Positions 1-64,000 of a stretch of 64,000 bases of DNA are shown here, piece by piece. Both the position numbers and the translations under genes were made by a program. Source of the DNA: Octopus vulgaris (taxonomy: Eukaryota); the NCBI GenBank assembly GCA_951406725.2, contig OX597839.1, forward strand, positions 32,860,001 to 32,924,000, in the 5' to 3' direction. The notes under the pieces are model-generated. The model did not search any database, was not told the DNA's origin, and was given only the letters and a program-made list of their open reading frames with translations. Within the stretch, counting starts at the first letter, position 1. Each line of letters opens with the position of its first letter.

Positions 1-373
1 TCAGACTGGAGCCTGGTGCAGCCTTCTGGCTTCCCAGATCCCCTGTCAAACCGTCCAACCCATGCTAGCATGGAGAACGGACGTTAAACGATGATGATGA
101 TGATGATGAATAAAATATTTAGAAAATATTAGCTTTTATTAAAACTAAAAATTTTATTACTTTTATTTGTTATTACTTGTTACTTCTATTAAAAAGAAAA
201 AAATAACTCAAAATATTTTTTTGCATCTTAAAAACATTCATTTTTTAAAAATTATTAATTAATAATTAGAAATTTGAAAATAGGTTATAAAAATAATAGT
301 AGTACATAATTAGTTAGTACAATAAACAGAATAATACAGAAAAATTAGCTATATTTTACAGTAAAATCTACCT

Positions 374-768
374 ATAAGGAGTGGCTGTGTGGTAAGTAGC
401 TTGCTTACCAACCAAATGGTTCCGGGTTCAGTCGCACTGTGTGGCACCTTGGGCAAGTGTCTTCTACTATAGCCCCGGGCCGACCAAAGCCTTGTGAGTG
501 GATTTGGTAGACGGAAACTGAAAGAAGCCCGTCGTATATATGTATATATATGTATGTGCGTGTATGTTTGTGTGTCTGTGTTTGTCCCCCTAGCATTGCT
601 TGACAACCGATGCTGGTGTGTTTATGTCCCCGTCACTTAGCGGTTCGGCAAAAGAGACCGATAGAATAAGTACTGGGCTTACAAAAGAATAAGTCCCAGG
701 GTCGAGTTGCTCAATTAAAGGCGGTGCTCCAGCATGGCCACAGTCAAATGACTGAAACAAGTAAAAGA
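374..768 (+). mobile_element. tRNA-derived SINE family 1, with internal (TA)n(TG)n
   Basis: Head TGGCTGTGTGGTAAG...GGTTCAGTC (Pol III A/B-box-like) and tail 'gactgaaacaagtaaaagag'. More than 15 related full or partial copies in the window. Confidence 0.85.
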
Positions 769-1015
769 CATAACAACAAATTCACAATTAAATTTGCTTG
801 AGCTATTGCCAAAGTTCTTGCCAAGTCTTCACATTATCTGTCTTGACCCAATGCCTATTTCTTACATAATAAATTTGCCTGCCCTGTATACTATTCTATT
901 TTGCATAAAACTTTAGCTATATTGGTACTTCTGTCTCTCATTTTTTAAGTATTCTTGTGTGTCGATATTTTAACAGAGTGATGGTACCTTTTTTAATTAT
1001 AATGTTACTTGTGCA

Positions 1016-1409
1016 GTTACTGTTTACATCTCGTTCAGAGATTTATTATTGTTTGCAGACAGTTTTTCGATATCAATGACGGAAGTTACTGGAAAAACAA
1101 TAAATAAAGATTTGCAAACGGTCTCCCTTTATCGAAAACCAGGGACTGCCGTACGCCGAAGACGGGTAAATACCTCGAAACTGCAGGCCATGCGTATCAC
1201 TTAGTTTTACGAGAGAGGGATGACCTCCCTTTGCAAATACCATAAGTCCACAGAAAGTGTGCCTAAAGCCAGCTGGAGACGATGATCTCCTGGGGCTAAA
1301 AGCTACAGTAACACCCACCCTTAGTGGTTAGCCACACTGAGATGGCTAGTATACTTTACGTTGTCGAGCGGTTACTGTTTACATCTCGTTCAGAGATTTA
1401 TTATTGTTT
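1016..1409 (+). mobile_element. Related pLTR/retrozyme-like element with degenerate hammerhead
   Basis: 39-bp perfect direct repeats (1016-1054, 1371-1409). Internal blocks resemble the 24.4-24.9 kb element. Hammerhead-like remnant at 1152-1196. Confidence 0.5.
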
Positions 1410-1969
1410 AATATCAAATCATTTTTAATATTCAAATTTTATCCTTAGCTGCAGTATTTTAAGTAAAAATGTTCTTATTCTGTACTTTATCAGATAACTA
1501 ACTAATGGATGGTACATTCAGGGCAAGTTATTAGGGTAACTACTGTACCCTAATAACTTGCCCTGAATGTACCACCCATTAGTTCACTCTCTCCATCAAA
1601 TCGCTGTTGTCTGAACAGGTGTGCAGTGTGCCACGGGTCAGGTGACAAAGTAATCGCTGGACAACATGAGATGAAGTGTCTTGCTCAAGAAGGCAATGCA
1701 ATGCACTGCCCGATCCAGGAATTGAAACCACAATCTTGCAACCGTGAGTGCAACATGGGGAGATACGAGATAGCCCATTCAGAAACATATAAACATTGTT
1801 TACTTCCCTTTAAGATTTCTTATTTGTGTTTTGGTGTCAACATGGTTGCCACTCCAAATGTGACCTTGTCACAGATACGTGCACACACACACACACACGT
1901 TATATGTCCATGTTCTTCTATCTCTTTCTGTTATATAATATGTTATTCGTGTGATTTTTATTTCTGCAG

Positions 1970-2033
1970 GCGTTTCAGTGAAACGGACAGTCATACATCC
2001 AGCAACGAATTTACAGACAGCGACAGTGATGAC
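1970..2033 (+). CDS. CFAP100: CFAP100/CCDC37-family gene, internal exon A (RFSETDSHTSSNEFTDSDSDD)
   Basis: Acceptor tttctgcAG (1968-1969) and donor GTAAGT (2034). Ends in phase 0, compatible with exon B. An acidic DSDSDD tract precedes the 'ELYF' block, as I recall for this family. Confidence 0.7.
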
Positions 2034-2053
2034 GTAAGTGAGAGCCTATACAG

Positions 2054-2097
<44 letters not shown>

Positions 2098-2121
2098 TAC
2101 GATCTTAGACAGCTACATGAA

Positions 2122-2213
2122 TACACACACACACACACACAGAGTCACACTCTTACACACACACACACACACACACACAGAGTCACACTCTTACACACAC
2201 ACACAGAGTCACA

Positions 2214-2251
<38 letters not shown>

Positions 2252-2431
2252 CACACTCTTACACACACACACACACACAGAGAGTCACTCTTACACACAC
2301 ACACACAGAGTCACACTCTTACACACACACACAGAGTCACACTCTTACACACACACACACAGTCACATTCTTACACACACACACACACACAGAGTCACAC
2401 TCTTACACACACACACACACACACAGAGTCA

Positions 2432-2467
<36 letters not shown>

Positions 2468-2941
2468 CACTCTTACACACACACACGCACACACAGAGTT
2501 ACTCTTACACACACACACACACACACACAGTTACACTCTTACACACACACAGAGTCACTCTTACACACACACACAGAGTCACACTCTTACACACACACAC
2601 ACACACACACACAGAGTCACACTCTTACACACACACACAGAGTCACACTCTTACACACACACACACAGTCACATTCTTACACACACACACACACACAGAG
2701 TCACACTCTTACACACACACACACACACACACACAGAGTCACACACACACACAGTCACACTCTTACGCACACACACACACACAGAGAGTCACTCTTACAC
2801 ACACACACACACACACACAGAGTCACTCTTACACACACACACGCACACACACAGAGTTACTCTTACACACACACACACACACACACAGTTACACTCTTAC
2901 ACACACACAGAGTCACTCTTACACACACACACAGAGTCACA

Positions 2942-2979
<38 letters not shown>

Positions 2980-3239
2980 CACACTCTTACACACACACAC
3001 ACACAGAGTCACTCTTACACACACACACAGAGTCACACTCTTACACACACACACACACACAGAGTCACTCTTACACACACACACAGAGTCACACTCTTAC
3101 ACACACACACACACACACAGAGAGTCACTCTTACACACACACACACACACACAGAGTCACACTCTTACACACACACACAGAGTCACACTCTTACACACAC
3201 ACAGTCACATTCTTACACACACACACACACAGAGTCACA

Positions 3240-3275
<36 letters not shown>

Positions 3276-3325
3276 CACACTCTTACACACACACACACAC
3301 ACTCACACACACACACACACACAGA
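2122..3325. repeat. Compound minisatellite: (CA)n spaced by GAGTCA(CA)CTCTTA
   Basis: Dozens of units, explaining the His/Thr-rich ORFs. Confidence 0.95.
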
Positions 3326-3914
3326 CAGACATGTTGTCCCACATACATTGTAACAAAGCTGCTATAAGTTGTGATATCTATATCATGTTCTCATACAGAT
3401 ACCTGACTATACACACGCACACAGACACTCACACATACACACACACACATTCACAAGCACACATGTACAACTACACACACATGCACACACATCGTTTACA
3501 GTAACGAGGGTTCCAGTTGATCCAATCAACAGAACAGCTTGCTCGTGAAATTTACATGAAAGTGGCTGAGTACTCCACAGACATTGCATACCCTTAATGT
3601 AGTCTCAGGGAGATTCAGTGTGCCATAGAGTGTGACAAGGGTGGCCCTTGTGAATTGCAGGTACAAACTCATTTTTACCAGTCAAGTGGACTGGAGCGAC
3701 ATGAAGTAAAGTGTCTTGCCTAAGGGAATTGAACCCACAACCTTATAATCATGACCGAAATACACTAACCACTAAACCACACGCTCTCACACACATATAC
3801 ACACACACACTTACATGTGCCTACATGCATACACATACACATATATACACACACACACATATACACATACATACACATACACACTTAGATGTGCCTACAT
3901 ACACATATACACAC

Positions 3915-3960
<46 letters not shown>

Positions 3961-4418
3961 AGGTGGTGCTATTAAGTTAGACATGGCCTGGGCCAATAAT
4001 GGCCGAAACCTATCAAAGTATCAAAGTAAGTATATATATATACACCTACATACACACCCACATGCACACTGTGACAGTGATGATGTAAGCCATGGAATCT
4101 TCATTATGATCTCATAGAATCAAATGAATACACACGCACACACATAAGCACATATATGCACATACATACATGCATACGCATGAATACACACACACACACA
4201 GATACATACTCAAACACACGCATAGACAGATGCACACACATATATTCAACAACATACACGCTCTCACACAGGCATGAAAACACACACACACACATCCACA
4301 CAGATTTTCTTAGCATTTTCTTAGCATTTTCCTCCTCTTTTGGTTTTGGGAGAAATGCAAAGCCATTTCTCCAGCCATATTTTGCCAAAGTCTCCAAGAC
4401 TGAAGTCTCTTTGTCTAA

Positions 4419-4829
<411 letters not shown>

Positions 4830-5023
4830 TAAGAACACAGGACAGATACGATGCCATGACGACAATTTCGGTCGTTTTCCGTTCTTTTTAGTGTTGTTAT
4901 TGCTGTTGTTGTTTGTTTAACCCCAGGTCAATGATAGAGGAGAAGTAGGCTGTAATCAAAGGCTTTCCAACCATGACCTTACTCTTCTAATACACAATGC
5001 ATCTAACATCTCATTGTTTTTAT

Positions 5024-5470
5024 CCTCCTCCCCTTCACTCTTCCCTTCTTCCTCATCCTCCCCTTCCTTTCCTCCCCTTCTTTCCTTCTTCTTCCTCATC
5101 CTCCCCTATTCCTCCTTCCTCCTCCTCCCCTTCCTTTCCTCCCCTCCTTTCCTTCCTCTTCTCCCTCATCCTCCCCTATTCCTCCTTCCCCCTCTTCCCC
5201 TTCCTTTCCTCCCCTCCTTTCCTTCCTCTTCTTCCTCATCCTCCCCTATTCCTCCTTCCTCCTCCTCCCCTTCCTTTCTTCCCCTTCTTTCCTTCTTCTT
5301 TCTCATCCTTCCCTATTCCTCCTTCCTCCTCTTCCCCTTCCTTTCCTCCCCTCCTTTCCTTCTTCTTCCTTATCCTCCCCTATTCCTCCTTCCTCCTCCT
5401 CTCCTTCCTTTCCTCCCCTTGTTTTCTTCTTGCCCCCCCCCTTCTCCTTTTCCCTTCTCCTCTCTTCTTT
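5024..5470. repeat. Polypyrimidine (C/T) tandem repeat
   Basis: Repeated 'catcctcccctattcctccttcctcctc...' units. Confidence 0.9.
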
Positions 5471-5762
5471 TTTTGTTACCCCCTCCTCCACCTCCTCCAT
5501 TTTGTGTCCACTTCCTCCCTATCTTCCCCCCTCCACCTCCTCTTATTCCAACCGATGACAGAATTCAAACCTAAATGGTCCACAACAGACACCACAAGGT
5601 ATCAGTCCTCCTCTCCCCACTCCCCCCCCACAATTCCATCCACCACTTCCTCACCAGAATAGTTCCATTGATTTCATACCAGTTATACCTCAGGCACCAT
5701 TAAATTAAACAAGAAACGATACTGTTATGATTCATGGTCCCTATTATATTTTTTTTTTTCAG

Positions 5763-5861
5763 GGAGAAAGAAACCTGGTCCCTTAAAGACCAAATTGAGA
5801 AGACCAAAGTTAAAATACAAGAAGAAGAAGAAATGGCAGCGGATCTTGAAATGAAAGTAAA
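5763..5861 (+). CDS. CFAP100: CFAP100 exon C (EKETWSLKDQIEKTKVKIQEEEEMAADLEMKV)
   Basis: Poly-T + cAG acceptor, GTAAGT donor, phase 2 to 2. Coiled-coil peptide matching the family 'EE..AA.LE.K' segment. Not in the ORF track (short exon). Confidence 0.88.
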
Positions 5862-6828
5862 GTAAGTTAACATGGAGTTGATCCATGGGATTAAGAAGAA
5901 TCTGCAGGGTGGGCACCATTGGATTTGATTACATTCAGCTTTGAACTAAATTTTAATGAGAAGTGGTTATAAAAACACTATGTGAGTCATAACTTATAAA
6001 AAAACATATGAGTCCTATCTTATGATCTGAGTGATTGTTCACCTGTTATACTTTAGTTAGAGAGGTGGAGGTAGAGGGAGAAGGAGGTGAAGAGTGTGAG
6101 TATAGAAGAAAGAAGTAGAGAAAGAGGTATAAAAAGGTCAAGTGTGTCGAGTGGTTAGTTGAAGGGAGAGGCTAAGAGTGAGAGAAAAAGACAGTGAAAG
6201 AAAAGAGGGAGAAAGCAGTGTTAAGAATATGCTGTAGGGTGGGGAAGGAAAGATAGAGAGAAAGAGATATGTTTAGGATACAATATTTAGCAGAGGGTGA
6301 TGGTCTGGGTGGTGAAGTTAAAGAAATGGCAGATAAAGAGAGATGGGCAGAGGAGCCAGTTACATTAAGAGAGAGAGAGAGTTAATGAGAAGTGAAGAGA
6401 AAGAGAGAAATGTTAAAGTCATGAGGACAGGAATTACATGGTTAAAAAGTTTGTTGAAGAAGTAGAGGGGGAGAGAGAGAGAGAAATATAGAGTGCTTAG
6501 CAGAGGGAAATTAAAAAATCGTTTAATGTATTATTGTGACTGGAAGTGAAATATTTTGGTCAAATAAACATAAAAATACAGATGGTTCTTTCTTGGGTGG
6601 CTTCTCTCAATCTTTTCTGTTTTGTGGAATTTCCATGGGTCCCATTAGTATAGAATCATCACAGTATATCATGATGACGACTGGACTATTGGATGTTATA
6701 CATCACTAGTCACAATGCACTTTGCAATGATGCCACCTTGCTGGTTAGATGAGCAGGCCAACATTCCTCTTGATCAGAAGGCTATTCCATTACGTGGTTA
6801 GCCATTTACAGCTGAATGGACAAAAGCA

Positions 6829-6864
<36 letters not shown>

Positions 6865-6884
6865 CTATATATATATATATAAAA

Positions 6885-7114
6885 GGTGGCGAGCTGGCAG
6901 AAACGTTAGCACGCCGGGCGAAATGCGTAGCCGTACTTCGTCTGCCGTTACGTTCTGAGTTCAAATTCCGCCGAGGTCGACTTTGCCTTTCATCTTTTCG
7001 GGGTCGATTAAATAAGTACCAGTTACACACTGGGGTCGATATAATGGACTTAATCAGTTTTTCTGTCCTTGTTTGTCCTCTCTGTGTTTAGCCCCTTGTG
7101 GGTAATAAAGAAAT
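6885..7114 (+). mobile_element. SINE family 2
   Basis: GGCGAGCTGGCAGAA...GAGTTCAAATTCC (B box)...tail 'gccccttgtgggtaataaagaaat'. Other copies at 8040-8267, 21448-21666, 27478-27706, 37745-37955(-) and 58283-58503(-). Confidence 0.85.
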
Positions 7115-7719
7115 GTATATATATATATATATTTATATTATATTGAGGGTACTTCTATTCGTAGATACCACACGCTAAGAGGGACCAATGTGGTCAAAAC
7201 TACTAAAATAAACAAAATTTTACCAAATGCAAAACTTCAAAGTGGAAAAATTTACGGATTTTTTCTCTTACAAGGTTTTTCACGCTAACTACTGATAATT
7301 TCTTTTAAAGATTTTATCCTCAATTGTTAATATATATATATATATATATATATACAGAGCAAATAATTCACAAGAAAAATAATTCATGGAATAATAGTTT
7401 GCGAAGATATCATTGTCTCTATTATCATCAAGTGTAACAATTTAAAAATGATAATAACAGGATCAATGATATAGGTGATCAAAGGCTCCCAAAAAGCATT
7501 AAAAAGCTGAAAGACAAGCATATTAAAAGGAGGTCCATGGGAAAACTCATTTTAATAAAAGGATTGGGAACGACTGTTGGGAACCACTATGAAAAGGTTG
7601 GGAATCACTGAGCTATACAAACGTACATGTTTAATAATATTATAATAGAGTTGCTTTTGTTTCTCTGAGGTGTGCAATTTCCAGTCACACCAGCTCATGA
7701 TATTACAAGCCATGAACAT

Positions 7720-8632
7720 ATTCTTTTCTACTCTAGGCACAAGGCCTGAAATGTTGGGGGAGGGGGCCAGTCAACTAAATCGACCCCAGTACACAACTGG
7801 TATTTAATTTATTGGCCACGAAAGGATGAAAAGCAAAGATGACCTCAGCAGAAATTGAACTCAGAACATAAAGACAGAGACAAAATATTGCTAAGCATTT
7901 CGCCCGGCATGCTAACCTTTCTGCCAACTTGCTGCCTTTCAGAATCTTTTCTACTCTAGGCACAAGACCAGAAATTTTGGGGGAGGGGGGGCCAGTCAAC
8001 TAAATCGACCCCAGTACACAACTGGTATTTAATTTATTGCGGCGAGCTGGCTGAAACGTTAGCACGCTGGGCGAAATGCTTAGCGGTATTTCGTCTGCGT
8101 TACATTGTGAGTTCAAATTCCGCCGAGGTCGACTTTGCCTTTCATCCTTTCGGGGTCGATAAATTAAGTACCAGTTGCGCACTGGGGTCGATGTAATCGA
8201 CTTAAACCCTTTGTCTGTCCTTGTTTGTCCCCTCTGTGTTTAGCCCCTTGTGGGTAATAAAGAAATAGGTATTTAATTTATTGGCCACGAAAGGATGAAA
8301 AGCAAAGTTGACCTCAGCAGAATTTGAACTCAGAACATAAAGACAGAGACAAAATATTGCTAAGCATTTCGCCCGGCATGCTAACGATTCTGCCAACTTG
8401 CTGCCTTTCGGAATCTTTTCTACTCTAGGCACAAGGCCAGAAATTTTGGGGGAGGGGGCCAGGAGATTAGATCGACCCCAGTACGCAACTGGTACTCAAT
8501 TTATTGACCCCCAAAAGGATGAAAGGCAAAGTCGACCTCGGTGGAATTTAAACTCAGAACATAAACACAGACAAAATACCACTAAGTATTTCATCCAGTG
8601 TACTAATGATTCTGCCAGCTCACTGCCTTCAG
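7720..8632. mobile_element. Nested/tandem cluster of SINE family 2
   Basis: Three minus-strand copies in tandem, one interrupted by a plus copy with a 16-bp target duplication. Confidence 0.8.
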
Positions 8633-8920
8633 CCATGAACATATTAGGTCATTGGCATGGCTAGGTGACTCACCTTTGACCCTGGTGGTTCATGGTGCTG
8701 ACAAGCCACAAAAATGGTGAAACAAACGGTATCCATCACTCCCAAATGGGATTGAGGGTGAATTATCTCACCTGTTCATGACTCTGAGGTGTTTTAACAC
8801 CAGCCATAATGAGAGTTTATATACACCACTACGCCATTGCAGCCACCAGAAAATACACAAGGCTTATACACTTTTGTATGTATTTAATAATATTTAAACA
8901 TACACACATGCACACACACT

Positions 8921-9325
8921 CATCATCATCATCATCATCGTTTAGCGTCCGCTTTCCATGCTAGCATGGGTTGTACGGTTCAACTGGGGTCTGGGAAGCC
9001 AGAAGGCTGCACCTGGCCCAGTCTGATCTGGCAATGTTTCTATGGCTGGATGCCCTTCCTAATGCCAACCACTCCGTGAGTGTAGTGGGTGCTTTTTACG
9101 TGCCACCGATACAGATGCCAGACGGGGCTGGCAAACGGCCACAATCGGATGGTGCCTTCTATGTGCCACCGGCATGGGGGCCAGACAAGGCTGGCAAACG
9201 GCCACGATCGGATGGTACCTTTTACGTGCCACGGGCACAGGTGCCAGACGAGGCTGGCAAAAGGCCACGATCGGATGGTGCTTTTTACATGCCACCAGCA
9301 CGGGGGCGAGGCGAGGCTGGCAATG
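8921..9325 (-). mobile_element. Retroposon family 3 with (GAT)n tail and internal ~55-60-bp tandem units
   Basis: 'catcatcgtttaRcgtccg...ccatgctagcatgggtt...gatgcccttcctaa'. Copies at 1-108, 11408-11700, 17160-17545, 39525-39935, 42555-42827, 49535-50020, 57495-57810, 59602-59820 and 61667-61805. Confidence 0.75.
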
Positions 9326-9555
9326 CTTACATAAATATATACAAACATACATGCTTGCATATATATACTCTTTACTCTATTATTTGTTTCAGTCATTTGA
9401 CTGTAGTCGTGCTGGAGCACCGCCTTCAGTCGAGCAAATCAACCCCAGGACTTATTCTTTGTAAGCCTGGTACTTATTCTATCGGTCTCTTTTGCAGAAC
9501 CGCTAAGCCTTGTGAGTGGATTTGGTAGACGGGAAACTGAAAGAAGCCCGTCATA

Positions 9556-9604
<49 letters not shown>

Positions 9605-10341
9605 ATATGTTTGTGTGTCTGTGTTTGTCCCCCCAACATCGCTTGACAACTGATGGTGTTGTATTTACGTCCCCATAAATTAGCGGTTCAGCAAAAGAGA
9701 CCGATAGAATAAGTACTTACAAAGAATAAGTCCTGGGGTCAATTTGCTCGACTAAAGGCGGTGCTCCAGCATGGCCACAGTCAAATGACTGAAACAAGTA
9801 AAAAAGAGTATATATATAAATTTAATTAGGGGATGTGTAAACTCCATGAAGGGATGATTTCATCCAAGGAAATACTGGTTCAACACCTAGTATGTTTGGG
9901 GAGTGAATTTCCTTAAAATAATAGGTGTATATATCAAAACATATCGTTTATATTCATTTAAAAGAAGAAATTGGAGATTGGGAAGATAATACCTGTTTAT
10001 TATTAACAGCAAATTGGTCATCTTCACTTACAGCCGTTTCAATTAATTCTCAATAAACAATTATTAACTCAATACACAATTATCAACTTTCAAATCTCAA
10101 TTTTCTTTTCTTCTTTTAGATATATATATATATATATATATAAAAAGTTAATCCAAACAAGAAAGGACAAAAAACACAACGCGAGGACGTGGAACAAATA
10201 TAGTATTATTGGACGCTCAGGAAAGAAGGAGGGTTTAACGTTTCGAGCGGAGCTCTTCGTCCGAAAATAAGGAGAAGGAAAGATCCAGAGAAGGGAAGAC
10301 AGAGGAAAAAAAACCGCCAACGGTACACACGCGGTCACATT

Positions 10342-10376
<35 letters not shown>

Positions 10377-11167
10377 TACACACACATACATACACATACA
10401 TGTGTTGGCGAATTTTCTCCCTCCATCTTCCTTTTCTATTGGGTTTTCCTCTGTCTCCTGTTTTGTGAAGAAGAGCATCTGCTTGAAACGTTAAACCATC
10501 TTTCTTTCTTTCCCTGAGCATCTGCTAATACTTTACATGTACCACATTCTTGTGTTGTTGTTGGTTTTTTCTTGTGTGTTTTGTTCTTCTTTTGGGGGGG
10601 GCTGGGATTTACTATATATTTATATATTTATCAAAATAAAAACATGATGCAAAGGATTTGGTGGTACATATGTTTCTGGCTTTTATTAGACAGTTTATAT
10701 CAATGCATAATTGATATAATATGTATATCAATTAGCCTTCTTCAGCCGCATACAATTACTACTTCAAGGACATGTATTACATTATAAGTTTGTACATTAT
10801 AAGTTTGGGAAAGCAAATCCTCATAGTTGTGTACAACAGAGCGAGGCACCAAAACAAAAACAAAGTGTCCATCCCGTTTTTCACTCGATGTAGAATATAT
10901 ATATATATATATAGGCGCGGGCATGGCTGTGTGGTTAGGGAGCTTGCTTCCTAGCTATATGGTTTCGGGTTCAGTCCCACTGCGTGGCACTTTGGGTAGG
11001 TGTCTTCTACTATAGCCCCGAGCCGACCGAAGCTTTGTGATTGAATTCGGTAGGCGGAAGTTACTGCCGTGTGTGTATATGTGTGTGTAGGTGCTTGTGC
11101 CTCTCCGAAAGAGAGAGAGGGATATCTGCTTCTCTGTTTACCTTGCTGTTCATCTCTTTTGCACCAG

Positions 11168-11287
11168 ATTGTTCTCAGCAAGTGGTAACATGCAGTCGGC
11201 TGACCAAAATTCTATGCTTGAGGAACTAAACAAGAAGGTTGAAGAAGTCTATCGAGGTATTATCGGAAGTAACGAAGCCAACATTGA
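11168..11287 (+). CDS. CFAP100: CFAP100 exon D (LFSASGNMQSADQNSMLEELNKKVEEVYRGIIGSNEANI)
   Basis: ttttgcaccAG acceptor, GTAAGT donor, phase 2 to 2. 'L..LN.KV..VY...IG..EAN' motif. Confidence 0.9.
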
Positions 11288-11406
11288 GTAAGTTTTTAAA
11301 ATTCTTTGCTCTTTACTGTCCAAAAATTCTAAATGCCACTGTCTGTAGAATACCAAAGTTGAGATATCTGTTTGGGTGTACTTTAGATTTTACCAAAAAT
11401 GATCCA

Positions 11407-11454
<48 letters not shown>

Positions 11455-11719
11455 TTCATTTAACGTCCGTTGTCCATGCTGGCATGGGTTGGACGGTTTG
11501 ACCAGGGCTGGTAAGATGAAGGGCTGCACCAGATTCCAGTCTGATTTGGCAAGGTTTCTATGGCTGGATGCTTTCCTTAACGCCAACCACTCCATGTGTG
11601 TAATGGGTGCTTTGCATGCCACTGGCACAGGTGCCATTTGCGTGACATTGGCTTGATGGGTCTTCTTCTTAAGAATGTCACTTGTCATTACTTCTGGGAA
11701 GTCCAGTATTTGGAAGGTG

Positions 11720-12062
11720 ATTTTTATGTGCCACTGGCACCGGGTGCCAGTTATGTGACACCAGCATCAACCACATTGCCTCCATGAGGCCCAACACTTG
11801 AAAAGTGCTTTTTATGTGCCACCAGCACAGGTGCCAGTCATGTGACACCAGTATCAACCACATTGCCTCCATGAGGCCCAACACTAGAAAAGTGCTTTTT
11901 ATGTGCCACCAGCACAGGTGCCAGTCATGTGACACCAGTATCAACCACATTGCCTCCATGAGGCCCAACACTAGAAAAGTGCTTTTTATGTGCCACCAGC
12001 ACAGGTGCCAGTCATGTGACACCAGTATCAACCACATTGCCTCCATGAGGCCCAACACTTGA
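11720..12062. repeat. 87-bp tandem repeat x4
   Basis: 'atgtgcc' recurs at 11814, 11901 and 11988. Derived from the family-3 retroposon interior. Confidence 0.9.
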
Positions 12063-12267
12063 AAACAAAAAAACCAAAAACAAAAATAAAAACACCAATG
12101 CAACTAAGGGTGGACGTTTGAAGCCACTGAGTCATGTCATGTAGTGGTGGTGGGCGAGGAGGGAATGCAGTCGGGTGCATTGTGGTTGGCTGTTGTTTAG
12201 TCTGTGTCTCATTATGTTGATCTGATATGACAGGGATTTAGTTTCGGTGATATCAGTAACATCCGGC

Positions 12268-12868
12268 ACTACCACCAACACCACCACGACCACGACCACC
12301 ACCACCAACACCAACACGACCACCACCACCACCACCAACACCACCACAACCACCACCACCACCAACACCAACACCACCACCACCAACACCAACACCACCA
12401 CGACCACCACCACGACCACCAACACGACCACCACCACAACCACCACCACCACTATCACCAACACCAACACCACCACGACCACCACCACCACCACAACCAC
12501 CAACACCAACACGACCACCACCACAACCACCACCACCACCACTATCACCAACACCACCACGACCACCACCACCAACACCACCACGACCACCACCACCACA
12601 ACCACCAACACCACCACAACCACCAACACCAACACGACCACCACCACCACAACCACCAACACCACCACAACCACTACCACCACCACCAACACCAACACGA
12701 CGACCACCACCACCACCACAACACCACCACAACCACCACAACCACCACTATCACCAACACCACCACAACCACCACCGCCACTACACTATCACCAACACCA
12801 CCACAACCACCACCGCCACTACCACCGCTACCACCAACAACAACACCACCACCACTACCACCACTACC
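12268..12868. repeat. (ACC/AAC)n trinucleotide array
   Basis: Direct inspection. Confidence 0.95.
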
Positions 12869-13116
12869 AGTATTTGAAACCATTATTAATTGTGAATTTG
12901 TTAACGTGTAAGCGATTAATTAATCGAGTGTTTGATTAATCGATCAGTGAGTGAGTCAATCGATTGGCTTGTTCAAAGATTGCTTTGGTCAAAGTCCATT
13001 CGTTGCCATCCATGACCCTCCAGGTCTGCTCAGCTTGGAGGAGCGATTTCTCAGGTTCATGAGGTGGCGATGGCGTGAGGTAGTGGGGTGGGGTGGTGAG
13101 GTGAGGTGATAGAGGG

Positions 13117-13201
13117 ATGGTGATGATGATAATGGTGGTGGCGGTGGTGGTGGTAGTGGTGGTGGTGGTGGTGATGATGATTATGATGACGACAATGATG
13201 A

Positions 13202-13235
<34 letters not shown>

Positions 13236-13414
13236 GGTGGTGATGATGATTCTGATGATGGTGGTGGTGGTGGTGGTGGTGATGATGATTCTGATGACGA
13301 CAATGATGATGATGATGATGATGACGATGGTGGTGGTGGTGGGGGTGGTGATGATGATTCTGATGATGGTGGTGGTGGTGGTGGTGGTGGTGATGATTAT
13401 GATGACGACAATGA

Positions 13415-13448
<34 letters not shown>

Positions 13449-13627
13449 GGTGGTGATGATGATTCTGATGATGGTGGTGGTGGTGGTGGTGGTGATGATG
13501 ATTCTGATGACGACAATGATGATGATGATGATGTTGAAGATGGTGGTGGTGGTGGGGGTGGTGATGATGATTCTGATGATGGTGGTGGTGGTGGTGGTGG
13601 TGGTGATGATTATGATGACGACAATGA

Positions 13628-13661
<34 letters not shown>

Positions 13662-13843
13662 GGTGGTGGTGATGATGATTCTGATGATGGTGGTGGTGGT
13701 GGTGGTGGTGATGATGATTCTGATGACGACAATGATGATGATGATGATGATGACGATGGTGGTGGTGGTGGTGGTGGTGATGATGATTCTGATGATGGTG
13801 GTGGTGGTGGTGGTGGTGATGATGATTCTGATGACGACAATGA

Positions 13844-13877
<34 letters not shown>

Positions 13878-14167
13878 GGTGGTGATGATGATTCTGATGA
13901 TGGTGGTGGTGGTGGTGGTGGTGATGATGATTCTGATGACGACAATGATGATGATGATGATGATGACGATGGTGGTGGTGGTGGTGGTGGTGATGATGAT
14001 TCTGATGATGGTGGTGGTGGTGGTGGTGGTGATGATGATTCTGATGACGACAATGATGATGATGATGATGATGACGATGGTGGTGGTGGTGGTGGTGGTG
14101 ATGATGATTCTGATGATGGTGGTGGTGGTGGTGGTGGTGATGATGATTCTGATGACGACAATGATGA

Positions 14168-14201
<34 letters not shown>

Positions 14202-14236
14202 GGTGGTGATGATGATTCTGATGACGACAATGATGA

Positions 14237-14270
<34 letters not shown>

Positions 14271-14440
14271 GGTGGTGGTGATGATGATTCTGATGATGGT
14301 GGTGGTGGTGGTGGTGGTGGTGATGATGATTCTGATGACGACAATGATGATGATGATGATGACGATGGTGGTGGTGATGATGATTCTGATGATGGTGGTG
14401 GTGGTGGTGGTGGTGGTGATGATTATGATGACGACAATGA

Positions 14441-14474
<34 letters not shown>

Positions 14475-14667
14475 GGTGGTGATGATGATTCTGATGACGA
14501 CAATGATGATGATGGTGGTGGTGGTGGTGGTGGTGATGATGATTCTGATGACGACAATGATGATGATGATGATGATGACGATGGTGGTGGTGGTGGGGGT
14601 GGTGATGATGATTCTGATGATGGTGGTGGTGGTGGTGGTGGTGGTGATGATGATTATGATGACGACA

Positions 14668-14714
<47 letters not shown>

Positions 14715-14743
14715 GGTGATGATGATTCTGATGACGACAATGA

Positions 14744-14777
<34 letters not shown>

Positions 14778-15250
14778 GGTGGTGATGATGATTCTGATGA
14801 TGGTGGTGGTGGTGGTGGTGGTGGTGATGATGATTCTGATGACGACAATGATGATGATGATGATGATGACGATGGTGGTGGTGGTGGTGGTGGTGATGAT
14901 GATTCTGATGATGGTGGTGGTGGTGGTGGTGGTGGTGATGATGATTCTGATGACGACAATGATGATGATGATGATGATGACGATGGTGGTGGGGGTGGTG
15001 ATGATGATTCTGATGATGGTGGTGGTGGTGGTGGTGGTGATGATGATTCTGATGACGACAATGATGATGATGATGATGATGACGATGGTGGTGGTGGTGG
15101 TGGTGGTGATGATGATTCTGATGATGGTGGTGGTGGTGGTGGTGGTGGTGATGATTATGATGACGACAATGATGACAATGATGATGATGATGATGGTGGT
15201 TGTGGTGGTTGTGGTGGTAGTGGTGATGATGATGATGATGATGATGACAA
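13117..15250. repeat. Higher-order (GAT)n/(GGT)n compound satellite
   Basis: Recurring units (ATG)n(GTG)n-ATGATGATTCTG and ATGACGACA. Confidence 0.95.
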
Positions 15251-15522
15251 TGTCACTGATAATATTGTTGACGATGTTGCTGTTTAGCCCCAGGTCAGTC
15301 CCGATCGACGAGACTTGTGACTAAAATCGTTCCAACCACGACCACCCAACCCAACCCAACCCCACCGCTTGACGACGTCATTGATTGCTGATTGTTGATC
15401 ACGTTAACCTGAGACAATAAATCTTCTTTTCTTATCTTCCTCTTCCTCTTCCACCCCCACCCGCACCTCTTCTCCCTCCTACCCCTAAACCCTCTCCTCC
15501 CCCCACCTCCCCACCTACCCAG

Positions 15523-15619
15523 TACCCTACAGATGCTGACCAACATTGAGAATCGTCTGGAGGAATTGTTCGAACTGGAGGAATCTCTGCCGGCCGACAA
15601 AGTGGAGGCGGCCAAACGG
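15523..15619 (+). CDS. CFAP100: CFAP100 exon E (DTLQMLTNIENRLEELFELEESLPADKVEAAKR)
   Basis: C-rich tract + cccAG acceptor (15521-15522) completes the GA|T codon (Asp). GTAAAG donor, phase 0. 'T.QMLT.IE..L.EL' motif. Confidence 0.88.
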
Positions 15620-15894
15620 GTAAAGTGCACCCTTTTGGATTATCTCCCTTTGCTTTGGATCCACGTCACCGTTGTGGCTGCTGCTGCTACTGCTGCTGCT
15701 GCTGCTACTTTTGTTGTTGTTGTTGTTGTTGTTATTGCTGCTTTTTGCTACTGTTGTTGCTGCTGCTGCTACTTTTGTTGTTGTTGTTGTTGCTGCTGCT
15801 ACTGCTGCTGTTGTTGTTGTTGTTGTTGTTGTTCTTGCTGCTTTTGTTGTTATTGTTAGGGTTAGGGTGGCTGTTGTTGTAGTGGCTGTTATTC

Positions 15895-15938
<44 letters not shown>

Positions 15939-16486
15939 GATGATTTGTTGGTGCATTGCCCAGTGCACCAATGATGATGATGATGATGATGATGATGGGT
16001 GCAAATGGCTAACCGTGGCCCAGGCACCAAGGGCTGTAAGCTCCACATTAGTGTGCCACAAATCTTCCCTTTTCCCTGGATGGCCCAGGGCCTTGACTGG
16101 ACACTCACACCTGCTGGGCAGCTGACCTCTATAACACTGCTCTATGTGCGCATGTATGTGTGTGTGTGTATATGCATGTGTGTATGCTTGTATGTATGTA
16201 TGTATGTATGTAGTCAGTATGTATGTGTGTGTGTATGTATGTATATATGTATGTGTGTATGTATGTATGCATGTATGTTTGTATGTATGTATGTGTGTAT
16301 GTATGTATGTATGTATGCATGTAGTTGGTATGTATGTACATGTGTCTGTATGTATGAATGTGTGTATGTGTATGTATGTATGTATGTATGTATATATGTA
16401 TGTGTGTGTGTGTCTAGGTATGTGTGTATGCGTATGTGTCTGTAGGTATGTATATGTGTGTGTATGTATGTATGTATGTATGTATG

Positions 16487-17060
16487 TACAAGGGGTGTTT
16501 ATTAAAGATGTCCCCCTAACCCACCTCTGGTTACTGCAAGAAACGGAACTTGTACAGGTAGAATCCTACATGTGTCTACATGTCACATTGTAAATAGCAT
16601 CTTTCTACTCATATTCATTTGTCTTTTACGGCTGCTGAAGTGGACAAAGGTGGAATAATGGAGGCAGTTGAATGCAGGTCAGGGGTCAGGTTGTTATACT
16701 TGAATGGTCGTACACCAAAAGGGACTTTCAATGAGATGAAAGAAGTTTATGGTGACGATGCACCATCATATGACATCGTTAAGCACTGGTATTGGAAACT
16801 GCTTCTATTCCCGGCCGGCTATGTTCCACCATTGATGATGACAGCATCCATAAAGTGGAGGTCACCATTTTGGAGGGCCGCCGCATAACTATTCGGCAAC
16901 TGGCCCAAGAAGGGAAGATAAATGTAGGGCCCGTGGAAAAATCATTCACGACCATTTGCACATGTGGAAGTTGTCTGCACGATGAATTTCCCTGAAGCTC
17001 ACAGCTTTTCAGAAGCAGGAACGGGTCAGTTGCTTCCAGCCTCTTTTGGCAATATTCCAA
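16487..17060 (+). mobile_element. Mariner transposase 5' remnant
   Basis: TA + putative TIR 'caaggggtgtttattaaa'. Peptides EMKEVYGDDAPSYDIVKHW...GR and ILEGRRITIRQLA are a mariner N-terminal HTH region, frameshifted. Confidence 0.75.
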
Positions 17061-17547
17061 GAAAAGGGGGAGGAATTAAGAAGGCCTTGCAGGCTCTTGT
17101 AGTCCCTGATATTCCGATCATTCGTGGCATAAGAATCAAGGATTTGTATTTGTATATATCATCATCATCATCATCATCGTTTAACGTCCGTTTTCCGCGC
17201 TAGCACGGGTTGGACGGTTCGACCGGGGGTCTGGGAAGCCAGCGGGCTGCACCAGGCTCCAGTCTGATCTGGCAGTGTTTCTACAGCTGGATGCCCTTCC
17301 TAACGCCAACCACTCCGCGAGTGTAGTGGATGCTTTTTACGCGCCACTGGCACAGGTGCCATGGGAGTCTGGCATCGGCCACAATCGGATGGTGCTTTTA
17401 ACGTGCCACCGGCACGGGGGCCAGTCGAGGCGGTGCTGGCATCGGCCACGTTCAGATGGTGCTTTTTATGTGCCACCGGCACAGGTATCACAACTACTAT
17501 TTCCATTGATATTTATATCGATGTTCATGTTCATGTACTTGACTCAT

Positions 17548-17709
17548 AGGCGCAGGAGTGGCTGTGTGGTAAGTAGCTTGTTTACCAACCACATGGTTCC
17601 GGGTTCAGTCCCACTGCGTGGCACCTTGGGCAAGTGTCTTCTACTATAGCCTCGACCGACCAAAGCCTTGTGAGTGGATTTGGTAGACGGAAACTGAAAG
17701 AAGCCCGTC

Positions 17710-17783
<74 letters not shown>

Positions 17784-18005
17784 ATGTTTGTGTGTCTGTG
17801 TTTGTCCCCCTAGCATTGCTTGACAACCGATGCTGGTGTGTTTACGTCCCCGTCACTTAGCGGTTCGGCAAAAGAGACCGATAGAATAAGTACTGGGCTG
17901 ACAAAGAATAAAGTCCCGGCTTCGAGTTGCTCGATTAAAGGCGGTGCTCCAGCATGGCCGCAGTCAAAACGACTGAAACAAGTAAAAAAAAAAAAAAAAA
18001 AAAAA
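17548..18005 (+). mobile_element. SINE family 1, full-length
   Basis: Same head and tail as 374-768, ending in an A-rich run. Confidence 0.85.
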
Positions 18006-18112
18006 GGTCTCCTCAAGCACAGCGGGGTTTGGATGGTGCTTATGTATATATGAACGTTTATATGTAAACTCACCTGTTTGTAATTACCTGTAATTCTGTT
18101 GTTGCTTAACAG

Positions 18113-18232
18113 AGCAAAGAGAAGGAGAGACGCCTGAAGATGAGGGAGCAGAAACTCAAACTGCAGAAGCTTCATCAGGAAGAACGCATGAAGAAGTCTT
18201 TGGAACGAGCCAAAGCTGAGCCAAAGAAAATG
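18113..18232 (+). CDS. CFAP100: CFAP100 exon F (SKEKERRLKMREQKLKLQKLHQEERMKKSLERAKAEPKKM)
   Basis: ttaacAG acceptor, GTAAAT donor, phase 0 to 0. 'KEKERR...RE.KL..QK..QEER' motif. Confidence 0.9.
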
Positions 18233-18329
18233 GTAAATTTACTCTTTGTTTCATTTGCTCTTTATAGTTATGCCTGTTTATCTATCTATCTATCTAATCT
18301 ATCTGTCTATCTATCGGTCTATCTATCGG

Positions 18330-18393
<64 letters not shown>

Positions 18394-18434
18394 ATTTATC
18401 TATCTATCTATCTATCGGTCTATCGGTCTATCTA

Positions 18435-18466
<32 letters not shown>

Positions 18467-18710
18467 TATATACATATATGGTTTCGGGTTCAGTCCCACT
18501 GCGTGGCACTTTGGGTAGGTGTCTTCCACTATAGCCCCGAGCCGACCAGAGCTTTGTGATTGAATTCGGTAGGCGGGAGTTACTGCCGTGTGTGTATGTG
18601 GGCGTATAGCTGCTCAGTGCCTCTCCAAAAGAGAGAGAGGGATTGCTATATATCTATCTCTACATCTGTCAGTCATTCTATTCATCTGGCTGTCTGTCTA
18701 TCTTTCTTTA

Positions 18711-18769
<59 letters not shown>

Positions 18770-18837
18770 CTATCTATCTATCTATCTCTCTCTCTCTATC
18801 TATCTATATATCTATCTATCTATATATATATAATGAA

Positions 18838-19518
18838 ATTATTGTATACAGTGCTCAGGTGCACCACAACTTGTCAGAAAGTGCATATAAAGTACATGCA
18901 GTAATGTAGAAATGTCTGGAAAGCGAACAATGTATGAGTCAGATACATGCTTGTGTGTGTATGGAGGGGAGAAAATCAGGTGTAGTGTTGGCGAATCTCA
19001 GGAAACATGGAAGTTTTGAAGGATGCAGTACTCCGACAACTAACAACCGATGCCGGCAGTTTGTTCCATGCTTCAGCAACTCTCAGCATGAAAAAATGTT
19101 TCCTGAAGTCATGGGAGCTGTGCTGTTTTCTTACTTTGTAAATATGTCCACGGGTGTTAGATGGGTGGAGTTTGAAAAGGTGCTCAGAGTTATTGTTTGT
19201 ACGATGGTTGATAATTTTATGGGTGTCTGTCAAGTCAGCTGCCAGACGTCGGAGTTTCAATGTGTCCATGCCCAGGGAAGTAAGGCGTTCAGGATATGGC
19301 AAATGCCTGATGGAGGGTATTCTTTTGGTTGCACGTCGCTGAACAGCTTCCAGACGATTGATGTCCTGGGCAAGATAGGGGTTCCAGACCGGTGATGCAA
19401 ACTCCAGGTGAGGTCTTACCATAGCTATATAAAGCCGCAGATAGATAGCTGGAGAGCGGCTCACAAAGGATTTGGTGAGTGATGCCAAGACACCCTCAGC
19501 CTTCTTGACAATTTTCAT
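18838..19518 (-). mobile_element. 5'-truncated CR1/L2-type LINE (ORF2 C-terminus + 3' UTR)
   Basis: LYIAMVRPHLEFASPVWNPY...LEAVQRRATK...TRGH...RKHFF.LRVAEAWNKLP. Confidence 0.88.
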
Positions 19519-19715
19519 TTGCTTTTTATAGTTATGCCTGTTTATCTATCTATCTATCTGTATATATATATGGTTTCGGGTTCAGTCCCACTGCGTGGCA
19601 CTTTGGGTAGGTGTCTTCCACTATAGCCCTATTTATCTATCAGTCTATGTATTTATCTATCGGTCTATCTATCTGCCTGTCTATCTATCTATCTATCTGT
19701 CTATCTGTCTATCTG

Positions 19716-19811
<96 letters not shown>

Positions 19812-19815
19812 TCTG

Positions 19816-19870
<55 letters not shown>

Positions 19871-20610
19871 CTATCTGTCTGTGTGTAAACCTCTCTGTCT
19901 CCATACACACACACACACACACACACACACTCCCATTAAACTGGCGCGAACAAGTAATTCTCCAAATTGTTACACATCTTGTTTCTCCGCCTTGTACTGA
20001 TCCGCTTCACTTCACTCGTTAATGACAACGAAGGAAAGGCACAGGTGCCACTTTGTCTAATTGGAAAGGTATCATTTTATATTTTCAGGTGGAAAAGTCA
20101 AAAGGCTGAAACGTTGCAGAGATGTGGCGCATGTGTGTGTGTATATATGTGTGTGTGTGTAGGTGCATTTATGTATGCAACAGGTTGCGTGTACGACTGC
20201 ACACAAACTGTGTAACAAGTCTTGACTGTGTGAGCAAGATGTACTAAACTCAGGTATATTGCGGGGGGGGGGGCTGGCTGGGGAAGAAATACACCCCCAA
20301 AAAAAACTTCATCTGCGTTCCCCTCCTGCTCACCACCCTGCTCACCCCTCCATCACATAGCAAACCCCCACCCCGAATACACCATCACCACCACCACCAC
20401 CACCACCAACATAATCAGTTTCTGATTAAGACACTAACGACATTTATTTAAGCTGATGTCATTTGCTGTTGTCTTAGCAACAGGTCGGGTGGTAACAAAG
20501 TGGGGCCCGAAGATAAAGGGTGGGAAAAGAAAGAACATAGACTTATTAATACAAATACACACACACACACTTGCATTTATATCTCTACATATATCTATCT
20601 ATCTATCTAT

Positions 20611-20648
<38 letters not shown>

Positions 20649-20654
20649 ATATAA

Positions 20655-21379
20655 ACACCATGATGTTCAGTGGATGTTTGATATTTATCACTCCCAGTAC
20701 ATGTTTTGGGGACACAGCAAGCCAACGGTTGTTCTGTGTGTTCACCATCTGACCCTGGTAGAAATTTTTCTTGTTTGAGAAATACCAAAGCATGTTTGGT
20801 TGGAGGAGATGCTTGAGTTTGTTCAAAAGCTTTGTAGCATGGTCTTTCCTATTGTCCTTGATGGCTTGGGATAAAAATTGGCCCTTTCTCATCTTGTATG
20901 AGGAATACCGAATGTCTTCATGCATTACCTGCCTGATAAGAAACTCAGACACTCCCATGTCCCTGGTGATGAACCTGATTGACTTTGAGGGATCGTTGTC
21001 AATCATGGCCTGGATCTCACCAACAAACTCAGGAGTTCTTTTCTTCTCAGAATGATCAGAGTGAGTTTTCCGAGCTGCCATACCTTTGTTAATTACCATT
21101 GGAGTCATCCAACTCTTTCCGAATCCGCTGCTCTGTCCTCAGATTGACATCCAGACATTCTGAAATGTACGTATTGAAGCTTCCGGCATGAATACCAAGT
21201 AGTACAGCATGTCGTTTCCAAATTTCTGGCAGAGTGAATTGCGTCATGGGACTGTTTCTCTCACAGATGGTGCCCCACTGACCCTACTATACTGTGTAGT
21301 CAATAAAATCAGAAACAAACAATGCGCTGCATGAAATTAAAAATATAAAATGGTGACAATTTACCCATCGCACCCTGTA
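20655..21379 (-). mobile_element. Tc1/mariner-superfamily (maT-like) transposase remnant with one TIR
   Basis: KRTPEFV..IQAMIDNDPSKSIR...MGVSEFLIRQ...FS(D)EK.F..NTQNNRW. The end reads TA-CAGGGTGCGATGGGTAAATTGTCACC on minus. Confidence 0.75.
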
Positions 21380-21447
21380 TGTACGTGTCTGTGTGTGTGT
21401 ATATATATATATATATACATATACACACACACATACATACATATAAG

Positions 21448-21666
21448 GGCGGTGAGCTGACAGACGCGTTAGCACGCCGGGCGAAATGCTTAACTGTATT
21501 TCGACTGCCATTACGTTCTGAGTTCAAATTCCGCCGAGGTCGACTTTGCCTTTCATCCTTTCGGGGTCGATAAATTAAAGTACCAGTTACACACTGGGGT
21601 CGATATAATCGACTTAATCCCTTGTTTGTCCCCTCTGTGTTTAGCCCTTTGTGGGTAGTAAAGAAA
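21448..21666 (+). mobile_element. SINE family 2
   Basis: Near-identical to 6885-7114. Confidence 0.85.
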
Positions 21667-22392
21667 TATATATTTATGTATATAAACATACACATACATG
21701 CCCATGCATATGTACATGTACACACACACACATACATACATATATTTATGTATATAAACATACACATACATGTACACACATGCACACACACACATACATA
21801 CATATATTTATGTATATAAACATACACATACATGTACACACATGCACACACACACATACATACATATATTTATGTATATAAACATACACATACATGTACA
21901 CACATGCACACACACACACACATACATACATATATTTATGTATATAAACATACACATACATGTACACACATGCACACACACACACACACATACATACATA
22001 TATTTATGTATATAAACATACACATACATGTACACACATGCACACACACACACACACACATACATATATTTATGTATATAAACATACACATACATGTACA
22101 CACATGCACACACACACACACACATACATATATTTATGTATATAAACATACACATACATGTACACACATGCACACACACACACACACACATACATATATT
22201 TATGTATATAAACATACACATACATGTACACACATGCACACACACACACACACACATACATATATTTATGTATATAAACATACACATACATGTACACACA
22301 TGCACACACACACACACACACATACATATATTTATGTATATAAACATACACATACATGTACACACATGCACACACACACACACATACATATA
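21667..22392. repeat. ~62-68-bp minisatellite (about 11 units)
   Basis: 'tatatttatgtatataaacatacacatacatgtacacacatg(ca)n' repeated. Confidence 0.92.
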
Positions 22393-22823
22393 CTTGTGTG
22401 TTTATTATATCAGAAGTTAGCAGTCTGCTTCGAGGTTTTCTCCATGCTGGGCCGAGCATGACATTTGTGAACAGCCCACCCTGGGGCAAATGGTGAAAGT
22501 AGATTGACAACTTTCGGTCTACTGAACAAAATACCCATCCACTCACACAACGTGTTTGAGTTTCACATTAAGTCATATTTCAACTCTTTAAAATCTATCT
22601 TACAAACTTACATGGCAACACACACACACACACACACACATTATTTTCATTATAAATATTTCTTGTATATTATTGTTATGACATGACACTTAATATTGTT
22701 ATCAAATGGTTTCCTGACAAAAAAACACGAAGTAAATTTAACAACAATTGGTCACAGTTGAATGGAATGGCTTGGACTTTTTTGCTGTCAGAGACTTGAA
22801 AAAAGTATATATATCTATATATA

Positions 22824-23330
22824 TCTTTATATATAAAACTGTAGTTGTGTGAGTGTCTGTCTCCTACAATTTAGATTCCTAACTCCTCCCACATTTTGCG
22901 GTGCAGTTTAACCAAAACCGGGTATCTTATAGTCGTGATTAATATCGAGCCCGTCTGGCTATTAGCGCGCGTCTACGATGAGTCTACGATTTTAAAAATA
23001 ATTTAACATAATTTTTTATTCCATTATAATGCATAATTTTTCGTGTGTCGATGGCGGCGGAGTTGGCGTCCACGCTCAAACACCTGCACCTGTGTTTGCT
23101 TCTCCCTTCTTCCCTCCCTCGTGAAGCTGTGGGTAAGGGAGTGTAAGGAAATCAATGTCGTAATGCATTGTCAAGGAGACCAGCGTTCTTTTAGAACAAC
23201 GACTTGAAGACACCAAAACAGAAATGGCTAAGAAAGCCCGAATTGGCATCTATAAAGGAAGTAACTCTCTAAAAATGCTTATATAGTTATTTCCCTTACA
23301 AACCCGAGCAACGCCGGGCGATACTGCTAG
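22824..23330 (+). mobile_element. Non-autonomous Helitron
   Basis: 5' TC..ATATATAAAA, subterminal GC hairpin CCCGAGCAACGCCGGG, 3' CTAG followed by T. Confidence 0.85.
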
Positions 23331-23346
23331 TATATATATATATATA

Positions 23347-23649
23347 TCTTTATATATAAAAGTGAAGTTGTGTGAGTGTCTGTCTCCTACGATTTAGATT
23401 CCTAACTACTCCCACATTTTGCGGTGCAGTTTAACCAAAACCGGGTATCTTATAGTCGTGATTCATATCAAGCCCTACTGGGTATTAGCGCATGTCTACG
23501 ATGAGTCTATGATTTAAAAAAAACTTTACCATCATTTTTTCCCATTTTTAATGCATTTTTTTTGCTATTATATAAGGGAAGTAACTCTCTAAAATGCTTA
23601 TATAGTTATTTCCCTTACAAACCCAAGCAACACCGGGCGATACTGCTAG
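23347..23649 (+). mobile_element. Non-autonomous Helitron, shorter tandem copy
   Basis: Same 5' end and hairpin+CTAG 3' end as 22824-23330, lacking ~200 bp of the interior. Confidence 0.85.
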
Positions 23650-24340
23650 TATTATATATGGTAAATAAGTTCAGTAAAATTTAGATTCAGATGAATATGG
23701 TACTTAAGTTAAAGGCACCAGAATTTAGTACGGTATTATCCATATAATTCAAAATTGGGTGATTATAATCAAAATAAGCAACAAGGATATCCAGAGCTAA
23801 TGCAGTATGATCGTTTCCAGCAACTCCATTTAATTAAACAATGCAATCATTACATCAATTTGCATCAATTTACATCGTACTGCATCACCTCTAGATATCC
23901 TTGTTGCTTATTTTGATTATATATATATATATATACACTTGACTCTGTCAGTCATGAATGACCAAGGGTGCACCTAAGAGGTTCCTCTCCGGGGTACAAG
24001 TCTGGGTGGAAAGTCACCTCACCAGCGAACACACATTCTAGGGTTGTTTTTATGGAAGACCAGCAGTCGCCCATGCATACCAGCCTCCCATCTCCGTGCC
24101 ACCAATGTTATCCAAGGGAAAGGCAAAGGGGCCGATACAGTTTGGCACCTGTGACGTCGCAACTCATTTCTACAGATGAGCGAACTGGAGCAATGTGAAA
24201 TAAAGTGTCTTGCTCAAGAATACAACATGCTGCTTGGTCTGAGAATTGAACTGACAACCTCATGATTGTAAGCTCGACGCTCTAACCACTGAGCCATGCG
24301 CCTTCAGACACACACTCACACATATATATTTACACATATA

Positions 24341-24430
<90 letters not shown>

Positions 24431-24436
<6 letters not shown>

Positions 24437-24931
24437 TTGCCATACTAATATGGCAGTCTAAATATAAGACTAAAGCTGTTGCTGATTAGTTTGGCGATAA
24501 CTATTAATATCCAGTAACGCTGCCGTAATCTCCTTTAGAGAGACTTAGTAATTTTAATATTTCTATTATTGAAAACAAGTGGATGTATTCCACTGTAACT
24601 AGGTAAATAAAATCTTCGAACAGACGGTCAGTAGTGACACCTGCGGGTCTGACTACGCTGCATTGATAAAGGGCAACAACCCTGAAACATGTCTGCAGAT
24701 GTCTGAACAGCAAGATGAAGCGGCTGACCTCCCCTGTTCGAAGGTTGTAATGGACGCAGGTTCGTGTGTCATATAGCTAGCTAGAGGCGATAGCCTCTTG
24801 GAGCTAATCAGCGACAGCTTTAGTCTTATATTTATAAGACTGCCATATTAGTTTGGCGATAACTATTAATATCCAGTAACGCTGCCGTAATCTCCTTTAG
24901 AGAGACTTAGTAATTTTAATATTTCTATTAT
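24431..24931 (+). mobile_element. Penelope-like pLTR / retrozyme-like non-autonomous element in (TA)n
   Basis: 85-bp direct repeat (24485-24569, 24847-24931). A 5' inverted copy (24431-24489) of 24804-24865. Internal hammerhead. (TA)n on both sides. Confidence 0.7.
24658..24698 (+). ncRNA. Minimal type I hammerhead ribozyme motif, U3-A8 core variant
   Basis: CTGCA-TTGATAA-AGGG(CAACAA)CCCT-GAAA-CATG-TC-TGCAG: 5-bp stem I, 4-bp stem II, palindromic CATG stem III, GUC triplet. Confidence 0.72.
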
Positions 24932-25019
24932 ATATATATATATCGTACATGCATATATGTCCATATAAAAAAACAGTATAAAAAACATATAAAAAACAGC
25001 ATAAGGACTATCACGAAGT

Positions 25020-25270
25020 CACTAAAATGGGCCCAAAGGCCATAGAAACCCTTGTTTCAGATCAAGTTGGATGGCGAACAAAAGTGTGGAGTGGAGTGAA
25101 AGCATTTGAAGAAGCCAGGATGGCACGTGCAAGACCCAAGAGAGATTTAAAGAAGAATGTCGCAATCAACAAGAAGGTGAATCTCTGGGGACCATTTTGT
25201 GTGCACAGTTTGTGAACAGACCATGCCTTTGATTTGCTGGGCTCAAATCTCACTTGTGGACCCATGAAAA
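25020..25270 (+). mobile_element. Decayed RTE-like LINE C-terminus
   Basis: ETLVSD..GWR..V..GVKAFEEAR followed by a broken zinc-finger-like ...AGLKSHL.TH segment. Confidence 0.5.
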
Positions 25271-27389
25271 ACGAACCCCCACCAACCACTCTGCCTATAT
25301 GTTTGTGCACATCTTTGAATACAGTGTATGCAATTCTAACTGAGGCCTCACATATATATATATATACACACATATATATATTGCCATGTAGGAAAGTACC
25401 CATGCTGCTTCTATATAAAAAGCACCCAGTACACTCTGTTAAGGGGTTGGCATTAGGAAGGGCACCCAGCTGTAGAAGCCATGCTGAAATAGACAATCGG
25501 AGCATTGTATGGCTTCTGGTGTTGTTAGCTCCTCTCAAACTGTCCGACCCATGCCAGCATGGAAAACGGATGTTGAATAATGATGATGAGGCGGAGGAGG
25601 AGAAGGAGGAGGATGTATGTGCATGTGTGTGTTTGTGAATACCTTTGACTTGATATCACATGATGCTTGTAAATGATCGTCACTGTCGTACAACCGGGGT
25701 GGTTTGTTTCCAATTTTTCCATGAAAAACATGATTCGCCATGGGGAAGTATAACCGCAAGACATGTGGCCATAGAAAATCAGCCCCAACAATTTCTGCCT
25801 GACCCACGCAAGCATGGAAAAGAGGATGGTGAAATAAGGATGGAAGCACTCCATCGGTTACGACGACGAGGGTTCCGGTTGATCCGAATCAACGGAACAG
25901 CCTGCTCGTGAAATTAACGTGTAAGTGGCTGAGCGCTCCACAGACACGTGTACCCTTGTTGGTGTGTTTACGTCCCCATAACTTAGCAGTTCGGCAAAAG
26001 AGACCAATAGAATAAGTACTGGGCTTACAAAGAATAAGTCCTGGGGTCGATTTGTTCGAATAAAGGCAGTGCTCCAGCATGGCCGCAGTCAAATGACTGA
26101 AACAAATAAAAGAATAAAAGAGGGTGATGAAAATAGGAGAGAGACAGACAGACAGACGGCATGGTTATGGGTCAGGTCCCTAACTACGGGGCTGGCCCAC
26201 TTTATATTCTCCCACCATTACCACCACCACCACTACTACTACTACTATCACCACCACCACAACTACTATTACTACTACAACCTGCACCAGCACAACTACT
26301 ACTGCTAGAATCACCTCACCCCCCAAATCATTCACCACAACAACAACAACAACCCCCCTGCCGCCACTTCTGTGCTATCATTGTCCCGACGACCACCACT
26401 CAAAAATATACGTCTCTATTTAGTTTTGATACAAAAGAAATCTATGATTCAATTTTTCTGAAGTACATTTTATAACACCATTAGACACACTTGTCTGCGT
26501 ACTTGTATGTGTATGTGTATGTGCATGTATGTGTGCATATGTGAGTACTTTCTTTTATCATTTATTAGCAGAACGTTACAATGGTTGCTCTCGGCCTGAA
26601 AGATGTGCATCTGATAAGGACCAGGCGTGAAACTCTTGCACTCGGTGTAATGACTTTCTGCCAATTAAAAAAAATAAGGTTTACTCAGCCATTGGTTTCC
26701 TTTTCTCCTGTTTGTTTTCCCTCCTAAGCCTACATCTATAAATGTAGGTCGATATTTCACCGTGACCGACCAGGCTATCAGACGTTGCTACACATCGCTG
26801 GTCACAATGCGCTTCGCATTGTTTTTTAGCCTTCAAATGACGTCACACCGCTGGCTAAGCGAGCAGGCCAACAGAAGAAAGAGTGAGAGAAAGTTGTGGT
26901 GAAAGAGTACAGCAGGGATCGCCACCACCCCCTGCCGGAGCCTCGTGGAGATTTTAGGTGTTTTCGCTCAATAAACACTCACGACGCCCGGTCTGGGAAT
27001 CGAAATCGCGATCCTACGAGTCCACTGCCCTAACCACTGGGCCATTATGCCTCCACATGTCGATATATATATAAATATAAATAGCTACATCTATATATGT
27101 GTGTTTAGGTCATCATCATCATCATCATCATCGTTTAACATCTGTCTTCCATGCATACATGGGCAGGACAGTTGACTGGAGCCAGCCAGGTAGAGGACTA
27201 CCCCGGGCTATTATGTCTGTTTCGACAGGGTTTTCACGGCTGGATGCCCTCCCTAACACCAACCACTTCACAGTGCATATGTGGGCACAGAACGTCATGA
27301 AACGTGTACAGCAAAAAAGTACAATGCATTTTCAAGCCTTTTTTTCATATATATTTCCACTTGTGCGGTACCTTACAACTTTACTTTGT

Positions 27390-27477
<88 letters not shown>

Positions 27478-27478
<1 letters not shown>

Positions 27479-27706
27479 GCGGCGAGCTGGCAGAAACGTT
27501 AGCACGCCGGGCGAAATACTTAGCAGTATTTCGTCTCTCGCTACGTTCTGAGTTCAAATTCCGCCGAGGTCGACTTTGCCTTTCATCCTTTCTGGGTCGA
27601 TAAATAAAGTACCAGTTACGCACTGGGGTCGATGTAATCTACTTAATCCCTTTTTCTGTCCTTGTTTGTCCCCTCTGTGTTTAGCCCCTTGTGGGTAGTA
27701 AAGAAA
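27478..27706 (+). mobile_element. SINE family 2
   Basis: Near-identical to 6885-7114, flanked by (TA)n. Confidence 0.85.
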
Positions 27707-28297
27707 TATATATATATATATATATATATATAAGAGAGAGAGGGTATGAAGAATTTTCATCAGGGCGACTCCAACTAACAGGTGTGCATTCTGAGTGCTG
27801 AAATAGGTGTGCCACCAAAATTCCAGTTTGAACAGCAGTTGAAGTTGTAGTTGTGTGATTGTTCTGTTCAAAAGTGGCTAAAGGTGGCTTCCCCTTGAGT
27901 CAGCAAGTGTAGGTTACAATTAGGCAAGGCTTGACAAGGACATTGAATTTCATTTAATTTGTTCAAAATTTAGCTTCATAATGCATGTTAAAAAATAGTC
28001 CTTGGCTGCTGTTTCAGGGATTAGCCCAGCTCTTGGAGCATCATATTGAGCAAAGAATCTGTAATTTGGGTATTCTATCATCGGAGAAACATAGGTTAGA
28101 TCTTGGAACAATGATTCTCATCAATGACATTTGATGTGTTCCAGAAACAGCTGTCGGAGACTATCTTTACTCTTTTGTACTATTTTTAGTACCATTTGTT
28201 ATGTAGCTAAACTTTACATTGAATTAAATGAAATCAAATGTCCTTGTACTACATTCTCTACTTGTTTACATTTCCTCACTACTTTAACCTATACATA

Positions 28298-28395
<98 letters not shown>

Positions 28396-28406
28396 TATCC
28401 ATACAT

Positions 28407-28440
<34 letters not shown>

Positions 28441-28845
28441 GTACACATAAACACACACGCATATATATATATATATGTATATATATAAATTAGAAAAAAA
28501 AACACCTTTTATTAAACGTATATATTTGGTAGAATAACTACCAAATATATACGTTTTATTTACTATTTTGCATATTACTTAATCATTGTTATATGTTTTA
28601 TCTTATATTTAATCTTTCTATAATATGTAATTTTCTAGATGGTATAATTTAATTTTTCATTATTGAATTGATAAAAGGTGTTTTTTTTCTAATTTATATA
28701 TATATATATATTATATTTTGTGAAATTTGATTTAGTATTTCTAAATTGAGTTTTTTCCCTGTAAGTTAGGAATAATATTCCCTCATATTATTTTTGTTAT
28801 TATTATTGTCATTATTATTATTATTATATATATATATGCTCATAT

Positions 28846-28880
<35 letters not shown>

Positions 28881-28961
28881 TACACATATATTTACATGTA
28901 TGTATGTCTATATATAAGTGTATATGTATATATATCATCATCATCATCATATATATATATG

Positions 28962-29003
<42 letters not shown>

Positions 29004-29013
<10 letters not shown>

Positions 29014-29786
29014 AGGGCTTAGTAAAATAAATTACTTTGCCACATACTGAACTCATTAGAAATAGCAGCTAAAGAAATTTCTTCAGCTATTTCTAATACT
29101 TAAAGAAGATCTCTCTCAGATAGTGTTTGCTCAAACCAACTCACAAAGGTATGGGGGAAAAAACATTAAAAAATCAAGTGCAAAGGTTATTTGAGAACGT
29201 ACGTTTCTAGATTAGTCAAATCGACATTTCTTTCGTCAGCTCAGAACTCCTTGATTCGGATTTGGGAACACTGAAAGTGGGAGCATACCCTTTTGGCTTC
29301 TTATCACCTCTAGATTTCCGCTCGAACTAAAAGTGCTATCAAATTCAAAATATGCAAGCGAAGAATTTCTGCTCTCCCCTTTCCACCAGCGTGGGTTAAA
29401 ATTGACAAACACTATGTTTTATCGGTGAAGACCGAAGCATTAAACAGAGAGAAATGAATTATAATTTCAACAATTGAGGGTAAAATTAATTAATTATTAA
29501 TCAATTTCACCAAGTATTCAGTATGTAAAGGGACCATTTTAGGCGAACTTTTGTGAGTTGGTTTGAGCAAACACTATCTGAGAGAGATCTTTTTTAAGTA
29601 TTAGAAATAGCTGAAGAAATTTCTTTAGCTGCTATTTCTAATGAGTTCAGTATGTGGCAAAGTAATTTATTTTACTAAGCCCTTATATATAATGTAATAT
29701 TTTGAATTCGCCTAAAATGGTCCCTTTACATACTGAATACTTGGTGAAATTGATTAATAATTAATTAATTTTACCCTCAATTGTTG

Positions 29787-29790
<4 letters not shown>
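29004..29790. mobile_element. (TA)n-embedded element with interleaved inverted repeats (Penelope-like architecture, family A)
   Basis: A 29004-29147 / A' 29550-29693 and B 29464-29547 / B' 29707-29790 are reverse complements. Related sequence at 50410-50850, 60270-60450, 62617-62772, and the end of 7140-7330. Confidence 0.65.
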
Positions 29791-29844
<54 letters not shown>

Positions 29845-30499
29845 GTATATACGTATATTCTTTTACTTTAACTTGTTTCAGTCACAGTAGACTCTGGCCA
29901 TGCTGGGGCACTTCCTTGGAGAATTTTAATTGAACGAATTGACCTCTACTCATTTTTTTGTTTAAATCCTGGTACTTATTCTATCAGTCTTTTGCTGAAC
30001 CATGGAGTTACGGGACATAAACACACCAACACCAGTTACCAAGCAGCAGTGGTGGACAAACACAAGCACAAAAACTCACACTCGAAAATCCATACATATA
30101 TATCGATGTATGTGTGCGTGTGTATATGTTTAGATGTGTGCGCATGTTTATGTATTATTTATGTATGTATATATAGCTGTATCAAAGTAAAAAGCCATTC
30201 AGCGGATTAAGAAAAGACTCGTTCACCAACCAGAGACAAGCTTCAGCTTACTTGCACGCCCTGTGCAATTGAAAGACCTGCTCAACCAACAAGAGGCAAC
30301 CTGGTACAACCATTGGTTTAGATACATGTCCTGTTTGCAAACAAAAGCTGGATGTTCATGCGATTCTAATGGAAGTGTATTCGCCAACCACGTACAATCG
30401 TTTGCTCACTTGCATATCCTGTTGACACGCATGAAATACACTCCGTTATTCTAACCCAAGAGCTTATTCAGTATTTTGCTTTGTGTGCCATAAAGCAAG

Positions 30500-30556
<57 letters not shown>

Positions 30557-30799
30557 GTCATTGTATTTACATTGGTTTTTCTGTATTAGCACAGGCTGAA
30601 TGTTTTGACAGAGTCCATTTGAGGTCAGAAGAATACAGGACTGAGAGGCCATAAAACCATGGGGCCACGGGGCTACAGGGCCCCAGTGTCTCATTTTTGG
30701 CATTGTTTTCTGTGACTAGATGGGTTTTTTTTTGGTTTTTTATTCATGACACCTTCTAACTTGCAAGACTACAGAAACACATACATACATGCATACATG

Positions 30800-30874
<75 letters not shown>

Positions 30875-30910
30875 CCCATGCTAGCATGGAGAACGGACGT
30901 TAAACGACGA

Positions 30911-30961
<51 letters not shown>

Positions 30962-30964
<3 letters not shown>

Positions 30965-31170
30965 CACACATGCACACACTTACACACACACACTCACACA
31001 TACACATACATACATACATTCATACATACATACATACATACATACAAACATACACACACACACACATACATGCATACATACATACATACATGCATACATA
31101 CATACATACAAACATACATACATACAAACATACACACACACATACATGCATACATACATACATACATGCA

Positions 31171-31204
<34 letters not shown>

Positions 31205-31317
31205 CAAACATACATACATACAAACATACACACACACACATACATACATACATACAAACATACATACATACATACATACATACATACTTACATACATACA
31301 CACATACATACATACAT
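30962..31317. repeat. (CATA)n/(CA)n microsatellite
   Basis: Direct inspection. Confidence 0.9.
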
Positions 31318-31540
31318 ATGAGGGAGTGCTGAAAAGTTCCTGGCTTTGAGTGAAAGGAAAATAGAGGAGGATCAGTTAATTATGATTTTATCCAACATAT
31401 TTCCCTCTCAGATTCACACACTTATTGCAGCAGTCCTTCAGCTTTTGTAAGCCTTGTAAAAAAAACCTCTGGAGGTAGGACCTCCAACCAGGTCTTTCGT
31501 GATGCCCTTAAAGCCAGGAATTTTGCAGCACCCCTTTGTA
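31317..31540. mobile_element. Mariner-type MITE
   Basis: Imperfect TIRs 'gagggagtgctgaaaagttcctggctt' and 'aagccaggaattttgcagcacccct', with TA flanks. Confidence 0.65.
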
Positions 31541-31580
31541 TATACAGATGTGTGTTTCATAAGAAAAAGAAAAATATAAC

Positions 31581-31840
<260 letters not shown>

Positions 31841-32398
31841 TGAGAGAGTGAGGAAAACATAAATAAGTAAATATTGACGTTTGTGTGTGTGTGTGTGAGT
31901 TTGTGTATATCTGAATGTGTGCCTATGAATGTGTGTGAGTGCTTATGTGTGTGTGTGTGTATTTATGCATGTGTGTGAGTGAGTGCATGTGTATATCTGA
32001 GTATGTGTGTGAGAGGCAAACAGTAACGGTACCAGAAAGTAATGTTTCTATACCGACAGAATGTGGCAGTCCTATAAAGGACGTTGGCACAGTTGTTATA
32101 GTCCCAGGAAAACATCTTTAGTTGTTAGAATGCTGAGACTCACTCTTAAGGGTTAAACAAAGTCAGTGTATTTTTCTACAGGAACATATATGGTAACAAA
32201 AGGGTTAAAGTGATTGAAATTAAAACCTCCCATCAAAATTTCGTGTTGATTTATGTTCCAAGCACTATCTTAATGATACCAAAATTATTTTACCTAATTA
32301 ATTAAAACAAAGGCTCTGTATTCCAACAGGAATATGGTAAAGAGAAGCATTAAAGGTGTGGTCCCATTTCCTTCATGGGATCGGTATATTGTGTTAAT

Positions 32399-32788
32399 GT
32401 GGAGGCGCAATGGCCCAGTGGTTAGGGCAGCGGACTCGCGGTCATAGGATCGCGGTTTCGATTCCCAGACTGGGTGTTGTGAGTGTTTATTGAGCGAAAA
32501 CACCTAAAAGCTCCACGAGGCTCCGGCAGGGGATGGTGGTGATCCCTGCTGTACTCTTTCACCACAACTTTCTCTCTCACTCTTACTTCCTGTTTCTGTT
32601 GTACCTGTATTTCAAAGGGCCGGCCTTGACACTCTCTGTGTCACGCTGAATATCCCCAAGAACTACGTTAAGGGTACACGTGTCTGTGGAGTGCTCAGCC
32701 ACTTACACGTTAATTTCACGAGCAGGCTGTTCCGTTGATTCGGATCAACCGGAACCCTCGTCATCGTAACCGACGGAGTGCTTCCACA
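32399..32788 (+). mobile_element. tRNA-derived SINE family 4
   Basis: tRNA-like head GGCGCAATGGCCCAGTGGTTAGGGCAGCGGACTCGCGGTC...GGTTTCGATTCC. Related pieces at 26757-27057(-), 52790-53107(-), 3490-3785(-) and 58515-58803. Confidence 0.75.
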
Positions 32789-32853
32789 TATTGTGTTAAT
32801 AGAGAAAACCACATTTATAGTTTGTCAAATTTGTTTTTCTTTTCCCTCCACAG

Positions 32854-32973
32854 TATGGCAAGAAGCTGATGCCAAGATCGGATCCTCCACGGCTGAAAAA
32901 GAAAGAAGATAAGAAAGTTGATGAAACATCTCGAGAAGAGGAGGAACTTGCCTACTTTTTCACTGGTAATTAA
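32854..32973 (+). CDS. CFAP100: CFAP100 C-terminal exon G (YGKKLMPRSDPPRLKKKEDKKVDETSREEEELAYFFTGN*)
   Basis: Strong pyrimidine tract + cacAG acceptor after a 14.6 kb intron. 'G.KL..RS.PP ... EEEEL..FFT' is the family C-terminus. TAA at 32971-32973, or splicing after 32965 (see findings). Confidence 0.9.
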   Translation, partial: YGKKLMPRSDPPRLKKKEDKKVDETSREEEELAYFFTGN

Positions 32974-33421
32974 TGGACATTCTTCTCCCTCTTTTATTTT
33001 ATTTTATTTTTTATCGCAATTAGAGAGTAATTTGGGGGGGGCAAAATTTCATTTTTTTATTGTTTTATCATTAATTTTCACTTTTTTTAATTACTTTATT
33101 ATACTTGTCTTGGTTTATAAAAAAATTATTTTTTGTGGACTTTTGTAAAAGCATTTTATTAATTTATTATAAATTTTTAAAATTATTTTATTTCTAAATT
33201 TCAGATATTTTTTAAAGATTATTTAACTGCATATTTTCCTGGGTTTTTGTTTTTAGAATTATTTTATTTTAAACATTTGTTTTAAAATGTTTTATTTCTA
33301 ATGTTTTTTAAAAATATTTTATTTTAAGTAGTCATGATAATTTTTTTAAAATATTCCATTTCGTATTTCATGTACATTTTGCTAAAAATTATTTATTCTA
33401 AATTGCCATGCTTTAAAACAG

Positions 33422-33496
<75 letters not shown>

Positions 33497-34189
33497 CATA
33501 GATATATCTTTTAGGTAATCTTTATATCCAACTCTGCTTCATCTCATGTTTGTATTTCGTCCTTGTATCTCATTCGATTTCATTCGATTTCATTATATTT
33601 TGTAAAATTTTAAAAGTCATATAATCATTGTGTGTCTGACCCCAATCAGGCTGTATTGTCCCCCTCTATGTTTGGGCCCTTGTGGCTAATAAAGAAATTG
33701 GAAGTTGTGTTAGAACACCAGATACTGCATTATTTATCTTGAGAGGATTTCTCATATTGACACAAGGTGTATAGAAGCACTCATATTTATACGATTGGCA
33801 GTTGAGAACCTTCTGCTCTGGGTGCTGGAACTGCCAGATCACGTAATTTCCACCTTCCCTATCTCTTCAGTAGCAGATGTCCTACAGTGGCATATTGACA
33901 GAATTTTGCTGTCAATGGTATACAGAATTTTTGTGTCCTTTCAGGCACTGGTGTCTCAAATGGCCAGCAGGCTTATTAAAAACTCCTTCTGCTTCTGTCC
34001 TCTGCCAAAATTTTATTCGATGCAGGTATAGGTTGGACAGTTCGACTGGGCTGGCATGCTGGAAGGCTGGAGTCTGGTGCAGCCTTTCCAATATGCCAGT
34101 CCTCAGTCAAACCGACCAACCCATGCCAGCATGGACAATAGGCATTAAATGATGGTGATGACGATGACGAGGATGGTGATTGTATAATA

Positions 34190-34503
34190 ATCCGGGTTGC
34201 GGATCCGTGGAATAAGCTGCCGGACAAGATAGTAAAGATGCCGATGACCGCTCGGTTCAAAGTCTCCCTTGACCACAAATGGCCTGAACTCTTTACATGA
34301 ACACCATCCTGTACATAACTCCACGTCCCCCTACATTGCCTTGCTTTTTGAAGATGCCGACGACCGCTCGGTTCAAAGTCTCCCTTGACCACAAGTGGCC
34401 TGAACTCTTTACATGAACACCACCCTGTACATAACTCCACGTACCCCTACATGGCCTTGCTTTTTGCTTTTTGAACCAAAAAATTAACTAACTAACTAAC
34501 TAA
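34190..34503 (+). mobile_element. CR1-type LINE 3' end, internally duplicated, (AACT)n tail
   Basis: RVADPWNKLPDKIVKMPMTARFKVSLDHKWPELF. 34235-34349 is repeated at 34351-34467. Confidence 0.65.
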
Positions 34504-35429
34504 TAATATTTATAAATGTTTTTCTTTTTCTTTCCGTTTCCGCAGAATGAGGAAGGCATCTCCCTTTTCTGATGGTGTCCTTTGGCCTTGGATCAATTTA
34601 AAGTTTACCTTTGTGTCACTGAAGATTTTAGAGACAGAGATAGAGATAGAGAGAGAGGGGGTGGAGAAGGAGAAAGAGAAAGAAACAAGGAGAGAGAGAA
34701 AGTGAGAGAGAGAGAGAGAGACAAAATTGTTAAATGAAAAAAAATAAAAGCCAAAAAAATTGTAAAGTAGAAAAACAAAACAAAGAAAAATTAAAGTGAA
34801 ATAAAAAAATATAAAAGTGAAAACAATTGACTGTTGAGACAACAACAACAACAACAATTGTAAAAAACATAAATAAGTAAATATTTGTGTGTGTGTGTGT
34901 GTGTGTGTTTGTGTATATCTGAATGTGTACGTATGCATGTGTGTGAGTGAGTGCATGTGTATATCTGAGTATGTGTGTGTGTGAGTGTTTATGCATGTGT
35001 GTGAGTTTGTGTACGTACATGTGTGAGTGTGTATGAATGTATGCGTGTGTATGGATATGTATGTGTGAATGCGTATGCATGTTTATATGTGTGTGTGAGT
35101 GTATTTGTATTTGTGTGTGTATAAGTTTATTCGTGTGTATATGCATGTGTATGAGTGTGTGTGTGTATGTACAAGTGTAACTGTGTGTGTGTGAGTGTAT
35201 ATGTGTATGAGTGTGTGCATGCATGTGTATGAGTGTGCGTGTGTGTATGTCCAGGAGGAGGGTTCAGTTCAGGGTTACATAAACACGTTTAATGTAACCC
35301 ATTTGTGTGTGTGTTATTGCGTGTATAATTGTATCTGAGTTGGCACAGTGTATTTGTGTGCATCTGTGTATATTTGAGATTATTGTGTGTGAGTGGGGTT
35401 CAGTGTTGGATTATGTGTTTTTTTTTATA

Positions 35430-36309
35430 AAAGAAACAGAGAAACTTTCAAAATACAAAGACCTGGAAATATAGGCAACTCGAATGCGAAGCCTAAAAAC
35501 AGAAACAATTCCTATCATAGTAAAAGTGCATTAGGCACGATGAGAAAACATTCAGAGAAATACATAGCAAAAACACCAGGACTAACAAGAATATATAACA
35601 TAGAGAAAATAGCACTACTGGGCACTGCACACACATCCTACATAAAAACACTTTCAATACTGTGAAAATCAGAGCACCACAACAAAGCACAGCACATGCG
35701 TTGGACAAAGCATATATCTAAAATTGTCAAGAAGGCCGAGGGTGTCTTGGCATCACTCAGCAAGACTTTAGTTAGCCGCTCTCCAGCCCTCTATTTAAAA
35801 CTGTATACAGCTATGGTACGACCACACTTGGAATTCGCATCATCAGTTTGGAACCCCTATCTTGCTCAGAACATTGACCTCCTGGAATCTGTCCAGAGAC
35901 GTGCAACCAAACGCATACCCTCCATCAGACACCTACCATATTCTGAGCGCCTTGTTTCCCTGGGCATGGATTCACTGAAGCTCCGGCGTCTGGCGACGGA
36001 CTTGGTAAACACTCACAAAGTTATCAACCACCTCAGCAACAACAACACTGAACACCTTTTTGATCTCCATGTGTCTAACACACGTGGACATGCCCACAAA
36101 GTCAGAAAACAACACAGCTCCCATGACTTTCGGAAACATTTTTTCACGCTCAGAGTTGCTGAAGCATGGAATAAACTGCCTGCGTCAGTTGTTGACTGCC
36201 ATGACACTGCATCCTTTAAGGCCCTCATGCTTTCCAAAAATCTGCCGAAACTACACCTGATTATATATACACTTTAGATGAGTTGTAGTGCACCTGAGCA
36301 CTGTACACA

Positions 36310-36345
<36 letters not shown>

Positions 36346-36590
36346 CCCAAGGAATGCAGAGCTACATTTAGTAGTGCAATGAAAGCATGTGCTAAAAATA
36401 AGTCTACAGAATGATAATAACAATAATAATGATAATAATGCACACATCCTATGTAAAAGCACTTAACGAGAGCACCACAACAAACCACAGGACATACCCA
36501 AGGCACACAGAGCTGTGATTGGTAGTTCAGGGAAAGCATGTGATAAATATAAGACTACTGAATAAGAAGAAGAAGAAGAAGAATAAAAGA
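35430..36590 (+). mobile_element. Decayed R4/Dong-like (RLE-type) LINE 3' end, interrupted by the CR1-type insertion
   Basis: Frame-broken KLSKYKDLEI...LKTETIPIIV..ALG...PG...IYNIEKIALLGTAH. The 3' UTR resumes at 36343 ('atacccaagg'). Confidence 0.6.
35696..36343 (+). mobile_element. 5'-truncated CR1/L2-type LINE, same family, with (ATT)n tail
   Basis: LYTAMVRPHLEFASSVWNPY...VQRRATKRIP...WNKLP. 3' end 'gtgcacctgagcactgtacacaatt(att)n'. Confidence 0.88.
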
Positions 36591-36650
36591 AAAAGATAGA
36601 GAACTGAAAATAATAGTAGAAAACACAAACATGGGAATATATAAATAAAA

Positions 36651-37415
36651 AGGCGCAGGAGTGGCTGTGTGGTAGGTAGCTTGTTTACCAACCACATGGT
36701 TCTGGGTTCAGTCCCACTGCGTGGCACCTTGGGCAAGTGTCTTCTACTATAGCCTCGGGCCGACTAAAGCCTTGTGAGTGGATTTGGTAGATGGAAACTG
36801 AAAGAAGCCTGTTGTATATATATATATATATGTGTATATGTTTGTGTGTCTGTTTGACCCCCCCCCTCCCAACATCGCTTGACAACCGATGGTGGTGTGT
36901 TTACGTCCCCATAACTTAGCGGTTCGGCAAAAAAGAGCGATAGAATAAGTACTAGGCTCCCAAAGAATAAGTCCCGGGGGTCGAGTTGCTCGACTAAAGG
37001 CGGTGCTCCAGCATGGCCACAGTCAAATGACTGAAACAAGTAAAAGAGATTCTTTCACACATTCCAGTCATTTGACAACAGCCATGCTGGAGTACTACCT
37101 TAAAGGGTTTTAGTCGAAGAAATTGACCCCAGGACTTATTCTTTGTAAGTCTAGTACTTATTCTATCAGTCTCTTTTGCTGAACCACTAGGCTAGGGGAA
37201 GATAAAGACACCAACATCAGTTGTCAAGACGCAAACACATAAATAAATATATACAATGGGCTTCTTTCAGTTTCCATCTACCAAATCCACTCACATGGCT
37301 TTGGTTGGCCCAAGGCTATATTAAAAGAGACTTACCCAGGGACCCATGCAGTAGGACTGAACCCGGAACCATGTAGTTGGGAAAGAAGCTTCTTACCACA
37401 CAGCCACACCTAGGC
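36651..37415. mobile_element. Tail-to-tail pair of SINE family 1 (+ 36651-37048, - 37063-37415)
   Basis: The second copy is a diverged reverse complement of the first. Confidence 0.8.
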
Positions 37416-37994
37416 ACCCAGTTTAAATCTTTTTAATCCAATAGAATTCTCTTAAAATTATTAAGCCCTTTTTACATATAAAGGGTTCTGTTACATTTAA
37501 CATACTTTAAAATCTGAGTCCCTCTGAATCTACAAAGGCCTTTTAAATTTTGGGGTTTCTCTAAACTATTTGGTGTCCTAAATTTAATGGGGAGTATATT
37601 GTTGTGATGCATGTGCCTGGTGTACCCTTATCAGACGGGTAGTCATGATGGGTACACTGGGCTTTGTATATTTGTACCTTAGGGTCACTTTGATGGGATG
37701 CGCGGTTCTCTCACACAATAATAATAATGATGATGATGATGTTTTCAAATTTTGCCACAAGGGCTACAGTGTTGGGGGAGGAGATGAGTTGATTACATCG
37801 ACCCCAGTGTTCAACTGGTACTTATTTTATTGACCCCGAAAGGATGAAAGGCAAAGCTGACCTTGATGGAATTTGAACTCAGAACGTAGCAACAGAAGAA
37901 ATACTGTTAAGCATTTCATCCGGTGCGCTAACAATTCTGCCAGCTCACTGCCTTAACTACTACTACTACTAATAATTATAATAATTAATTAATT

Positions 37995-38816
37995 ATTTTT
38001 ATTGGCCACAAGGGCCGACAAACATGATTGGAAAACATAAAGGGACAAAACAGGGCGAAAGGTTACAAAGAGTTTTGTCCGTTTGTGAAAAAATCGTGTA
38101 AAAACAGTGTAACAATCAAATAATATAACAAACAATGAAAAACTCCCAATTAGGAGAGGCGTTACGAAAGGTTCCTGGTGGAAAAACCCATAAAAGCCAA
38201 CTGGAGCCTGGTCAAAAGGGGGGTAGAGAGCCCCTTTCTCCTTTTATAATACCTTTTTTAATTACAGGCGCAACCTCAGAATTGGTCCATTTGTACTGGC
38301 CATTCTTGCACAATTCACCCACCTTTCAGAAAACTTGCTATCAGACAGCACTCTCCTCTCTAACCTCATCTTCCTTTTCAAGTGAAACTTGAAAAAGTTG
38401 ATGAGGCCTTGACCAATAATAATAATAATAATAATAATAATTAATTCTTTTTATTGGCCACAAGGGCTGACACACATGATTAGTAAACATAAAGGGACAA
38501 AACAGGACGAAAGGTTACAAAGGGTTTTGTCCATTTGTGAAAAATCCGAGTAAAAACAGTTTAACAACGAAAGATTATAACAATGAAAATCTCCCAATAG
38601 GGGAAGGCGCTTCGAAAGGTTCCTGGTGGAAAAACCCATAAAAGCCAACGGGAGCCTGGTCAAAAGGGGGGTAGAGAGCCCTTTTCTCCTTTTTTGAAAC
38701 CTTTTTCATTCATAGGCGAAACCTGAGAATTGGTCCATTTGTACTGGCCATTCTTGCACAATTCACCCACCTTTCAGAAAACTTGCTATCGGACAGCACT
38801 CTCCTCTCTAACCTCA
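37995..38816 (-). mobile_element. Two tandem 3' fragments of an L1/Tx1-like LINE
   Basis: 37995-38415 and 38447-38816 are homologous. Minus translation GQGLINFFKFHLKRKMRLERRVLSDSKFSERW resembles an L1/Tx1 ORF2 C-terminus. AATAAA and (TTA)n tails. Confidence 0.55.
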
Positions 38817-39475
38817 GTAATAATATCGCATCTTTTATTCGCCACAGGGGCAGCGAATAGGAGACATTACAAAGAAAAGTTGCATAACAACGGAGGTTAT
38901 TTTATTATCAAGTGACTAAAAAAAACAAAAACAAATTCCAAAATAAAATAAAACATCCCCGCCACAAAAAAAACAACAAAATAAATGACATATGAGTCAG
39001 ATCCTAATAATAAATATAAAACAATATAAAAAAAAAATTCTCCATGCCAAAAGAGATATCGGAACTCTTTCTCTCTCTCTCTCTGTTGTGTGTGCTGTTG
39101 CTATGGATACTATCCAAGGTAGATATCTGATTAATCTATCCCCACCCCAGCTCAAATATCCTATCTACAGTTCAAACACTTCAGCAACAGCAGTAGTGGT
39201 GGTCGCCGTTGTACTCGTAGCTTTTGCTGTTGTTGTTGTTGTTGTTGTTGCTGTTGTTGTCGTCATGGGTCCAGTGGTGGTTATCCAAATGGGCTGTTAT
39301 CATGAAATGAAACTGTTGTTGGCCGATCAACAAACAAGGATATTTATTGTCGCCTTGGTTACTGGGCTGTAAACATATAAACCTATAAGTTACTTGTATT
39401 GTTATATGTGTGTTTGGGGGACAGGTGTTCAACAATTGTATGTGTGTGTATATACATACATTCATACACACACAC

Positions 39476-39511
<36 letters not shown>

Positions 39512-40114
39512 GTATAAATGAAAAAAATCAAAATCGAAATCGATCAACATCAATGGAAATTGTAGCTGTGATACCAGTGCCGGTGGCATGTAAGCGAACC
39601 ATCCGAACGTTGCCAGCGCCACCCCAACTGGCTTCCGTGCCAGTGGCACATAAAATGCACCATCCGATTGTGGCCGTTGCCAGCCTCGTCTGGCCCCCAT
39701 GCCGGTGGCACATAAAAAGCACCACCAATCATGGCCGTTTGTCACTCTCGTCTGGCACGTAAAAAGCACCCACTACACTCACGGTGTGGTTGGCGTTAGG
39801 AAGGGCATCCGGCCGTACAAACATTGCCAGATCAGACTGGAGCCTGGTGTAGCCTTCTGGCTTCCCAGACCCCAGTTGAACCGTCCAACCCATGCTAGCA
39901 TGGAAAGCAGACGTTAAACGATGATGATGATGATGATATGTATATATATATATGGTGTAGGTGTGATTTTGTGGTAAGAAGCTTGCTTCCAATCCACATG
40001 GTTCCGGGTTCAGTCCCACTGCATGGCACCTTGGGCAAGAGTCTTTTGCTAAAGCTTTGAGCTGACAGAGAGACTTGTGAGTAGATTTGGTAAACACAAA
40101 CTGAAAGAAGCCTG

Positions 40115-40153
<39 letters not shown>

Positions 40154-40632
40154 CATAACATTGCTATTATGCAAAAGTGTTGTAAGTCCAAAAACATTGC
40201 TGTTTTCTCAGAAAACAAGAAAATAGTTTTGCCATTCCATAGCAAAACCGTTGTACTACACTTTGCCAATTTTTGATATCTAGCAGCTGAAAATATGATA
40301 GTTTGACCAAAAGAACCAGCTATTGCAAGCAAAAATAAATATAGGAAAAAGCACATTTGGCCAAATTTGGACATAAGGCAGTTTAACATAATAGCAACAA
40401 TATATATATATATATATATATACCAGAGTAAACACTTCAATGTAAGGTTTTTTCCTCGATTTTTATAATTTTTTTATATATATATATACATATATATTTT
40501 TGAGCTCATTTTTTTGTTTATCGCTCGAAGATTGACCGTTATTTCTAAAGGGCCAATCAAACAAGTCCATTTTTTAAAGGTGTAGCGTTTGTAAGAGTCT
40601 GGATTGAATTGATATATCGGTTCCATTCTAAC

Positions 40633-40680
40633 AAAAACTGTCTGATGAACGGCAACGAGAAACTCAGAGTAACAGATTTT
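40633..40680 (+). ncRNA. Minimal type I hammerhead ribozyme motif
   Basis: CTGT-CTGATGA-A(CG-GCAA-CG)A-GAAA-CTCAGAG-TA-ACAG: intact core, GUA triplet, CTGT/ACAG stem I. Stem II is weak (A.A at its base). Confidence 0.6.
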
Positions 40681-40709
40681 GTTGAATTTTCTGCTGCTTT
40701 AGATAAAGT

Positions 40710-40750
<41 letters not shown>

Positions 40751-41477
40751 GGGAAGGTTTACGAAAATAAACAAAAGACGAAGGCAGGTGGAGTACAAAC
40801 AAACAAATGTATTAGTATGGCGCTCAGGAATAGAAATAAAACAAGTCTCTTACGTTTCGTGCCTACGCTCTTCGACAGAAAGATACACAGAAAAGAAACA
40901 AGGAGAGAAAAAAATTGCGTGTAGGGGCTAGTGTGTGTGCATATATATATGTGCTTATATACATATATATAAATACATCCATGTATATATATATTACATC
41001 TACATATATATCTACATAAATACTATATATGTGTGGTGGGTGTGTACGTATATATACATATATGTATATACCTAATTTTAGGTGTTAGTGTTATGTACAC
41101 ATATATTCATGTGTGTGAATGTCTATATCCATGCATGTATGTGTGTGTGTGTGTGTGAATGTATGTGTCTTTAGGTCTGTGTTTGTCCCCTCCCCATCAC
41201 CTGATGTGTTTATGTTCCTGTAACTTAGTGGTTCAGCAAAAGTCACCGACAGAATAATTATCAGGCTTTAAAATGCAAAAATAAGTCCTGGGGCCAATTC
41301 CTTTGGCTAGAACTTCTTCAAGGCGGTGCCCCAGCATGGCCACAGTCTAATGACTGAAACAGGTGAAAGATAAAAGATAAAAGCTGCATATACAGACAGT
41401 TGTGCTTCCGCATGTTTGGATATGTATATATATGATAAGATAAGAGTTGTGAAGTATATTAAGTTGTAAAGTATATT

Positions 41478-41870
41478 AGGCGCAGGAGTGGCTGTGTGGT
41501 AAGTAGCTTGCTAACCAACCACATGGTTGTGGGTTCAGTCCCACTGCGTGGCATCTCGGGCAAGTGTCTTCTGCTATAGCCCCGGGCCGACCAATGCCTT
41601 GTGAGTGGATTTGGTAGACGGAAACTGAAAGAAGCCTGTCGTATATATGTATATATATATATATATGTGTGTTTGTCCCCCTAGCATTGCTTGACAACCG
41701 ATGCTGGTGTGTTTACGTCCCCGTCACTTAGCGGTTCGGCATAAAAGACCAATAGAATAAGTACTGGGCTTACAAAGAATAAGTCTCGGGGGTCGATTTG
41801 ATCGACTAAAGGCGGTGCTCCAGCATGGCCACAGTCAAATGACTGAAACAAGTAAAAGAGTAAAGAGTAA
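41478..41870 (+). mobile_element. SINE family 1, full-length
   Basis: Same sequence as the other family-1 copies. Confidence 0.85.
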
Positions 41871-42452
41871 GACTATATCACTTGAATTAAACATTACCTT
41901 TATAGAGTAACAAATGGCCCATCCCAGGGGGAAATTTTGAGTAGGCTTCCAACATTTGATATTACACACACCCCTACATATAGATATAATGGACTCTCCC
42001 GTTGAAGGCAACATACGGACGTTCACCTTGTGCTGAATGCCCTGCACGGATAATTCATTTACAGTGATGAAATGCATGTGTCGGACATAGGCCTACACCT
42101 TCTGTCAGACTGACATTGACTTAATGGGTTTTACCTTTAACCACATGTCAGGTGTTGAAGTGATTTCAGAGCAGTGTTGCTCACGAATACAGCACTCCAC
42201 CTAGTCAAGGACCAGGAAAAAAATGCAAAAATACAAACAAAACAAAAAAAAAATAAATAATAATAGTTTAACTCATTCAATGGTTTCTTACATAATTCTA
42301 AGGCAACACTGAACTTCTGTCCTGGGGCCGTCTCAGTGGTGGACTTGTTTGTCAACTTCACGGCTTTCAAACTCATTTCCTTTCCATTCATAATCCATTC
42401 TCTATGCATTGTACACACACACACACACACCTATATCTATATATTACATAAA

Positions 42453-42489
<37 letters not shown>

Positions 42490-43124
42490 ATATTTCGGAA
42501 TGGTCATATTGACAGTTTAGCCAATAGAATCTTGCACAACAAATATTTAAACCGCCTCGACTGGCTTCCGTGCCGGTGGCACATAAAATACACCAATCTG
42601 ACCGTGGCCGTTGCCAGCCCCGCCTGGCACCTGTGCAGGTGGCACATAAAATCACCCACTACACTCACGGAGTGGTTGGCGTTAGGAAGGGCATCCAGCT
42701 GTAGAAACATTGCCACATCTGACTGGCCTGGTGCAGCCTTCTGGCTTCCCAGACCCCAGTTGAACCGTCCAACCCATGCTAGCATGGAAAGCGGACGTTA
42801 ATATGATGATGATGATGATGATGATGATATATAGATATATCTATCTTTACAAACACCTACACACACACACACTATCTATACATGTTCCAATAACATAGTT
42901 TAATCAGTGACACTGTGTTAATTCTAATATGTTGCACAAGTAAAATGCATAACATATATATCTGTTTTCACCACTGCTGTTAAATGTGTTTATATACATA
43001 AATATACATACACACACACACATGCATACATATGTATAAACGAGTGTGAGTCCAAAAGTAATGCCATTTTGTTTAGGACAGGTATAATTACCAACACAGG
43101 AACATGTATCATACATCAAAATGA

Positions 43125-43340
43125 AGCTGGTCCTCTGTGGATCACATCTCCACTTCTCAAAATAGTCACCGTTTCTCTCAATAGCAATGTTCTACCTTCG
43201 AATGAGAGCATGTATCCCTGCCCCGTAAATTTCTATTGACTGTTCTTTGAGCCACTTCTTCACTACAGTTTTCACTTCCTCGTCACTGGAATAATATTTG
43301 CCTCTCAAACCCTCTTTCATGGGGTCGAAGAGATGATAGT
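43125..43340 (-). mobile_element. Mariner transposase C-terminal remnant
   Basis: DLVPSDYHLF..MKEGLRGK.YSSDEEVKTVVKKWL matches the YSPDLAPSDYHLF region. Confidence 0.8.
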
Positions 43341-43401
43341 CTGAAGGCACTAAATCATATGAATGTATGTGTGTTTGTGTGTATGTATGTATGTATATAT
43401 G

Positions 43402-43433
<32 letters not shown>

Positions 43434-43966
43434 TCCAGTGAGAGATAAATATCATATAATACAATGCTTCACAACCTATTTCCACCTGTGGTACACTTAT
43501 ATTCTTTCCAAAATTCAGTGACACACCTGAACTAAAAACATAACTAAAAGTACAGGGAAAAAGAATTATATTCAGGTTTCACTGTGGCACACTTAGCATC
43601 GTCTCATGACACACCAGTGTGCCACAGCATACCAGTCACAGGGCACTGATTTTAATATAAACAATTTACAAAATAACGACATATAATTTCATGCTTTAGA
43701 GACACAATAAATTGGCAGGTTTATATAACATGCCATGTGTCTCTCAGCACTCCAACAGTATTGACTGAGTCTGAAAGATTGTTCAGAGACACATGGTATG
43801 TTATATAAATCTGCTAATTTATTGTATCACTAAAGCATGAAACTATATGTAGTTATTTTGTAAATTATGAATATTGAATGATATATAAATTGTGGCTGTG
43901 GGGTTAGTAGCTTCCTTACCGACCACATAGTTCCGGGTTCAGTCCCACTGTGTGCTGCTTTGGGCA

Positions 43967-44390
43967 CCTGGAATTCATCCGCATAAACTTTTTCTGAAGG
44001 TAGGAGTCCAAATAATGTTTCTAAGAAATTTAGATCCTCCTAAGTTATGCAATGGGACGAAGTTGATTGTGAAGACATTATCACCAAATGAGACAGAAGC
44101 TACCATCATCACTGGATGTGCCTCTGGGGAAGTGGTTTTCATTCCAAGAATTCCAATCAAACCAACAGACATGTCCTTTGAATTCAAATGAACACAATTC
44201 CCAGTGCAACATTCCTTTGCAATGTCTATCAACACAGCTCAAGGTCTGTCTTTGAAATCTTCTGGCTTGATTTTCTCATGGTCACCTTTATGTTGGTTGC
44301 TCCAGGGAAGGTGGTTTGCAACACTTATTTGTCTGTGCTCTAAACCAGAAAACAAAGAATGTTGTTTACCCAGAAGCGCTTACGTAATTT
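43967..44390 (+). pseudogene. Helitron PIF1-family helicase C-terminal fragment
   Basis: PHKLFLKVGVQIMFLRNLDPPKLCNGTKLIV...VFIPRIP...*TQFPV..SFAMSIN.AQG.SL, and ...FSHGHLYVGCSR after a frameshift. Contains an in-frame stop and a frameshift. Confidence 0.88.
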
Positions 44391-46561
44391 CCTTCAACGT
44401 TTCTGGCAGAATTTATCTCCTTTCATAAAAATAGTAAATTTTGTATTTTCGTTTATTGTTATTATTATTATTATTTTTTATTGTTATTCTTCCAATATGT
44501 AAAGAAAAATTTCATTCCCGGGTATGAATGGATTTGCTAGATGGAAACAGAAAGAAGCCTGTCATATATATGTATGTATATATGTATGTGTGTGTGTGTG
44601 TGCATTTGTGTGTCTGTGTTTGTCCCCCTGACCCAACATCGCTTGACAACCGATGTTGGTGTGTTTACGTCCCCGTAACTCAGCAGTTTGGCAAAAGAGA
44701 CCAATAGAATAAGTACCCAGGCTTACAAAAGAATAAGTCCTGGGGGGGGGTTGATTTGTCTGACTAAAAGGCGGTGCTCCAGCATGGCCGCAGTCAAAAG
44801 ACTGAAACAAGTGAAAGAGTAAAAGAGAAAAATAAAAACAATAAAACAAAGTGTTAATCAAGTTAATTAGCTTTATTGCTGCAGAAAGTGATCTACGTCT
44901 GTGGCGCCGAATTGGGAGGTGGAGCTCTAGGAATGTGGCCTTAAAACCAAGGGATGGTTGAGCGGCAGCCTGGAAAAGGTTGGGAACCAGTGATATAGGA
45001 CACTGGCTGTGAGTTATGCGTGCTTCCAACAGTCTTTCCACCCATGACTCACCTACAGTATAACGATCAATTCTCAGTATCAAAAGCCGTATTTCGGTCG
45101 GTGACTAAATCGATGAGCCATGTGAAATGGTGCACAAAGATAGGTCATGCAACACCGCTTATTCTTTTATCATCTATCTTCAATCTTTTGTCATTTGTCT
45201 TTAGTCATTGTACTGTGTCTGTGCTGGGAAGTACCCTTCCACCACCCCACAAACACACACACATTCCAAAGGGTTGTAGTGAAACAGATCCATCCCTTGT
45301 TTTTTTTTAAGCTTGTATGTATTTTTTTTTTTATTACATTGATCATCTTTTGCTGAACTGCTATGTCACAAGGATGTAAATGGACCAACACTGGCTGCCA
45401 AGCAGTGATGGAGGACAAACACAAACACAAACACACACACACACACACACATTCATATACACATACATATATGCACAAACATACACACACAGACATACAT
45501 GCATACACACACGCATACACATACATACACACGCGTACATATATGCACAAACACACACACAGACATACACACACAGTATACATATGTGCACATGCATACA
45601 AAAACATACATACATGCACACACACACACACACATGGACACACATTCATACAGACATACACACACATGCACATATATACAAACACATATACATACATACC
45701 AACTGTATCAGACTCTTTTGCTGAACTGCAAAGTTACAGGGACAGAAACAAACCAACACCAGTTGTTAAGTGCTGGTAGTTGGGGGACAAACACAAACAC
45801 AGACACACACACTAAATATATATGTATATATATATTTTTTTAATGTAAAATGTTTACCAGCTGTGGTCATGCTGGAGCACTGCCTTTAGTCAAATTGACC
45901 CCAGGACTTGTTCTTTGTAAGCACAGTACTTATACTATGGGTCTCTTTTGCTGAACTACTAAGTTACAGGGATGTAAACACACCTACATTGGTTATCAAA
46001 CGACAGTGGTGGGGACAAACACAGACACACACACGCATATATATATAAATATATATATGACAGGCTTCTTTCGGTTTCCATCTACCAAATCCACTCACAA
46101 GGCTTTGCTCAGCACAAGGCTATAGTAGAAGATACTTGACCAAGGTGCCATGCAGTGGGACTGAACTCAGAACCATGTGGTTTGTAAGCAAACTTCTTTA
46201 TATTCTTTTACTTGTTTCAGTTATTTGACTGCAGCCATGCTGGAGCACCACCTTTAGTCGAGAACTTTGTAAACCTAGTACTTATTCTATTGGTCTCTCT
46301 TGCAATGGTCCTGGCTCTGGGCCCAGGACCACTTGGTTGGGAAGCAAGCTACTTACCACACAGCCACTCCTGCACCTATATATTTTTCTGAATGTAAAAT
46401 ATTTACCAGCCGAGAAAAGGCTGTGTCTATTAATTAATCATTAATTATTTATTAATTATTAATTAATGAACTGACCACCAAGTGCAAATTCTGACAAATC
46501 AATGTCCAGCGTGTATATTTTCTCCTCCTATTTCAGTTGGTGTTCAGACCTTCACTGAATA

Positions 46562-47180
46562 TATTTTCTACTCTATGCACAAAGGGGAGGGGGTGCAGTT
46601 GATTAGATTGACCCCAGTACACAACTGGTACTTAATTTATCGACCCTGAAAGGATGAAAGGCAAAGTCAACTTCGGCAGGATTTGAACTCAGAACGTGTC
46701 TTCTTTTCTACTCTCGTCACAAGGCTCAAAATTTTGGGGGAGTGGGGCAGTCGATTAAATTGACCCAAGTATGCAACTGGTACTTAATTTATCGACCCCG
46801 AAAGGATGAAAGGCAAAGTCAGCCTCGTCGGGATTTGAACTCAGAACATATCTTCTTTTCTACTCTCGGCACAAGGCTCAAAATTTTGGGGGAGAGGAGG
46901 GGAGGGGGCAGTTGATTAGATTGACCCAAGTATGCAACTGGTACTTAATTTATCGACCCCGAAAGGATGAAAGGCAAAGTCAACCTCGGCGGGATTTGAA
47001 CTCAGAATGTATCTTCTTTCCTACTCTCGTCACAAGGCTCAAAATTTTGGGGGAGGGGGGGGCGGTTGATTAGATTGACCCAAGTACGCAACTGGTACTT
47101 AATTTATCGACCCCGAAAGGATGAAAGGCAAAGTTGACCTTGGCGGAGTTTGAAACTCAGAACATAAAGGCAGATGAACT
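46562..47180 (-). repeat. Tandem array (4 x ~140-155 bp) of SINE family 2 3' halves
   Basis: Repeated 'ttttctactct...acaagg...gattgaccc...gaaaggatgaaaggcaaagtc...ttgaactcagaa'. Confidence 0.8.
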
Positions 47181-47621
47181 AAATATAATATTAAACACAC
47201 CTACTACATCACATCCTGTCTTTTACTGTTTACAATTTGTACTGTCGTTACTGTCCTGTTTTCACCATTTTTTACCCCTCTGCGAAAAGATCTCAGAATT
47301 TTAATTGATTTGCTTTTCGCAGGAAGGAAAGTTTTCTTGTCGAAGATACGTCTCGCTTTTATCCTTCGAAACGTAGAGTAGATGAAACCTTTAGCGACTG
47401 AAGAAGGGGTTTTTTCTTTGTGTTAATTGTCCTGTACTCTATTTTTTTTGCTGTTTTTAAATAAATGTCCAGTTCCTTGGGTTTGTGTCTATGTTTTCGT
47501 TTCTCATTGTGTTCGACGTCCTTTTGGTGTCCTGTACTCATACATGCGTGTATATGTACATGTAGGGGTTGGTACGTACATATATGTTTATATATATGCA
47601 TATGTTTTATTTTATTTATTA

Positions 47622-47654
<33 letters not shown>

Positions 47655-48277
47655 CATCACAATCAAGGAACGGCCATAATAGGCCATTCACCCACTAGAA
47701 ATAACAGCCAAAAGCTTCAACCGCAAAATAACATCAATTCCGTAAACCAGGAGAAAATTAAAAAACATTTACCCTGTAATTTCTTATACGATGCACCGTT
47801 TCATCTACTGTTTAATGGTAAACTAACCTGATTAAATTAAATCAAGCCAATCTACCATAGGCCCTTAGATTCATCAGTAAGAAATAGCCAAGTCGGAACA
47901 GATATTTTTCACGAGGCATTCTCATCCCTGCCTCGGCAATATCTGACCTAAAATTTTCAAATCATCGCACTCGCACCAAATTTATCGGCAGCAAATAAAT
48001 ATAAGCCGCCGATTCCATTACGGAACTAACCAGAAAATTCATAATTAATCAATATAGGGTAAATGTTTTTTAATTTTCTCCTGGTTTACGGAATTGATGT
48101 TATTTTGCGGTTGAAGCTTTTGGCTGTTATTTCTAGTGGGTGAATGGCCTATTATGGCCGTTCCTTGATTGTGATGTTGAACTTAAAAATGGTTTATGAC
48201 TATTTAATTTTTTTCCCACTAGGCCGCTGGTGGCAATAAGATTCTACAAAATTTTTTTGCCACCCTATATTGATTAT
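47655..48277. mobile_element. (TA)n-embedded element with ~120-bp inverted repeat and short second inverted terminus
   Basis: 47656-47775 is the reverse complement of 48056-48176. 48046-48060 is the reverse complement of 48262-48276. TA runs on both sides. Confidence 0.6.
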
Positions 48278-48296
48278 ATATATATATATATATATA

Positions 48297-48336
<40 letters not shown>

Positions 48337-48831
48337 TATTATTATTTCTGAAGAAAAGAAATCTCTTCATACACAATTAATATATAGTAATTAATTTTTT
48401 TTTTTTTTTTGTTAAAAGCAATGTGAGTCTTGCCGTTGCAGTTGTCCACCCAAGTTTTGAGGTAATCAGGTACATAATTACTAATATCCACATTCTGATG
48501 ACGAGTGAAAGAGTCCTTAGTCATTGTTGTTCAATATTTACGTTTAATATTATTCATGTGAGAAAAAAATGGGTTTCACACAAAAATATTTATTTCTGAA
48601 GCAATATGAAGATTGCTTCCTGACCACAGGATTCTGGGTTCAGTCCCAGGGAACAGCAACTTCGGTAAGCATCGTTAAGGGATTTCTTAAATGGTCAGCC
48701 CTCTATGAAAACAATAAATTTTTTCTTTAATTGACTTTGCCTTTCATCCTTTCGGGGTCGATAAATTAAGTACCAGTTGCGTACTTGGGTCAATCTAGTC
48801 AACTTCCCCCCTCCCCCTTTCTTTAATTGAC

Positions 48832-49202
48832 TTCACATGGTTCCGGGTTCAGTCCCACTGCGTGGCATCTTGAGCAAGTGTTTTCTGCTATAGCCCCGGG
48901 CCGACCAATGCCTTGTGAGTGGATTTGGTAGAAACTGAAAGAAGCCTGTCATATATATGTATATATATATATATATATGCATGTGTTTGTGTGTCTGTGT
49001 TTGTCCCCCTAGCATTGCTTGACAACCGATGCTGGTGTGTTTACGTCCCCGTCACTTAGTGGTTTGGCATAAGAGACCGATAGAATAAGTACTGGGCTTA
49101 CAAAGAATAAGTCCCGGGGTCGATCTCCTTGACTAAAGGCGGTGCTCCAGCATGGCCGCAGTCAAATGACTGAAACAAGTAAAAGAGTAAAGAGTAAAAG
49201 AG
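48832..49202 (+). mobile_element. SINE family 1, 5'-truncated
   Basis: B-box region through the tail. Confidence 0.8.
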
Positions 49203-50409
49203 TGCCTCTCCCCGACCACCACTCCAGATTTTGGATCTGGTCTGGAAATTATAAATATTAAGAAGCCATGGATTAGAATATCATGGAAAAAAAATTGCAA
49301 GACAGTTCCTTGGAGCCAAATCAATTGGCAGGAACTCAAGGAGAAGACCAAGTATGAGATGGGGATTTTAAAATGCCCCTTTCTCAACCAACAGTCTACA
49401 TCTGGAGGGGAATATGGAGAAATAAAGTTTTGCAGAGGTGAACTGATGAAGCATAACAATGCAGAAATATGTGCATCCTATGGTTGGGTGACATCATCCA
49501 CAGACTTGTGGCATGTTTTTTTCATGCATATTATCATAATCATCGTTTAGCGTCTGCTTTCCATGCTAGCATGGGTTGGACGGTTCAACTGGAGTCTGGG
49601 AAGCCAGAAGGCTGCACCTGGCCCAGTCTGATCTGGCAATGTTTCTACAGCTGGATGCCCTTCCTAACGCCAACCACTCCATGAGTGTAGTGGGTGCTTT
49701 TTACGTGCCACCGGCACAGGTGCCAGACAAGTCTGGCAAACGGCCACGATCGGATGGTGCTTTTTATGTGCCATCGGCACGGGGGCCAGGCGAGGCTGGC
49801 AATGGCCACGATCGGACGGTGCTTTTTATGTGCCACTGGCACGAGGCCAGTCAGGGCGGCGCTGGCAACGGCCACGTTCGGATGGTTCTCTTACGTGCCA
49901 CCGGCACTAGTATCACAGCTGCAATTTCCATTAATGTTGATCGATTTCGATTCTCACTTGCCTCAACAGGTCTTCACAAGTAGAGTTTTGTGTCCCAAGA
50001 AGGAAAGGTATGCATAAGTGGACTTATCAACAAAGAGAATTGTTTCTCTTGGAACAATATCTTTGAACACTGGGGTTGATGTAATCAACTGGCCCCCTTG
50101 CTGGCCTTGTGCCAAAATTTGAAACTAGTACATATCTATATTATATACATGGTTGAAAAGTCAAAGAGGGGAGGCACAGTATACCTGTGAATCAGCAAAT
50201 AAGGTGAAGCTTTTGTCGAGCCAAAGACATATTTTACTCAAGCACAGCATATTGCCAAACATCTCGGTCATTTCTCATTATCTCCATGAGGCCCAACACT
50301 CAGAAGGTGCTCTGGATGTGCCACCAGCATGGGTTCCTAGTTATGCAGCACCGGCATCGGTCACATTACCTCTGTGTAGCCCAATGTATATATATATATA
50401 TATATACAA

Positions 50410-50850
50410 TCAATAATAAAAGGGTAAAATTAATTAATTATTAATTATTTATTATTAATTAATTTTACCAAGTAGTGCAAAGCCTCATTTGTACTTTTTG
50501 AATTCGTTAGTGCTAGCGGTCGAAGATGGTTTGTCTGGGATTACTCATATCAGACGGGTATGTTCGATTTTTAGTGCTCTCAAATCCAAATCAAAAGAAA
50601 TCTTTGAGCTGATGAAGGAAATGTTGATCTCTTTATTCAACTAATCCAGAAATGGCCGTTCTCAAGTAATCTTATGTACGTGTGATCTTTTGTTATTTTT
50701 CCCTCTATACCTGCGTGAATTATTTTTGAGTATACATTGTCTGGGAGATTTCTCTTATTGTAGAAAAAATAGCTAAGATTTTTTGGCTGCTATTTCTAAA
50801 AGTTCGGTGTGTGGTAAAGTAAATTATTTTACTGAACCCTAATTATATAA
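50410..50850 (+). mobile_element. Family-A element copy
   Basis: The body aligns by eye with the reverse complement of 29010-29330. It starts with the reverse complement of the family end seen at 62700-62772. TA-rich flanks. Confidence 0.55.
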
Positions 50851-51087
50851 CGTAATATATATATATATATACATGTAGATGCAGTGTGGAATTTTCTCAG
50901 TGAACAGGTGGCGGTTTCAAAGTGACAAAAATATTTTGACAAAATAAATTTAAATGTTGAAGTGAATCTAACGGTTTTTATATTTTGAAATGGCTTAAAG
51001 ACCTTCCACACTGCAATTGTTTGTAAATATATTTCGTTTTTGGATTTGATTTGCAAGATTCTTTATATGAGTTTGTGTGTTGAAGAA

Positions 51088-51362
51088 TATTCTGTTGTGT
51101 CTGGGGAGAGTCATTCTCTTTTGTTGCCTTATAATTTAACACATTCACCAGTAAAATTTCCACTTATTTCTCTTTTATTTTTCTAAAATTTTCATTGTGT
51201 CTTGCAACATTTTCAATAGATTTTTGTCTCCTGAAACGGTTGCAAGACGCAATGAAAATTTTAGGAAAATAAAAATAGGAAATAAGTGCAAATTTTACCG
51301 GTGAGTTTGTTAAATTATAAAGCAACAAAAGAGAATGACTCTCCCCAGACACAACAGAATGC
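51088..51362. repeat. ~125-bp imperfect inverted repeat (foldback of a repeat terminus)
   Basis: 51088-51212 is the reverse complement of 51234-51362, with a ~20-nt spacer. Confidence 0.75.
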
Positions 51363-51547
51363 AACTGTTATCTATTTTTTTCCGTGTTAGTTGTAACTTA
51401 GCAGTTCGGCAAAAGAGACCGATAGAATAAGTACTAGGCTTACAAAGAATAAGTTCTGAGGTCGATTTGCTCGGCTAAAGGCGGTGCTCCAGCATGGCCA
51501 CAGTCAAATGATTGAAACAAGTAAAAGAGTAAGGGAAAAATACACAC

Positions 51548-51603
<56 letters not shown>

Positions 51604-51629
51604 ATGTGTGTGTGTATGTGTGTATATAA

Positions 51630-51676
<47 letters not shown>

Positions 51677-52035
51677 CACACACACACACACATATATATA
51701 GTTCTGAATCTAAGTGCATCAACATTAGAATGTCCCCGTCAACTCACCTACGTCTACGGTTTTGTGCAGTAGATGCAAGAAAGCACAATGCCGGATCGTA
51801 TTCAATGAAACACGAGAACTGCACACCTGAGTGTTGAGTCGTGATCAGAAGGTGCAGGTTAATTTCAAGGAAGAGCTCATGTTTACACACCTGAGGTTGC
51901 AATAACAAAGGAACACCCCAAATTTATGTCACGAATTAATGTGGCATTATAGTCTTCCTTGTTAAGTTAACTGTGCCATGTGAAAGCAATAAGGGGGTGG
52001 GCAGGTGGCAACACGAAAAAAAGGGCAGCGTACTT

Positions 52036-52199
52036 AGGCGCAGGAGTGGCTGTGTGGTAAGTAGCTTGCTAACCAACCACAATGGTTGCGGGTTCAGTCC
52101 CACTGCGTGGCATCTTGGGTACGTGTCTTCTGGTATAGCCCCGGGCTGACCAATGCCTTGTGAGTGGATTTGGTAGACGGAAACTGAAAGAAGCCTGTC

Positions 52200-52257
<58 letters not shown>

Positions 52258-52465
52258 TTGTGTGTCTGTGTTTGTCCCCCTAGCATTGCTTGACAACCGA
52301 TGCTGGTGTGTTTATGTCCCCGTCACTTAGCGGTTCGGCAAAAGAGACCGATAGAATAAGTACTGGGCTTACAAAGAATAAGTCCCGGGATCGATTTGAT
52401 CGACTAAAGGCGGTGCTCCAGCATGGCCGCAGTCAAATGACAGAAACAAGTAAAAGAGTAAAGAG
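52036..52465 (+). mobile_element. SINE family 1, full-length
   Basis: Same head, body and tail. Confidence 0.85.
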
Positions 52466-53458
52466 TACAAAGTTGGAAAAGACTTGAGAGGTATGGTGAG
52501 GTACGAGGGTAGGGGAGTGGGGGGGTCAGCTGCAGACAACGGATTTGGTGGGGATAAGTTTTTGTGGTTTTGTAGTCGTGACTAGACAATGTTCTGCATG
52601 GCTGGCATGAGACTTTGGAAGAACGTCGGGAGGAAACAGAGAATGCTTCATTAGATATATGGCCCGTTCACAGTTTGGGGCTACCTGGTGTCATCCACAG
52701 TTGGGCCACCCGGTGTCATCCACAGTTGGGCCATATTTCCTCTGGATCTACATCAGGAATAGCCAAAATACAGTAAGTGAGAACAACATGCCTTGTTGTT
52801 TTGTTGTTTGTTTCTTCTCGAGCCATGTCTGGCTCATAAGGGCCGGTTTCCCGGTTTCCTTGGCATATAGGTTCCACACCTGGACGGGATGCTGGTCCGT
52901 CGCAGGTGAGTTGCAAGATGCATGAGGAAAGAGTGAGAGAAAGTTGTGGCGAAAGAGTCAGCAGACGTTCGCCATTACCTTCTGCCGGAACCGCGTGTAG
53001 CTTAGGTGTTTTGGTCATAAACACACACATTGCCTGGTTTGAGATTCGAACCCGCGATCCCTCAACCGCGAGTCTGCTGCTCTAACAACTAGACCATGTG
53101 CCTCCATGAACAACATGCCTAGGACACGTCAATATATGTTTATGCATCTACCTGATGTCACACAAACTGCACAGATTGGTGCAGCACAATTAGGTGCACA
53201 AAATCCTGTCCATAACAGACAGTTGCAAGATGGGTCGAAACGATCACCATACTGAGTATAGACTAGTGCTAAATCTATCTTCCATTTCTTTCATCAATTA
53301 TCACGTATATATGTGTGGTAAGTAGCTTGCTAACCAACCACATGGTTCCGGGTTCACTCCCACTGCATGGTACCTTGGGCAAGTGTCTTCTACTATAGCC
53401 TCGGGCCGACCAAAGCCTTGTGAGTGGATTTGGGAAACTGGAAGAAGCCCACCGTATG

Positions 53459-53507
<49 letters not shown>

Positions 53508-53680
53508 GTATGTGTATGTATGTATGTATGTGTGTGTATATGTTTGTGTGTCTGTGTTTGTCCCCCCAACATCGCTTGACAACTGATGCTGGTGTGTTTA
53601 CGTCCCCGTAACTTAGCAGTTCGGTAAAAGAGACCAATAGAATAAGTACTAGGCTTACAAAGAATAAGCCCTGGAGGTCG

Positions 53681-53716
<36 letters not shown>

Positions 53717-54011
53717 GTGTGTGTATATGTTTGTGTGTCTGTTTGCCCCCCCCCCACATCTTTTTGCCCATATCTGAGCATACTTTACACACCCAATCAA
53801 TTTGTTGGTTTATTTTCATATGTTATGATAAAGAACACTGAAACCTATTTGAGATTTTTGATTAAAAAAATATTTATTTTTATTGTAAACAAAAAGAATT
53901 TCTGTCTTTATTATGAATGACAAACATTGAGATAGTTCGAAGCTTTTTGCTTTTGTATCATAGCAGTTTTTGTATTGGATTTTGTATCATAGCAGTCACT
54001 ATCAAAAGTTT

Positions 54012-54486
54012 CTTACCCTTTTGTTACTCTATTTATTTTGAGATGCTCTGTGTTTCTTTCAATTACTTTAAATATAACAAAGAGTTTAGTAAAATGACTT
54101 AGTTATCATTCAGCTAGTGTTAGGAACATAAATTGTGACTAAGGTTTGGTGGAAGATTTTAATTCAAAACTTATGAAAACAAGACATTTGTACTCAGAGC
54201 CGGTTTCAGCCAGGTTGGTATCAAAAGAGTTAAGAATTGTTTCTCTATTATATATCTTAACCCTTTCGCTACTGTGTTTATCTTGAGATGCTCTGTGTTT
54301 CTTTCAATTACTTTAAAATATAACAAAGAATTTAGTAAAATAAACTTAGCTATCATTCAGCTAGTGTTAGGAACATAAATAGTGACTAAGGTTTGGTGGA
54401 AGATTTTAATTGAAAACTTATGAAAACAAGTCATTTGCATTCAGAACCAGAACCGGTTTCAACCGGGTTGATAATGAAAAGGTTAA
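54012..54486. mobile_element. Two tandem piggyBac-type MITE copies (further decayed copies at ~54711-55490 and ~32150-32360)
   Basis: TTAA-CCCTT ... AAGG-TTAA ends on the second copy. The ~225-bp bodies 54012-54233 and 54257-54486 are homologous. Confidence 0.6.
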
Positions 54487-54766
54487 TGTTAGCTGATCAT
54501 TGAGTGTTGCTGCTGCCATCCGTCCATTGTTTCTATGCTGTTACAGCATGCTCTTCTGCTGCTGCTTCTGTTACTATCTGCTGACCGTTGTTTCTGTGTC
54601 CAGTCTGCCATCCACCATCCATCAGTAGTGGCTAATCTAGTTATCATTAAGCTGGTGTTTTGGAACAAATTGACATGAAATATTAATGGAAGGTTTTTAA
54701 TTTTAACCATCTTAATCTTTTTGTTACCATATTTCTGTTGAAATACAAAACCCTTGTTTCAGTTAA

Positions 54767-55155
54767 TCTCTCTATATATAAAGCTGAAGTTGTCTGTGTG
54801 TATGGCAGGTTTGGTAGCCTTCAACTAACGCTATCTCCTCCGAGACCCTACGGCGCAAGTTGACCAAAATTAAGAGTATGATAGAAGAAGGCTTGCTCTT
54901 CATTCCGTAGAAGAAAAAATTCAAATCGGACCATGTTAAGACCAAAAAGTATTTAAATCAAAAAGGTGCTTTTTTTTCTATGAAAATCCCTATTTTTTAT
55001 GATTTTTTGACTGCTGTGTCACCATTTTTCGGTGTATTTCAACCAGAAAAATGTTCAGAGAATAACAAGCTACATAAAGCAAAATTTTTACTTTTCAAAA
55101 TTTCCAATTCTAAAGGGTTGAAACAAACCCGAGCAACACCGGGCAATACTGCTAG
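54767..55155 (+). mobile_element. Non-autonomous Helitron
   Basis: 5' TC...TATATATAAAG. 3' CCCGAGCAACACCGGG...CTAG|T. Interior differs from the 23 kb copies. Confidence 0.8.
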
Positions 55156-56629
55156 TTTTGAATATAGCAGAATTTAATCAAACAACTTCTTTATTATTAA
55201 GCTGGTGTTTATAACATAAATTACCATGAAATTTTAATGGAAGGGTTTAATGTAGATCCCTTCAACCCTATTGTTGCCATATTTCCGTTACACTACACTA
55301 CCTTTGTTTTAATTAATTTTGAAAATACTGAAGAATTTAGTAAAATAACTTTGTTACAATTAAATTGGTATTTAGAACATAAATTAACATAAATTTTTTA
55401 TGGAAGATTTAGATTTAGCTAAATTAAAACATGGAGTTTACATCATAGCATTGAAAGTGGTGTCAGTGACGTTGGTACTAAAATGTTTAAGGGTGTGGAA
55501 CCTGCACATCCTTGTTTTTTCCTGTCTTTCATTGCTTTATCCAGAATTTGCACCTAATTTCTATAGCTGTTTCATCTGTGTAACAACCTGTTTATAAACA
55601 TTTTATTCACCAAGCTGGCATAACAGCACTTCAATGTCTAATTCTTTTTTATTGCCATTGAGAATAAGATTGTCCATAGCATAGAGAAGCAGACATAGCC
55701 ATGTGGCTAAGAAGTGCACATGGCAGCTACGTGACTCCAGGTTCAATCCCCCGTCGTGGAACAGTGAACAAATGTCTTTTCATATATGTTTGAGTTGATA
55801 AAATTGATTAACATGTCATGTGCAGATTTTGGTAGATGGAAACTGTGTAGAAGCCCATCATGTATATGTCTATATACGTATGTATGTATTTGTGTATATG
55901 TGTATGTATGTATTTGTGTATATGTGTATGTATGTATTTGTGTATGTATGTATTTTGTGTCTATGTGTATTTGTGTATATGTGTATGTATGTATTTATGT
56001 ATGTGTGCATAGGTGTATGTATGTGTGTATGTATGTATGTGTGTATGTTCATATGTATGTGTGTATTTGTGTATGTGTGTATTTGTGTATGTATGTCTGT
56101 CTGTATGTTTGTATGTATGCATTCTCTTTCTTTTTTTAATTTGGTGTAGATTCTGACCGTCCACCTTCTTGGTAGCAAGGTTTTGAAGGGAAGCATCTTC
56201 TTTTAACCCCAGTCCTTTAAATCTTGCAGATTTTTAGAGCCCCACATATAATCATTTGTAGCGTATAACTTAAAGATTGGCATTCTCTCCTCAAGATCCC
56301 AAATTCAGCCATAATTTGCTCCAGACAGGCCAGTACTTATCCTGCTGCCCCCATAATAATAGGGAAGAAGCTGAAAGGATATCGTGGATTTTGGATTTGC
56401 GAGTAGCAAGGTTTTCCTTGTAACTGTTAAACTTCTAAATTTTTTTAAATAATGTTTTTCACAACAATATATATTGTGAAAAACAAGAGTGGCTGGCTTA
56501 CCAGCCTCATGGTTTCGGGTTCAGTCCTATTGCATGGCACCTTGGGCAAGTGTTTTCTACTATAGTCTGAGGCTGACCAAAGCCTTGTGAGTGGATTTGG
56601 TAGACAGAAACTGAAAGAAGCCCATTGTG

Positions 56630-56666
<37 letters not shown>

Positions 56667-56677
56667 TTTCTCTAATT

Positions 56678-56711
<34 letters not shown>

Positions 56712-56717
<6 letters not shown>

Positions 56718-57014
56718 AATTAGAGAAAAAACACCATTATGTAATTCAAACAATGATAGACGCAAGTCATACCATATAGAAAAAATAAAATATATTATAT
56801 AACATATAACTAGATCACAATGTACTTTATTGTGATCTAGATAAATGTTTTATATATATTATTTTTTCTATATGGTATGATTTACGTCTATCATTGTTTG
56901 AATTACATAATGGTGTTTTTTCTCTAATTTATATATATCATATATTTATATTGTGAAATTTGATTTAATACTAAATTGAATTTTTCCCTGTAAGTTTGGA
57001 GTTATACTCCCTAA

Positions 57015-57018
<4 letters not shown>
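56712..57018. mobile_element. Foldback (TA)n-embedded element (family B)
   Basis: ~105-bp imperfect inverted arms around a loop of about 8 nt near 56821-56828, followed by TTTTCCCTGTAAGTTTGGA...CCCTAATATT. Related copies at 28485-28790 and 61040-61340. Confidence 0.55.
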
Positions 57019-57094
<76 letters not shown>

Positions 57095-57095
<1 letters not shown>

Positions 57096-57461
57096 TAGCA
57101 GTATCACCCGGCGTTGCTCAGGTTTGTAAGGGAAATAACTATAAAGCATTTTGAGAGAGTTATAGCCAAAAAATAGCAAAAAAATGGAAAAAAATGATGT
57201 TAAATTTTTTTTGAGATTTAAAAAAGGTGGAGTTGCGTCCCCTAGACAGTTTGTGGTTCGTGTTTCTGATTCTCGACCCCATGTCGAATTTATCGATTTT
57301 TTTCAGAACTGGGGGAACTTTTCAAAATTTTCGCTGCGTTAGTTTTGAATTATGACATTGGGCTATGTGTGTGTCAAGTTTCATCAGAATCGGTTGACAG
57401 CCGTGGTCAGGGTGAGGGTACAACCAAACAGACACACAGAAACACGCACAGACAAACTGCC

Positions 57462-57470
<9 letters not shown>
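57095..57470 (-). mobile_element. Non-autonomous Helitron
   Basis: Reverse-complement 3' end CTAG...CCCGGCGTTGCTCAGG at 57095-57122. Shares the subterminal 'tatagttatttcccttacaaa' with the 23 kb copies. Confidence 0.78.
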
Positions 57471-57497
<27 letters not shown>

Positions 57498-58225
57498 TCA
57501 TCATCATCATCATTTAATGCCTGTTGTCCATGCTGGCATGGTTTGGACAGTTTGATTGGAGCTGGAAGGCTGCACCAGACCCCAGTCTGATTGGAATGGT
57601 TTCCTACAGCTGGATGTCCTTCCTAATGCCAACCACTCCAAGAGTGTATCGAGTGCTTTTTATGTGCCACTGGCACAGGTGCCATTTGTTTGACGCTGGT
57701 ATCTGCCATGACTGCAGTTTTGCTCAGCTTGATGGGTCTTCTTCTTCTCAAGCCCGACATAATGCCAAAGGTCACAGTCATTGCCTCTGTGGGGCCCAGC
57801 ACTTGAAAGGAACTCAGTCACATTGCTCCAGTCCACTCGGCTGACAAAAATGTAATTCAAAGGGGTCCAGCCTTGTTACATTCCATGTCGTGCTGAATCT
57901 CCCTGAGATCTACGTGAAGGTCACACGTGTCTGTGGAGTACTCAGCCACTTGTATGTTAACTTCACAAGTAACCTGTTCCATTGGTTGGATCTACTGGAA
58001 CACTCATGTTAACCAACGGAGAGGCAGTTTTTTGTTTGTTTGGTTTTTTTTTTGTAATACAAATATGAATAAAAAAATAAGACAACAAAATTACAAAGTT
58101 AGAATTAAAAAAATACATAAAAAGAAACAACATTTTAACAAAATAAAAATAATTTTATATCTGCCATTTAAATGCTAAAAGGACTTTTGAGTCACCCTCT
58201 GTTAGTGTGTGTGTATATTAAATTG

Positions 58226-58257
<32 letters not shown>

Positions 58258-58860
58258 ATATATATATATAAATACATATATATTCTTTTCTACTCTAGGC
58301 ACAAAGCCTGATATTTTTTTAGTGAGGGAGGAAACCAATCGATTTGATTGATCCCAGTTTGCAACTGGTACTTAATTTATTGACCCCAAAAGGATGAAAG
58401 GCAAAGTTGACTTTGGCGGAATTAGAACTCAGAACGTATAGACAGACGAAATACTTCTAAGCATTTCACCCGGTATGCTAACATTTCTGCCAGCTCGCTG
58501 CCTTGGTATATTGGGAAGGCGTTTAGCTTAGGGGTTAGGGCATTCAGCTCCTGAACCTAAGGTCATGAATTCAGTTCCCAGTGGCGCATTATATCCTTGA
58601 GCAAGACTCTTTATATCACGTTTTCCGGTCCACTCAGCTGGCAAAAATGAGTTGTACCTGTATTTCAAAGGGCCAGCCTTGTCACATTAAAGGTACACGT
58701 GTCTGTGGAGTGCTCAGCCACTTGCACATTCAATTTCACAAGCAGGTTGTTCTGTTGATCGGATCAGCTGGGACCTTTGTCGTTGTAACCAACAGAGTGC
58801 TCCTTTAATATATGTATGTATGTATATATGTATATGTTTGTGTGTGTATATGTGTGTACG

Positions 58861-58913
<53 letters not shown>

Positions 58914-58942
58914 TATATGTATATACATACACATACACACAC

Positions 58943-59003
<61 letters not shown>

Positions 59004-59820
59004 GTGAAATAGAAAAAGAGAGAGAGAGTGTGGCAGGCAGATAGACAAACTGATAGACATGTAGTCAGGAGTTTTGGTTCACAATCATGCAATTTCTGAT
59101 ATGATTCCAGTGTGTAGAATCTTGGAGAATTGTGCCAGTAAGGTGATGCTGACAACGATCACGCTTGAATGGTGCTTTTTTCATTCCACCAGCATGGGAG
59201 CCAGTCAGTGACCCTAGCAACAATCATGCTTGGATGATGCTTTTAACGTTCCACTGGCATGAGAATAAATTAAGTACCAGTTGCAAACAGTAATGCCAAT
59301 CAGGCATTACTGCGATGGGACACGTCAGCGATTTTGATTTCACTTGCCTCAACAGGTCTTTGCAAGCAAGGTTTATTGTCCAATGAATGAAAGGTACTCA
59401 TTATATTTATATATATATATATAAATGTTAAATAATGGAATGAGTGCTCAACACCACATTCAAGTTGAGCAATCATTTCATCCAAAATGGAGATGAATAC
59501 CATTACTTTATGTAATTGGCAGGAAAAATTGTGAAGATATTAAGATATTTATCTTAAAATGAAACCAATAGTAGGCTTAATACACACATAATATATATAT
59601 ATCATCATCATCATCATCATAGTTTAACGTCCATTTTCCATGCTAGCATGGGTTGGACGGTTTGACTGGGGTCTGGGAAGCCAAGAGGCTGCACCAGGCT
59701 CCAGTCTGATCTGGTAGTGTTTCTACAGCTGGATGCCCTTCCTAACGCCAACCACTCCGAGAGTGTAGTGGGTGCTTTTTACGTGCCACCGGCACAGGTG
59801 GCCAGGGGAGGCTGGCAGTA

Positions 59821-59881
<61 letters not shown>

Positions 59882-59891
59882 CTTAAGATAA

Positions 59892-60545
59892 TATAGGGTA
59901 GCAAAATTTTAGAAATTTTTCTACCAGTGACCTAGCATGAATAGAATGTCAATGAACAACATACTTTCCACATAAAATTAGTGTACATTTAAACACAAAA
60001 AGAGGTGACCTTTAACAGGCTGCCTTACATAATAGAAGGAGCAGTCAAAATGTGCAAAACCACAGTTAAGAGCAATTTCGAAGGGAATGAAAAATAAAAA
60101 CTTTTACCATGTTTTTACAACCAGACCTAGGTTTCAAACTTTAATTGGCAAATAAAATAATTTGCCTGGCGAAGTTCTCATCAGTGGGTATGCCAAAACA
60201 TTAACATATAATTTAGAGACAGAATAACACATGTCAGATCATTATATATTATAATTTTTCAAATCTGCCCTTCGAAATAGCTAGATGTTTGGCTGCTATT
60301 TCTAATTTTTCGGCATGTGCTGAAGCAACTCTTTTTGCTGAACCCTAATTATAATTATACTCATAATTATAAAAAATTGCTGTTTAAGTTTACTGATAAT
60401 GGTTCTTTTAACATGCCAAAACTACTTGGTAAAATTATTGATAATTAATCTGTGGTTTTGGATGTTTTGACTGCTCCTTCTAGCATGTAAGGTGGCCTGT
60501 TAAGGGTCACCTCTTTTTGTGTTTAAATGTTCACTAATTTTATAT
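59892..60545. mobile_element. Composite (TA)n-embedded Penelope-like cassette carrying a hammerhead
   Basis: Imperfect inverted arms 59972-60065 and 60450-60543 enclose the hammerhead (60121-60187) and a family-A terminal segment (60270-60450). Confidence 0.6.
60121..60187 (-). ncRNA. Minimal type I hammerhead ribozyme motif
   Basis: Minus strand reads CCA-CTGATGA-[GAACTT...GGCAAAT-loop-ATTTGCC...AAGTTT]-GAAA-CCTAGG-TC-TGG: intact core, paired stem II, palindromic stem III, GUC cleavage triplet, CCA/TGG stem I. Confidence 0.8.
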
Positions 60546-61000
60546 AGTGTATATATGTATATATAGATATACATACATGTGCATACATATATATATTATG
60601 TAGATAGGATTAAAATACAAGCTGTGTCCTCTTGAATCACTTCTGCTTATTACCGTAATCCAAATCTAGACGGTGATGTTATATTTGTGCGGAACTTGCA
60701 TAAGAGTTGAAAAATACCGGAAAATAATATTTGTGGAATAATTGCATATCAAAATAGGGGATTGGTATTTTTTAGTCATCATTACATGTGTTTCTTTTGC
60801 TAATAGGGAGCTACAAAATTGCACATGTAGAAGGATCTTGTTAGATATCTCCTACAGGAAATTCTCCAGACAATATTATTGTTTGATTCTCTGTTCGAAG
60901 AATTTTTTAGCAGGCGATATCTTACATGTTTTTCCTACACATGTAACTCCCTATAAACAAATGAACCATGTGTAAAGGTGAATAACACAGCAAACTTTTT

Positions 61001-61044
<44 letters not shown>

Positions 61045-61331
61045 TAATAATAAATATTAGGGAATAAATCCAAACTTACAGGGAAAAATCAGATTTAGGA
61101 TTGAATCCAATTTTATAGTAAAATATTATATTATATTAAATTAGAGACAAAACCACTATTATGCAAATCAAACAAAAAAAGACTTAATCCAATACATAAA
61201 TTAATTTATATTATTTAGAAATTTAACAATTATTAATTATTAATAATTGTTAAATAATATAAATTAATTTATGTATTGGATTAAGTCTTTCTTTGTTTGA
61301 TTTGCATAATAGTGGTTTTGTCTCTAATTTA

Positions 61332-61386
<55 letters not shown>

Positions 61387-61799
61387 ATATGTATGTATAT
61401 ATAAACGTGATGGAAAAAATTTACAATATATATATATATAATGTATAATCATCACTAAATGCAACTAAAGTGTTGAGAAACACCTACATTGCTAGAAATA
61501 AGAGCTACAAAATACCTATTTCTAGCAATGTAGGTGTCTTTAAATACACTAGTCACATTTAGTGACAATCATAATTCTCCCTTTGGGTGGAACATTGCAA
61601 ACTGCTGTTTATATTAATTTTATATTTACACACACACACAAACACACACATATATATATATAATAGTTGGCATTAGGAAGGGCATCCAGCTGTAGAAACA
61701 TTGCCAGATCAGATTGGAGCCTGGTCTAGCTGCTGGCTTTCCAGACCTCAGTCAAACCATCCAACCCATGCCAGCATGGAAAATAGATGTTAAACATTG

Positions 61800-61841
<42 letters not shown>

Positions 61842-61988
61842 ACTGGCTTTGCTGGGTGGAGGTGGTTATCTCCCCCTGTGAAAACATAAGGACAACAGGA
61901 AACGGTGTTTCCTATGGCTAAATAGCAGTAGCATTCTTCCTTTTCATGGGACTTTCACATTATGTTGACAACATACTATCACTTTATA

Positions 61989-62041
<53 letters not shown>

Positions 62042-62497
62042 AAATATTAAGATATATAATTTCAGTTTATCCTTACTATAAAAGCTAAATAAAAAATGCT
62101 CACTAGTACAACTTTAATTTTACACACACAGTTGTAATAATGAAGTGAAATTATTTAATATGTGTGTTTCAGGTTCGTAACACGAAATGAATCCATTACG
62201 TAATACTTTTCTCAGTTAAACTATTTCATTTATGCAATGGCTGCATCTCCTGTTACATATTACAAAAATCTGAAGCATAAGTCTTAAATGATTTCAAAAT
62301 ATCCATATTTGGTTTGACTTCCTGATTACAACTTATATGACTTGATACCAGGACAAATCATTCGGTCGAGACTCCACTTATGTGGACGTTCTAGCAATGG
62401 TTTGGAGTAGGTTGTTAGATTTGACACAAGTCAAAAATTCTAGTACTGTGCCCTGCTTCTTAGCAAAACACAAAATTTGTGTGTGTGTGTGTGTTTA

Positions 62498-62536
<39 letters not shown>

Positions 62537-62770
62537 ATATATACATAGAGACAGAGAGAAAGAGAGATGCATATGTATATTTATGTGTGTGAATATATGC
62601 ATATATATTTTTTTTTGTTGAACCCTAATTATAATTATACTCATAATTATAAAAAAATTGCTGTTTAAGTTTACCGATAATGGTTCTTTTAACATGCCAA
62701 AACTACTTGGTAAAATTATTAATAATTAATAATTATTAATTAATTAATTAATTTTACCCTTTATTATTAT

Positions 62771-62841
<71 letters not shown>

Positions 62842-62850
62842 ATATATATG

Positions 62851-62906
<56 letters not shown>

Positions 62907-62969
62907 ATAATTTATGAATAAATTATTTTGGACTACTTTTAATTTGAAAGGAAAGAAAGGAAAAAACAA

Positions 62970-63998
62970 TCATCTGCTAAATTTATGACTTCTCAATCGT
63001 GGGGCAGGTCTTGCATATAATTCCGAATAATCAGTGTGGGGCTGAGGATAGTTCATATTTAAATTCATGTTACTATTGTACGGCCGTTGTGGGTATTGGA
63101 CTCCCTGCGGATAACCCCTGCTATGATTAGGGACAAGAAGATCATCTCTGTAGTAGCCATGTCCTGGATGGTTGAGCTGAGCTTGATACCGGAATACTTG
63201 CGGGGACACGTCATAATCGGGCGGAATTTCATATTTTGGTTTTGGCATTGTGGGCAGAGGGTTTCTAGGAGGATTGGAGTGGCGTGATGATCCACTGCGA
63301 TCGGAAGATACCGTGTTGTTTTTAGATTCGTTCTGTGGATAACGCTTATCAAATTGGAAAACGGCATTTTGCTCATGGTATGATATCTTTCTCTCTGGTG
63401 ATGTTGGAACCATCGAAGGTAGAGCACTGTTTCTGGTGCCACTATCACTTCCATGTGTGGAACCAGGCCTTTGATGCCTGTTATCCCTCAAATGCACTAA
63501 TTCTGGTGAACGAGGACTTTTGCTTTCAGGAGAAATAGATGAACTGGCTGGAGATTTTCTTATAGGGTAAAGAGGATAAGGTGAGCGCGGGCCTTGTCCA
63601 TTAGTACCATCATCATCATCATTGTTGTCATCGTCGACGTCATCATCATCATCATCATCCTCATCATCATCATCATTATCCTTAAAGTGGGATCTAAGTG
63701 CACCTACAACTCTTTCATTGCGGCACTTTCGTGTCCCCATTTTATCTATATGGCCTTGTTTCCGTCGAACGGTGTCGTAATCCTTTGCTGGAAGTAAGAT
63801 CGGAGTAGCTTTTGTCTTAAACTTTAGTTTTAATTCATCGGTGATTGCTTGTACCTGTGGGTCCTCTTGAACAACCGGCACATTCTCGTCAGATGCTGCA
63901 TTGCTTGAAGAGCCCCCACTCGAAACCGTTCCCGTTAAAGGTGATTTTGGTTGTATAGGAGGAGAGTTCCCTACAACTTCTCTACGTAGAAAGTCTTC
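62970..63998 (-). CDS. Large, probably terminal exon of an unidentified protein (Pro/Ser/Asp-rich, contains ELKLKFKTKATPILLPAKDYDTVRRKQG)
   Basis: The 303-aa ORF is non-repetitive apart from one Asp run. By my translation it stays open upstream to the window edge (EDFLRREVVGNSPPIQPKSP...). GC is higher than the flanks. TGA at 62972-62970 is followed by AT-rich UTR-like sequence. Confidence 0.8.
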   Translation of the reverse strand, partial: EDFLRREVVGNSPPIQPKSPLTGTVSSGGSSSNAASDENVPVVQEDPQVQAITDELKLKFKTKATPILLPAKDYDTVRRKQGHIDKMGTRKCRNERVVGALRSHFKDNDDDDEDDDDDDDVDDDNNDDDDGTNGQGPRSPYPLYPIRKSPASSSISPESKSPRSPELVHLRDNRHQRPGSTHGSDSGTRNSALPSMVPTSPERKISYHEQNAVFQFDKRYPQNESKNNTVSSDRSGSSRHSNPPRNPLPTMPKPKYEIPPDYDVSPQVFRYQAQLNHPGHGYYRDDLLVPNHSRGYPQGVQYPQRPYNSNMNLNMNYPQPHTDYSELYARPAPRLRSHKFSR

Positions 63999-64000
63999 AA

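Follow-up and report, generated by a model that had tools for sequence, protein, structure and literature searches.

The element at positions 24424 to 24931 of the analysed stretch (64,000 nucleotides of Octopus vulgaris DNA, referred to here as the window) belongs to a large non-coding family with a U3-A8 hammerhead core. Its copies end at two preferred 3′ positions, sit in TA runs and carry a hammerhead whose three helices and 3-8 pair covary. Judged by these sequence features, the family is probably a non-autonomous non-LTR retrozyme, and a Penelope-like reverse transcriptase (RT) would insert DNA copies of its RNA at (TA)n sites.

Anatomy of the window copy

The window copy consists of 1.2 monomers with a single hammerhead and an inverted arm, flanked on both sides by TA repeats. 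Its parts were located as follows.

24322-24432, no strand: (AT)n microsatellite, left flank of the target site (TRF, period 2, 55.5 copies)
24424-24489, minus strand: inverted 5′-truncated arm, monomer 320-362 plus 1 to ~26, with the short 3′ end of the family as its terminus
24485-24846, plus strand: full 362-bp monomer in circular permutation, its left edge being the copy's own 5′ truncation point
24485-24569, plus strand: 85-bp partial-tandem repeat, copy 1
24658-24698, plus strand: minimal type I hammerhead (descriptor scan, covariation)
24658-62 and 24694-98, plus strand: hammerhead helix I
24663-24669, plus strand: hammerhead core from U3 (24663) to A9 (24669), with A8 at 24668
24670-73 and 24680-83, plus strand: hammerhead helix II, with G12-A14 at 24684-86
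24687-24692, plus strand: self-complementary hexamer A15.1-U16.1, candidate inter-hammerhead helix III
24693, plus strand: predicted cut, after C17
24847-24931, plus strand: 85-bp repeat, copy 2, terminating at the family's long 3′ end
24873-24931, plus strand: ~59-bp "tail" between the short (~26) and long (~85) 3′ ends
24930-24943, no strand: short (AT)n, right flank of the target site (direct sequence reading)

The two copies of the 85-bp direct repeat were 100% identical at a spacing of 362, as an earlier note on this DNA had described. The inverted truncated copy of the 3′ part that this note had placed before the monomer was likewise found, with the arm matching 24804-24872 at 88% over 69 columns and its final few bases blending into the TA run. 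A check for target-site duplication placed both ends of the copy in TA runs, in agreement with the (TA)n surroundings reported before.

The hammerhead parts were also as the note had given them, and the motif was the sole match in the 64-kb window to a core-plus-helix descriptor run on both strands. An Rfam scan of the window returned 13 matches at E≤10, none of them to a hammerhead family; hence, the evidence for a hammerhead is the descriptor match together with the covariation. All six reading frames of the monomer are interrupted by many stops, with no long stop-free frame and no RT or GIY-YIG domain, and no Pol III A/B boxes were found in the monomer with the strict consensus.

Two further features were noted nearby. 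An inverted repeat at 23764-23921 (48-nt arms, 92% complementary, 62 nt apart) adjoins a TA run and may be a MITE-like or other small inverted insertion. To the left of the (AT)n microsatellite, the segment 24230-24299 is tRNA-like (weak Rfam match, E 0.018) and is likely a SINE head.

Copy number, core and covariation of the hammerhead

We have searched the 2.8-Gb genome with the 447-bp arm and obtained 2,867 candidates; all 40 that were scored were near-full-length copies with 95-100% identity. A 3′ tail pattern blind to the ribozyme gave 2,073 exact matches (control, 0), which, together with the closed frames, agreed with the proposed non-coding multi-copy family. Hammerheads of the window subfamily, defined by exact flanks without constraint on the seven core letters, numbered 208 (control, 0), and the cores of the 100 listed were TTGATAA in 95 and single-letter variants in five, with no C3-G8 form. 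In 30 loci selected by the tail, 22 distinct cores were covered and 20 of these were U3-A8, the remaining two having position 3 changed in one case and a deletion in the other. Thus, U3-A8 is the fixed core of the family, both in the listed hammerheads and in the core-blind sample, and neither random core decay nor a single-copy element was found. Arrays were also present, with hammerhead cores at 360-362-bp spacing.

The subfamilies obtained from the tail-selected loci had 82-92% identity to the window copy. In these, helix II is closed by G-C in place of A-U, helix I has A-U or G-U replacing a G-C, and hammerhead position 7, a free position, varies between T, A and C. In subfamilies C and D, the helix III hexamer has changed to another palindrome through a double change of its middle pair from A-U to G-C. 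This changed-palindrome class generated 1,760 matches (control, 4), with U3-A8 in 97 of the 100 listed, and the helix III class of the window generated 634 (control, 9).

A search for C3-G8 (365 matches; control, 5) yielded a ~355-bp tandem sister family (loci L194, L083 and a subset of L068-L095). Its identity to the monomer was 63% (215/342 columns), with an alignment score of 152.5 compared with 35.6 ± 7.9 in 200 shuffles. When the ribozyme was removed, the values were 172/268 columns and a score of 123 (shuffles, 32.8 ± 7.7), and the sister family has two 3′ ends at positions matching those of the monomer family. The alignments therefore indicate that the two families are homologous, also aside from the ribozyme region. 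Many places on C1 (G000) carried a further abundant hammerhead-like family of the C3-G8 form, in which the helix II region is longer.

Covariation was assessed in 11 subfamily representatives. In this set, 96.5% of the cells were paired and 27 cells were changed on both sides, numbers that correspond to a handful of events because the 11 rows are hand-picked and related to one another. None of 500 shuffles scored as high, and the slid controls had no double-sided change. The double-sided changes occur in each of helices I-III and in the tertiary pair 3-8, which was U-A in six representatives and C-G in five. This supported the earlier proposal that U3-A8 is a compensatory change, the 3-8 positions being kept paired, and the core agrees with YUGANRA / GAAA / UH with a Watson-Crick 3-8 pair. 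Taken with the C3-G8 sister, the covarying helices I and II and palindromic helix III argue that a dimer-type hammerhead fold has been selected.

Counted over the whole genome as pattern matches and not as curated ribozymes, the motif class comprised 5,122 U3-A8 forms (control, 575) and 3,099 C3-G8 forms (control, 179), the four 3/8 combinations together giving 9,615 (control, 1,430). Above control, the Watson-Crick forms account for ~7,470 of ~8,190 and the mismatched forms, by subtraction, for ~720. For the motif class searched, U3-A8 thus outnumbers C3-G8 in the octopus genome, whereas PMC3088659 describes it as a rare variant. Scans with CUGAUGA fixed would overlook more than half of this class in octopus. 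The surprise that the earlier note had implied for U3-A8 did not hold, since natural cases have been in print since 2011 and 2014 (PMC3088659, PMC4209133); such hammerheads are active in vitro according to PMC3088659, which cites Przybilski and Hammann 2007. Both the U3-A8 pair and the element class are already known.

Folding predictions gave a formation probability of 0.84-1.0 for helices I and II and of 0.0 for intramolecular A15.1-U16.1 pairing. The fold with a one-pair helix III had −3.1 kcal/mol against a minimum of −9.1 kcal/mol, that is, 6 above the minimum, and the self-duplex of the helix III hexamer had −4.6 kcal/mol. In these models, palindromic helix III is stable in the dimer only. 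The circular monomer had an MFE of −112.9 compared with −84.6 ± 5.8 in 100 shuffles (z −4.85), with 62% of it paired. The antisense circle folds almost equally well (z −4.52), so the fold leaves the functional strand unfixed. Dimers of PLE (Penelope-like element) hammerheads are reportedly a subject of Lunse et al. Minimal PLE-type motifs are described as silent when monomeric and weak as dimers (PMC4209133).

Insertion footprint, template and candidate helper

We have surveyed 121 arms of at least 50 nt in 74 non-overlapping loci, after dropping six overlapping duplicate loci. The 3′ ends fell at monomer 80-86 in 57 arms, at 18-27 in 42 and elsewhere in 22, and 85 of the 99 that ended in the long or short interval ran into TA. 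A preference for (TA)n targets was thereby observed. The 74 loci contained 41 divergent two-arm junctions. Among the inverted two-arm insertions in which each end could be classed as short or long, one short end was paired with one long end in 13/14 of the loci from the 447-bp query. This query favours long ends, and loci from the hammerhead pattern alone were used as a second set; one short and one long end were again found in 13/14 (p = 9e-4). The two 3′ ends, one per arm, are ~59 nt apart, and the window copy is of this short/long type.

The 5′ starts of the 121 arms were scattered over the monomer, with 4/121 near the cut site. Hence, the 85-bp repeat represents part of a second unit and not an LTR: the direct repeat seen by the earlier note is real, but it has no fixed left edge and does not qualify as a terminal repeat. 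A linear monomer cut by the hammerhead was rejected as RT template, given that 5′ ends were not enriched at the cut site. The hallmarks described for PLE insertions are a partial tandem, an inverted 5′ copy and a 30-40-bp one-sided tail (PMC8557442), the tail arising from two internal RT start sites and cleavage being AT-rich (PMC11167929). The Penelope-type integration previously suggested was borne out by the (TA)n target, the 5′ truncation, the inverted arm and the two fixed 3′ ends.

The arms reach 976 bp, and one insertion is a 2,000-bp 5.5-mer that ends at the long end, in TA, with four differences in 1,606 repeated positions. Divergence was 2.6% between units within an arm, 3.0% between arms of one locus (230/7,554) and 7.0% (median) between loci, as counted after 23 overlapping duplicate loci and arms under ~50 nt were dropped. 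Separate RNA templates for each arm were rejected as a general rule, based on the 3.0% against the 2.6% found within arms and on the subfamily letters common to both. The differences between units of one arm (25 overlapping duplicate loci dropped) were scattered and symmetric (139 vs 150), and CpG-enriched (72/299 vs 7.4% of sites). Such a pattern fits post-insertion decay of units that would have been identical at insertion. The divergence values fit a single RNA template read beyond its junction; this template could be circular or a homogeneous multimer. Identical units are equally compatible with a homogeneous tandem master and with a circle.

In the window copy and one other insertion, the arms disagree at the letter of monomer position 7. 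Unlike at most loci, the inverted and direct arms of the window copy differ in this subfamily-marking letter and in a 3-bp indel; in that one insertion, the inverted arm possibly had a second template.

The following series of events could generate these insertions. Tandem copies would be transcribed, and neighbouring hammerheads would pair via palindromic helix III and cleave the transcript at sites separated by 362 nt. The cut monomer would then be closed into a circle by a host ligase. A PLE RT/GIY-YIG protein would nick the (TA)n target, with cDNA beginning at two internal RNA sites (monomer ~26 and ~85), one per DNA strand. Passage of the RT over the monomer junction would yield the partial tandems, the multimers and the inverted second arm. 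Several points count against this reading: the ~59-bp tail exceeds the 30-40 bp in print (PMC8557442), cleavage was lacking in 8/9 retrozyme dimers from Xenopus (bioRxiv 2026.07.22.740005), and PLE insertion in vitro was independent of hammerhead cleavage (PMC11167929).

The last of these points bears on a second explanation, which we rate as unlikely, namely a non-autonomous PLE derivative that spreads by linear multimeric read-through of tandem masters, keeping its hammerhead while circles are uninvolved. Tandem arrays of near-identical units are indeed present, and for the anole PLE the hammerhead mutants were neutral for insertion, which used mainly uncut RNA (PMC11167929). However, the compensatory changes, which affect the 3-8 pair as well as all three helices, show that the fold matters to the spreading lineages, and the unit-specific differences did not recur across insertions (≤4 of ~45-60, mostly CpG).

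The copies could also be the 5′-truncated pLTR ends of a yet-unfound autonomous, RT-coding Penelope-like element, which appears very improbable. PLE insertions are mostly 5′-truncated (PMC8557442), the footprint is of PLE type, and the searches cover the first 100 places among the matches listed. Against this, arms longer than one monomer pass into a further monomer, the maximum being 5.5 units, and 38 free 5′ flanks had no common adjacent sequence, with the exception of one duplicated locus type. RT and GIY-YIG sequences were absent beside the free 5′ ends examined, and the one same-strand hammerhead pair, 3.9 kb apart, encloses a duplicated gag-like fragment and no RT. This pair, on C2, was rejected as an autonomous PLE because the sequence there was duplicated locally and carries a gag-like fragment with a zinc knuckle.

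At this locus (L061:1666-5820; G000:C2:52931500-52940500), each of the two retrozyme copies is fused to the gag-like sequence. This junction recurs on C1 (L161), which suggests a duplicated chimeric unit.

For the preferred reading, in which a retrozyme is mobilised by a PLE, we have searched the genome with PF01541. GIY-YIG sequences were found at 148 places among the 150 scored of 6,136 candidates, and 16 of the 148 listed lay inside 781-aa stop-free frames. The one frame examined contained RT and GIY-YIG domains, and its Cys-x4-Cys-x2-Cys linker is consistent with the CX2-5CxxC motif known from Neptune and Nematis, the class being assigned by motif. This young Neptune-like PLE also has an upstream 479-aa frame, pLTRs, TA targets and a ~34-nt tail, and it was located as follows.

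L126-L137, for example L129:244-5460; G000:C6:133343000-133350000: Neptune-like PLE

The hammerhead of its pLTR reads TTGATAA (U3-A8) and has the same hexamer as the monomer with a different helix II; its pattern gave 1,797 matches (control, 35). Helix I of this hammerhead consists purely of A-U pairs, and position 17 is U or A.

Comparison by blastn of 46 GIY-YIG loci with the monomer returned one neighbouring retrozyme copy and a 23-nt match (E 0.26) only. The Neptune-like pLTR aligned to the monomer with a score of 40, below that of shuffles (47 ± 6.8), and the retrozyme tail matched 14 PLE 3′ regions at the level of AT-rich noise. Among the part of the genome's PLEs examined, there was no autonomous element with the sequence or the 3′ ends of the monomer. 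The Neptune-like element was rejected as sequence parent of the monomer, with which it has no detectable similarity, and so stands as a candidate helper only.

Related systems and the CFAP100 intron

Metazoan non-LTR retrozymes (PMC7229834; bioRxiv 10.64898/2026.07.22.740005) resemble the octopus family in their non-coding 150-450-bp tandem unit, a single type I hammerhead in each unit, low GC and self-paired predicted circle. Mussel retrozymes have 350-390-bp units that form circles (PMC7229834), compared with a unit of 362 bp in octopus. The octopus hammerhead differs in being of the minimal PLE type with U3-A8. The octopus insertions have a PLE-type tail and inverted arm, features undescribed for retrozymes in the portions of the two accounts compared, from which cephalopod families are also absent. 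Retrozymes have been argued to derive from pLTRs, with cleavage in 1/9 dimers and more than 40% of Xenopus copies in introns (bioRxiv 2026.07.22.740005).

The Cercyon hammerheads of Schistosoma mansoni (PMC4209133) share the short helix I, the palindromic 15.2-16.2, the dimer requirement and U3-A8, and ~1,300 U3-A8 matches in Schistosoma are linked to Cercyon PLEs (PMC4209133). In the portion of that work compared, the Schistosoma matches are heterogeneous and mostly single, whereas those of octopus belong to homogeneous young tandem families. Also unlike Schistosoma, the octopus family has a homologous C3-G8 sister and a helix II of 4 bp, not 7-8. The EN+ PLEs Neptune and Nematis (PMC8557442, PMC11167929) have in common with the octopus insertions the partial tandem, the inverted 5′ arm, the one-end tail, the AT-rich or (TA)n target and the two 3′ ends; the octopus monomer differs in having no RT or GIY-YIG frame and a tail of ~59 bp as opposed to 30-40 bp.

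We regard the octopus family as a probable PLE-type retrozyme on the basis of these likenesses, membership hinging on cleavage and circles. No account of this family in octopus or other cephalopods was found in the open literature searched, and an entry in a repeat library such as Repbase or Dfam is possible. PLEs have been proposed as the mobilisers of retrozymes (PMC7229834), which, in the portions of the literature compared, is a hypothesis drawn from co-occurrence and pLTR similarity. The octopus family adds a footprint at the level of individual insertions, with two 3′ ends, one per arm, a TA target and multimers whose units look initially identical. Because the genome also has stop-free PLE frames, the mobilisation question is testable with natural parts, and the octopus families provide a naturally occurring series of changes in the 3-8 pair and in the dimer palindrome.

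A bolder and rather doubtful proposal is that the octopus families record the movement of retrozyme circles, in which a Penelope-like RT would begin at two fixed internal sites of a single circular RNA and continue over the junction, together with a pairing code in the helix III palindrome. The palindrome is common to some retrozyme subfamilies and the Neptune-like helper and is switched in the largest subfamily. If true, such a code would let helper and parasite hammerheads activate or avoid each other.

The host gene was identified through DUF4200 exons immediately upstream of the window, which match CFAP100 (best match, Octopus bimaculoides), and through the following exons.

4671-4829, 5764-5862, 11166-11288 and 15521-15604, plus strand: CFAP100 exons (tblastn)
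18161-18232, plus strand: CFAP100 exon 5′ of the host intron (tblastn)
32854-32964, plus strand: last CFAP100 coding exon found, 3′ of the host intron (tblastn)

These six plus-strand exons place the element in sense orientation in the last coding intron found (18232-32854), as the earlier note had it. Its further idea, that this copy could cut the pre-mRNA, fared less well, since a lone hammerhead cannot form helix III by itself; the models make cutting of CFAP100 pre-mRNA in cis unlikely, and any effect on CFAP100 is also unlikely. With 1.2 monomers and one hammerhead, the window copy is likely a dead-end insertion without cis cutting of this transcript. That it lowers or tunes CFAP100 expression by cutting, in cis or in trans via a matching palindrome, is extremely unlikely: the sense intronic position, the well-predicted helices I and II, the intact core and a hexamer common to thousands of other motifs are set against the lone hammerhead, the unfavourable one-pair helix III, the lack of cleavage by single minimal hammerheads (PMC4209133) and a young, ordinary family member in which signs of host selection are absent. 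Contigs from sequencing runs hold the stretch in part, in 19 rows with four organism labels from six studies, none of them listed as RNA; contigs from four runs were fragmentary, uninformative as to ends and strand, and are silent on expression.

Between L065:7465 and window position 4671, tblastn gave no CFAP100 exon for ~80 residues present in other mollusc orthologues. Argonauta CFAP100 is also without those residues, either through a real shortening or a low-complexity miss. A CFAP100 intron contains a Gly/Asp-reading trinucleotide satellite (13113-15284) with a 724-codon stop-free frame. On the minus strand, 62973-63998 holds a Ser/Pro-rich stop-free frame of 342 codons, which is probably an exon of a minus-strand gene.
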